A stretch of 64,000 bases of DNA from Anaeramoeba ignava BMAN (Eukaryota; Protista; Anaeramoebae): the NCBI GenBank assembly GCA_028826165.1, contig JAPDFW010000071.1:310001-374000 (forward strand), read 5' to 3'. Numbering within the stretch: position 1 is the first letter of the stretch; each line of letters begins with the position of its first letter. Under the pieces are notes generated by a model, which made no database searches, was not told the DNA's origin, and saw only the letters and a list, made by a program, of their open reading frames with translations. Positions 1-64,000 of this stretch are shown here, piece after piece. The position numbers were made by a program, and so were the translations under genes.

Positions 1-2242
1 TGTTTTTGTTGAGCTCTTCATAATATTTGATTGCATTGGAAAAATCTTTAATAATTAAATAACATTGAGCAAGATCTTCCATTGATTTATAATTATTGGG
101 ATCTTTTTCCAAAACAAGACAAAGGACTTTGATTTTTGATTTCGTGTCTTTTTTTTCTTGGTTTTGATTTTCATCTTGTTTTTGATCTTGTTGTTTTTTG
201 TTTTTTGGAACATTTTTTTTGACATTTTTTTTGACAAGTTTTTTGAATTTTGTTGTTTTTGTTGTTTTTGTTTTTGCTTGATCTTCTTCATTTTTTTCGA
301 ATTTCGGTTGTTTTTCTGAAGATGTTCTTCTAATAAGTCTTTGAATTTTTTTATTAGAATACGGTTTTTTTTGGAGAGCATTTGATTTCGAAATTGTTTT
401 TTTTACAAGTGGCGTTTGTTTGTTTTGAACAGAGATTTTAGTTTTAATTGATTTTTTATTTTTTTGATCTTGTTTTTCATTTTTTTCTTGATCTTGATCT
501 TTATCTTTATCTTTATCTTTATTTTGATCTTGATCATTTTGTTGGAATTTTTGTTGTTTTTCTGAAGATGTTCTTTTAATTAATCTTTTGATTTTTTTAT
601 TAGTATTTGGTGCTTTTTTAACTGGATTTTTTACAGTTGATTTTTGATTTTTTTGAGAAGGAGTTTGACTTATTTTAGAAGTTTTGATTTGTTTTTTGTT
701 TTTTATGTTGCTTTGATTTTGGGGGTTTTTTTTAACTTGTTTCTTTTTGATGATAACATTTTTTTGTTTTTGTATTTTATTATTTTTATCATCTTTTTCA
801 ATTTGTTTATCTTTTTTTTTAATTTGATTTTTAATTTGATTATCTTCTTGAATTTGATTATCATTTTCAATTTGTTTATCTTTTTCGAATTTGTTTATCA
901 TTTTCAATTTGTTTTTCAATTTGATTATCTTTTTGAATTTGATTATCTTTTTTTGAATTTGATTATCTTTTTCAATTTGATTATCTTTTTCAATTTTATT
1001 ATCTTTTTCTTCAATTTGATTATCTTTTTCAATTTGTTTATCTTTTTGAATTTGATTATCTTTTTCAATTTGATTATCATTTTCAATTTGATTATCTTCT
1101 TCAATTTGATTATCATTTTCTTCAATTTGATTATCTTCTTGAATTTGATTATCTTCTTTAATTTGATTATCTTTTTCAATTTGATTATCATTTTCAATTT
1201 GTTTTTCAATTTGATTATCTTTTTTAATTTGTTTTTGAATTTGATTATCTTCTTGAATTTGATTATCTTTTTCAATTTGTTTTTGAATTTGATTATCTTT
1301 TTGAATTTGATTATCTTTTTGAATTTGATTATCTTTTTGAATTTGATTATCTTTTTCTCCAATTTGATTATCTTTTTCTTCAATTTGATTATCTTCTTGA
1401 ATTTGATTATCATTTTGAATTTGATTATCATTTTCAATTTGATTATCATTTTCAATTTGATTATCATTTTCAATTTGATTATCATTTTCAATTTGATTAT
1501 CTTCATGAATTTGTTTTTCAATTTGATTATCTTCTTGAATTTGATTATCATTTTCAATTTGATTATCATTTTCAATTTGTTTTTGAATTTGATTATCATT
1601 TTGAATTTGATTATCATTTTCAATTTGATTATCTTTTTCAATTTGTTTTTGAATTTGATTATCATTTTGAATTTGATTATCATTTTGAATTTGATTATCT
1701 TTTTCAATTTGATTATCATTTTCTTTAATTTGATTATCTTTTTTAATTTGATTATCTTCATGAATTTGTTTTTCAATTTGATTATCTTCTTTAATTTGAT
1801 TTTTTTCTTGAATTTGATTATCATTTTCTTGAATTTGATTATCTTTTTCAATTTGATTATCTTTTTGAATTTGATTATCATTTTGAATTTGATTATCATT
1901 TTGAATTTGATTATCATTTTCTTCAATTTGATTATCTTCTTTAATTTGATTATCTTCTTCAATTTGTTTTTGAATTTGATTATCTTCTTCAATTTGATTT
2001 TTAATTTGATTATCTTTTTCAATTTGATTATCTTCATGAATATCTTTTTCAATTTGATTATCTTTTTCAATTTGATTATCTTTTTCAATTTCATTTTGTT
2101 GTTGATTTTCTTTATTTGCTAAAATAGAATTAAGAGTTGTTTTTTTTAAATTTTTTGGAAAATAAGATAAAGAACGAATATAATTTATATGGAAAATCCT
2201 TCTTGGTTGAGGTTTTTCTTTTGAAATTTTTCGAGTAAACAT
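1..2242 (-). CDS. Low-complexity (QIEKDN-type 18-nt repeat) protein with a TPR-like segment; 3' end runs off the window
   Basis: ATG at 2242 (MFTRKISKEKPQPRRIF...). The frame runs through (QIEKDN/QIQKDN)n at ~830-2090, with two compensating 1-nt indels near 950 and 885. It ends in ...VLEKDPNNYKSMEDLAQCYLIIKDFSNAIKYYEEL (TPR-like) at the window edge. Probably absent from the ORF track because no stop is reached. Confidence 0.65.
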   Translation of the reverse strand, partial: MFTRKISKEKPQPRRIFHINYIRSLSYFPKNLKKTTLNSILANKENQQQNEIEKDNQIEKDNQIEKDIHEDNQIEKDNQIKNQIEEDNQIQKQIEEDNQIKEDNQIEENDNQIQNDNQIQNDNQIQKDNQIEKDNQIQENDNQIQEKNQIKEDNQIEKQIHEDNQIKKDNQIKENDNQIEKDNQIQNDNQIQNDNQIQKQIEKDNQIENDNQIQNDNQIQKQIENDNQIENDNQIQEDNQIEKQIHEDNQIENDNQIENDNQIENDNQIENDNQIQNDNQIQEDNQIEEKDNQIGEKDNQIQKDNQIQKDNQIQKDNQIQKQIEKDNQIQEDNQIQKQIKKDNQIEKQIENDNQIEKDNQIKEDNQIQEDNQIEENDNQIEEDNQIENDNQIEKDNQIQKDKQIEKDNQIEEKDNKIEKDNQIEKDNQIQKKIIKFKKIIKLKNKLKMINKFEKDKQIENDNQIQEDNQIKNQIKKKDKQIEKDDKNNKIQKQKNVIIKKKQVKKNPQNQSNIKNKKQIKTSKISQTPSQKNQKSTVKNPVKKAPNTNKKIKRLIKRTSSEKQQKFQQNDQDQNKDKDKDKDQDQEKNEKQDQKNKKSIKTKISVQNKQTPLVKKTISKSNALQKKPYSNKKIQRLIRRTSSEKQPKFEKNEEDQAKTKTTKTTKFKKLVKKNVKKNVPKNKKQQDQKQDENQNQEKKDTKSKIKVLCLVLEKDPNNYKSMEDLAQCYLIIKDFSNAIKYYEELNKN

Positions 2243-2339
2243 TTTAAAAAAAATCAAAAAGAAGAAAAAAAAAATGAAAAAAATTTTTATTTTTTATTTT
2301 TTATTTTTTATTTTTTATTTTTTATTTTTAAATTAAGAA

Positions 2340-4193
2340 ATGGGAAATACAGCTCCTTATAAAGTTTTAACACAAACTGAACTTAGTGAATTACAAGAAA
2401 ACACTAATCTTTCCCAAAAACAAATTATTAGTCTCTTTAAACGTTTTGAAGCGTTAGATAAAGATGATACAGGAATAATTACTTATGATAAACTTTTTTC
2501 AATTCCTGAACTTGTATTTATTAATTAATTTGGAATTTGAATTTGAATTTGAATTTTAATTTTAATTTTATAAATGAATTTTAATTTTAATTTTATAAAT
2601 GAATTTTAATTTTAAAGGCAATGAACCCTTTAGTTTTAAGAGTAATTGGTCTTTTTGATCCAAAAGAGCCAGATCCTGAAAAAATTCAGTTTAATTTTAC
2701 ACAATTTATTCAAACTTTATCAGTTTTTTCAGAAAAAGCAAGCAATGAAGAAAAAATACGTTGTAAACAAAAATTTATTTAAAAATTTATTTAAAAATTT
2801 ATTTCAAAATTTATTTCAAAATTTATTTCAAAATTTATTTCAAAATTTATTTAAAATTTATTTAAAAATTTATTTAAAAATTTATTTAAAGATTTATTTA
2901 AAGATTTATTTAAAATTTAATTTTATTAAAAAATTTATTTAAAGATTTATTTAAAAATTTATTTCAAAATTTATTTAAAAATTTATTTAAAAATTTATTT
3001 AAAGATTTATTTAAAAATTTATTTCAAAATTTATTTAAAAATTTATTTAAAAATTTATTTAAAGATTTATTTAAAAATTTATTTCAAAATTTATTTAAAG
3101 ATTTATTTAAAGATTTATTTAAAAGATTTATTTAAAGATTTATTTCAAAATTTATTTCAAAATTTATTTTAAAAATTTATTTCAAATTTATTTCAAAATT
3201 TATTTAAAGATTTATTTAAAGATTTATTTCAAAAATTTATTTAAAGATTTATTTCAAAATTTATTTCAAAATTTATTTCAAAATTTATTTAAAATTTATT
3301 TAAAATTTATTTAAAAATTTATTTAAAAATTTATTTCAAAAATTTATTTAAAATTTATTTAAAGATTTAAAATTTATTTAAAAATTTATTTAAAAATTTA
3401 TTTAAAAATTTATTTAAAAATTTATTTAAAATTTATTTAAAAATTTATTTAAAAATTTATTTAAAAATTTATTTAAAAATTTATTTCAAAATTTATTTAT
3501 TTAAAAATTTATTTCAAAATTTATTTCAAAAATTTATTTCAAAATTTATTTAAAGATTTATTTAAAAATTTATTTAAAGATTTATTTAAAAATTTATTTA
3601 AAAATTTATTTAAAAATTTATTTAAAAATTTATTTCAAAATTTATTTTAAAATTTATTTAAAGATTTATTTCAAAATTTATTTCAAAATTTATTTAAAAT
3701 TTATTTCAAAATTTATTTAAAGATTTATTTAAAAATTTATTTAAAGATTTATTTAAAGATTTATTTAAAAATTTATTTAAAAATTTATTTCAAAATTTAT
3801 TTCAAAATTTATTTAAAAGATTTATTTAAAAATTTATTTAAAGATTTATTTAAAAATTTATTTCAAAAATTTATTTCAAAATTTATTTAAAAATTTATTT
3901 AAAAATTTATTTAAAGATTTATTTTAAATTTTATTTTAAAATTTAATTTAAAATTTTTAGTTGCTTTTCAAAGTTATGATGTTTCTAATTCTGGATTTAT
4001 TGATAGTGATAATATGAAAAAAATTCTTAAATTTTTTGTTGGTGATTGTTTAAATGAAAAACAAATTTCAGAAATTATTCAAAAAACATTTGAAGAATAT
4101 GATAAAGAAAAAAATGGAAAAATTTCATTTGAAGATTTTCAAAAAATAATTGATATTGATGATATTTGTGATAAAATGACAATTTTAATTTAA
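2340..4193 (+). CDS. Calcineurin B-like / CHP-type EF-hand calcium-binding protein (3 exons: 2340-2513, 2618-2762, 3961-4193)
   Basis: Spliced product MGNTAP...LFKRFEALDKDDTGII...SIPEL/AMNPLVLRVIGLFD...EEKIR/FAFQSYDVSNSGFID...YDKEKNGKISFEDF...DKMTILI. Features include N-terminal MG (myristoylation-like), EF-hand loops and the NPL..R motif of calcineurin B. Introns are GT-AG. Confidence 0.88.
2770..3950. repeat. Intronic 12-nt minisatellite (AAAATTTATTTA / AAAATTTATTTC / AAGATTTATTTA)
   Basis: About 1.2 kb of degenerate tandem 12-mers filling intron 2 of the EF-hand gene. Confidence 0.9.
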
Positions 4194-4475
4194 AATGATT
4201 TATTTTTTTTTAAAAGAAAAAAGAAAAAAGAAAATAAAAAAGAATAATTTTTTTTTAATAATTTTCTTTCTTCATCTTATTAAAAAAAAAACAAGAAGAA
4301 AAAAAGAAAAATTGAAAGAAAAAAAAAGAAGAAGAAAACAAAAAATCGAAACTACCGGATAAACTAAACCAAATAAAAGAAAAATTTCAAATTGAAAATA
4401 AGAAAAAAAGTGAAAAAAAAAGTGTCAAAATGAAAATAAAAGAAAAATTTCAAATTGAAAATAAAAGAAAAACAT

Positions 4476-6245
4476 TCAATAACTACCAACAGAATTTTCT
4501 TTATCGAGATAAACCTGCTGAACAATAAAGTGTGCAATTGGATTATGAAAATGTAAATGAGTAAAAGTGGAATCGAGATCAGTAAAAAAATCAGGATTAT
4601 CTTGAAAAGCTTTAATTTGTTGAATAAAATAAAATTTCAACCAATTTTTGCAAGTGATTAAATCAGAAGAATTAAAAGATGTGATGATGTTGTCAATAAA
4701 TTTCGGTTCAGGGAAATACAAACCAAAAGCGGCAGCAGCCAAAATGCTGGGTTTATATCTGAGACAAGAAGAATCGCGGAGAGCGATATTAATAAGTTCA
4801 CACAAACACCAATAAAGATCATTTGGAAATTTGATACGTTTTTTCAATTTAGAGTAAAATCCGTAGTTTAAGTAACGGTCTTGAAAGAGAATTTGCATAG
4901 GATCATCTTCAATGGATTGCTTGTATTCAAGCACAAGCTCAAGTTCATGTTTGCTGTTTGTGATTTGTGGTAGTTTTTCGATCGGATAAATCCATAGTGC
5001 TTTGTTTATAAAATAAATTAGAAAATCGTGGATTGTCACTGGTGTCAAATCATAGTTAAGTGCGTAAATAATCATTCTCTCCGCTTCTCGCATTCGGTAT
5101 TTGTATTTGGATGTGTTTGTAAAAAACTGCTTGAAAAGTGAAATAACTGGTGGCTGCTCTTCGTGTATTTTGGAAGCGATAAAAACACATGCGTTTAAAT
5201 AAAGTTCAGTTTCTTCCGTTATTTTTTCGCAACTCAATTCAAACAATCTTTGGAAATATTCCACCGATAAATGGAAGGCCTCCTTTGACAAATTTAATGT
5301 GTAGCAAACATATGAAAGTTGATCAACAGAATTGTTTCGGAAAAATGGATCGTTTATTTTTTCAATATTCGTAATTACTTTTCTGTTTGTTTCCTTTTCT
5401 AACATCGTCTCGAGATGTTTCTGTGACAAATCATGCAATGATGAACTTATGCATAATGATGTTATTGGCTGTATGTTTGCTCGTTCTTTTTCTTCCGTTA
5501 TATTTTCCTGGATTGCGTAAATGTCATTTTGACTTTGGCATTTCCGTTTTGGAAGTGATTCAGTATCTTTTTGACTTTTGTGTTCTATTTTTTGAATTGT
5601 ATAAATGTCGTTCTCGCTTTGGAAGTTTCTTTTCTGGCATTCACGTTCTTCTTTTTCAAAAAATTCAACTTCATCTTGACTTTGATGTTCTATTGTTTGC
5701 ATTTCAATTTCAACGTCCTTCTTTTTTGAAATCTGCTTCTTGATAATCGAAAACCTTTTTTTGACTTGTTTGATATCATTCAAACTATGACACATGCTTT
5801 GCTCAACTGATTCTTCTTTTTTGCATTTTTTGGATTGTGTTTTTGGTATTGATTGAATGTCATTTTGGCTTTGGCACTTGCTTTTTTGAATAAACTCAAT
5901 GTCACTGTAATTTTGTTTTTTGCTTTCTTTTGCTGTAAACGTCTGTTTGTCTTTGATTTGTAGTTCTTGTATTTCTTGCTGTTTTTCTTTTTTAGTAAGT
6001 TCAATGTCAAAACTAATGCCAGTATCAACAGTACTTTGAAAAGCTTCAGTTAATAGAGGGTCAAAGTCACTGAAACTATGTATTTTTTTTTGAGAAGACT
6101 TTTTATGATGATGTTTGTGTTGATGGTGATGTTTTTTTTGAAATGTCTTTGTGTTTTTGTGATGTGAATGTAACTTTTTTCCTTTTATTTTTCTTTTTTC
6201 TTGATAATTTAAGAAAGGAGCTGAAACAAAAGTTCCTGTTATCAT
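4476..6245 (-). CDS. Cyclin (divergent, long low-complexity N-terminus), intronless
   Basis: Cyclin-box signatures FRNNSVDQLSYVCYTLNLSKEAFHLSVEYFQR, ACVFIASKIHE, EAERMIIYALNYDLTPVTIHDFL, and C-terminal box LRYKPSILAAAA...LITCKNWL. Confidence 0.88.
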   Translation of the reverse strand: MITGTFVSAPFLNYQEKRKIKGKKLHSHHKNTKTFQKKHHHQHKHHHKKSSQKKIHSFSDFDPLLTEAFQSTVDTGISFDIELTKKEKQQEIQELQIKDKQTFTAKESKKQNYSDIEFIQKSKCQSQNDIQSIPKTQSKKCKKEESVEQSMCHSLNDIKQVKKRFSIIKKQISKKKDVEIEMQTIEHQSQDEVEFFEKEERECQKRNFQSENDIYTIQKIEHKSQKDTESLPKRKCQSQNDIYAIQENITEEKERANIQPITSLCISSSLHDLSQKHLETMLEKETNRKVITNIEKINDPFFRNNSVDQLSYVCYTLNLSKEAFHLSVEYFQRLFELSCEKITEETELYLNACVFIASKIHEEQPPVISLFKQFFTNTSKYKYRMREAERMIIYALNYDLTPVTIHDFLIYFINKALWIYPIEKLPQITNSKHELELVLEYKQSIEDDPMQILFQDRYLNYGFYSKLKKRIKFPNDLYWCLCELINIALRDSSCLRYKPSILAAAAFGLYFPEPKFIDNIITSFNSSDLITCKNWLKFYFIQQIKAFQDNPDFFTDLDSTFTHLHFHNPIAHFIVQQVYLDKENSVGSY

Positions 6246-6773
6246 TTTTTTATTTTATTTTTTAATTTTTTAATTGTAATTTATTGTTGTTTTTGTTGTT
6301 ATTGTTTTTGTTTTTTGTTTTTTTTGAGTATTAGTCACTCTAGATTATAAAAATTTAAAAAAAAAAAAAACCAAAAAAATCAAAAATTAAAAAAAATCAA
6401 AAGTTGATTAATTGATTAATTAATAAAAAAAAAGAAAAGAAAGAAAGAAAGAAAATAAAAAAATGAAAAAAAAAAAATAAAAGCAAAAAAAAAAATAAAA
6501 TAAAAAAAATAAGAATAAGAAAAGATGACTAATTTTTTCTAATAAATAAAAAATAAACATAAAAATAATTTTTTTTTCATTTTAATTTTTTTCATTTTTT
6601 TCTCTTTTTCTTCTTTTCATTTTGTAAGTTTTGTTATTAATTTTTTTACTTTTTCAATTTTAACTTAACAAATTTTAACTTGAAAATTATAAAATTCAAT
6701 TTCTTTTTATATAAAAAAAAATTTTTTTTCATTTTTATATTTTTTTATTTTTTAATAAAAAAAATATATAGTA

Positions 6774-9700
6774 ATGGCAGAGGAATTACTTGATTTTTCA
6801 AAAGAGGCTTTCAATGTCGATTTATTTGATCAAGTTGTTAATACTTTTTATTATGGAACTGGTGAAGAAGTAATAAATCAATTTCTGAATAAAATTAATT
6901 TAAAAATTAATTTAAAAATTAAAATTAAAATCCAAATTCAAATTCAAATTCAAATTAAAATTAAAATTAAAATTAAAATTAAAATTAATATTCATTTAAA
7001 AATCCAAATTAAAATTAAAATTAAAATTAAAATCAAAATTAAAATCCAAATTAAAATCATTTCAAAATTAATATTTAAATTAAAATTAAAATTAAAATTA
7101 AAATTAAAATTAAAAATTAAAATTAAAATTAAAATTAAATTAAAATTCATTTCAAAATCAAAAATTAAAATCAAAATTAAAATTAAAATTAAAATCCAAA
7201 TTAAAATTAAAAATTCATTTCAAATTTAAAATTCATTTAAAAATCATTTCAAATTCATTTAAAATTCATTTAAAATTAAAATTAAAATCCAAATTAAAAT
7301 TAAAATTAAAATTAAAATTAAAATTAAAATTAAAATTAAAATTAAAATTAAAATTAAAATTAAAATTAAAATTAAAATTAAAATTAAAATTAAAATTAAA
7401 ATTAAAATTAAAATTAAAATTTAAAATTAAAATTCATTTAAAAAATCCATTTGAAAAATTAGCAAAATTTAGCTCAAAACTTTCTAACACAATTTCAAGA
7501 ACATCCTGAATCATGGAGAAGAGTTGATGTAATAATTGAATTTAGTCAAAGTAATAACTCAAAATTTTTAGCATTACAAATTCTCGAAAGAACTATTAAA
7601 TATCGATGGAAATCACTTCCTCAAGAACAACAAGATGGAATTAAAGATTATATTTTAAGAGCAATTATGAATTTATCTGAGGATTCTGAAAGATTTCGTG
7701 CAAATAAAATTGTTGTTTCAAAACTTAATCAAAATTTAGTTGAAGTAAATTTTTTTTTATTTGAATTTTTGAAATGAATTTTATTAATATTAATATTAAT
7801 ATTAATAATAATTTTTTTTTTAAGATTGTTAAACAAGATTGGCCAAAAAATTGGTCAACATTTGTTCAAGATATGATTAAAGCTGGTCAAATTAGTCTTT
7901 CAACTTGTGAAAATGTTATGTCAATATTTAAGTTTTTAAGTCAAGAAGTTTTTGATTTTAACAAAGATCAACTTACTACATCAAAAACAACAGAACTTAA
8001 AAATACTTTTCATGATGAAATTTCTAGTATTTTTGAATTTTGTCAATATGTTCTTGAAAATGGTGATGAAAATTCTTTACTTACTGTATTTTTATTTTAT
8101 TATTTTTTCTTTCTAAAAAAAAAAACTAACACGAATTTTTATTTATTTATTTTTGAAAAAAGGCTACTTTAAGTACTTTCTTATCACTTTTAAATTGGAT
8201 TCCTTTAGGATATATTTTCCAAACTAAGATTATAAAACTTTTAACAACTAAAGTAACTTAAAAAAAAAAAACAATTTTTAATTTTTATTTAATTTAAAAT
8301 TTAATTTAAAATTTTTATAAAGTTTTTATCAAATCCAGAAACTTTGGATTTAGCTCTTCAATGTTTAACAGAAATTGCAGGCCTTAAAAGTGAAATTGCT
8401 TTTGATGAAGAATTTATTAATTTGTATCAATTAGCAACACAAACTTTATCCCAACATATCCAACCGACTTCAAATTTTCTTGATATTTATGATCACGGAA
8501 CAGAAAAAGATCGAAATTTTCTAAGAACTCTTTCAATTTTTCTGACAACATTCTTGAAACATCATATCAAGATTCTTGAAAAATCCCCTAAAATTTTACA
8601 AGATGACATCAAAAATTCATTAACAATTATAATTCTTCTCTCAGAAGTATATGATATAGATATGTTTAAAATTTGCTTGGATTATTGGTATTCTTTTGCA
8701 AGTGATTTATTTCACGAAAACAATAGAAACTTCCCAATGTATCGCAATATCCATATCCCGCAACATAATTATTACCACACCAATAGCTATCCCCAATATA
8801 ATAACAGAAACAAAAGCAAAAGAGGAGAATATTACGAGTCTATTCTCTCCAAAGTGAGACTAGTTTTAATTTCCAAAATGGCAAAACCTGAGGAAGTTTT
8901 GGTTGTTGAAGATGATAATGGAGAATTAATTAGAGAATACGCAAAGGATACAGACGCCATCGAATTATACAAATCAATGAGACAGTCATTAGTTCTCCTA
9001 ACCCATTTGAACTACCAAGACACGCAAATAATCATGCTTGAAAAACTCAAAAAAATCAATCCTTACAGTTTTTCATGGAACGATCTTAACACACTTTGCT
9101 GGGCAATCGGTTCCATTTCAGGAGCAATGTCTGGATCAGAAGAAAAAAACTTTTTGGTCAAAGTTATCAAAATGTTATTAAGCTATTGTGAACAAACAAA
9201 AGGAAAAGATAATAAAGCTGTTGTTGCAAGCAACATAATGTATATTGTTGGTCAATATCCAAGATTTCTTAAGACAAATTGGAGTTTCTTAAAAACTGTT
9301 GCAATGAAATTGTTTGAATTTATGCATGAACCTCATCCAGGAATTAAAGATATGTCTTTGCATCATGACCAAAAAGTTATCATAAGAATCAACAATTCTC
9401 ACACTGTTGTTGATTCTATTGGAAACATTATTGATAAGTTAATGAACCAAAACGAAAATATTCAAAAATTTGGAGATTCTTCGGTTCTTTTCCCAAATCA
9501 AAAATTCGAAATTTTAACTGTTAATGAAAATGAAAAGGTGGATTGGAAACCTATTACAGCTTTTTCTCGCCATAAAACTTCTCAAAAATTAATCAAAGTT
9601 TCAACAAAAACTAAAAGATCAACAATTGCCACAAAAAATCACTCTTTTTTACTTCGTGATAAATCTTCTTTAAAACCAATTTTAGGAAGCAATTTAAAAG

Positions 9701-12700
9701 CAAATATCGATAGAATTCCTCTTTTGAAAAAATTGATAATTCCTGATTCCTACTTAATAAAATATGTAGATTTTAATTCAAATTCAAACCAAAATCTTAT
9801 TGAACTTGATTTTCCTCTTGGATTTTTATTTGGAGCTTATTTTAATATTGGCAAAATTGAAGAGAATAAAAATTCCTTAATTTACCAATCTCAACAAAAT
9901 CCAAATTTACTTAAATATTTACAATCATTAATTCAATTCAAATTTGATATTCCAAATTTACAAACAAGTAACTCTTCGACTTCACTGAAAATACTATTCA
10001 AACCTTTAATCAATTTTATTGATCATTTCTCCTCTAAATTTTTCAATTCAATTAATGAGGATAATATTATAAATGAGAAACTAAAATATCCATCATCTTT
10101 GTTCTCTTTGTTGTTATTCTCTCCTTTGAATTTTTTATCAGGATTTTTCAGTGGATTTTATCATTCAAATCAAAATCAAAATCAAAATGTAAATTTAAAT
10201 CAAGAAATTAATATTGAAATTGTTAATGAATCTTTTGATTTTTCTGAAATGCTCCAAATGATTCTTACTCGTTTTAATATTTTATCTCAAATTTCAGACA
10301 AAAATTATTTTGGTTTGAAGATTATTGGAAAAAATTCAATAAGATTTTTGGAAATGATCAAATTAAATCATTTTGTAGATAATGATTTTGAATATACAAA
10401 TTATATGAATGATTTAATTAATTCCAAAATCTTAACAACTTCTAAATTAAATTTACAAGAAGAAACTGAAATTTATAATCAAATACCTTTCAATAATGAA
10501 CAAGAAGTTGCACCTTCATTTTATCTCAAATCAAATAAAAAGGAAGCCAATTCTTTTGGTTCTTCATTAGAATCATCCTATTCAACATATGAAATGAAAT
10601 CTAAATTGATTGAAATGGAAAAAGAATTGGAGCAAATTTCACAAGAATCAAAAAATATTTTAAATCATTTAGAAAATACAAATAACAACAAAAATTGGAA
10701 AATTGATGAAATTGAAAAAGAATACAAGCAAACGAAAGAATATTTGATTAAAAAAATAGGAGAATTGAAACAAGCATTAAACGCAGATGTTTTTTATGAT
10801 TTGATAACAGACATCCAAGAAGTATCGCTTGGAGATGGAGAATATGTTTATGATTTTAGTGTAGAAAGCAACGAAACATTCATGTTATTTAACACAATAT
10901 TTGTTCACAATTCGTGTGATACTTTTTTAAAAATAGCAACAAAATGCAAACTCCAATTTTCTAAAAAGCAAGATGGAGAATCAGACACGTTTGTGGAAGA
11001 TACAATATCAAAACTAAACTTAATAACATCGGATCTTGAAAATCAACAAGTTCTTACATTTTACGAAGCATTGGGAATAATAATTTCTTCAGCAAGAAAA
11101 AGTGAAAAAGAAAAACTTGTTGAAAAATTAATGAATCATCACAACACATCCTGGTCACAATTACTTTCATTATCAAAAAGCGATGAAAACACACTGAATA
11201 ATATTCAGATATGCAAGGATTTGGTCTATATTTTGAGAGCTAATGTGCGAACTTCATCAACAGTTGGAGGAGCTTTTATCCAACAATTCAATTTTATTTA
11301 TGAAGATGCATTATTTCTTTACAAAGCGTTTTCTGTTTTGATCAAGAAAATAATATCATCCGAAGGAACTCAAATTGTGAAAAGTAATCAAATAAGAAAC
11401 ATGAAGGCTGTTAAGAAGGAAATTATCATTTTGATTCAAACTTTTTTCCAAAAATGTGAAGATCCTCAACCTTTAATGGAAGAATTTTTCCCTCGTTTAT
11501 TTGAAGTTATTTTTGATGATTACAAGAATAATTTTCCTGAAGCAAGAATTCCAGAATTGCTTCTTTTCTTATCAATTGTTATTTCTATTCTTCAAACTCA
11601 AATTATTAGTTATATTCCTTCCATTTTTGAATCAACATTTGAATGCACATTAGAAATGATTTCATCAAATTTTGAAGATTTTCCTGATTTTAGATTTAAT
11701 TTTTATAAGTTACTTGAATCAATTAATAAGTTTTCTTTTGATTCTTTATTCATGCTTACTTCACAAAATTTTAAGGTTATTGTTGATAGTATTATTTGGG
11801 CTTTTAAACATACAGAAAGAAATATATCCGAAACTGGATTATCTATTTTATTAGATTTATTTCGTAATGTTTTATTACGTGATGAAATTTTGAATGATTT
11901 TTTCCAAACATTTTATCTATCACTTATTCAAGAAATATTTAATATTTTAACTGATACTTTCCATAAAACAGGTAAATAATTTTAATTTCAATTAATTTAA
12001 AATTTATTTATAAAATTAAATATAAAATTAAATATAAAATTAAATATAAAATTTTTAATTTATAAAATTAAATATAAAATTAAAATATAAAATTAATTAT
12101 AAATTAATTTAAAATTATTTATAAAATTATTTAATAAATTAAATATAAAATTAAATATAAAATTAATTATAAAATTATATATAAAATTATTTATAAAATT
12201 AATTATAAAATTAAAAATAAAATTATTTATAAAATTAAATATAAAATTATATATAAAAATTTATAAAATTTATAAAAATTATAAATATAAAAAATTATTT
12301 ATAAAAATTTTAAAAATAAAATTTAAATATAAAATTATAAATAAAATTATTTATAAAATTATTTATAAAATTAAAATAGGATTTGCTTTATAAGCAGAAA
12401 TTCTTCAATCAATGATTCAAATGGTTAGTTTAAATAAAATTCAAACACCATTATTCAATGTTGCAACAGAATATCAACAAAATGAGCATTATCTTAAATT
12501 GTATTTATTAGAAATGTTAGCAGCAATGTTTCCACATTTAAATCAACCACAAATTGAAAATTTTATTGCAGGAATGTTTGAACTTAATAAAGATTTACCA
12601 AACTTTAAAAATCATTTAAGAGATTTTCTTATTCAATTAAAAGAATTTACAGGTCAAGATAATACTGATTTATTTGAAGAAGAAAAACAACTTCAAAAAC

Positions 12701-12813
12701 AACAAGATTTTGAAAGAAGAAAACAAATTCCTGGTTTTATTAATCCTTATGAACAACATGATGATGAAAATGATAATGATAATGATAATGATAATTCAAT
12801 TAATATGAATTAG
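6774..12813 (+). CDS. XPO1: Exportin-1 (CRM1) interrupted by an intein; exons 6774-6869, 7463-7744, 7825-8085, 8163-8252, 8323-11971, 12380-12813
   Basis: Hallmark CRM1 motifs LLDFS..[111 protein letters not shown]. There is one in-frame TAA at 12391-12393 in the last exon. Confidence 0.96.
6895..7440. repeat. (AAAATT)n hexamer tract in XPO1 intron 1
   Basis: Directly visible. It produces the spurious (KI)n ORF tail. Confidence 0.9.
9355..10911 (+). mobile_element. Intein (519 aa) with degenerate LAGLIDADG-type endonuclease region, inserted in exportin-1
   Basis: In-frame insertion splits the conserved CRM1 motif into GIKDM | SCDTFLKI. Block A is SLHHDQKVII, block B is TKNH (TxxH), block F is YVYDFSV, block G is FVHN followed by Ser+1. 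LAGLIDADG-like remnants are LGFLFGAYFNIG and FLSGFFSGFY. Confidence 0.95.
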
Positions 12814-12917
12814 AATTTAAATCTTTTTCTTTTTCTTTTCTTTTCTTTTAAAAAATTTAAAAACAAAATTCAATAAATTCAAAAAATTTTTTTTCATTTT
12901 TTTCATTTCTTTTTAAA

Positions 12918-15114
12918 ATGAGAAAGATTTTAAAAGCAAATAATGTTGAAAATTTGGTTATTGAATCTTCAAAAATAAAAGTAAATTTTAAATTAAAATT
13001 AAAATAAAAATTAAAAATTAAAATTAAAATTAAAATAAAAAGCCAAATACAATTATTAAAGCTATTCAAGAAAATTGTTCAATTCCAATATTTCAAACTC
13101 TTCTTGATCATGGAAATAAATTAGATTATAAAACTGTAATCAAAATTAAAATAATATTTTTATATAAAGACTTTTTATTATTAATTTAAATTAATTAAAA
13201 TTTTTAGCAAGTAAAATTAAGTTTTTTTTAAAAAAAGAAATAAATTTATTATTAATTTAAATTAAAGTATGGGGAAAGTATAATTGAATTTGCATGTAAA
13301 CATAAACTAGATATAGAAAAAATTCGTTTTTTAATTAAACAAGGAGCACCTGTTAATACTCAAAATGTTTAAAACAAAATCAAAATCAAAATCAAATAAT
13401 TTCCTTTTTTATTTTTTAATAAAAAATAATTTAAATTTATTTAGATTGTATAAATTCAATTTTATATCCTTTTTATTTTAAATTTTATTTATTCATTTTA
13501 AAAAACAAAAAACAAATGATTCTAATTTTATTTAGTGGGTTTTTTTTTTAAAAAATTTTAAATTAAAGTTTATTTAGTTTATTTTTATCATTTTTATCAT
13601 TTTTATCATTTTAGAAAGATACTCCTTTACATTTTGCATGTTTTTATCCAGGAAATTTTCCTTTAATTGATTTATTATTAAATGAAACTATTGATATTAA
13701 TTCAAAAGGAGTTTGAATTTAAAACTAAAATCAATTATTTTTAAAGAAAGGATTTATTTAGAAAATTTTTTAGAATGTAAATTTGAATTTTAATTTTATA
13801 AATGAATTTGAATTTTAATTTTAATTTTAATTTGAATTTTAATTTTAATTTTAATTTTAATTTTAATTTTAATTTCAAAATGAATTTTAATTTTTAAATT
13901 TAATTTTAATTTTAATTTTAATTTTAATTTTAATTTTAATTGAAAAGATGGTAATTTTAATACTTTAAACAAAAATAATCTAGAATTATAATAACAATAA
14001 TAATTATAGGGAAATACACCTTTACATAATTGCGCATATTTTGAATGTGGAATTGATAAATTTATATATTTAATATCAAAAGGAGCTGATCCTAATATTA
14101 TGAATGTTTGTGAATAAAAAATCAACAAAAAAAACAATAAATAGTTTTGATTTTAAAACAAAATATTTTTTTAGAAAGTAAAATAGAAAGAAATAATTTT
14201 TAATTTTAATCTTCATTCTAAATTTTTATTTTTCATTCCAAAAAAAAACAAAGAAAGTAAAATTAAAATTAAAATTAAAAATTAAAAGTAAAATTAAAAT
14301 TAAAATAAAAATTAAAATTAAAATTAAAATTAAAATTAAAATTAAAATTAAAATTAAAATTAAAATTAAAATTAAAATTAAAATTAAAATTAAAATTAAA
14401 ATTTAAAATTTAAAATTAAAGGGACAAAAACCAATTGATTTGGTTCAAAAAAAAGAATCATTCGAATTTTTTTTTAAATGTGAAAGTTTATTTAATGATT
14501 TTCGAATATTATTTGAAAAACAAGAAGTTATTGATATTAAATTTGAATTAAATGATGGAGAAATTGGAGCACATAAAACAATTTTAGCAGCAAAAATTGG
14601 AGAAGAAAACATTGAAAAATTCAAAAATTCACTAAAAACAAAAGTACTTAAATTTGCGAAGAAAATTCTATATTTGATTTATTTTGGAATAAGTTTAGAA
14701 GAAGATATTCCACAATTAAAATTGTTTTTTGAACAAACAAAGTTTTTAAAATTTGAAAATTTTTTTGGATTTGAAAAATTTTTCGAACTTATGGATCAAT
14801 TATATCAATCGGAAAAAACAAAAAATTTTACAATTTTGGTTGGATCAAATGAGATTAAAGTTCATAGAGTTGTTCTTTCTGCAAGAAGTGAACTTTATAA
14901 AGGAATGTTTATGAACGTTAATGATGACAGCAATAAAGTTAATGATTATAGTGGAAATTCTTTTAAAAGTTTTGAACAATTGATCCACTTTTTTTATTTG
15001 AACCAAATAGATCCAAAATGTCCAAAAAAAGTTATACAAGAATTAACTGATTCAGTTGAATATTATCAAGTGAGAAAATTGAAAGAACAAATTGAATTTC
15101 AATTTAAAAAATGA
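12918..15114 (+). CDS. Ankyrin-repeat + tandem BTB/POZ protein with seven 3-nt micro-exons (13 exons)
   Basis: Exons: 12918-12980, 13043-13135, [13208-13210 Q], 13268-13366, [13445-13447 I], [13536-13538 W], 13615-13710, [13774-13776 N], [13948-13950 M], 14010-14105, [14175-14177 K], [14254-14256 K], 14422-15114. Splicing gives LDYKT-Q-YGESIIEFAC, VNTQN-I-W-KDTPLHFAC, INSKG-N-M-GNTPLHNCA and PNIMN-K-K-GQKPIDL. BTB motifs are IGAHKTIL and IKVHRVVLSARSELYKGMF. Confidence 0.88.
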
Positions 15115-15223
15115 AATTTTTTTTTTTTTTAATTTTTTTTAATTTTAATTTTTCATTTTTTTCTTTTCAAATAAATAAAAAGAAGAATAAAAAGAAGAAT
15201 AAAAAATAAATAAAAAATAAAAA

Positions 15224-18200
15224 ATGGAGAATCAAGAAGTAAAAAAAAAAGAATTTCAAAAAAAATTTTAATAAAGAATTTTAAAAAAAATTTCAATAAA
15301 AAATTTAAATAAATTTAAATAAAAAATTTAAAAAGGATGAATTTCAAAAATTTATGACTTTTCTTCAAGCTCATCCTTATGATTTTACAAGATGGACTCA
15401 ATTCTTAGTTTTTGTTGAAAAACAAAAAATTATTTCAAATATTCGAACTGCTTTTGATTTTTTTTTACAATTATTTCCTCTTACTTTTGGTTATTGGAAT
15501 AAATATGCTGAATTAGATCCAGAAAATAATCATGATATTTATGAAAGAGCAATAAAAGCTGTTCCTTATTCTGTTGAAATTTGGGGTTTTTATTGTACTT
15601 TTGCAACTGAAAATTTACCAATTCAATCAACTCGAAAGTAATATTTTTTTTAACTAAAATTTAAATTTACCAATTTAAAACAGAATTCAAAAAGGAATCA
15701 AAAACAGAATTTATAATGAAATTTATAACAGAATTTATAACAGAATTTATAACAGAATTTATAACAAAATTTATAACAGAATTTATAACAAAATTTATAA
15801 TGAAATTTACAACAAAATTTATAACGAAATTTATAATGAAATTTATAATGAAATTTATAATGAAATTTATAACAGAATTTATAATGAAATTTATAACAAA
15901 ATTTACAACAGAATTTATAACAAAATTTATAACAGAATTTACAACAAAATTTATAACAAAATTTATAACAAAATTTATAACAGAATTTATAATGAAATTT
16001 ATAACAGAATTTATAACAAAATTTATAACAAAATTTATAACAGAATTTATAACAGAATTTATAACAGAATTTATAATGAAATTTATAAAAGAATTTATAA
16101 TGAAATTTATAACAGAATTTATAACAAAATTTATAACAAAATTTATAATGAAATTTATAACAAAATTTATAACAGAATTTATAATGAAATTTATAACAAA
16201 ATTTATAACAAAATTTATAACGAAATTTATAATGAAATTTATAACAAAATTTATAACAGAATTTATAATGAAATTTATAACAAAATTTATAACAGAATTT
16301 ATAATGAAATTTATAACAAAATTTATAACAAAATTTATAACAAAATTTATAAAAGAATTTATAATGAAATTTAAAACAGAATTTATAACAAAATTTATAA
16401 CAAAATTTATAATGAAATTTATAACAAAATTTATAACAAAATTTATAATGAAATTTATAACAGAATTTATAACAAAATTTATAATGAAATTTATAACAGA
16501 ATTTATAACAAAATTTATAACAGAATTTATAATGAAATTTATAACAAAATTTATAACAGAATTTATAATGAAATTTATAACAGAATTTATAATGAAATTT
16601 ATAACAAAATTTATAACAAAATTTACAACAAAATTTATAAAAGAATTTATAATGAAATTTATAACAAAATTTATAACAAAATTTATAATGAAATTTATAA
16701 CAGAATTTATAATTAAATTGAAAATTAAATTGAAAATGAATTTAATTTTATTAGAATTTTTGAAAGAGCAATAGAAACAGTTGGAATTAATTTTCTTTCT
16801 TATGGATTATGGAATCAATTTATAAATTGGGAAATACAACAAGAAGAATTTGAATTTGCAAGTAAATTATATCAAAAAGTTATTAGAATTCCAATACAAC
16901 AATTAGAGCATATTTGGGAAAGGTAGATTTAAATTAAATTAAATTAAATTAAATTAAATTATTTAAATTTGAAAATCAAAAATTTCATTAGTTATAGAGC
17001 TTATGCTCATACAAGACCAATTGATGAACTTGCAAATGATGAAGAAATTCGAGAAATTGATGAAATACTTAAAGAAGATTATAGATTAAATAATGGTAAA
17101 TTAAAATTAAAAATTAAAATTAAAAATAAAATTAAAATTAAAATTAAAAATAAAAATAAAATTAAAATTAAAATTAAAATTAAAATTAAAATCGGATAAA
17201 AAATTAAAATTAAAAATTATTAAGTTAAAAGAAGTAAAGCTGAAATTGATGTTTTTAGAATGAGAGCTCTTCTTGAAAAACAAGAAAAAATTTTCAAAAA
17301 GACACTTTCTAAAGTTAATCAAATTGGTTATTATGAAAGTGGAATTAAAAGGTTTTTCTTTCATGTTAAACCATTAGAACAAACTCAATTAACTAAATGG
17401 GAACAATATTTAAATTTTGCTGAAGAAGAATTTGAAAAAAAAGAAGAATCAATTGAATTTGTTATTCAAATTTATGAAAGATGTCTTCTTCCAACAGTAT
17501 AATTTTTAGAACTAAAATTAAAATTAATTTATAAAATTAAAATTAATTTATAAAATTAAAATTAATTTATAAAATTAATTTATAAAATTAATTTATAAAA
17601 TTAAAATTAAAATTAATTTATAAAATTAAAATCGGATAAAAATTAAAATTAAAATCGGATAAAAATTAAAATTAAAATTAATTTATAAAATTAAAATTAA
17701 AATTAAAATTAAAATTAAAATTAAAATCGGATAAAAATTAAAATTAAAATTAATTTATAAAATAAAAATTCATTTATAAAATTATAATTAAAATCGGATA
17801 AAAATTGTGTTCCCTTTAAGGCTTTATACCCAATTTTTTGGATTCGATACGCAAGATTTCTTGAACAAAATTCACGAATAGCAGATACAAGAGAAGTATA
17901 CACACGAGCAACACAAATATTTCTTCGAGATAAACCACAAGCATTTTTAGAATATGCAGAATTTGAAGAAAGACAAAAAGAATTTTTAACTTCAAGAAGT
18001 GTATATAATCAACTCCTCACAAACATTGCGCCATTCCATTTAGAAACAATCACAAAATTTGCGGAATTTGAACGAAGAATGTTTGGAACTCCCTTTTCCA
18101 TTCAGGCAGAGAATGAAGAAGATGTTGTGGTTCCGATTTATGAAAATTCTCTTAAAGATTTTTCAACAAGACAAGTTACAAGAATTCCGGCAAAAAGTAA

Positions 18201-18672
18201 ATTGCCGGAAACTTTACTTGCTATTGAATTATGTCGTTATTTGAACCGACGAATTTTGTTCTACTTTTCCAAACAAAATCCCGAAATGGCAAATAAGTTA
18301 TTGGAAAAAGCAAGACGTTTAATGGAATCACAAATTGCTAATCATGGTGATAATATTGACTTGTGGATGACTTTGATTGACTTTGAAATTAAAGTTGGTG
18401 GCGTTGAAACCTTCTCAAGACTCAAAACAATTTTTGAAACAGGACTTTCACAAGCTTGTCCTCTTTCAAATGAGAATAAACATTTACTTTTGACATTATC
18501 ATTGGATCTTGCTCGTGTTTATTCGGGTGACATTAACGAGATTTTTCAGATCCAAAAAAGATTGATTTCAAATCCTTTTAGTGTTTCTACTTTTCAAGAA
18601 TTAGAAAAAAACAAAACAAGATTAAATTTACAACAAAACATGATAAATCAAAAACAAGCGAAACTTCAATAA
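15224..18672 (+). CDS. PRP39: Pre-mRNA-processing factor 39-like (HAT-repeat U1 snRNP protein), multi-exon
   Basis: HPYDFTRW..., IRTAFDFFLQLFPLTFGYWNKYA, YERAIKAVPYSVEIW, IFERAIETVGINFLSYGLW, YESGIKRFFFHVKPLE..QLTKWEQYLNF, YERCLLP.ALYPIFWIRYA match PRP39 HAT motifs. Confidence 0.88.
15700..16715. repeat. Intronic 12-nt minisatellite (AAATTTATAACA / GAATTTATAACA / AAATTTATAATG variants)
   Basis: About 1 kb tandem array inside PRP39 intron 15638-16754. It explains the (KFIT/EFIM)n ORF. Confidence 0.9.
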
Positions 18673-18874
18673 AAACAAAAACAAAAACAAAAACAAAAAC
18701 AAAAACAAAAACAAAAACAATTTAATACTTTTAAAAATAATAAAAATTTTTTTAATTTTTTTCATTTTTCATTTTTCATTTTTCATTTTTCTATCTTAAG
18801 TGTTTATTATTATTATTATTATTATTAAAAAATAATTTAATTAAAATTCAGTTATTTTTCCGTTAAAAAAAAAA

Positions 18875-20239
18875 ATGAATTCACCTTTTATTCAAAATCA
18901 AAATCAAAATCAAAATCAAAAGATTGAAATAACTCTTTGTGAAAAAAACACAGTTCTTTTAGGATTAACTGGAGAACAACAAAAAGATAGAAAAACACTT
19001 TCAGAATTTTCCAAAATATCAGGAACAATATATCCACATATTTTAGTGGAAAACAGAGAGAACACAAACGAACCAGCAATAAAAAGCATATCTTGGCATA
19101 AATATCAGCAAAAATTTGCAGTTTTATTAGGCGATGATCAAGTGGCAATTTTTGATCTTCTTCAACAAAATTGGGAAAATTTGCAACTTTCAAATCCAGA
19201 ACAGACAAACAGCACTTGCATCAAATATCGTCCTCTTTCGGGCGATTCTTTTGCGGTTGGAAATGCAAATGGAAATGTTATTGTTTGGAGGATTAAACAC
19301 TCTTTGATTTTTGGAGAATCTCAAGAAGAAATGGATTTTATTGATGAAAATCAAGAATCAATTGAGCCATTTAATTCGCAATCAAAAATGAGAAATGAAC
19401 AGAAAATTAGTCATTTAATGGAGCAAGAATCCAAAGAGGGAGTTATTATGTGTATTTTGAAGCACAAGAAACCTGTCAAAATGATTTCTTGGGCTGATAA
19501 TGGAAGACTAATTGCGGTTGCAAGTGATTCTTTTATTTTTATTTGGGACATTTTTACTCAAAAACAAACGGAATTAAAAAGACCTTCTTCATTCAAAACT
19601 TCAATTGATTCCGTCGAATGGTCGCCTTCTGGATTGTATTTGATTGCGATAATGAATAAAACTCAATTAGTTATTTATGAAACACAAAATTGGAATTCTC
19701 AAATTTTGAAATATGACTTGAAAATTGGATCAATTTGTTGGAATTCAAATGATGACATGCTTTGTTTGTCTTTTAAAAATCACGTTGAAATTGATTTTGT
19801 CCGTTTTATGAATACTTATTCAGAATCAAAACCAAGTTTTGATATAAATGTTTCAAGTGAAAATTTGAATGAAATTGTGGAAAATCATTTTCGATCTTTC
19901 CGAAATTTATCTCATCAAGAGATCATTGACCAAGACAATCAAGATGAATATTCAATAAAGAAAATGGCGTTAGATCCTTCAGGAAAAAGACTTGCAATCA
20001 TTTTCTCTGATTCAAGTCCTTTAAATAAACTTATTTGTCTTCTTTCAGTTCAACAACTTAAAATTCCCTATTCAATCCAATTATCTTTTATTGGATATAT
20101 TCATGGTTCTCCTGAATGTGGAAAGCCTCAAATTCTTTCTTTTTCTCCAAATTTCACAAAAGGCGCTTTACTTTGTTGTGTTTGGGAAAATGGAAGAATT
20201 CAACTTTTACCTCTTTATTTTAAAAATGATTTTAATTAA
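18875..20239 (+). CDS. AAAS: Aladin-like WD40 nucleoporin
   Basis: ISWHKYQQKFAV, CIKYRPLSGDSFAVG, WSPSGLYL, LDPSGKRLAI, and C-terminal FSPNFTKGALLCCVWENGRIQLLPLYF, typical of aladin. Confidence 0.8.
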   Translation: MNSPFIQNQNQNQNQKIEITLCEKNTVLLGLTGEQQKDRKTLSEFSKISGTIYPHILVENRENTNEPAIKSISWHKYQQKFAVLLGDDQVAIFDLLQQNWENLQLSNPEQTNSTCIKYRPLSGDSFAVGNANGNVIVWRIKHSLIFGESQEEMDFIDENQESIEPFNSQSKMRNEQKISHLMEQESKEGVIMCILKHKKPVKMISWADNGRLIAVASDSFIFIWDIFTQKQTELKRPSSFKTSIDSVEWSPSGLYLIAIMNKTQLVIYETQNWNSQILKYDLKIGSICWNSNDDMLCLSFKNHVEIDFVRFMNTYSESKPSFDINVSSENLNEIVENHFRSFRNLSHQEIIDQDNQDEYSIKKMALDPSGKRLAIIFSDSSPLNKLICLLSVQQLKIPYSIQLSFIGYIHGSPECGKPQILSFSPNFTKGALLCCVWENGRIQLLPLYFKNDFN

Positions 20240-20300
20240 AGTTTTATTTTTCAATTTTTCAATTTTTTAAATAAATTTCCAAATAAATTATTTTTCAATT

Positions 20301-21347
20301 TTAATTTTGTTTTTCAATAAATTTCCAAATAAATTCTTTAATAAATTTATTAGGATTAATTCTTTTTTCAAAATAAATCATTGCTTTTTCATTTAAATTT
20401 GGTATATAAGTACTTGAATTAATATTAAATTTTTTTTCATTCTTTTTTGATAAAATGGTTTGAACTTTGATTTTAATAATAACATTTTTATGTTTTGTTT
20501 CAAATGATAAATTCCCTTTTTTTTGATTGAATTTAAGATTGAAACATAATTTATCTTCATTTTGAATTTGATTTTGAATTTGATTTTGATTTTGATTTTG
20601 ATTTTGAATTTGAATTTGATTTTGAATTTGATTTTTATTTTGAATTTGATTTTGATTTTTAATTTGATTTTGATTTTGATTTTGATTTTGATTTTGATTT
20701 TGATTTTGAATTTGATTTTGATTTTCATTTTGAATTTGAATTTGAATTTGATTTTGATTTTGATTTTGATTTTGAATTTGATTTTGATTTTGATTTTGAT
20801 TTTGATTTTGATTTTGAATTTGAATTTGATTTTGATTTTGATTTTGAATTTGATTTTGATTTTGATTTTTATTTGATAACTTTTGAAACCAATTTAAAAG
20901 ATTTTCTTTTTCTTTTTCTTTTTCTTTTTCTTTTTCTTTTTCTTCAATTAATTCTGTATTTGGAAAATTTCTTTCAAAATCAAGTAGAAATTTTCTCATT
21001 GATTCACTTTGATATCGTTCTGAAATTTCTTTTAAATTAATATATTCTTTAATTAAATCCATTAATTCATTATCAATATTTTCAATTTGGTTGAAATTAT
21101 TTGGTTCAATTAAAAATTTTTCAAAAAATGAAAAAAGTTTTGCTCTTTCAATTTGTTCATTTTTTTTCAATAAATTAAGTTCTTTTTGTTGAATATTAAT
21201 TTCTTGTTCCATTTTATAAAGTTTTGAATTAATTTGATCAATATTTTCTTCAATATTAGAAATTTTATTAAATTGAGAAATTTGAAGTAATTCTTTTTGT
21301 AAATTTTCAATTAAAGAAAAAATTTGATTTTTAATTGGAATTTCCAT
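20301..21347 (-). CDS. Hypothetical coiled-coil protein with (QN)n tract
   Basis: 348-aa ORF with heptad-rich N-terminus, EK and QN repeats and a small globular C-terminus. No family recognised. Confidence 0.6.
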   Translation of the reverse strand: MEIPIKNQIFSLIENLQKELLQISQFNKISNIEENIDQINSKLYKMEQEINIQQKELNLLKKNEQIERAKLFSFFEKFLIEPNNFNQIENIDNELMDLIKEYINLKEISERYQSESMRKFLLDFERNFPNTELIEEKEKEKEKEKEKENLLNWFQKLSNKNQNQNQIQNQNQNQIQIQNQNQNQNQNQNQIQNQNQNQNQIQIQIQNENQNQIQNQNQNQNQNQNQNQIKNQNQIQNKNQIQNQIQIQNQNQNQNQIQNQIQNEDKLCFNLKFNQKKGNLSFETKHKNVIIKIKVQTILSKKNEKKFNINSSTYIPNLNEKAMIYFEKRINPNKFIKEFIWKFIEKQN

Positions 21348-21604
21348 TATTTTTATTTAAATTTAAATTTAAAAAAATGAAAAATGAAAAATGAAAAATG
21401 AAAAATGAAAAATTAATTTTTGAAGTTAATTAGTTTTTTTTTAATCCCAAAACAAACCAAAACATTCCTAAAAAAAAGAAAAGAAATTTCAAAGAAAGAA
21501 AAAAAAAATGGAAAGAAAAAAAAAAGTGGAACAAAAAAAAATTTTTTTTTCGTTAAGAAATCTTTTAAGAAAAAAAAAGAACATTTTCAAAAGGAATTTT
21601 GAAA

Positions 21605-24600
21605 TTAATTATCATTTTCGATATGGGAATTATTTTGTTCATTTTCATCAATAGGTTTTTCAATTTCGTTAGTATTTTGAGATGGTTCATCAATTTGGTC
21701 AGTTTTTATGATATCCAATTCATCTTTTTCGAATTGGCGAATATATTGACCATAAAAAGTAGTAAGTAAAATATAAGGAGCGAATTCTTCGAGGAATTCT
21801 CTTGAAATAAACGGGGAAGAATTAGCAAATTTATCAAGAATCATAAACATAGAACCAATAGGGAATTTTTTATCGGAAATATTTGGAATTTGGAAGAGAA
21901 CAAAAGAAGAAACTTCGATGAATTTATGGTGATAATTTGAAAGAAGTCTTTCTCCTTCTTGAAAAACAAAGTCTCTTTCTTCTGAAAGAATAAATTGGAA
22001 CTCAAGCATTTTTTGGATACACTGAACTATGCAGTGTGAGTTATTAGAATGTCCTTCTATGTCAGGAATGTATTTACTTTCTGTCCAGATGCTTGATGTA
22101 AATCCTGCTGCGTATAAATATGGTATTGATTCCCACATCCCTCCAAGGCTTACTTTTTTTCGTCGGGTTTGAATAGCTGCTGTAAATGCATGATCAACTC
22201 TTCTTTTTCGTGAAATTCCAATTGATTGTGCTAAGCAATCCATATCAAGTAGTTCTTCTTTTCCAAATGGATTTTGGAGATACTTTTAATTTTTTATCCG
22301 ATTTTAATTTTAATTTTTTATCCGATTTTAATTTTAATTTTTTATCCGATTTTAATTTTAATTTTGATTTTAATTTTAATTTTAATTTTAATTTTGATTT
22401 TAATTTTAATTTTAATTTTAATTTTAATTTTAATTTTAATTTTAATTTTAATTTTTTATCCGATTTTAATTTTATTTTTAATTTTAATTTTAATTTTAAT
22501 TTTAATTTTAAATTTAATTTTAATTTTAATTTTAATTTTAATTTTATTTTTGATTTTAATTTTAATTTTAATTTTAATTTTATAAATTAATTTTAATTTT
22601 AATTTTAATTTTATAAATTAATTTTAATTTTAATTTTAATTTTATAAATTAATTTTAATTTTAATTTTAATTTTGATTTTAATTTTTTACTTGTTTAAAT
22701 GCAATTGAAACATTTTCATAAATTAAACTGGAATTGTTCTGTATTGATTTTTCAAGTCCATCATAAAGCATTTCTCTCAATTTAAGTATTGCTCCAATAT
22801 GAATAGAAACAGTAATTAAATGATCAATTTCAACAAATTTCTTTAAAAGTTCAGAAGTTTTTTCTGGTTTCCAATAACATTTCTCGTATTCAATTAATAA
22901 AGTTTCATTTTGAACAAGAATTTCCTTAAAATATTTAAATTAAATTAAATCAAAATATTTAAATTAAATTAAATCAAAATATTTAAATTAAATTAAATCA
23001 AAATATTTAAATTAAATCAAATTATTTAAATTAAATTAAATCAATTTATTTAAATTAAATCAAAATATTTAAATTAAATTAAATCAATATAATTAAATTA
23101 AATCAAAATATTTAAATTAAATTAAATCAAATTATTTAAATTAAATTAAATTAAATCAAATTATTTAAATCAAATTATTTAAATTTTAAATTAAATCAAA
23201 AATATTTAAATTAAATCAAATTATTTAAATTAAATCAAATTTAAATTAAATTAAATTAAAAATAAATCAAAATATTTAAATTAAAAAAAAATTTAATTAA
23301 ATCAAAAAAATTAAATTATTTAATTTAAATTAAATCTATTTTAAATTAAATTAAATCAAAATATTTCAAAAAATTAAATTATTTTAAATTAAATCAAAAA
23401 TATTTAAATTAAATCAAAATTAATTAAATATTTAATTTTAAATTAAATTAAATCAATTTTATTTAAATTAAAATTAAATTAAATCAAATATATTTAAAAT
23501 TAAATTAAATCAATTTATTTAAATTAAATTAAATCAAAATATTTAAATTAAATCAATATATTTAAATTAAATTAAATCAAAATAATTAAATTAAATTAAA
23601 TTAAATCAATTTATTTAAATTAAATTAAATCAAAATATTTAAATTAAATTAAAATAATATATTTAAATTAAATTAAATCAAAATATTTAAATTAAATTAA
23701 ATTAAAATATTTAAATTAAATCAAAATATTTAAATTAAATCAAAATATTTAAATTAAATCAAAATATTTAAATTAAATTAAATTAAATTTATATTTAAAT
23801 TAAATCAAAATATTTAAATTTAAATTAAATCAATATATTTAAATTAAATCAAATTAAACTATACTTTAACTGTAATAATAAGTTTTGTAATTATATCTAA
23901 ACATGTATTATCAAGAGCCATAACACCATAAGGACCCAAAAAATCACATAAAGCAATCATTTCAGAAGTTTCAAAATAGAAATCAGCACGGAAAGGCATT
24001 CCATGTCTTGAAGCAAAACAACGACTCAATTCAGAATAAACAACTCCTTTTAAAATATAATTTGAAATGAAATTCTCAAAAAATTCTACATATGATGATA
24101 AAATTGTTCCATGAATATCAGGTGGATTTTCCCAAGAAAGAAGTTGTCCTTGAGGTCCTGGTGAATTTGCATAAACTTGTGATAATAATACTGATCTCGC
24201 AATTTTCATTACATCGATTTTCACTTTTAATTCAAATTTTAATTCAAATTTTAATTTTGATTTTAATTTTAATTCAAATTTTGATTTTTAAATTTTATTT
24301 TTAATTTTAATTTTAATTTTAATTTTAATTTTTAATTTTTATTTTTAAATTTAATTTTGATTTTGATTTTAATTTTAATTTTAATTTTAAATTTTAATTT
24401 TAAAGAAAAAATAATTTACAATTATCTTGAACTAGTTTTAAAGAATAAACTAAACTTGATATTCTATTAAGAAAAATACTTGGTCTTTGAATAAATTTTG
24501 GTTCAGTTTCAGTATAAATATATTTCATAAAATGGGTTTTAATGGCCAATTCAAGAGCCTCTTCAATAAACTTTAATAATATTAAAATTAAATTTAATAT

Positions 24601-27308
24601 AAATATTTAAATTAAATTAAATATTTAAATTAATACTTTGGATGGCATAAATTGTGTGTCATAAATAATAAAATGAGGAAAATCTTCAATAGCAGAACAT
24701 AATTGATGAAGTTGCAATTTCCAATCATAAAGTTCCTGAATTTTTGAACGATCCATATAAAGAGACTCTGCACCAGGAATAGTAATATTATAACCATGAC
24801 CTTTTTGTTCAGCTTTTTGAGTATTAATAAGATGTTTTGCAACAATAATAGGTCTTAATTGCTCACTGAGAAAACTAAACCCTTTTTTTGCACCTCCAAT
24901 TGTTCTAACAAGTCCTGAAATTCTTGAAGAAATTAAAACTAAAAACCGTTCAACAAAATGCACACTAATTTCCCCAATTTTGATTGATTCTTCGGGAAAA
25001 AATGCATGGCATATTTTATTGGATTTTAAAACAATATCAATGAATGAACTGACATATTGCTGATTGAATTGGAGATTTGTAATTGATTCACGATAAATTA
25101 ATAGCAAATCATTCAAATAAGGAAATAAATGAAACAATCCACATATTGAATCCAATCTTTCTTCAAGAATTCCAATAATTTTTAAATTATCAAGGTGTTT
25201 CATCAATATTTTTGGAAAATTACTCAGTTTCGAAATTTGTAATTCTTGCTCTTCTAGTCCTTTTTCAGATAACTCAGCTTCGCATCGAAACCAATTCAAG
25301 AAAATTTCTGATAAATCAAAATCTTGTTCGTTTTGTTCTGGTGATGTAGTTTTTAAAATATTTATATTGCTCTCAATGATTTGATGTGAAAGAGTTTTAG
25401 AATTTAAAAAGAATTTTTGATAGAATTCCTCTAAAGTTGCGAAATCATTCTTATGCATATTGATAATATAATATTTTCGAACAACTAAATTATGTTTTTT
25501 TTATAAAAGAAAAAGAAAGGATTTTTTAAATAATTTTGTTCTGTTTTGGAATTTTTTTGAAATATATTATATTCACTTGAATGGTATTTCAAAATTAATT
25601 GTGAAAGTTTAGCAACAAAATAAATTAATTGAACGAAAGTTCCATATTGAAATTCATTGGACGATTTTGCTTTAGATTTTGAAGATAATTTGTTAAAATG
25701 ATTTAAATACCACAAAATTTGATAATAAGATAAGCCTAAAGAAGCAAAAGCAATCTAAATTGATAATATAAAGGAGAAATTTTTGGATATTGATTTTTAT
25801 ATTTTGAATTAAAATTATATTTATTTTGATGTACATTAATTTTTTGTGGAATTAAACCAGGTCGTGATTTTAATAAATGAAAAAGTGTTGAAATTTCTTT
25901 AACTAAAAACAGTCGGTATTTTTCTTGATTATCATAAGCATTTGCCAAACAATTATTTAAAGCATTTGAAATAACTTTTCTCTTTTTTGAAATTTTCATT
26001 TTTTTAAAAAGTGAAGAACCAAGCATTGTTTCCATTGGTTCATGAGGATAAAAAACAATTTCACGATAAACAGGAATAACATATAAATTTGTTAAAGCCA
26101 ATTCAGCAATTTGAACCATAATATCTTTATAAAAGGTTTGTGGACAAAATGCAATTCCATAAACTGTCCATTCAATTAATCTCTGGAAATCTTGAAGGAA
26201 ATAATAAGATGGATCTTTAATAGGATAAGGAAGAAGATTTTCTTTTAAAGTGATAGATAATAATCCTTTTTTTCGGATATCCTAATTGAGAAATTATTTT
26301 TTATTAAATTTTATAAATGATTTTAATTTTGATTTTAATTTTGAATTTGAAAATAAAAATACATCAGAATTAAAGCCTAATGATAATGTAAAAAATAATG
26401 GTTCGATAATTAAACATATAATTTCCCAAAAATGATTCAGATCTTGCATTAACTTTTTTTCTGGTGAATCAGTTGAAGCAACAAATTTAGCAACTTCAAG
26501 AAAATCTGATGAGAATTTTTCTTTTCAATTTTATGAGTAACATTATAAAGAAGAACAACTTTTTTTCGTGATTCAAATTGAGAAAGAAGTAAATGAATTT
26601 TGGCATAATTCACAAAAATATCCATAAAATATTCAGTAACAGTTCGATTTAATTCAAACTAATTGAATCAATTAAAAAAGAAAAAAGGTGAAAAAATTTT
26701 TTTCAAATGATAAAAAAAAATTTTTTTTCTTTTTGGGATTTTTTTTTTAATTAAATTTTATTTACAGAAAAACAATAAATTTTAGTAACCGCTGAATCAA
26801 GAAATTTTAATACTTCTTTACAAAGAGTAGCTGCATTTTTTAAAATGAAAAAAGGTTCTGTTGTTTCTGTAAAAATGGATTCTGATTCTTTTTTTAAAAT
26901 ATCAAATTGAGGATGCTTTTAAAATTTAAATTTAAATTATAATTATAAAAAAAAATGAAAAATTTGAATAAATTGACATTTTTTATAATTTTACAAGAAA
27001 AATTTTTTCATTTGTTTGTGATTCTCCAAATTTTTTATATGATTTCTTTAACAATCCATTAAATCTTTCATCATTCCAAAGTTGAGGAATTTGATTTGGA
27101 TCATCGTACTAATTAAAAAAAGATAAGGAAATTAAATTTAAAATTAATTTATTTTAATTTAAAAAAAATTTTTTTTTTGATTTAAATTTTTTAAAAAATT
27201 TGTAAATATTATTTAAAAAGAAACCTTTTGTTTTAAATTATAAATTTGAACAAGAATTCCTTTTTGATGTTCTATTAAAATCGTTGATTTGTCTGCAAAC
27301 TTTTCCAT
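21605..27308 (-). CDS. NCKAP1: Nck-associated protein 1 / Nap1 (WAVE/SCAR complex subunit), multi-exon
   Basis: N-terminus MEKFADKSTILIEHQKGILVQIYNLKQK, LYVIPVYRE, RPGLIPQK, PGAES, EMIALCDFLGPYGV, IEGHSNNSHCI, SPFISREFLEEFAPYILL match the Nap1/Hem family. Exons are separated by GT-AG introns; internal boundaries were not all resolved. Confidence 0.88.
22930..23860. repeat. Intronic AT-rich tandem repeat (TTAAATTAAATCAAAATAT-like)
   Basis: Visible degenerate tandem units within an NCKAP1 intron. Confidence 0.8.
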
Positions 27309-27479
27309 TAAAAAAAAATTTTTTTTAATAAAAAAAAAAAGCAAAAAAAAAAATTTAAATAAAATAAAGTAAAGAAAATGAAAAAAAAAAAATGAAAAAA
27401 AAATGATCAAAAAAAATTTTTTCAATTTAAAAAATAAAAACTAAAAACAAAAGAAAATAAAAAAATGGAGAAGAAAACT

Positions 27480-27970
27480 AATTTTGATTTTAATTTTTAA
27501 ATTTAATTTTAATTTTAATTTTAATTTTAATTTTAATTTTAATTTTAATTTTAATTTTAATTTTAATTTTAGATTTTAATTTTAATTTTAATTTTAATTT
27601 TAATTTTAATTTTAATTTTAATTTTAATTTTAATTTTAATTTTAGTTTTAGATTTTAGATTTAATTTTAGATTTAATTTTAATTTTAATTTTTAATTTTA
27701 ATTTTAATTTTAATTTTAATTTTAATTTAGATTTTAATTTTAATTTAAATTTTAAATTTTAGATTTAGATTTTTAATTTTAATTTTAAATTTTTAAATTT
27801 GATTTTAATTTTAATTTTAAATTTTAATTTTAATTTTAATTTTTAATTTTAATTTTGATTTTTTTTAATTTTTGATTTTAAATTTTAATTTTAATTTTAA
27901 TTTTTGAATTTTAATTTTAATTTTAATTTTTAATTTTAATTTTAATTTTAATTTTAATTTTAATTTTGAA
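27480..27970. repeat. (TTTTAA)n intergenic hexamer tract
   Basis: Directly visible. Similar tracts lie at 38295-38630, 40640-40767 and 42605-42700, downstream of RCC1-BTB copies. Confidence 0.85.
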
Positions 27971-27972
27971 TT

Positions 27973-29728
27973 TTAATTTTGATTATTAAATTTGTTAATT
28001 AATAAATCAAATAAATTTGGATTTGTTTGATTTAATTGAAAATAATCAATTCCAATTTTAATTTCATCAATAATTTCTTTTGTAATTTGAATTTCATCTT
28101 TAATTTGATTTGAATAAATCCAATATTCAAATATTTGAAATGATTTATTACTTAATTCACTATAATCTGTAACTTTATTAGATTTATCTTCAGTTACAGA
28201 TAAAAACATTCCTCGATATAATTCAATTTCTCATTATTAATATTAATTTAGGGGAATTTATATTGTTTTTCTTTTCTTTCAATTATAAAATCTTTTTCAT
28301 TTTCATTTTCATTTTCATTTAAATAAATTCTTTTCATTGTTTCTTCAATTTTTTCATTGGAATTTATAATTTCTTTAATTTCTGAATATAATTTTGGATT
28401 TATTATTCTGTTTGAATAAATCATTTCAAATATTTGATTTGATTCTTTAATTGATTTTTTTGAAATAATTTCTTGAAGTTTTTCAATTTCATTTTGATTT
28501 TGATTTAATCTATATTTCAATATTAATTTATGAGCTTCAATTATTTCTCCATTTTCTGTTTTAAATGAAATATCACAAAATTCTTTTCTTTCAAATAATT
28601 TTATCAAATCTTCTTCAAGATTGGAAAAAGAAGGAGGAGAATAATAAAGAAATGATCTGTTATATCCACAAGAAATATGATAATTGGAAATATTTTCATT
28701 AAATCTTAATTTAGGAAGTTCAATTTGAATTGGAGTTGATTGATCTTTTGTATTTCCAGTTCCTAATTGACTATATTCATTATTTCCAAATCCAATTAAT
28801 TTTGAATTGGAAGTTAAAATCAAAGTATGAGCATTTCCAACAGAAATATCAATAATATCATCATTTTCAAATAAAGATGATTTGATTTCAGTAAATATAT
28901 AAATATTTTGATCAATCCGTTATATTCATATCTTCCACATGAATAAAGTTTTCTTTTTGGATTTTGATTTTCATTTTCAATCAACATTATTGAAAAAGAA
29001 ACGCCTAATTGAATATCAATTATTTTACCTTTTGGAATATTTTGTATTTGTGTTAATTTTTGGATTCCATCTTCTTTTCTTGATTCTCCTAATCCAAGTT
29101 GACCCCAATAATTATATCCACATCCAAATAATTCTTGATTTGAATTTAAAAGAAAAACAGAATATGAAGTATTTCCTGAAAATATTTTAGAAACATTTTT
29201 CATTATTAAAATTGGTTTTTCTGTTTTTGGAAGTGTTTTAGAATCAAATCCAAGTTGACCATATACATTTAAACCAATTCCATAAGCATTTTGATTTGAA
29301 GTTAATAAGTAAATTGAACGAGATCCAGAAACAATATCTTGAATTATTCTATCATTTGTATCTTCAATTAATGATGAAATATTGATAAATTCATTTGGAT
29401 TTTTTGGATTAATATCTTTTCCTTTTGCAAATACATTTCCTTCTTTTGTTAAAATAGCTTCGTTATCTTCGCCAACAGTTACTTTTTGAATATTTTCTTC
29501 AATTTGGATTTCTTCAGGATTTTGATTTGAATAATTTTTATTTAAATATTCTATTGCTTTTCCATTTTTAAAAAGGAAAATTGTTGAAGAAAAGCTTGTT
29601 GAAATTTGTTTAATTTGTTTTTCATTTTCATTTTCAAATTTAAATTGAATTGGTTTTGTTATTTTATATGGTTCATTTTTGATAAGTTTTGGAAATTTAT
29701 TTAAACCAAAAAATATAATTTCATTCAT
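27973..29728 (-). CDS. RCC1-repeat + tandem BTB protein, copy A (frameshifted; error or pseudogene)
   Basis: ORFs 28820-29728, 28248-28823 and 27973-28209. Motifs GLNVYGQLG, GYNYWGQLG, HTLILT..GFGNNEYSQLG, EAHKLIL, RGMFLSV. Indels near 28915, 28252 and 28226 relative to copy B. Confidence 0.8.
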
Positions 29729-29836
29729 TTTTTTTATTTTATTTTTTAATTGTTTAATTTTTTTGAAAAGAAAAAAATGAAAAAAATGAAAAAATAAAAA
29801 ATGATTTCGATTTTGATTTTGATTTTAATTTTAGTT

Positions 29837-31717
29837 TTAAAATGTGGAACATTTATTTCCTTTTTCTTGTTTTGTTTGTTTTGTTTTTTCTTTCAATTCT
29901 TTTTCTTTCAATTCTTTTTTTTTTTTTCAATTCTTTTTGATTATTAAATTTGTTAATTAATAAATCAAATAAATTTGGATTTGTTTGATTTAATTGAAAA
30001 TAATCAATTCCAATTTGAATTTCATCAATTATTTCTTGAGTAATTTCAATTTCATCTTTAATTTGATTTGAATAAATCCAATATTCAAATATTTGAAATG
30101 ATTTATTACTTAATTCACTATAATCTGTAACTTTATTAGAAGTATCTTCAGTTACAGATAAAAACATTCCTCGATATAATTCACTTCTCATTATTAATAT
30201 TAATTTAGGGAATTTATATTGTTTTTCTTTTCTTTCAATTATAAAATCTTTTTCATTTTCATTTTCATTTTCATTTAAATAAATTCTTTTCATTGTTTCT
30301 TCAATTTTTCATTGGAATTTATAATTTCTTTAATTTCTGAATATAATATTGGATTTATTATTCTATTTGAATAAATCATTTCAAATATTTGATTTGATTC
30401 TTTAATTGATTTTTTTGAAATAATTTCTTGAAGTTTTTCAATTTCATTTTGATTTTGATTTAATCTATATTTCAATATTAATTTATGAGCTTCAATTATT
30501 TCTCCATTTTCTGTTTTAAATGAAATATCACAAAATTCTTTTCTTTCAAATAATTTTATCAAATCTTCTTCAAGATTGGAAAAAGAAGAAGGAGAATAAT
30601 AAAGAAATGATCTGTTATATCCACAAGAAAGATGATAGTTGGAAATATTTTCATTAAATCTTAATTTAGGAAGTTCAATTTGAATTGGAGTTGATTGATC
30701 TTTTGTATCTTCAATCCCTAATTGACCATATTCATTATTTCCAAATCCTATTAATTTTGAATTGGAAGTTAAAATCAAAGTATGAGCATTTCCAACAGAA
30801 ATATCAATAATATCATCATTTTCAAATAAAGATGATTTGATTTCAGTAAATATATAAATATTTTGATCAAATCCGTTATATTCATATCTTCCACATGAAT
30901 AAAGTTTTCTTTTTGGATTTTCATTTTGATTTTCATTTTCAATCAACATTATTGAAAAAGAAACGCCTAATTGAATATCAATTATTTTACCTTTTGGAAT
31001 ATTTTGTATTTGTGTTAATTTTTGGATTCCATCTTCTTTTCTTGATTCTCCTAATCCAAGTTGACCCCAATAATTATATCCACATCCAAATAATTCTTGA
31101 TTTGAATTTAAAAGAAAAACATATTCTGAAGAATTTCCTGAAAATATTTTAGAAACATTTTTCATCATTAAAATTGGTTTTTCTGTTTTTGGAAGTGTTT
31201 TAGAATCAAAACCAAGTTGACCATAATAATTTGAACCAATTCCATAAGCATTTTGATTTGAAGTTAATAAATAAATTGAACGAGATCCAGAAACAATATC
31301 TTGAATTATTCTATCATTTTTATCTTCAATTAGTGATGAAATATTGATAAATTCATCTGGATTTTTTGGATTAATATCTTTTCCTTTGGCAAATACATTT
31401 CCTTCTATTGTTAAAATAGCTTCGTTATCTTCGCCAACAGTTACTTTTTGAATATTTTCAATTTGGATTTCTTCAGGATTTTGATTTGAATAATTTTTAT
31501 TTGAATATTCTATTGCTTTTCCATTTTTTAAAAGGAAAATTGTTGAGAAATAACCTGATGAAATTTGTTTAATTTGTTTTACATTTTCATTTTCATTTTC
31601 ATTTTCATTTTCATTTTCATTTTCAAATTTAAATTGAATTGGTTTTGTTATTTTTTCTGGTTCATTTTTGATAAGTTTTGGAAATTTATTTAAACCAAAA
31701 AATATAATTTCATTCAT
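29837..31717 (-). CDS. RCC1-repeat + tandem BTB protein, copy B (frameshifts in A-runs; likely C-terminus ...GNKCSTF)
   Basis: ORFs 30290-31717 and 29853-30293, near-identical to copy A. Shifts occur at ~30305 and in the poly-A at ~29920. Confidence 0.82.
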
Positions 31718-31783
31718 TTTTTTTTTTATTTTTTAATTGTTTAATTTTTGAAAAGAAAAAAATGAAAAAAATGAAAAATAATT

Positions 31784-34700
31784 TTATTTTTTCAAATTGG
31801 AATTATTTAAAAAAATTTCAAAACGAATTTTAGATAAAATATTTGCAAATTGAATTCTTTCAAGTAAAGAAGCTTGATTAAACCAATTTTGGATAATCTG
31901 TAAAAGAAAAGGATTCCATTTTTCCAAAAAAGATTTCCAAAATTCTTCAATATTCAACATTTCTTTTTGTGATTCATTTTTGGAATAAAAATCTTTGATT
32001 TGTTTATAAAATTCTCTGAGCAATTTGGCCTTGTGATCTGTGTTTTGAAGAACCCAATTCCAAATTAAAAAGAAAGAAGGTTTTGAGGCCAAAAAATTAA
32101 TAACAGTTTTGCCACTTGATAATTCAACAGATTTTTGAATTTCATCAACATCTCGACCCTTTTTGACTCTTAATCTGTGCCTAATCTCAAAGAGAATCAT
32201 GAAAACAAGAACAGTAAGTGAGATCCAAATCAATGAAATGATAACGATTGCCAAGATATTGTTAGCTCTGGATGATTGAAGATCATTTGAAACAAAAACC
32301 ATTCCTGAAAAGAGAATAATTTCTGAGAAGGAAATCAAAACAAATTCAAGAGTATTATGGCGATTTGAAACAAAGGGCTTTGTTTGAACTTGGAGAACAA
32401 GAGAAGCAAGAAGAATCACAACAGAAACAACCAATTGGAGAATGGCGTCGAAAGAAAAAAACAACTGGGAAATAGTCATGAACAGTTTGCGGATCATGAT
32501 AACAATTTCCCAAAAAAACCACCGTTTTGTATATCTTGCACAAAGTAATCCAAAATGGAGATCAAATGTTTTCTCATCCATTTTTTTGGAAGAAACAAAA
32601 AACAAGATTGCTAAAGTGAGAGGTATTCCAACAACATAGATAACAAAGAAGAGAATTGCCCAAGGAAGAAGTCTCATCCACCATTCATGATAGCAGAATA
32701 GTGATGTGTCAGGTTCGAATAGATATACTCCTGATGATTGTTTTCTGCAATCGAAAACTTGAAGCACTTTGTAGCTGAGGAAGAGATACAGAAAAGAAAG
32801 AATGGTTGAGTATGAATTGATCAAGTTGTTATACAATGTTTTGCGTTGCTCTCTACCAAATCCATGAGTGAAAAGCTGGCTGAATTTGAAACGAGCCCAA
32901 GAAAAAATGTACAAATATTTGTTAGTGGTTTGTCGTGTCGGTCTTTCACAGAATGATGGGAATTTATTCATAAATTTGGATCCACATTTCTCAATTGTTT
33001 TGGAATGAAGGAAAACAACCAAATAAACAAACAAAAGAACAAAAAAAAGAATGAAGGGAAAACTCATACAAATCCACCATTTCTGCGTGTAAGTTAGGGG
33101 TACAGTGCACTCAACTGCAAGATAATCAATGTTGAAATTAAACACAGAAAGAGATCGCCAAGTAGAATTGATCGAATCTGGCCAATTAGCTTTCAATCCA
33201 GCAATCACAGCAAGAACTTGGAAAAAGGAAAACATGATACTAAAAGAAGCAAAATAATTCTTCACTTTTCTGGCAATAATGAAAAGAAACAAACACAACA
33301 AAATCACAAAAAAAGACATAAGAATCAATCGATTGTTTTGATTTTGAGGGCATTTCATGCATTCCCCCCCAAATTTGTAAAACCCACTCAAACAAACAGC
33401 ACATAAATTGCCACTATATCCAATATTTTCATTACAAGTATCAGTACCTCCTCCAGGGCAAGCAGCTGAAACAGCGCATTGGAAAAAAGAAGTAGGATCT
33501 GAACTAGAGTGCCAATATCCAGGCTCAGCATCAGGAACAACAACACCAATATCATCACATATTCCTCCACTCGGACACAATTTACATGAACTGCCATATT
33601 CTCCATAATATCCAATAGAACACAGGCAATCTTTTTCACTTGATGATCCAACTCCACTTGTCCCAGAATTTGTTGGGCAATCAATACAGGATTCTTGCCC
33701 AATTTCTTTTTGATAAGTGTCACTCGGACATGTTGAACATGATGATGCTCCTTCTTTGGAACTATATGATCCAGCAGGGCAATAATAACAAGTGAAAGAT
33801 CCTTCTATTGAACTGTATTCTCCTGTAGGACAAGGAATGCATTGTGATGGGAGCTGGCTGTAATATCCTTTCTTACAAACAGAACAGTTAGTAGATCCAT
33901 TTTCTGTATTGTAATACCCTTGTTGGCACTGAATACAATGAGCAGATCCATTTTTACTAGTGTATGTTCCTATTTCGCATAGCGAACACGATGTTTGTTC
34001 CGTTGATTGTTGATAAGATCCAGGAGAACAAGGTTGGCATTGTGATTGTCCTGTTTGATTGGAAAAATTTCCTTCTGGACAGGGTTGGCATTTGGAAGCT
34101 CCAATTATATCATTGTAATTTCCTTCTCCACATCCATGACATGTTTTATCAAAACCTGAACTATATTCTCCTTGTGGACATCCTGCCACTATTGCTGTTA
34201 TCCATTCATTGTTTCTTGAAAAATTGATGTGTTGTTCATCTGTTGAATTGAGCATATCCATATTGAAAGTTTGATTGTTGACTAAGTATATCGCATTATA
34301 AGAATAATTTCGAGCTTCATCTGGAGAGCTTCTAAGTAAAACAAGCCAAAGTGGACTTTGTAATGTAGATGTGTTATGAATAATCATTTGAGTGCTTTCC
34401 TTTTCCAATTCTAGGATAACATCTGCATCTTCTTTGATTGTGAAATTCCCGTATATTTCAATCCCATTCTCAAATTTCACTTGACCTTGAAAATATAAAT
34501 TGCTTGATTCATTTTTGATATTAATGGTTGAGTTGATGAAATAATTTGCTTGAGTATCCTCAATACTATTGTTCATACTAGAATTCGAAACAAGAGAATC
34601 ATTTAGGAGTGCTATATTTGAATAACTTATATTCAATTTATTGTAATTTTCTAAACTGCTGAAAGTTATGAATGAGGAATTTGCAGAAAAACTCCCATAA

Positions 34701-37700
34701 TTTTTCAAAGTAAGAAGAAAAGTCACATTTCTTGAATCCACAACAAAATCTCCATTATTCCAAAATTCTGATGTAGTTGGTTGCTCAAGATCACTAGGCA
34801 ATATTAAACAATCCTTAAAGAATTGTGTTTCTTGAAAAACAGTGAAAATGGTTTGTTCAGACAATATTTGTGTTGTATCAAAAATAAAATATTGTGTTGT
34901 AAAATTGGAGTTGGAAATATTTATCCAAGAATGATTTGAAAAAGAAATAAATTTTGTTTGATTAGCAGAAATATCCACAAAATTGATTTGAGTTTCTCCA
35001 GTAATATACAGATCCTCATTTACAACAATGTTTGGTTTTTCATTTCCTGATCCATTTATCATCCCACCTTCCTCTACAAATAGATTCATTTCAAATGATA
35101 AATCTGTAGAAGTTTGAATTTTGCCATAGTTTACTACAATTTGAGAAAATTTTGTATTTCCAGAACAATTAATCTCACTTACTTGATAATTTTTAGTAAA
35201 AAAACCAAAGTTGATTGGAGATGATTGAGAATTAATTTGATCTAATCCATTTATGGAAATTTTCCCATAATTGTTGATTATGGAGGAATTTGATGAAGTT
35301 GTGAAATTAAGAGATTGTATATTAAGATTTGATGTATTTTCCAGCTGAAAAGCAATATTAGGAAAAGAAATGTTGTTTTTGATAAGAATTGAACCTGAAG
35401 ATGTTATATTTGCTTGCGAGGTTTTGCCTTCATTGAAAAATGTTTGATCAGTTCCATCTCCAAAAATGAAAAGGGAATTTGAATTGTTGGAAATGATTTT
35501 GGTGAAATTTAGTTTTCCACTTGAAAATGTAAGATTCTGGATATTGATGTCATTTTGTAAATCTACTTCTGAATTAATTCCAACAATTTCCAGTTTACCA
35601 AAATATATATTCGAAGAATTTATTGTGAATATAGAGTTAGAAATGTATAATTCTCCAGAAAAATCAACTCTATCATCTCCAACAACTTCTATCTCAACAT
35701 TATCCAGTAGCAAACATGAATCAAAAGAAATAATAAATGTTTGATTTTTTTCCTCCAAAGAAGAGAAGTTGAAATTTTGAGAATTTGGAAAAGAATAAAT
35801 GGAGATAGAGGAACTTGAATTTAAGTTAAACCCAGAATTGTTTCCAAAAGTAAAATTAGATGAATTTAGATATAAAGTAGAGGTTTGGGATTCTTCAGCT
35901 TGAATTAATCCATCTTGTATTTGCAAAGTAGAGTTTTGGAATAAATTTAATCCTTCAAGCAAAAGAGAGCTTAAATTTGATTGTAAGTAACTGATGTTTG
36001 AGTTTTCCAATTTCAAATTAGGCAAATCAAATTGCTTATTATTGAAATTAAATTGTGAATCAATAAAATTAAGTTGATATAAATTTTGTGAATAGAAGAT
36101 GAAAATATCAAAAGGATCTTCAATAGAAGAATTTGAAATTGTTAAAGATCCATTGAGTGTAATATTTATCTGAGAAAAAGAATTTGAAGTCAAATCCGAA
36201 AGAAATAATTTTCCATTCTCAGCAATCTCAATTTCTTTTCCAAAAAATATTTCATCAATATCCAAATCACCTTCAACTTCTAATTTGTTTGTATGAAAAC
36301 TTCCGTTTCCATAGAGAGTGTAATTGGAGTGTTCAGGAGATGTTGCTTTTAATGAATACAAGTTTGTATCATCTTGAAATTCAACCAATCCATATTCCAA
36401 TAATATTACCGAATTGGAATAAATATCAACATTTTGAATTGTAGAATTGCCAATAAATAGTGTAATATTAACATTTAATTGAGGATACAATGTGCTATTC
36501 AGTATTGTATTGTAAAGAAAATCTAACCTTGAAAGATTCATTTGATAATTGGCTTCTAGAACTGAATTATTAACAATTAAATAAAGATCATTTGTTGATA
36601 TTTGGCAACTTCCTGTAGGAGAAATGGAAAATTTTTTTTGGATTTGAACTTGAGTTGATTCACTTGTTAGCTCTTTTCCAGTAAAATTCAAACTGCAATT
36701 AATAATTTTTTCATCTTCAAGATTTCCATAAAATGAAAGTGTGTTATTGATTTCCAAAGTTGAATAGATACATTTTAATAATGAGCTTTTATAGAGAAAT
36801 AAATTCGGAATAACATAATTCCCAAAATTTGTTGTAAATTGATAATTAATTCCAATTTTTCCTGAAATGTTGACGAATTCAGATCCTGTTTCCAGAGTTA
36901 AATAATCAAAAAAAACAGAAGAATTTTCTTCGATTGTAAAATTAGAAGAAATAGAAGTGGGAACAAAAACAAAAGATTGAGCTTCTTCATCTGCTCCAAA
37001 ATAAAGTAGTTCTGAAATTTCCAAAAAAGTTCCAGAAATATTGGAATTCCCAAAAACAGTAAGATTAAAGATTGAAGCATTTTGCATTTGGAAATTTGAA
37101 TTATCAAGCTTCACTTGATAAAGTGTTATTTCTGTAGAATTAATTGTTAATTGAGAATTTTTAATTAGAATATCTATATCGGAACAAGAACTTATTTGAA
37201 GTGGCACTCCTTCAGATGTGATTTTAAAATTTCCATTACAATTATTTATTGTTGTCGAACTATTAGTAACTTCTTGATCAGAAACAAAAGATAAAGTTGA
37301 CCAATTTCCATTTATTCCAAGATTGGAAATTACAAAAACAGAATTTGTTCCATTTATAGGATTGCTATCCATAGTTGCATTTTCCAAATAAAATTGATCT
37401 AAATAAACAATGGAATCTTCTGAAATGAGTTTATTTGGGTAATAAAACGATGTATTTTTGAATGTAACATTTGAATTAGAAGAAATGCTGATAGGTGCTT
37501 TAATTTCAAGTTTTGAACAATTAGATCCATCAAAAATAACATTTTGGGAATTGAAAATCTAAATCAAATTCAATAATCAATATTTAATTTAATTTAATTT
37601 AATTTAATTTAATTTAATTTAATTTAATTTTTAGTAATTTTTACATTAATTTGACCTTCAAGAGTAAGTGGAGTACATTCGTCTGAAGTACAATAGAACG

Positions 37701-38036
37701 TCACCTTTTTTTATTTTATTTTTTAAAAATAATTTTTGATTAATTTGATGAAAAGGATTGATTGATTCAAAAAAAACAAAGAGAAAAATTTTTTCTTTTC
37801 TTCTTTTAGAAAATTGGATTTTTGAAAAAAAAAATTAAATAAATCAATAATTTATTAATAATTACATTAGAAACATTAGAAAGAGTTCCTGTAAAATTAT
37901 ATATTATTTCACAGTTTAAAGGATAAGTATCTCCGTCATAAAAATCACTCAGATTTACCTTCGAAGTTTGAAAACGACCTAATTTAAACAAAAAGAAAAA
38001 CAAAAAGAAAAAGAAAAAGAAATTTAATTGAATCAT
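31784..38036 (-). CDS. ~2000-aa surface/membrane protein: signal peptide, beta-helix-like N/S/I-rich region, Cys-rich GCC2/GCC3 (ephrin-receptor-like) repeats, C-terminal multi-pass TM domain
   Basis: Exons 38036-37866, 37704-37645 and 37558-31784 join in frame. Hydrophobic N-terminus MIQLNFFFFFFLFFFLF; repeated CxxCPxGxY; TM block with FQVLAVI, FGLLCARY..RWFFWEIVIMIRKL, KPF...NTLE. Confidence 0.85.
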
Positions 38037-38631
38037 TATTAGTTTAATTAGAAAAAGTAAAAATGGAAGAAAGAAAAAAATGGAAAATTTTTGATCTAAA
38101 CATTTCTTTTTAATTTGTTATTGTGGAAAAAAAAGAAATAATAATGATCCATTTTACCATATTTTAATAAAAAAATTTTTTTTTTCCTTTATCCACCTTT
38201 TTTTTTTTTGATTTTTCTCAGATGGCAAATGAGATTTTATGATCAATTAGAGAAATCATTTAAAAAATTTTATTTTGAAAGTTTTGAATTGATTTTTATT
38301 TTAATTTTAATTTTAATTTTGATTTTAATTTTGATTTTGATTTTAATTTTAATTTTAATTTTATTTTGATTTTAATTTTGATTTTAATTTTGATTTTAAT
38401 TTTAATTTTAATTTTAATTTTGATTTTGATTTTGATTTTAATTTTAATTTTGATTTTAATTTTAATTTTATTTTGATTTTAATTTTGATTTTAAATTTAA
38501 TTTTAATTTTATTTTGACTTTGATTTTGATTTTGATTTTGATTTTGATTTTGATTTGAATTTTAATTTTAATTTTAATTTTAATTTAAATTTTAATTTTA
38601 ATTTGAATTTAATTTGATTTTGATTTTGATT

Positions 38632-40598
38632 TTAAAATGTGGAACATTTATCTGATTTTTCCTTTTTGGTTGTTTTAATTTTTTCTTTCTCTTGTTTTTC
38701 TTTCTGTTGTTTTTCTTTCTCTTGTTTTTCTTTTTCTTGTTTTTCTTTCTCTTGTTTTTCTTTCTCTTGTTTTTCTTTCTCTTGTTTTTCTTTTTCTTGT
38801 TTTTCTTTTTCTTGTTTTTCTTCTTTTAATTTAAATTCTTGATTATTAAATTTCCTAATTAATAAATCAAATAAATTTGGATTTGTTTGATTTAATTGAA
38901 AATAATCAATTCCAGTTTGAATTTCATTAATTATTTCTTGATTAATTTGAATTTCTTCTTTAATTTGATTTGAATAAATCCAATATTCAAATATTTGAAA
39001 TGATTTATTACTTAATTCACTATAATCTGTAACTTTATTTGATTTATCTTCTGTTACAGATAAAAACATTCCTCGATATAATTCACTTCTCATTATCAAT
39101 ATTAATTTAGGGAATTTATATTGTTTTTCTTTTTTTTCAATTATAAAATCTCATTTTCATTTTCATTTAAATAAATTCTTTTCATTGTTTCTTCAATTTT
39201 TTCATTTGAATTTATAATTTCTTTAATTTCTGAATATAATATTGGATTTATTATTCTGTTTGAATAAATCATTTCAAATATTTGATTTGATTCTTTAATT
39301 GATTTTTTTGAAATAATTTCTTGAAGTTTTTCAATTTGATTTTCATTTTGATTTAATCTATATTTCAATATTAATTTATGAGCTTTGATTATTTCTCCAT
39401 TTTCTGTTTTAAATGAAATATTGCAAAATTCTTTTCTTCTAAATAATTTTATCAAATCTTCTTCAAGATTGGAAAAAGAAGAAAGAAAAGGAGAATAATA
39501 AAGAAATGTTTTTCCAAATCCACAAGAAATATGATAATTAGAAATTTCTTCATTAAATCTTAATTTAGGAAGTTCAATTTGAATTGGAATTGGTGGATCT
39601 TCTATATCTTCAACCCCTAATTGGCACAAATCATTAAAACCAAATCCAAACATTTTTACTTTTTCAGTTAAAATCAAAGTATGATAACTTCCAACAGAAA
39701 AATCAAGAATATTATCATCATTTTCAAATAAAGATGATTTGATTTCAGTAAATTCATAAGTATTTTCATCTTTGCCAAGTCCATTATTCCGATGATTTCC
39801 GCATGAATAAAGTTTTCTTTTTGGATTTTCATTTTCATTTTCAATCAACATTACTGAATGATATTCTCCCATTTGAATATCAATTATTTTGCCTTTTGGA
39901 ATATTTTGGATTTGGGTTAATTGCATGATTTCTGTTTCTTCTTTTCTTGATTCTCCTAATCCAAGTTGACCATATCTATTTAATCCACATCCAAATAATT
40001 CTTGATTTGAATTTAAAAGAAAAGCATGAAGTGAATAATGGCCTGAAAATATTCTAGAAACATTTTTCATTATTAAAATTGGTTTTTCTGCTGATTGAAT
40101 TCTTCTCGATCCAAGACCAAGTTGACCAGATACATTTGAACCAATTCCATAAACATTTTGATTTGAAGTTAATAAGTAAACTGAATCTAGTCCTGAAACA
40201 ATATCTTGAATTATTCTATCATTTGGATCTTCAATTAATGATGAAATATTGATAAACTCTTTTGGGTTTTTGTAATTAATATCTTCTCCTCTGGTAAATA
40301 CATTTCCTTCTTTTGTTAAAATAGCTTCATTATCACCACCAACAGTTACTTTTTGAATATTTTCAATTTGGATTTTTTCAGGATTTTGATTTGTATATTT
40401 CGAATATTCTATTGCTTCTCCATTTTTAAAAAGGAAAATTGTTCCAAAATAACCTGATGCAATTTGTTTAATTTGTTTTTCATTTTCATTTTCATTTTCA
40501 TTTTCAAATTTAAATTGAATTGGTTTTGTTATTTTATACGATTCATTTTTGAAAAGTTTTGGATTTTTATTGTGACCAAAATATATAACTTCATTCAT
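38632..40598 (-). CDS. RCC1-repeat + tandem BTB protein, copy C (one frameshift; EKQEK tail, C-terminal CSTF)
   Basis: ORFs 39141-40598 and 38632-39099, with a short deletion in a T-run near 39150. Confidence 0.82.
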
Positions 40599-40767
40599 TT
40601 TTAAAAAGAAAAAAAATGAAAAAAATGAAAAAAAAATTTTTAAATTTTTATTTTAATTTTAATTTTAATTTTAATTTTAATTTTGATTTTAAATTTTAAT
40701 TTTAATTTTAATTTTGATTTTAATTTTGATTTTAATTTTAATTTTAATTTTGATTTTAATTTTAATT

Positions 40768-42569
40768 TTAATCAAAAAGTGAAACAATTTTTTTAGAATT
40801 TTCAGTTTGATTTTGATTATTAAATTTCTTAATTAATAAATCTAATAAATTTGGATTTGTTTGATTTAATTGAAAATAATCAATTCCAATTTGAATTTCA
40901 TTAATTATCTCTTGTGTAATTTGAATTTCTTCTTTAATTTGATTTGAATAAATCCAATATTCTAATATTTGAAATGATTTATTACTTAATTCACTATAAT
41001 CTGTAACTTTATTTGATTTATCTTCAGTTACAGATAAAAACATTCCTCGATATAATTCACTTCTCATTATTAATATTAATTTTGGAAATTTATATTGTTT
41101 TTCTTTTCTTTCAATAATAAAATCTTTTTCATTTTCATTTTCATTTAAATAAATTCTTTTAATTGTTTCTTCAATTTTTTCATTTAAATTTATAATTTCT
41201 TTAATTTCAGAATATAATTTTGGATTTATAATTCTGTTTGAATAAATCATTTCAAATATTTGATTTGATTCTTTAATTGATTTTTTTGAAATAATTTCTT
41301 GAAGTTTTTCAATTTGATTTTCATTTAATCTATATTTCAATATTAATTTATGAGCTTCTATTATTTCTCCATTTTTTGTTTTAAATGAAATATTACAAAA
41401 TTCTTTTCTTTGAAATAGTTTTATCAAATCTTCTTCAAGATTGGAAAAAAAGAAAGAGAAGGAGAATAATAAAGAAATGATTTTTGATTTCCACAAAGAA
41501 CATGATAATTAGAAATATCTTCATTAAATCTTAATTTAGGAACTTCAATTTGAGTTGGAATTAATTGATGTTTTGTATCTCCAATTCCTAATTGACCATA
41601 AGAATTATTTCCAAATCCTATTAGTTTCCCTTTTGAAGTTAAAATCAAAGTATGAGAAAATCCAACAGAAAAATCAAGAATATTATCATCATTTTCAAAT
41701 AAAGATGATTTGATTTCAGTAAATTCATAAGTATTTTCATCTTTGCCAAATCCATTAAATCGATAATTTCCACATGAATAAAGTTTTCTTTTTGGATTTT
41801 CATTTTGATTTTCATCTTCAATCAACATTATTGAATTATTTGTTCCACATTGAATATCAATTATTTTACCTTTTGGAATATTTTGGATTTTGGTTAACTT
41901 ATTGATTTTTCTTTCTTTTATTGTGTATCCTAATCCAAATTGACCATAATAATTATATCCAGATACAAATAATTCTTGATTTAAATTTAAAAGAAAAACC
42001 TGAGAAGAAGAATTTCCTGAAGATATTTTAGAAACATTTTTCATCATTAAAATTGGTTTTTCTGTTTTTTTAAGTTTTTCAGAATCAAAACCAAGTTGAC
42101 CATTATAATTTGAACCAATTCCATAAGCATTTTGATTTGAAGTTAATAAATAAATTGATTTAGCTCCAGGAATAATATCTTGAATTATTCTATCATTTTT
42201 ATCTTCAATTAATGATGAAATATTGATAAACTCTTTTGGGTTTTTGTAATTAATATCTCTTCCTCTGGTAAATACATTTCCTTCTATTGTTAAAATAGCT
42301 ACATTATCACCACCAACAGTTACTTTTTGAATACTTTCTTCAATTCGGATTTTTGAAGGATTTGGATTTGAATAATTTTGACTTGAATATTCTATTGCTT
42401 TTCCATTTTTAAAAAGGAAAATTGTTGAAGAAAAGCTTGTTGAAATTTGTTTAATTTGTTTTTCATTTTCATTTTCAAATTTAAATTGAATTGGTTTTCT
42501 TATTTTATTTGGTTCGTTTTCGATAAGTTTTGGAAATTGATTTGAACCAAAAAATAAACAATCATTCAT
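40768..42569 (-). CDS. RCC1-repeat + tandem BTB protein, copy D (frameshift at ~41450)
   Basis: ORFs 41424-42569 and 40768-41496, with the same motifs as the other copies. Confidence 0.82.
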
Positions 42570-42700
42570 TTTTGAAAAAGAAAAAAAATGAAAAATAAAA
42601 AATGAATTTTTAATTTTGATTTTTAATTTTGATTTTAATTTTAATTTTGATTTTTATTTTAATTTTAATTTTAATTTCAATTTTAATTTTAATTTGAATT

Positions 42701-44477
42701 TTAATTTTGATTTTGATTATTAAATTTCCTAATTAATAAATCAAATAAATTTGGATTTGTTTGATTTAATTGAAAATAATCAATTCCTGTTTCAATTTCA
42801 TTAATTATTTCTTGAGTAATTTGAATTTCATCTTTAATTTGATTTGAATAAATCCAATTTTCAAATATTTGAAATGATTTATTACTTAATTCACTATAAT
42901 CTGTAACTTTATTAGATTTATCTTCAGTTACAGATAAAAACATTCCTCGATATAATTCACTTCTCATTATTAATATTAATTTAGGAAATTTATATTGTTT
43001 TTCTTTTCTTTCAATAATAAAATCTTTTTCATTTTCATTTTCATTTTCATTTAAATAAATTCTTTTCATTGTTTCTTCAATTTTTCATTTGAATTTATAA
43101 TTTCTTTAATTTCAGAATATAATTTTGGATTTATTATTCTGTTTGAATAAATCATTTCAAATATTTGATTTGATTCTTTAATTGATTTTTTTGAAATAAT
43201 TTCTTTGAAGTTTTTCAATTTGATTTTGATTTTGATTTAATCTATATTTCAATATTAATTTATGAGCTTCAATTATTTCTCCATTTTCTGTTTTAAATGA
43301 AATATCACAAAATTCTTTTCTTTGGAATAGTTTTATCAAATCTTCTTCAAGATTGGAAAAATAAGAAAGAGAAGGAGAATAATAAAGAAATGATTTGAAA
43401 TATCCACAAAGAACATGATAATTAGAAATATTTTCATTAAATCTTAATTTAGGAAGTTCAATTTGAATTGGAATTGATTGATCTTTTGTATCTCCATTTC
43501 CTAATTGACCATAAGAATTATCTCCAAATCCTATTAATTTTGAATTAGAAGTTAAAATCAAAGTATGAGTATATCCAACAGAAAAATCAAGAATATAATC
43601 ATCATTTTCAAATAAAGTTGATTTGATTTCAGTAAATTCATAAGTATTTTCATCTTTGCCAAGTCCATTATAATAATATCGTCCACATGAATAAAGTTTT
43701 CTTTTTGGATTTTGGTTTTGATTTTCAATCAACATTATTAAATTATTTGTTCCACATTGAATATCAATTATTTTGCCTTTTGGAATATTTTGGATTTTGG
43801 TTAACTTATTGATTTTTCTTTCTTTTATTGATTCTCCTAATCCAAATTGACCATAATAATTATATCCAGATACAAATAATTCTTGATTTGAATTTAAAAG
43901 AAAAACCTGAGAAGAAGAATTTCCTGAAAATATTTTAGAAACATTTTTCATCATTAAAATTGGTTTTTCTGTTCTATTAAGTGTTTCATAATCAAAGCCA
44001 AGTTGACCAAATTTATTTGAACCAATTCCATAAACATTTTGATTTGAAGTTAATAAGTAAATTGAAACAGCTCCAGAAACAATATCTTGAATTATTCTAT
44101 CATTTGTATCTTCAATTAATGATGAAATATTGATAAACTCTTTTGGATTTAATATATTAATATATTTTCCTCTGATAAATACATTTCCTTCTATTGTTAA
44201 AATAGTTTCATTATAACCACCAACAGTTACTTTTTGAATATTTTCAATTCGGATTTTTGAAGGATTTGGATTTGAATAATTTTCATTTGAATATTCTATT
44301 GCTTTTCCATTTTCAAAAAGGAAAATTGTTGAAGAAAAGCTTGTTGAAATTTGTTTAATTTGTTTTTTTTTCATTTTCATTTTCAAATTTAAATTGAATT
44401 GGTTTTGTTATTGAATTTGTTTCATTTTCTATAAGTTTTGGAAATTGATTTGAACCAAAAAATATACAATCATTCAT
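42701..44477 (-). CDS. RCC1-repeat + tandem BTB protein, copy E (frameshifts at ~44370, ~43203, ~43081)
   Basis: ATG at 44477 (MNDCIFFGSNQFPKL), ORFs 43178-44386 and 42701-43069. Confidence 0.8.
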
Positions 44478-44753
44478 TTTCGAAAAGAAAAAAAATGAAA
44501 AAAATGAAAAATAAAAATAAATTAAATAAAGATTACCTAATTTTTATGATAAATTAAATAATTTAAAAAAAAAATAAAAAAAAAATTTGCTTTTTATTTT
44601 TTCATTTTTTTTTTCATTTCTCTTTTTTTTATTTTTAAAAATATTTGTTATTTTTTGAATAAATAATAAAAAATAAAAATAATCAAAAAATAAGGAGATA
44701 TCAAAAAAAAAAAAACCAAATCTAAAGAGAAAAAAAAACATAATAAGAAATAA

Positions 44754-47700
44754 ATGGCAAATAGAGTTGAAAGAGCAGAAGATTTTTTAAAAAAAATATC
44801 GAAAAACCGAACAACTTCAATATCAGAAAGATTACAAAAAAGAAGACAATTAAGTACAAAACTTGGAGCACAATCAAAAAAACGGACAAATGTTCTAGAA
44901 AAATTAAAACAAATGTCACAAGAAAATCAAGAAGAAGTAAAAGAAGAAGTTAAAAAAGAAGTAAAAGAAGAAGTTAAAAATCAAAATCAAAGTCAAAATC
45001 AAAATCAAAGTCAAAATCAAAGTCAAAATAAAATTCAAAATCAAAATCAAAATCAAAATCAAAGTCAAAATAAAATTCAAAATCAAAATCAAAATCAAAG
45101 TCAAAATCAAAATCAAAATCAAAATCAAAATCAAAATCAAAATCAAAATCAAAATAAAATTCCAAATCAAAATCCAAATCAAAATCAAAATCAAAATCAA
45201 AATAAAATTCCAAATCAAAATCAAAATCAAAATCAAAATAAAATTCCAAATCAAAATCAAAATCAAAATCAAAATCAAAATCAAAATCAAAATCAAAATC
45301 AAAATCAAAATCAAAATCAAAATCAAAATCAAAACCAATTTAAAAATCAATTTAAAAATCTGTTAAATAATCAACTTCAAAATCAATTGCAAAATCAACC
45401 GACACAAATCAAAAATCAACAAAAAAAAAGTCCACAACAACAAAGAAAATCACCAACACAAAATACAAAACAAACCCCTCCAAAAAATAGAATAGGAAGA
45501 TTTTCTGATCGTAATAAAAAAATGAAAAGTTTAGAAAGATTACAACAAATGTCAAAAGAAGTTGAACAAGTACAAAGTCAAAAAGAAATAGAAGAAAATG
45601 AAAGAATCCAAAAAGAAAAAGAAAAAGAAGAAAATGAAAGAATTCAAAAAGAAAAAGAAAAAGAAGAAAATGAAAGAAAAGAAAAAGAAGAAAATGAAAG
45701 AATTCAAAAACAAAAAGAAAAAGAAGAAAATGAAAGAAAAGAAAATGAAAGAAAAGAAAAAGAAGAAAATGAAAGAATTCAAAAAGAAAAAGAAAAAGAA
45801 GAAAATGAAAGAAAAGAAAAAGAAGAGAGAGAAAGAAAAGAAAAAGAAAAACAAGCAAATGCTCAAAGAGTTATATCAAAACAAGAGAAATTTTTTGGAG
45901 TCAATAAAACGGAAATTGAAAAAACACTTCCAAACTTAAAACCTCAACAACCCCAAAAAACAACCGAAACTCCAATAGAGAAGCCCATAACCCCACAGAA
46001 AGTTGAAACACCACAACCAGTCGAAAAAGAATCCAAAACGAAAGAAATCCAACAAGAGGATTCAACAGAGAAAACAGAAAAGGAAGAAAAAGAAGAAATT
46101 GATCCCAAAGATTGGCTTTCATATGCAATGAAAAAACACCCAGAAATCCTTGCACTTCGTGAGACAACTCGTCCTCTTCAACAATGCCAAAGGTTCGTTT
46201 ACTTTACAAGAATTTATCCAAGAAATATTTATTGAAAAAACTAAATTGATTCTTCTTCTCTTTTTTTTTGAATTGGAAATTTTTTTAAAAAAAACATTTT
46301 TTTTTCTCATTTAGTTTTGGACGCTTATTTGAACTTTCATATACAGAGGCCAAGGAAACATTAACAAGAGAAGATATTATGCAATTGATTCTCCAGCATT
46401 TTGCGTTTAAAGGTTATAAAGAATCGAAACAAGTTTTTGAAGAAGAACAAGATCTTTATTTCCAATATCCACCAGAAAAAAAAAGCATATTAACAAGTCT
46501 TGTTTGCATTGCGCTCAAAGATTTGAACACCTTGTGGGATTTGGATTACGATGAACAGACTGATTACGACGATCCTGAAGTCATGAATCTTTTTAATTAT
46601 CCAGGATTAATGTAAGTTTTTTTTCGAAAATTTTTTTTTTCTTTTTTTTCATCCTCATGATATTTGCTTCAAATCAATTCGTAAACTCGATCTCATTTGA
46701 ATAACAATCGATGAGAAAACAACTATTTGGAAAGCGAATTCATGAGTCAAAAGAAATGAATTATTTTTTGTTTTATTGAGAAAATTAATGATATAATTAT
46801 ATTTATTTTTGGACAACAATTTAGAGCTGAAGATCAACAACAAGAAGACGTTCCAATTTGGCAAGATGAGCCAGAAGCCGATAGCAATTTAGTTCTGAGC
46901 GAAGATAAGAGTATTTAATAAAAACTTCAATTTGATTTTTTTGAATTAAAATTTCAATTCAAAATTAAATTTAATTTTTTCAATCAATTTTTTTAATATA
47001 AAATCTCTTTTTCAAGAACATGTAAAGGCAGCCACGCTCAATAAATTGATTGAGAGATTAGCAAGCGACAAGGTGAATGATCTGAAATACACACAAGCGT
47101 TTTTGATGACTTATCAATCATTTGCGTCACCAGAAAAACTACTTGCGAAATTAATTGAGCGATTTAACGTACCAAATATGCCTGAAATGGAAGAGAAAGA
47201 ATATTCGACTTTCAAGCGAACAATTCAGCTCCGAGTTTACAACGTAATCAAGACGTGGATCGACAAGCATTTCAGCGATTTTAATCCGAAAACATTAAGA
47301 GATCTTGGATCCTTTATTGACAATCAATTGGCAATTGATTACGACAAACTGGCAAAGCAACTGCGACTTGCAGTAAACAAAAAGGAGAGCGGAAAAGAAG
47401 AGGTTCAAGAAACACTTATAATCCAACCTGGAATGGAGCCCAAAGTTCCAAAAAACATTTTCAGTCCCAAGCTGTCAATTTTTGACATCGATGAAGAAGA
47501 ACTTGCGAAACAAATGAGCTTGCTTGAGTCTCATATGTACATCCAAATCCAGCCAAAAGAACTTCTCAATCTCGCCTGGAGCAAACCGAAGCTCCGGCAC
47601 CGCTCGCCAAATGTTCTTGATATGATCCACCAATTCAATAAGATTTCACAGTGGGTCACGACATCCATAGTAACCGCCCAGAAGCTCAGAGATAGGTCGC

Positions 47701-48209
47701 GGCTCCTCACTCGATTCATCAAGCTTATGGAGCATCTCTTTGCTTTGAATAACTTCAACGGACTAATGAGCGTTATTGCTGGACTGAATGACTCTTCAAT
47801 TTACCGTTTAAAACACACTTGGGATGACATTCCAAGACGTTCTAAAGAGGTTTTCGATGATCTTCTTGATAAAATGTCCGCTCAGCAGTCGTACAAGAAA
47901 TACAGAGATCTTATCCACAAGATAAATCCGCCTTGTGTTCCCTATTTGGGTGTTTATTTGACAGATTTAACTTTTATTGAGGAAGGCAATAAAGATCTTC
48001 TTGGAAAATTAATTAATTTTTCTAAAAGAAAACTTATTTCTGACGTGATTCTTGAGGTTCAACAATACCAACAAATTAAATATCCCTTTCAACCTGTTGC
48101 GCAAATTCAAAACTTGTTTGAAAAACTTCATTTGATGTCTTCTCAAGAATGCTATAATTTGTCTCTTAATATTGAACCAAGAGATGCTGATCGTTCAAAG
48201 ATTCAATAA
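44754..48209 (+). CDS. Ras guanine-nucleotide exchange factor (QN/EK-rich N-terminus, LisH-like, REM and CDC25 domains), multi-exon
   Basis: IMQLILQHF..KGYKES..VFEEE (LisH-like), AATLNKLIERL, FLMTYQSF, IQLRVYNVIKTW, ELAKQMSL, LNNFNGLMSVIAGL, PPCVPYLGVYLTDLTFIEEGN, INFSKR. Confidence 0.92.
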
Positions 48210-48499
48210 TTTTCTTTTTCATTTTCATTTTCTTTTTCATTTTCTTTTTCTTTTTTCTTTTTTCTTTTCTTGATTTGATTTGATGTTTTTTTTTTGAAAG
48301 AAAGAAAAAACAAAAAATAAAAGAAATTCAAAATAAATAATCAATTTAATTAATTAAAAATAAATAATATAAATTTATTAAAATAATTAAAATAAATAAT
48401 TTAAATTCATTAAAAAAATCAAAATAAATTTATTAAAATAATCAAAATAAATTTATTAAAAATAATCAATTTAAATTTATTAAAATAATCAATATAAAT

Positions 48500-48870
48500 T
48501 TATTAAAAATAAAAAGGAATAAATTTTGTTCCACTTTTTTTATTTCATTTTCATTTTAATTTTTAATTAATTTATTTTAATTTTTGAATTTAATTTATTA
48601 AATAAATCAAAATAAATTTATTAAAAATAATCAATTTAAATTTATTAAATAAAATGGAATAAATTTTGTTCCACTTTTTTTATTTCATTTTCATTTTCAT
48701 TTTTAATTAATTTGTTTTAATTTTTGAATTTAATTTATTAAATAAAAAGGAATAAATTTATTAAATATAATCAATTTAAATTTATTAAATAAAATGGAAT
48801 AAATTTTGTTCCACTTTTTTTATTTCATTTTCATTTTCATTTTTAATTAATTTTTGTTTTAATTTTTGAA
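48500..48870. repeat. Three ~140-nt direct repeats in the convergent intergenic region
   Basis: GGAATAAATTTTGTTCCACTTTTTTATTTCATTTTCATTTT recurs at ~48516, ~48656 and ~48796. Confidence 0.8.
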
Positions 48871-48986
48871 TTAAATTTTTTATTTTAATTTAATTAAAAA
48901 ATAAAAAATTAAAAATTAAAATTAAAATTAAAATTAATCAAAAATAACCCAAAAGATTAAAAGAATTATAAAAAAAAAAAACAACA

Positions 48987-51900
48987 TTAACCAATAAACT
49001 TTTTCAAAAGAAAACAATAAGTCATCAAAGATCTTTCATCAGGTTTTTCTTTCAAATCATTTGGGTCAATTAATTCAGGAACAGAAAAAGAATTTTTAGC
49101 ATTTGAAAAAACTTGTGCAAGAATTTGAAGAGGATCAGAATTTGCAAGAGAATTAGGAGAAGGCAATTTGCTATTAGCAGAATGTAGTATTGCAGTAAGA
49201 ACAATTCCATTTTGAAAAGATGTATCAAAATTCTCAACGGTTTTTTTAAAACCAATTGAAGAAACTTTTTTTTGAACCCATTGAAGTAAGTCAGTTCTTG
49301 AAACCCCTTTGTTTTCAATTTGGTAAATAAGACCCCATATAAGAGGCATAATAACTTTGATCCTGCCATCCATAACATCCTCTTCGCTTGTTGACGGCAC
49401 CTTTACTTGTTGTTGTTTTAAAAATCCAAAAACCATGCTTAAATTATCCATTTTATGCATAACAGAAATTGGTTTTGGATGAATCTTTCCAACACTTAAA
49501 CCGCTTATACTTTCAATTACTTTCGCTAATACAACTCCATCACTTAAATCCTTTTCAAGTTGTTCCACTCTTTTTCCTCCAAAATTTATTTGATCTAAAT
49601 GATAATTTATCCATTTTATAAATGTTGATTTTTGCATTTTTGCTTGTTGTTGTCGAAGTTTTGCTGCTGCTTGCATTCGGCTACGATTCCCTTGTAATCC
49701 TCCTCCTCCTCCTCCTAATAATGCCATTGCTAATGCTTTTCGTGGATCTTTCGGTGCTCCTGTACTGATTACTCTTCCCTTTATATCTCTATTTTAATTT
49801 TATAAATGAATTTTAATTTTAATTTTAATTTTAATTTTAATTTTAATTTTAATTTTAATTTTAATTTTTAATTTGTAAATGAATTTTAATTTTAATTTTA
49901 ATTAATTTTAATTTAAATTAATTTTAATTTTAATTTTAATTTTAATTTTAATTTTAATTTTAATTTTAATTTTAATTTGTAAATGAATATTAATTTTAAT
50001 TTTAAATATTAATTTTAATTTTAATTTTAATTTTAATTTTAATTTTAATTTTAATTTTAATTTTAATTTTAATTTATATTTTAATTTTAATTTTAATTTT
50101 AATTTTAATTTTAATTTTAATTTTAATTTTAATTTTAATTTTAATTTTAATTTTATTTTTAATTTAATTTTAATTTTAAATTTAATTTTAATTTTATAAA
50201 TGAATTTTAATTTTATAAATGAATTTTAATTTATAAATGAATTTTAATTTGAATTTTAATTAATAAACCTAAACCAAGAATCAACTTCTTCTAAATTTTC
50301 ACAAGAAATTAAAGATTCTTCTCCATTCATTGCTATAATTGAAACTGATTTTTCTTTGTTTTGATACATTTGTTTCATATTTACAGTCGCATTTAAAAGA
50401 CTAATATTTCCACTTGCATTTGTTGTATTAAAATTATAAAAATAATAAATTCGATTTCCTTGAATTGATAAATATGCTTTTTTCCAATTTTGATTTTCAA
50501 AATCAAATTTAAGAATAAATCCAGTTCTATCTCCTCTAATTTCTAAAACTGCAAGATCTTGATTTTGTGATTTTTCTGGTTTCTTTTAATTTATAAATGA
50601 ATTTTAATTTAAATTTGTAAATGAATTTTAAATTTATAAATGAATTTTAATTTTAATTTTAATTTAATTTTAATTTATAAATCAATTTTAATTTTAATTT
50701 TAATTTTAATTTATAAATGAATTTTAATTTTAATTTATAAATCAATTTTAAATGAATTTTAATTTTAATTTTAATTTTAAATGAATTTTAATTTTAATTT
50801 ATAAATGAATTTTAAATAAATTTTAAATGAATTTTAAATGAATTTTAATTTATAAATCAATTTTAATTTTAATTTTAATTTTAATTTATAAATGAATTTT
50901 AATTTTAATTTTAAATGAATTTTAATTTGTAAATGAATTTTAATTTATAAATGAATTTTAAATGAATTTTAATTTAATTTTAAATTTGTAAATGAATTTT
51001 AATTTATAAATATACTTTAATTGGATCTGGAAGTCGAGGTGGTTCAATTGATTTTGAAACATAAGATTTAACTTCCGAATTAGTATTCATCGAAATATTT
51101 TCTTGGTGTTTTTGTTGTTCTTGCTGTTCTTGATTCATTTCTCTTTGGATTGAATCAGCTCTTTTTCTTGACATATAAGTACCTCTAAAATAAATAGTTT
51201 CTCTTGAAGGAATATTAGTTTCATTGTCTCTAAAAAGATATTTTGGATCAACCGAATTCATTTCTGATTCTTTTGCTAAATTCATCAAGTTTTCATCATC
51301 TTCACATAATCGAACATGATCATCTATTTGCTCAAATAACGCAAATTCATTAAACGCTCCAAGTCGTATTTTTTGACTCACAATTTCAACTGCTTGTCGA
51401 CAAGTTGTATCTTTTGTGATTTTTAGGGTTTTATAAGAACCATCTTCAAAATATATTTTAATTATCATTTTTTCAGTGTTGACAAGCATGTTTTTCTCCA
51501 CAATTTCGCTTTTTTTTTTGAACACAAATCGGCAAAAATCTCCTTCTTTATCTTCCCATCGACTTCTTATAAACCACACTTTTAACTCGTTTTCAAGCAG
51601 TCTTTCTTGCGCTCCTTTTTTCTCAATTACTACATATTCTTCATCTGGTAAAATGTGGCATTTTTTGATTATTTTTTGTTTCAAATCTTCGATCGTGTCG
51701 TTTTCCGTTAACGGAATTGTATGAAATGTTCCATCTTCATAAAAAACTCGAACAATTCGGCTTTTCATTTTTTGTAGTTCTTCATCATTCACTTGTTTTT
51801 CTACTTGTTTCTGTTTGTCAATAATAGGCGAAGGATTTTGATTTTGATTTTGATTTTGATTTTGATTTTCATTTTTCGGTTTTTTTTCATTTTTCGGTTT

Positions 51901-54325
51901 TTTCGGTTTTTTTGGTTTTTTCGGTTTTTCTTTTATTGTTTCTTTGCTTTGATTTTCAACCGCATTTGGTTTTGGATTCAATTGCGGTTTTTGACCGCTC
52001 ATTTGCATTTTTAATGAATTTACAAATAAATTTCCTTGAGAAATATTTGATTTATTATGTGTTGGTAATCTTCTTGGTTTTTTAGAAGGTCGAGCAACTT
52101 TTTTAACAGGTATTAATCGATCATTTTTACTTGATATCTTCTCAATTTCTTGTGTGTTTTTTTTGGATGTTTGTCTTTTGGGTCTTCTAATAGGAACTTT
52201 TTTTTGTGTTTGTTTTTCTTGCTCAATTTTCTCTTGTGCTTCTTTATTTTTGACTGCTTGATTTTGAATTGCCTGATTTAATGATTGTTGGAAATTTAAT
52301 GGCATTCCTGTATTTTTCATAGGTTTGGGTATTTTGTTTTGATTATCTGTTTGTCCAAAACTTGGTTTGTTTGGTTGATTTTGTGGACTTATTTTCGGTT
52401 GAAAAGGTTTTGGTGGTTTTATATTTGGTTTGTTTGGTTTTTGTTCATTTTGTTGTGGTTTGATTTGAGGATTTTCAGTTGGTTTTGGTGGTTTAAATTT
52501 TGGTAATTTTGGTAATTTTTGATTTTGATTTTGAATTGGATTTTGATTTCCAATATTTGATGATAATTGGTTTGGTGATTTTGGTTTTTGGATATTTGGT
52601 AATTCATTTGGTGATTTTGGTTTTTGAATATTTGGTAATTCATTTGGTGATTTTGGTATTTGTGGTTTTTGTGGTTTAAATTTTGGTAAATTTTGATTTT
52701 GATTTTGAATTGGATTTTGATTTCCAATATTAGGTGATAATTGATTTGGTGATTTTGGTTTTGGCGATAAATCAGGTGGTTTTGTTTCAATTGGAGAAAT
52801 ATTTCCTTTCATTTGTGTATATGGAGATACTGGTCTTGGTGGTTTTTGGAATGTCTTATTTTCAGTTGGTTTTGGTGGTTTAAATTTTGGTAAATCTGGT
52901 AATTTTTGATTTTGATTTTGAATTGGATTTGGAATTGGATTTTGGATTGGATTTTGAATTGGATTTTGAATTTGATTTTGATTTTGATTTTGAATTGGAT
53001 TTTGATTTTGATTTTGATTTTGATTTTGAATTGGATTTTGATTTTGATTTGGATTTTGATTTTGATTTTGAATTGGATTTGGATTGGATTTTGATTTTGA
53101 TTTTGATTTTGAATTGGTGATTTTGGTTTTGGTGATAAATCAGGTGATTTTGTTTCAATTGGAGAAATATTTCCTTTCATTTGTGTATATGGAGATACTG
53201 GTCTTGTTGGTTTTTGAAATGTCTTATTTTCAGTTGGTTTTGGTGGTTTAAATTTTGGTAAATCTGGTAATTTTTGATTTTGAATTGGATTTTGATTTTG
53301 TAATGTTGGTGATTGTGGTTTTGATGGCTTATTAAATGTTATTGGTGGCGTTCCTGTTGGTTTTGGTGGTGGTTTTGGTGCTTCTATTTCTTTTGTTTCA
53401 TTTTCAGGTTGTGAAATTGTTGAAGTATTATCAATTGGTTTTTGTGGTGATCTTGGTGGTGAATCAAATGTTCGAGTTTGATTTGGTGGTTTAGGTGGTT
53501 TGAATTTTGGAACACGAGGCATTTGGGGTTTTTTTTCTTTTTCATTTTTTGAGATGATTTTAATAATTTAAATAATTTAAATAATTTTAATAATTTTAAT
53601 AATTTTAATAATTTTAATAATTTTAATAATATAATTTTAATAATTTAAATAATTTAAATAATTTTAATAATTTAAATAATTTTAATAATTTTAATAATTT
53701 AAATAATTTAAATAATTTTAATAATTTAAATAATTTTAATAATTTAAATAATTTTAATAATTTTAATAATTTAAATAATTTTAATAATTTAAATAATTTT
53801 AATAATTTAAATAATTTTAATAATTTTAATTATTTAAATAATTTTAATAATTTTAATTATTTATATAATTTTAATAATTTTAATTATTTTAATTTATATA
53901 ATAATTTTAATAATTTATATAATTTTAATAATTTTAATAATTTAAATAATTTTAATAATTTTAATAATTTAAATAATTTTAATAATTTATAATCAGTAAT
54001 TTAATTTACCAATTTCTTCATTTTTTTGATTTGTGTTAATATTTGTTTCTGTTAAATTTTGGTCAACATTCCCACCATTTTTTTCGTTACTAGAATTAGG
54101 GGAATGAGGTTCATTTTGAAAAGAATCAATTTGTTTTTGATTTTGAGGAAGATCCTTTCGATTTAAATTTTCAAGTATTTTTGGAACTGCACTTTTTTTT
54201 CTTGGCATAGGTCTTTTGTGTCCGAGTTTTGCAAATATATCTTGCTTTTCATTATTTGTATTTTTTTCTTTTTCGTCATCCTGTTTTTTTTGGTTTCTTA
54301 ACCATGGAGGAGTATAATTTTGCAT
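48987..54325 (-). CDS. Pro-rich adaptor: 2x RA/FERM-N ubiquitin-like, PH, 2x calponin-homology (actin-binding) domains; exons 54325-54010, 53536-51016, 50582-50269, 49788-48987
   Basis: RIVRVFYEDGTFHTI and IIKIYFEDGSYKTLKI..TTCRQAV..FALFE (RA/FERM-N); TGFILK...WKKAYL...EEVDSWFR (PH); QKSTFIKWINYHL..LEKDLSDGVVL and LLQWVQ..VENFDTSFQNG..PELIDP..PDERSLMTY (CH1/CH2). One frameshift lies in the QN repeat near 53085. Confidence 0.8.
53560..53990. repeat. Intronic 9-nt tandem repeat (AATAATTTT / AATAATTTA)
   Basis: Directly visible in intron 53537-54009. Confidence 0.85.
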
Positions 54326-54479
54326 TTTTTTTTTTTGCTTATTATTTATTTAATAAAAAAAATTTTAAAAAAAAAAAGGAGAAAAATGAAAAAAAAATTT
54401 GTTTTTAAAATAAAAATAAAAATAAAATTTTTAACTTCTTTATTTCCATTTTAATCAATTTTAGTAATCAAATTAATTT

Positions 54480-55770
54480 AAAATTTAATTCAATTTAATT
54501 CAATATTTAATTCAATATTCAATTTAAATCAATTCAATATTTAATTCAATATTTAATTCAATTCAATATTTAATTCAATATTTAATTCAATATTCAATTC
54601 AATTCAATATTTAATATTTAATTCAATTTAATATTTAATTCAATTTAATATTTAATTCAATTCAATTCAATTCAATTTAATTCAATTTAATTCAAATTCA
54701 ATTCAATATTTAATTCAATTCAATATTTAATAATTCAATTCAATATTTAATTCAATATTTAATTTAATTTATTATTTAATCCAAAATCAATTCAAATATT
54801 CAATTCAATTTTAATATTTAATTTAATTCAATATTTAATTCAATTCAATATTTAATTTATTCAATTTAATATTTAATTCATTCAATTCAATATTTATTTA
54901 AATATTTAATTTAATTCAATTCAATTCAATTCATTCCAATATTTAATTTAATATTTAATTCAATATTTAATTCAATATTTAATTCAATATTTAATTTAAT
55001 TTTAATTCAATATTTAATTCAATATTTAATTTAATTCAATATTTAATTCAATATTTAATTTTATTTAATTCAATATTTAATTCATATTTAATGAATTCAA
55101 TATTTAATCCAAATCAATTCAATATTTAATCCAAATTTAATTCAAATTTCAATATTTAATATTTCCATTCAATTCAATTCAATATTTAATTTAATATTTA
55201 ATTCAATATTTAATTCAATTCAATATTTTATATTTATTCAATATTTAATTCAATATTTAATATTTATATTCAATTTAATTCAATATTTAATTCAATTCAA
55301 TTTAATTTCAATTTAATTTAATTCAATTCAATATTTAATTTCAATTCAATATTTAATTTAATATTTATTTTAATTCAATATTCAATTCAATTCAATTCCA
55401 ATATTTAATTTCAATATTTAATTCAATTTAATAATATTTTAATTTAATTCAATATTTAATTCAATTCAATTCAATATTTAATTCAATATTTAATTCAATT
55501 TAATACAATATTTAATCCAAATCAATTCAATTTAATATTTAATTCAATATTCAATTCAATTCAATATTTAATCCAAATCAATTCAATTTAATATTCAATT
55601 CAATTCAATTCAATATTCAATTTAATTCAATATTTAATTTAATTCAATATTCAATATTTAATTCAATATTTAATTCAATATTTAATTCAAATTCAATATT
55701 TAATTCAATATTTAATTTAATTCAATATTCAATATTTAATTCAATTTAATTCAATTTAATATTTAATATT
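54480..55770. repeat. Intergenic AT-rich satellite (TTCAATATTTAA / AATTC units)
   Basis: About 1.3 kb degenerate tandem array. Confidence 0.85.
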
Positions 55771-55774
55771 CAAA

Positions 55775-58048
55775 TCAATTCAATTTAAATTGGAATTGTC
55801 TTTTCTCGATTTCAGATTTTTCATCAATAAAATCTAATAACTCAATAATTTGAAATTGTTCAGCTTTTGATTTCAATTCAGAAAGAAGTTGTTCATTTGA
55901 AATGAACCTAATAAAAACATTCTTTATTTTTGAGACACATTGCTCCATAATACGAGTTTGACTTGAAAGACCATAATACTCAGAAGCATCAAGTAAATCA
56001 ATCAAAACATAAGGATCTTTTGATTGAATTTCATCAGTATAAATAAAACGAATCAATTCATAAACTGCTTGATAGCTTCTTCCACTTAAATCAGGAGCTG
56101 ATTTCGCAGGATCATTAACACTGAAAAACATTCCTCGAAAAAGTTCACTTCTTGCAGCAAGAATATCTCGATGAACTTTAATTGTATATTTTTGATTTTG
56201 ATTTTGATTTTGATTTGGATTTTGATTTTGATTTTGATTTTGATTTTGACTTGAAACTACAATCTCAAAATTTCTCGTTTCGTCTTTTGTATTTTCAAAT
56301 AAATTCTTCATATTTTCACAAAATGAATCCTTATCATAAATCATTGTTGATTCAAGCATTTTCAAAATTGATTCATAATTTAATTGCTGAGAAAATTTCT
56401 TTAATTTCTCCATTTTTTTCTTGGACAATTTATGACGGAATAATGTTCCTGTATAAACAAACTGAAGAAATACTTGAATCACAATTGGATCAATTGGTTC
56501 TTCTTTGCATAAATGGAGAAACTTTTGTGAGCGCTCAGAACCGAGTCTTTCTTGCAAAATTGCGGAATTCAAATTGAATTTTGAAAAATGTTTTTCTTTT
56601 TGATTTTTTGGAAATGAAAAAGTGTCTAAAATTGATTCCGAAAAGGAATTTTTTTCTGATAACAACCATAAGAAATCTTGCACAAAAGTCCAATCATCAA
56701 AATAGACAAGTTTGAATTGATTATTCATTTTGAGGGATTCTTTTTTTGAAAGCAACGGACGAGGATATCCGTTGTTGAGTAAAATATACGCAGATTCAGG
56801 ACTGTTAAATAAAGAAGCGCACAATAAAAGACTTTTCTTTTTTTTATCCAAAGAAGATCCATGGAATTTCAAGTAAGAATCCAAATTGATTTTGGAAAGC
56901 AACACTTGCAGGCATTTTGGATGATTATGTTCAATAGCGAGATAAAGAGGGGTTTTTTTGAAGTAATTATCAGGAAACGCGAGATCGAGTCCGCGCTTTT
57001 CCCAGACATCCAAAAGATAAGCGAGACATTTATCACGACCGTTTTTTGCGGAGATGTGGATCGCAGTATAATCCAATTCTTGAACAGCAGTGACATCAGC
57101 TCCATAATTGATTAATTCCATCAAACAATCCAATTTTCCGTGTTTTGCAATTACGTGCAAAGGGGTCATTTCGGCAAAATCACGGGCGTGAATATTAGCG
57201 CCGTTTTCGGCAAGCAGCCTGATCTTCTCGACGCTCTGTGCAAGATGCAAAGGTGTTGAATCCTCGTTATCCTTCGCATTCACATTTGCTTTGTGGAAAA
57301 TAAGTAGTTTCATAAAAGAAATATCCCATTTGGGTTCTGAAGCTAAATGAATGGGGGTGTATTGATAAATATTTGTTGTGTTGATATCCGCTCCATATTT
57401 TATTAAAATTTCACAACATTCATAAAATCGACCCAAAACTGACAAATAAAAGGGGGTTCTTCCACCGACATTTTTCTCATCAAATAAGACCCCCCTTTTG
57501 AGTAATATTTGAAGACAAGAAAATCTTCCAAAAGAAGCTGCTTCATGAATTGGCGAATTAAGATAATTATCCTTCTTTGTAATGTCGCATCCTGAATTTA
57601 TCAGTTCTATTGCCTTCTCCTCGTTTCCTTTGATAATTTCCATATTCAAAACGGGGATATTTGCTTTTGAAGGCGAGTTTTTATCAAGAAGATATTTTTT
57701 GATTTCGTTCGAATTTGTAAATAATGCAAGATCTAAAGGTGCTTCTCCTTTTGAGTTGAGTATTGAGAAATCTGCTCCGTAATCCAGCAATAATTTCACA
57801 ACCTCAAGCGATCCGCATAAGCAAGCTGTGTGGAGTGCTGTGTTCCCCATCTTGTCCCGTAAATTTACGTTGTGCTTCTTTGTTTTTAATGCTGTTTCTA
57901 ATTTGTCCGCTTTGTTTCGGTAACTGTATAAATGTAAGATATTTCCGTTTCTTCCTTTTTTTGCTTGTGATATTATTCGTGGTACATTTGCTAAATGAAA
58001 TGATTCTGTTGTTCTTTCTGCTTCAACAAATGAATTATAAATATCCAT
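55775..58048 (-). CDS. Ankyrin-repeat (~11-12 repeats) + tandem BTB protein, intronless
   Basis: Start MDIYNSF at 58048. Repeats DKMGNTALHTAC, NSKGEAPLDLA, DNEDSTPLHLA, DFAEMTPLHVIA. BTB motif IKVHRDILAARSELFRGMF..LIRFIYTD. Confidence 0.92.
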   Translation of the reverse strand: MDIYNSFVEAERTTESFHLANVPRIISQAKKGRNGNILHLYSYRNKADKLETALKTKKHNVNLRDKMGNTALHTACLCGSLEVVKLLLDYGADFSILNSKGEAPLDLALFTNSNEIKKYLLDKNSPSKANIPVLNMEIIKGNEEKAIELINSGCDITKKDNYLNSPIHEAASFGRFSCLQILLKRGVLFDEKNVGGRTPFYLSVLGRFYECCEILIKYGADINTTNIYQYTPIHLASEPKWDISFMKLLIFHKANVNAKDNEDSTPLHLAQSVEKIRLLAENGANIHARDFAEMTPLHVIAKHGKLDCLMELINYGADVTAVQELDYTAIHISAKNGRDKCLAYLLDVWEKRGLDLAFPDNYFKKTPLYLAIEHNHPKCLQVLLSKINLDSYLKFHGSSLDKKKKSLLLCASLFNSPESAYILLNNGYPRPLLSKKESLKMNNQFKLVYFDDWTFVQDFLWLLSEKNSFSESILDTFSFPKNQKEKHFSKFNLNSAILQERLGSERSQKFLHLCKEEPIDPIVIQVFLQFVYTGTLFRHKLSKKKMEKLKKFSQQLNYESILKMLESTMIYDKDSFCENMKNLFENTKDETRNFEIVVSSQNQNQNQNQNPNQNQNQNQKYTIKVHRDILAARSELFRGMFFSVNDPAKSAPDLSGRSYQAVYELIRFIYTDEIQSKDPYVLIDLLDASEYYGLSSQTRIMEQCVSKIKNVFIRFISNEQLLSELKSKAEQFQIIELLDFIDEKSEIEKRQFQFKLN

Positions 58049-58512
58049 TTTTCTTTTTTTTGAAATGAAAAAAAATGAAAAATGAAAAAAAATGAAAAAA
58101 AATTTTTCTTTTGTTTTTTTTTTTAAATTTTGATTGATTTCAAAAAAAAAAAAAAACAAAAATTCCAAAAAAAAAAAGTGGAACAAAAAAAAAAAGTAAA
58201 AAAAGTAAAAAGTAAAAAAAAGTCAAAAAAGTAAAAAAAAGTAAAAAAGTTGTTTAAAAGAAAATCTGTTTAAAAGAAAATGTTTGAATTCATTTTTTCA
58301 AGTTTTAAATTTGTTTGAATTTGTTTAAATTGTTTAAATTTGTTTAAAATTGTTTTTCAGTTTTAAATTTGTTTTTTCAGTTTTTAAATTTGTTTTTTAA
58401 ATTTGTTTAAATTTGTTTAAATTTGTTTTTTCAAGTTTTTAAATTTGTTTTTTCAGTTTTTAATTTGTTTAAATTTGTTTTTCAAGTTTTTAAATTTGTT
58501 TTTTAAATTTGT

Positions 58513-61500
58513 TTAAATTTTTATATCCTTCAACAATTTGAAAACTTCTTTAATAGTGGGTCTTTTTTCAGGATCCTTTTGAAAACATTCAGAAATAACA
58601 TGATTCAAAAACCCATTTTCAGGAAGAGGAGGCCTGTCGTTATGAATAACAACTTTCAAAGTGACTTGAGCAACAGTAAAACCTTCAAAAGGTGTTTCTC
58701 TGGATTGAATTTCCCAGAGAATCATACCCAAGGCATATATATCAGCAGGAAAAGAGTACTTTTCGCCTGACATTACTTCAGGCGCCATCCAATTAACAGT
58801 TCCGACAAATGTATTGAGTTGATTTCGAGTTGAATCGATAGTTTTTGACAACCCAAAATCGGTGATTTTTGCATTTTCATTTTTGTCAAGAAGAATATTT
58901 GGAGATTTCAAGTCTCTATGAATGATATTATTGGCATGAAGATACATCACACCTTTTGTAATATCCAAAGAAAACGCCAGTTTTTTCTCGTCAGAAATGG
59001 GAGTCTCAGAATGTAAATAGGAATATAAACTTCCTCCCGAGCAATATTCCATCACAAGTGCCATATTGGGTTCAGTTGTGCAAGACCCGATAAACTGTAC
59101 AATATTTGGATGGCTTAATTTGCTCAACATATTCAATTCGTTATTAAAATCATCAATTTCTTCCTTGCTCATCTGTGGTCCTGTGAGAAGCTTCAGCACA
59201 GCCACATCCAATCCTAGCCATGTTCCATGCCAAACCTCCTTAAAACTTCCCTTTGCGACATAGTTTAAAATCTCGATATCTTCATACACTATTTTTTTCT
59301 CTCCTAATTGCTTGTCTTCTACTTGATTTCCCTTCTCTTTTTCGTTGTCTGATGATTCTGGTTCTAAATCAGAATCAAATTCTAAATCATCTGATTCATT
59401 GCTTTTTTTGTTCTCATTCTCTTTTTGTTCCCGAAAACTATTTTTTAGCTTTTCAAATTCTTCGTCCCTTTGTCGTAATTTCTCAAGCTGTGCTTTAAGT
59501 CGCTGATCTTTGATCTGAAGTTGTCTTTGAAGCTCTTTTAATTGATGCTCTTGTTGTCGTGCTTTGTATTCTGTTTGCTTCAATGATTTGATTTGATTCT
59601 GCATTGCCATCTCTTTTTCTTTTGGAAAATCATCAAAAAATTTTTGCACTTCCTTTGTTGCAAAATCGTATGGCATTTTTCTCTATATTTTCATTTCATT
59701 TCATTTATAAAAATTTTATTACTCTTTAATTATTCAAAAAAAAACAACAACTATTTTTCTGAAATTGAAAATGTTTTAATTTTACATCCTTTAAAAAATT
59801 TTCCAAGAATAATAATATAAATTTAATTTAATTTAATTTAATTTAATTTAATTTAATTTAATTTAATTATATTTAATAATTTTTTTGTTGTTTTTAATAA
59901 TTTTTTTGTTGTTTTTAATCCCTTTATTCTAAAAAATTCCCCAATAATAAAATAAATACATTTTTACAATACATATAAGCTCCAGAATCTAAAAGCAATT
60001 TGATAGTTTCAATCGATAATTTAAAACGACATGCATAATGTAGAGGTGTATTTCCCTTTATATTGATTTAATAAAACAAATTTTTTTTTACTTTCACTTT
60101 TTTTTTTCTAAAAAGAAATAAAATAATATCAATATTTACATTCTATTTATCAAAATAATCAACATAAACACCAAAATTAATTTTTAAATTAATTTATAAA
60201 TCAAAATTAAATTAATTTTACCAACTAAATAATTGATTAATAAAAATTTTCATTTCCCCAAAAAAAAAAATTTGTTTCTTCTTTTTGTGTTTTTTTTTCA
60301 ATTAATAAAATACATCAATAGCTTGAATATTTGCTTTATTTTCTATTAATAATTTAATAATTTCATGATCTGCTCGAGCAATACATGCAGCGTGTAATGG
60401 AGTCAATTGCTATTTTATAATTTTATAATTTTATAATTTTTAATTTTATAATTATTTTTAATTTTATAATAGTTTTTTCTTACATACTAATAAAAATTTA
60501 ATAATCATTTTAATATAAAAAATTTTTCTTTTCAAAAAATGGATAAAATAAAATCAATTACAATCTAAATTAAATTTAGAACAGAAAAATAAATATCAGC
60601 TATAAAAATTTAATTCATATTTTTATTATTACATCTTTTGCTTCTATAAATGCACCTGCTTTTAAAATTTCTTCAATAACATCTGAATTTGTTTGATATT
60701 TGACAGCAAAATGAAGAATAGAATTATTCTACTCATAAAAAATAAAACAGAAAGAAATATTCATATAAAAAATTTTTCTTTTCAAAAAATGGATAAAATA
60801 AAATAAAATAAAATCAATTACAATCTATAATGATTTACAGTAAAAAAAATGAATCAAAATTTCAAATTTTAATTTAATTACTTTCTGTTTTTTTTTTTTA
60901 AAAAGTATAAATATTTTTTTTCTGTTTTTTTTTTTAATTTATAAATCAAACATCAATAGCTTTCAAATCTGGATTTTTGGAAAGGATTAATTTAATAACA
61001 TCTAAAGTAATTGATTTCTTGAATAAAATATGTAACGCAGTTTCTCCCTTTGTTTGTTTTATATATTTTATATTATAAAAAAATCAACATCAATTACTTT
61101 TTATTTCTCAATAAAATAAATAATACAATCTAGAAAAGAAAATAAATTGAATTTATTAATGATAAAAAAAAATTTATAATCATTACTTCCTATAATAATA
61201 AAAAAATAAAAAAATAAAAATAAAAATAAAAATAAAAATAAAAATAAAAATAAAAATAAAATGAAATTATTACAGTTTTGTTATTCACATCTGCTCCAGA
61301 ATCTAAAAAAATTTGAATTAAAGGAATTTTTGGATCATTGGTACAAACCAAATGGAAAGCAGAATACCCTTTCTAATATTTTTTTTTCTTTTATTAATAT
61401 TCTAAATTCTTATTAAAACAAAATGGATCAAAATTACATCCTAAAAAAAAAAGAAAAATTTTTTTATTATTATCAAACAAAACAATTTTTCTTTTGTAAT

Positions 61501-63460
61501 TTTATAAATAAAATAATTTACATTCAAAAGATTTGGGTCTGCTCCACTTTTGAGAAAAAGTTGAACAGAAGCCAAATCAATTGGTTTTTCACAACATAAA
61601 TGCAAAGGTGTAGATCCCTTAATTAAAAAAGAAAAATCAACTTAAATCTAAAAAAAAAGAGGAAGAATAAGAAGAATTATAAAATACATACTAAATAAAA
61701 AAAAAGCATTAATTAAATAAAATATATTAATTAAATCCAAATAAAATTACTTTCTAAAAAATATATCAATTTTAATATTCATGTATAAATATTTATCTAA
61801 TAATAATTTACATTTTTAGCATTAGTATCAGCTCCAGCTTTAATAATATCTTGAAGAATTTCAATTGATGCTTTATCAATGCATGCTAAATGGAGTGGTG
61901 TGTTTAACTATTGAAGAAGAAAAAAAAGGTTATATATTTTCCTTTTGTTTTCAATTCTTTCTTTGAAATAATAAATGGAATAAAATACATCCTAAAAAGA
62001 ATCACAATTTTTTATGAATTTTTGATAATTGAATAAAAAAAACAGAAAAAACCAAAAATGATTTCAAACATTCTAAAAAAAAATTTTTGATGAATATAAA
62101 TGAATAAAAAAAAGGAGAATTTGAATTATTTTGTACATTTGCTAGATTAACATCAGCACCAGAATCAATTAATAATTGGATAATTTCTTCAGTTGGTAAT
62201 TGAAAAAGATTTAATTTTGCAGTTAATTTTTGAACCTGGAAAAATAAAAGCAAAATATATAAATAAATATATATATATTTTTTTGTGTTTTGAAATTTAA
62301 ATTTACATATTGTGTAAGTGCGGTTGTTGCACTTCTTCTAAATAACGGAAGAGTTGAGCAAGCAAAATGTAATGGAGTATTTCCCTAATTATTAGAATAA
62401 TTCCGAAAAAGATTTTTAATTCAATTTATATTCAATTTTTTTTTCTTTCTAAAATTTTAATATCTTTGGTTACATCCTTTTTAAAATATTTTTTTATTTG
62501 GAAGTTTGTAAAAAAATCTTTTCAATTCCATAAAATCAAAAAATTCTTACTTTCTAAATACAAAAGAAAAAATATTTTATCAGAAGAAAAATTGGGTTCA
62601 TTTGATTTATTGTTTACATCTTTGATTTTAGTATCAGCTCCATGTTGAATTAAAGATTTTATGATATCTTTAGATACTTTTGTATAGCAAGCTAAATGGA
62701 AAGGTGTTGTTCCCTTTTTATTTTGTTTATCAAATTAATTTTTTAAATTTTTTAAATTTTTTAAATTTAAATTTTACAGACTTTTTAAAGAAAAAAAAAG
62801 AATAAAAACAAAAGAAAGATTGGTTTTTTTTTTAAATATTCTAAAAAAGGGGAAAAAAATAAAATAATTACGTTCTAAATTTAAAAATTATTTTGAAATC
62901 AAAATAGAAACAAGAATGTAAAAGAAAATTAAAAAGAAAAAAGTTATTGTTTTTAACAAACATTTTGTGCATTTGGATTTGCTCCTGCTTCAATTAAAGA
63001 TTCTACAATTTCTTGGTTATAAAATTGTTGAAATGCATAATGAAGTGGTGTGTTGTTCTATTTTATTTAAAAAAAAAATTATTTATTAAAAATATCTTTA
63101 TTTATTTTTTAAAAAAAATTTTTACTTCCTAAAACATTAATAAATGAACAAAAAGCAATTTTAAACAATAAATATTTTTTTGAAACGTCATGTAAAAAAA
63201 ATTTATAAGAAAAAAAAAAGGAAAAAGAAAGTTGAATTATTTCTAATTTCATACAAGCTATTTTTTTTTAAAAACAAATTAAATTAAATTAAATTAAATT
63301 AAATTAAATGAAATTTCGAAAAATAATTTTAAAATAATTTCTTTTAAATTTATTTTACTCCAAGTTTATTAGCTGATCCTTTTTTACGTAAAAATCCTCC
63401 ACTCAAATATTTTTTTACTGATTTAGAATCTCCTTTTAAAATAGATTTGAAAATTGACAT
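58513..63460 (-). CDS. Ankyrin-repeat (10 repeats) + coiled-coil + TKL-type protein kinase, ~33 exons including twenty 3-nt micro-exons
   Basis: Exon 1 is 63460-63359. Core exons: 63057-62962, 62713-62618, 62384-62307, 62235-62137, 61907-61812, 61617-61522, 61372-61274, 61047-60952, 60728-60633, 60409-60314, 60055-59960. Last exon 59682-58513 has HRDLKSPN, DFG and GTVNWMAPE. Micro-exons are listed in the findings. Confidence 0.88.
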
Positions 63461-63569
63461 TCAAATTGAAATGAAAAAAACAAAAGAAATTGAAATAAAG
63501 GAAGAAAAAAATGAAAGATCAATTTTTAAAAAAAAAAAATAAATTCAAAAATAATAAATAAAATATTAA

Positions 63570-64000
63570 ATAAAATTATAAATAAAATTATAAATTAAAT
63601 AATAAATTAAATTATAAATAAAATGTGGAATAAAATGTGGAATAAAATGTGGAAAAATTATAAATAAAATTATAAATAAAATTATAAATAAAATGTGGAA
63701 TAAAATGTGGAATAAAATGTGGAATAAAATTATAAATTAAATTATAAATTAAATTATAAATAAAATTATAAATAAAATTATAAATAAAATTATAAATAAA
63801 ATGTGGAATAAAATAATAAATTAAAATTATAAATTAAATTATAAATTAAATTATAAATAAAATTATAAATAAAATTATAAATAAAATTATAAATAAAATG
63901 TGGAAACAAAAATATAAAAAATTATAAATAAAAATAAAAATTATAAATAAAATGTGGAATAAAATGTGGAATAAAATGTGGAATAAAAATATAAATTAAA
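63570..64000. repeat. 12-nt tandem repeat (AAAATTATAAAT / AAAATGTGGAAT)
   Basis: Directly visible and continues past the window end. Confidence 0.85.

What the first reader, a model, noticed from the sequence alone, without database searches (positions are those of the whole stretch)
60513..60827. A micro-exon plus intron cassette copied between hairpin positions: footprint of codon shuffling
Seen: 60513-60567 and 60763-60827 are identical (ATATAAAAAATTTTTCTTTTCAAAAAATGGATAAAATA...AAATCAATTACAATCTA) apart from two extra AAATA units. Each contains the acceptor, the Ile (ATT) micro-exon, its donor and ~50 nt of downstream intron, while the flanks and neighbouring core exons are dissimilar. One copy is the second micro-exon of its junction (K-I) and the other is the first (I-Y), so whole-repeat duplication does not explain it. 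Related TCCATTT-containing intron starts follow the Asp micro-exons at 61438 and 61989. Inference: micro-exon cassettes move by gene conversion, recombination or duplication independently of the repeat, which would give a DNA-level mechanism for swapping single contact residues.
Basis: partly seen in the sequence, partly recalled or inferred. Interest (0 to 1): 0.85.

Follow-up and report, generated by a model that had tools for sequence, protein, structure and literature searches.

The report
Copied single-codon exon in ankyrin gene
In an ankyrin-kinase gene of the anaerobic amoeba Anaeramoeba ignava, a 3-base exon for isoleucine, its splice signals and about 50 bases of the next intron were copied from one repeat junction onto the neighbouring one, changing a loop-tip residue; a transcript-derived protein shows both copies are spliced into the mRNA.

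Summary
Window 60513-60567 and 60763-60827 are identical apart from two extra 5-nt units. They are the only two copies in the 42.8-Mb genome and the best non-repetitive pair among 48,023 cassette pairs.

The gene (minus strand, 63460 to 58516) is the A. ignava ankyrin-kinase KAJ5073982.1. Its public model joins the core exons directly. A transcriptome-derived ORF in EukProt (P0179, 792 aa) equals that model plus 21 residues, all at the 11 junctions. Twenty of the 21 match, in order, every ag|NNN|gt triplet in the DNA, including K-I and I-Y. Earlier follow-ups in this scan lacked such RNA-level support, though this is protein-level evidence from one assembled contig.

Paralogs polarise the event. 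I-Y at the second junction is shared with the C60 paralog. Ile at the first junction replaces the Asn seen in two paralogs. So the cassette most likely moved from junction 9-10 onto junction 8-9 by short-tract intragenic conversion or template switching.

No second cassette-only copy was found among 311 candidate cassettes. A 15-unit tandem cassette array in another gene keeps the idea open.

Raw reads could not be checked. The scan had already noted this micro-exon layout in other A. ignava genes.

The parts
58516..63460 (-). Ankyrin-repeat protein kinase gene of Anaeramoeba ignava (public model KAJ5073982.1 = P0122, 771 aa; transcript-derived ORF P0179, 792 aa). It has 13 ordinary exons and 21 single-residue insertions at 11 junctions.
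   Evidence: P0179 maps exon by exon onto the window.
60763..60827 (-). Copy 2 of the cassette (inferred recipient): acceptor TAG (60825-60827), 3-nt exon ATT (60822-60824, Ile301) and the first 59 nt of the last intron of junction 8-9, including four TTTAT units.
   Evidence: Ile301 is present in P0179. Paralogs have Asn at this place.
60513..60567 (-). Copy 1 of the cassette (inferred donor): acceptor TAG (60565-60567), 3-nt exon ATT (60562-60564, Ile334) and the first 49 nt of the middle intron of junction 9-10, including two TTTAT units.
   Evidence: Ile334 is present in P0179. The C60 paralog has ATT-TAT (I-Y) at the same junction.
60882..60884 (-). 3-nt exon AAA (Lys300), first micro-exon of junction 8-9; not part of the copy.
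60484..60486 (-). 3-nt exon TAT (Tyr335), second micro-exon of junction 9-10; not part of the copy.
60952..61047 (-). Core ankyrin exon 8 (aa 268-299 of P0179).
   Evidence: 51% nt identity to exon 9.
60633..60728 (-). Core ankyrin exon 9 (aa 302-333), lying between the two copies.
60314..60409 (-). Core ankyrin exon 10 (aa 336-367).
61438..61440 (-). 3-nt exon GAT (Asp232). Its downstream intron begins gtaattttgatccatttt, possibly an older relative of the cassette.
   Evidence: Weak statistics.
61989..61991 (-). 3-nt exon GAT (Asp165). Its downstream intron carries TCCATTT at +10.
59789..59959 (-). A 171-nt stretch that must hold the codon for Gln402 of the transcript. No ag|CAR|gt is present. 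The only CAA triplets upstream of the GAT micro-exon are at 59911, 59908, 59890 and 59887, all without AG/GT flanks.
   Evidence: Unexplained.

Best explanation
The two stretches are paralogous pieces of one gene. Each holds a genuine, spliced 3-nt exon (ATT, Ile), its acceptor AG, its donor and the 5' part of the following intron.

Most likely history: a recent short-tract intragenic (non-allelic) gene conversion, or a replication template switch, copied the cassette of junction 9-10 (first hairpin position) onto junction 8-9 (second hairpin position), about 260 nt upstream on the gene strand. It overwrote an ancestral Asn (AAT) micro-exon. The TTTAT microsatellite inside the tract then changed length by two units.

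Because the tract carries the codon with both splice junctions, the recipient junction kept its count of two micro-exons and the 33-residue repeat period. Only the residue changed, Asn to Ile, at the beta-turn tip between repeats 8 and 9.

Shown: the copy exists, it is unique in the genome, and both Ile residues are in the transcript-derived protein. Inferred: the direction and the molecular mechanism. It looks like a single event, not a demonstrated general system.
For: Identity and sharp boundaries of the tract.

Only two copies in 42.8 Mb, and no recent paralog with intron-level similarity.

Statistical outlier.

mRNA-level reality of the micro-exons: P0179 equals P0122 plus LE, NS, KD, ND, KY, D, EI, KI, IY, LN, QD at the 11 junctions. 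In the first ten junctions the ag|NNN|gt triplets in the DNA are exactly those codons, in order, with no extras. In the last junction only D is found.

Including these residues raises the fit to junction-spanning Pfam ankyrin profiles: Ank_4 138.8 to 178.7 bits, Ank_5 98.0 to 138.5 bits.

Polarity from paralogs with the same layout:
- C60 has K-N then I-Y.
- C87 has K-N then V-N.
- C71 has N-Y then N-Y.
So Ile at junction 8-9 is unique to this gene, while I-Y at junction 9-10 is shared with C60. In the kinase tree the A. ignava paralogs form one clade; this gene, C60 and C87 are unresolved.

Core exons next to the copies are only 48-53% identical.
Against: - Raw DNA or RNA reads could not be examined, so homogenisation during assembly polishing is not excluded.
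- The RNA evidence is protein-level, from one assembled transcript contig. A search for independent partial ORFs found none.
- Polarity rests on three paralogs and an unresolved tree. The reverse direction needs the same number of events if I-Y in C60 is convergent.
- AAT to ATT is also one point mutation, although that would not explain the identical intron.
- One of the 21 transcript residues (Gln402) has no canonical micro-exon in the assembly, so the local assembly or the splicing rules are not fully understood.
Confidence: 0.7

Rival explanations
1. General codon shuffling. Micro-exon cassettes are routinely exchanged among hairpin positions and genes, acting as a DNA-level system for swapping contact residues in the expanded ankyrin family.
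For: - This event is one clear instance.
- TCCATTT-bearing intron starts occur in 4 of the 20 located cassettes of this gene and in none of 53 cassettes from other genes.
- The C60 paralog's homologous ATT intron begins gtttgaatccaatt.
- A tandem array of 15 cassette units, with near-invariant splice flanks and a variable triplet, lies in a TLDc-like gene. Cassettes can therefore multiply as units.
Against: - No other cassette-only copy was found among 311 candidate cassettes in 48,023 pairs.
- The TCCATTT enrichment is marginal, P about 0.02.
- Its pairwise alignments do not exceed the between-gene null.
- Intron divergence would hide old events, so the test only sees recent ones.
Confidence: 0.12
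2. Assembly or polishing artefact. Two already similar intron stretches were made identical by mis-mapped reads during polishing, or a piece was duplicated by the assembler.
For: Reads could not be checked. The region is about 82% A+T and rich in microsatellites. One transcript residue (Gln402) has no matching micro-exon in the assembly.
Against: - Both Ile codons are required by the transcript-derived ORF at exactly these places.
- The two copies differ in microsatellite length and sit in unique flanks.
- The rest of the gene matches the transcript ORF over 771 of 771 shared residues.
- A polishing artefact would still need pre-existing homology.
Confidence: 0.07
3. The identity is kept by selection on an intronic element, such as a splicing enhancer or small RNA needed for the ATT micro-exon, and is not a recent copy.
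For: Both copies follow the same codon and donor. An ATCCA-like motif also occurs in the C60 paralog's homologous intron.
Against: - No Rfam match.
- The cassette folds no better than shuffled sequence, z = +1.2 and +2.2.
- The motif is absent from 53 cassettes of other micro-exon genes and from the third ATT micro-exon of this gene at 61127-61129.
- Perfect identity over 49 AT-rich intron bases, with abrupt ends, is typical of a copy and not of constraint.
Confidence: 0.06
4. Leftover of a whole-repeat tandem duplication, or insertion of a mobile intron (introner-like element).
For: The ankyrin array itself must have grown by unit duplication, since all junctions share the same three intron positions.
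Against: - Adjacent core exons are 48-53% identical.
- The copies occupy different registers, second versus first micro-exon.
- The shared block begins 6 nt before the donor and ends in mid-intron, so it is not a whole intron.
- Only two copies exist genome-wide.
Confidence: 0.04

Closest known systems
Ultra-short micro-exons (1-15 nt) of plants and animals, commonly missed by annotation (PMC8831610, PMC8042270, PMC7821500)
   Same: These are 3-nt exons with canonical AG/GT flanks. They are in frame, lie inside a conserved domain, and are missing from the public gene model built from standard RNA-seq mapping (HISAT2, PMC11550330).
   Different: Here 21 single residues are inserted in one gene, mostly as pairs at every repeat junction, and all are included in the one assembled transcript. 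No paper in the searched library mentions micro-exons in Anaeramoeba.
Non-allelic (intragenic) short-tract gene conversion or template-switch duplication between repeated gene segments
   Same: A short tract of perfect identity with sharp ends lies inside old, diverged flanks. Donor and recipient are about 260 nt apart in the same gene. A later microsatellite length change is typical of such tracts.
   Different: The tract is only 55-65 nt and lies between non-homologous registers. Its coding payload is a single codon carried with both of its splice junctions.
Micro-exon genes (MEGs) of Schistosoma
   Same: Many tiny symmetric exons sit in one gene and could in principle vary a protein surface.
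   Different: MEG exons are 6-36 nt, encode secreted proteins and are alternatively spliced. Here the exons are 3 nt, sit in an intracellular ankyrin-kinase, and alternative use is not shown.
Designed ankyrin repeat proteins (DARPins), randomised positions 2 and 3 of the beta-turn
   Same: The two micro-exon residues lie between the conserved Asp/Asn that ends each core exon and the Gly-x-Thr-Pro-Leu-His that starts the next. That is the beta-turn tip, which is varied in DARPin libraries.
   Different: This is a positional analogy only. No binding partner or structure was examined here.
Introner-like elements (mobile introns of algae, fungi and dinoflagellates)
   Same: Intron sequence appears in near-identical copies.
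   Different: There are only two copies. The copy is not a complete intron and it includes an exon. No terminal repeats or target-site duplications were seen.

Membership tests
Spliced 3-nt micro-exon | AG immediately upstream and GT immediately downstream of the triplet, within an intron-sized gap | tested here: met
   Both ATT triplets read tag|ATT|gtaatt. The flanking introns are 57 and 93 nt (junction 8-9) and 68 and 75 nt (junction 9-10).
Spliced 3-nt micro-exon | The encoded residue is present in the mRNA product at the predicted place | tested here: met
   P0179 (EukProt transcriptome ORF, TransDecoder-style header) has K300-I301 and I334-Y335. Twenty of its 21 extra residues match the DNA triplets.
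Spliced 3-nt micro-exon | Read-level junction evidence from RNA-seq | not testable with these tools
No independent partial ORF was found and no encoding contig for P0179 is on record.
Short-tract gene conversion or local duplication | A high-identity tract with sharp ends inside diverged flanks | tested here: met
   55 of 55 positions identical plus a 10-nt microsatellite indel. Flanks are at background similarity and core exons 48-53% identical.
Short-tract gene conversion or local duplication | Donor and recipient can be told apart by an outgroup | tested here: inconclusive
   Paralogs C60 and C87 have Asn, and C71 has Tyr, where this gene has the copied Ile. C60 shares I-Y at the donor junction. 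The tree leaves this gene, C60 and C87 unresolved.
Short-tract gene conversion or local duplication | Both copies present in raw reads | not testable with these tools
Whole-repeat tandem duplication | Neighbouring core exons share the identity of the copied intron, in the same register | tested here: not met
   Core exons are 48-53% identical. The copies are the second versus the first micro-exon of their junctions.
Introner-like mobile intron | Many dispersed copies, each a complete intron | tested here: not met
   Two copies in 42.8 Mb. The block starts before the donor and ends in mid-intron.
Structured or known RNA element | An Rfam match, or folding better than shuffled sequence | tested here: not met
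   No Rfam match at E <= 1. Fold z-scores are +1.23 and +2.19.

The most novel reading that the evidence does not exclude
In A. ignava, single-codon exons with their own splice signals act as portable cassettes. They can be converted between positions or amplified in tandem, so the beta-turn tips of ankyrin repeats, and loops of other domains, evolve by exchanging or adding one residue at a time at the DNA level. The event here would then be the freshest visible case of a recurrent process, possibly combined with optional inclusion at the RNA level.
Probability: 0.12. Interest if true: 0.9.

Novelty: new variant of a known kind. Interest (0 to 1): 0.68.

Why it matters
A transcript-derived protein now supports an extreme gene layout: 21 single residues added at the junctions of one gene, 20 of them traced to separate 3-nt exons. 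They sit where ankyrin repeats usually contact their partners, and the public annotation lacks them. If the layout is as widespread as the pattern counts suggest, annotated ankyrin proteins of this genome are two residues short at many repeat junctions.

The copied cassette shows that such an exon can be moved together with its splice junctions and still be spliced. This gives a dated, polarised example of how one surface residue can be replaced without touching the repeat scaffold. It also bears on how 3-nt exons are recognised in an intron-definition organism with about 92% A+T introns. With raw reads it would become directly testable whether inclusion is constitutive or optional.

Tried and rejected
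The genome-wide test was therefore limited to loci delivered by the genome search, about 163 kb.
- The look-up of encoding contigs has no record for P0123 or P0179.
- A search for independent partial ORFs covering aa 233-404 of P0179 found only distant ankyrin proteins.
- The other 22-mer near-matches in the genome are AAAAAATGG start-codon contexts, unrelated to the cassette.
- Rfam and folding gave nothing.
- A whole-gene DNA search gave only microsatellite matches elsewhere.
- The A. flamelloides homolog P0007 encodes its ankyrin repeats in one exon with no micro-exons, so it gave no outgroup for the cassettes.
- The codon for Gln402 could not be placed with canonical splice sites.
- The representative search for the TLDc-like gene returned only paralogs at up to 72% identity, not that gene's own product, so its 15-unit array remains unverified.
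- I built and searched no joined spliced model of my own. All full-length comparisons used database proteins P0179 and P0122, and exons were handled by reference.

Full report
**What is there.** The window is about 80% A+T. By its proteins it belongs to Anaeramoeba ignava and corresponds to G000:C72:310001-374000. On the minus strand, from 63460 to 58516, lies an ankyrin-repeat protein kinase gene. Its ankyrin part is cut into core exons of about 96 nt. Each runs from the Gly/x-Thr-Pro-Leu-His start of a repeat to the Asp/Asn after Gly-Ala-Asp-x-Asn. The public model (KAJ5073982.1 = P0122, 771 aa) joins these core exons directly, giving repeats two residues shorter than the 33-residue consensus.

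**The micro-exons are real.** The 90%-identity cluster of P0122 holds a second member, P0179. It is EukProt entry EP01156_Anaeramoeba_ignava_P006249, 792 aa, with a TransDecoder-style header for contig a348135_112 marked "ORF type:complete". I read that as a transcriptome-derived ORF; this comes from the header, not from a record of the data source.

P0179 is identical to P0122 over all 771 shared residues. It carries 21 extra residues, all at the 11 junctions: LE, NS, KD, ND, KY, D, EI, KI, IY, LN, QD.

I then listed every AG-NNN-GT in each gap of the genomic sequence. In the first ten junctions these triplets are exactly the codons for the extra residues, in the right order, with no additional sites. 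In the last junction only D is found. So 20 of 21 residues are explained by 3-nt exons with strong flanks (mostly tag|NNN|gtaa). The introns around them are 57-126 nt.

Adding the residues improves the fit to Pfam ankyrin profiles that span repeat junctions. Ank_4 rises from 138.8 to 178.7 bits and Ank_5 from 98.0 to 138.5 bits.

Earlier follow-ups of this layout in the same genome said RNA proof was missing. This is protein-level evidence from one assembled transcript contig. The genome paper mapped RNA-seq with HISAT2 (PMC11550330); I infer, without having tested it, that this contributed to the annotation missing the 3-nt exons. No paper in the searched library links Anaeramoeba with micro-exons.

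**The observation.** On the gene strand the two stretches each read TAG, ATT, then the start of the next intron.
- Copy 2 (60763-60827) is the second micro-exon of junction 8-9 (Lys300-Ile301).
- Copy 1 (60513-60567) is the first micro-exon of junction 9-10 (Ile334-Tyr335).

They are identical at all 55 shared positions and differ by two TTTAT units. Identity ends abruptly on both sides. The core exons next to them are 48-53% identical at the DNA level, like any other pair of repeats in the gene.

The downstream-intron alignment score is 61.7, against a null of cassettes from other genes with mean 13.6, sd 3.1 and maximum 25.7. In a larger sample it is the top non-repetitive pair among 311 candidate cassettes from about 163 kb of micro-exon-rich loci, 48,023 pairs in all.

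The genome holds only these two copies. The other near-matches to a 22-mer from the cassette are start-codon contexts. A DNA search with the whole ankyrin part found only microsatellite matches elsewhere.

**Direction of the copy.** Four paralogs in the same genome have the same layout upstream of their kinase exon. Counting back from the kinase exon, and using repeat signatures such as LHYAC(R/K)F in the last repeat, the homologous junctions read as follows.

| Gene | Junction 8-9 | Junction 9-10 | Junction 10-11 | Junction 11-kinase |
|---|---|---|---|---|
| This gene | K-I | I-Y | L-N | Q-D |
| C60 | K-N | I-Y | R-N | K only |
| C87 (P0123) | K-N | V-N | L-N | K-D |
| C71 | N-Y | N-Y | M-K | D-D |
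| C103 | not covered | N-Y | M-S | T-N |

Ile at the second place of junction 8-9 is therefore unique to this gene. I-Y at junction 9-10 is shared with C60. The kinase tree places all A. ignava paralogs in one clade, with C71+C103 as sisters and the other three unresolved.

The most parsimonious reading is that the junction 9-10 cassette is the donor. It overwrote an Asn (AAT) cassette at junction 8-9. This is inference from three informative paralogs. I give the direction about 75% and the event itself about 90%.

**Mechanism.** Three facts constrain it:
- the tract is short with sharp ends;
- it moved between non-homologous registers about 260 nt apart;
- the recipient junction kept exactly two micro-exons.

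These fit short-tract intragenic gene conversion or a replication template switch, followed by microsatellite slippage. They do not fit the alternatives:
- Whole-repeat duplication: the core exons are diverged and the registers differ.
- A mobile intron: there are only two copies, the block is not a complete intron, and it includes an exon.
- A structured RNA element: no Rfam match, and it folds no better than shuffled sequence.

An assembly or polishing artefact cannot be excluded without reads. It is unlikely, because both Ile codons are demanded by the transcript ORF and the copies differ in repeat length within unique flanks.

How a 3-nt exon is spliced is not shown here. By inference, the spliceosome cannot occupy both splice sites of a 3-nt exon at once, so the flanking short introns must be removed one after the other.

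**Is it a general mechanism?** Evidence for generality is thin. TCCATTT follows four of the 20 located micro-exons of this gene (the two copies plus the Asp exons at 61438 and 61989) and none of 53 cassettes from other genes. That suggests older within-gene relatives. But the motif is not rare in the window, giving P about 0.02 for three independent hits. The pairwise scores do not exceed the between-gene null. No other cassette-only copy turned up. Intron divergence would erase old events, so only recent ones can be seen.

One side observation keeps the idea alive. In a TLDc-like gene (G000:C1, locus L052) there are 15 tandem units of 53-112 nt. Each has a nearly invariant ...ttattaaaatag|NNN|gtaaataa frame and a variable triplet. 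Paralogs of that gene have linkers of 1-8 residues at exactly that place. Whether those triplets are spliced in is unknown.

**Scale of the layout.** A strict pattern for two micro-exons 45-75 nt apart has 220 genomic matches, against 94 for the reversed control. Only 2 of this gene's 10 double junctions fit that strict pattern, so the true number is likely several-fold higher. The window holds a second gene of this type, an ankyrin-BTB gene at about 13034-15114 on the plus strand. The homologous ankyrin-kinase of A. flamelloides (P0007) encodes its repeats in one exon. Most ankyrin repeats of A. ignava also lie in long open frames. The layout therefore marks a subset of genes.

**Unexplained.** Gln402 of the transcript has no ag|CAR|gt in the 171-nt stretch 59789-59959, which is about twice the usual intron length. 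The only CAA triplets upstream of the GAT micro-exon lie in a 21-nt tandem duplication without AG/GT flanks. The cause could be a local assembly error or non-canonical splicing. Reads would decide.

**Limits and rules followed.** I built and searched no joined spliced model of my own. Full-length comparisons used database proteins only, and exons were handled by reference. The reads tools could not be used. 

**Verdict.** It is a new variant of known kinds (micro-exons and short-tract conversion), sitting in a gene layout that appears undescribed.

Noticed in passing
window 13034-15114 (+): A second micro-exon-type gene, ankyrin-BTB. It has four core ankyrin exons with ag|NNN|gt triplets at 13208 (CAA), 13445 (ATT), 13536 (TGG), 13774 (AAT), 13948 (ATG), 14175 (AAA) and 14254 (AAA), followed by a BTB exon from about 14420.
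   Followed up: partly
L052 = G000:C1:1070820-1073894, minus strand, C1:1072087-1073171: A tandem array of 15 units (53-112 nt) inside a TLDc-like gene. Each unit reads ...ttattaaaatag|NNN|gtaaataa, with near-invariant flanks and a variable triplet. The flanking introns are phase 1. Including all 15 triplets would insert about 15 residues, and skipping them gives a normal domain. Paralogs have 1-8-residue linkers at this place. No RNA check was possible.
   Followed up: partly
window 59789-59959 (-): The transcript ORF has Gln402 here, but the assembly shows no canonical 3-nt exon for it. The only CAA triplets sit in a 21-nt tandem duplication without AG/GT flanks.
   Followed up: partly
The transcript ORF P0179 runs from the ATG at 63460 to the kinase stop at 58516, so it is the 5' part of the same gene.
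   Followed up: yes
window 8344-11979 (+): The exportin-1 (CRM1)-like ORF carries what looks, from reading the ORF, like an intein: it begins after ...GIKDM and ends ...VHN before SCDTFLKI. That fits the many inteins reported for Anaeramoeba (PMC10710043). I ran no intein search.
   Followed up: no
G000:C60:118861-119143 and G000:C2:7158-7366: Runs of four to five consecutive ag|NNN|gtaa triplets spaced 60-70 nt apart, meaning stretches apparently encoded one codon per exon.
   Followed up: no
G000:C67:404492-404568 and 404950-405026: Two near-identical double micro-exon junctions (CGA ... GGA) 458 nt apart. This could be a whole-unit tandem duplication or another cassette copy. The locus was not fetched.
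   Followed up: no
L043 (A. flamelloides JAOAOG010000158.1:1553928-1563183): The homologous ankyrin-kinase gene (P0007) encodes all its ankyrin repeats in one 840-nt exon and has a single 5.4-kb intron. The micro-exon layout is therefore not shared by this homolog.
   Followed up: yes
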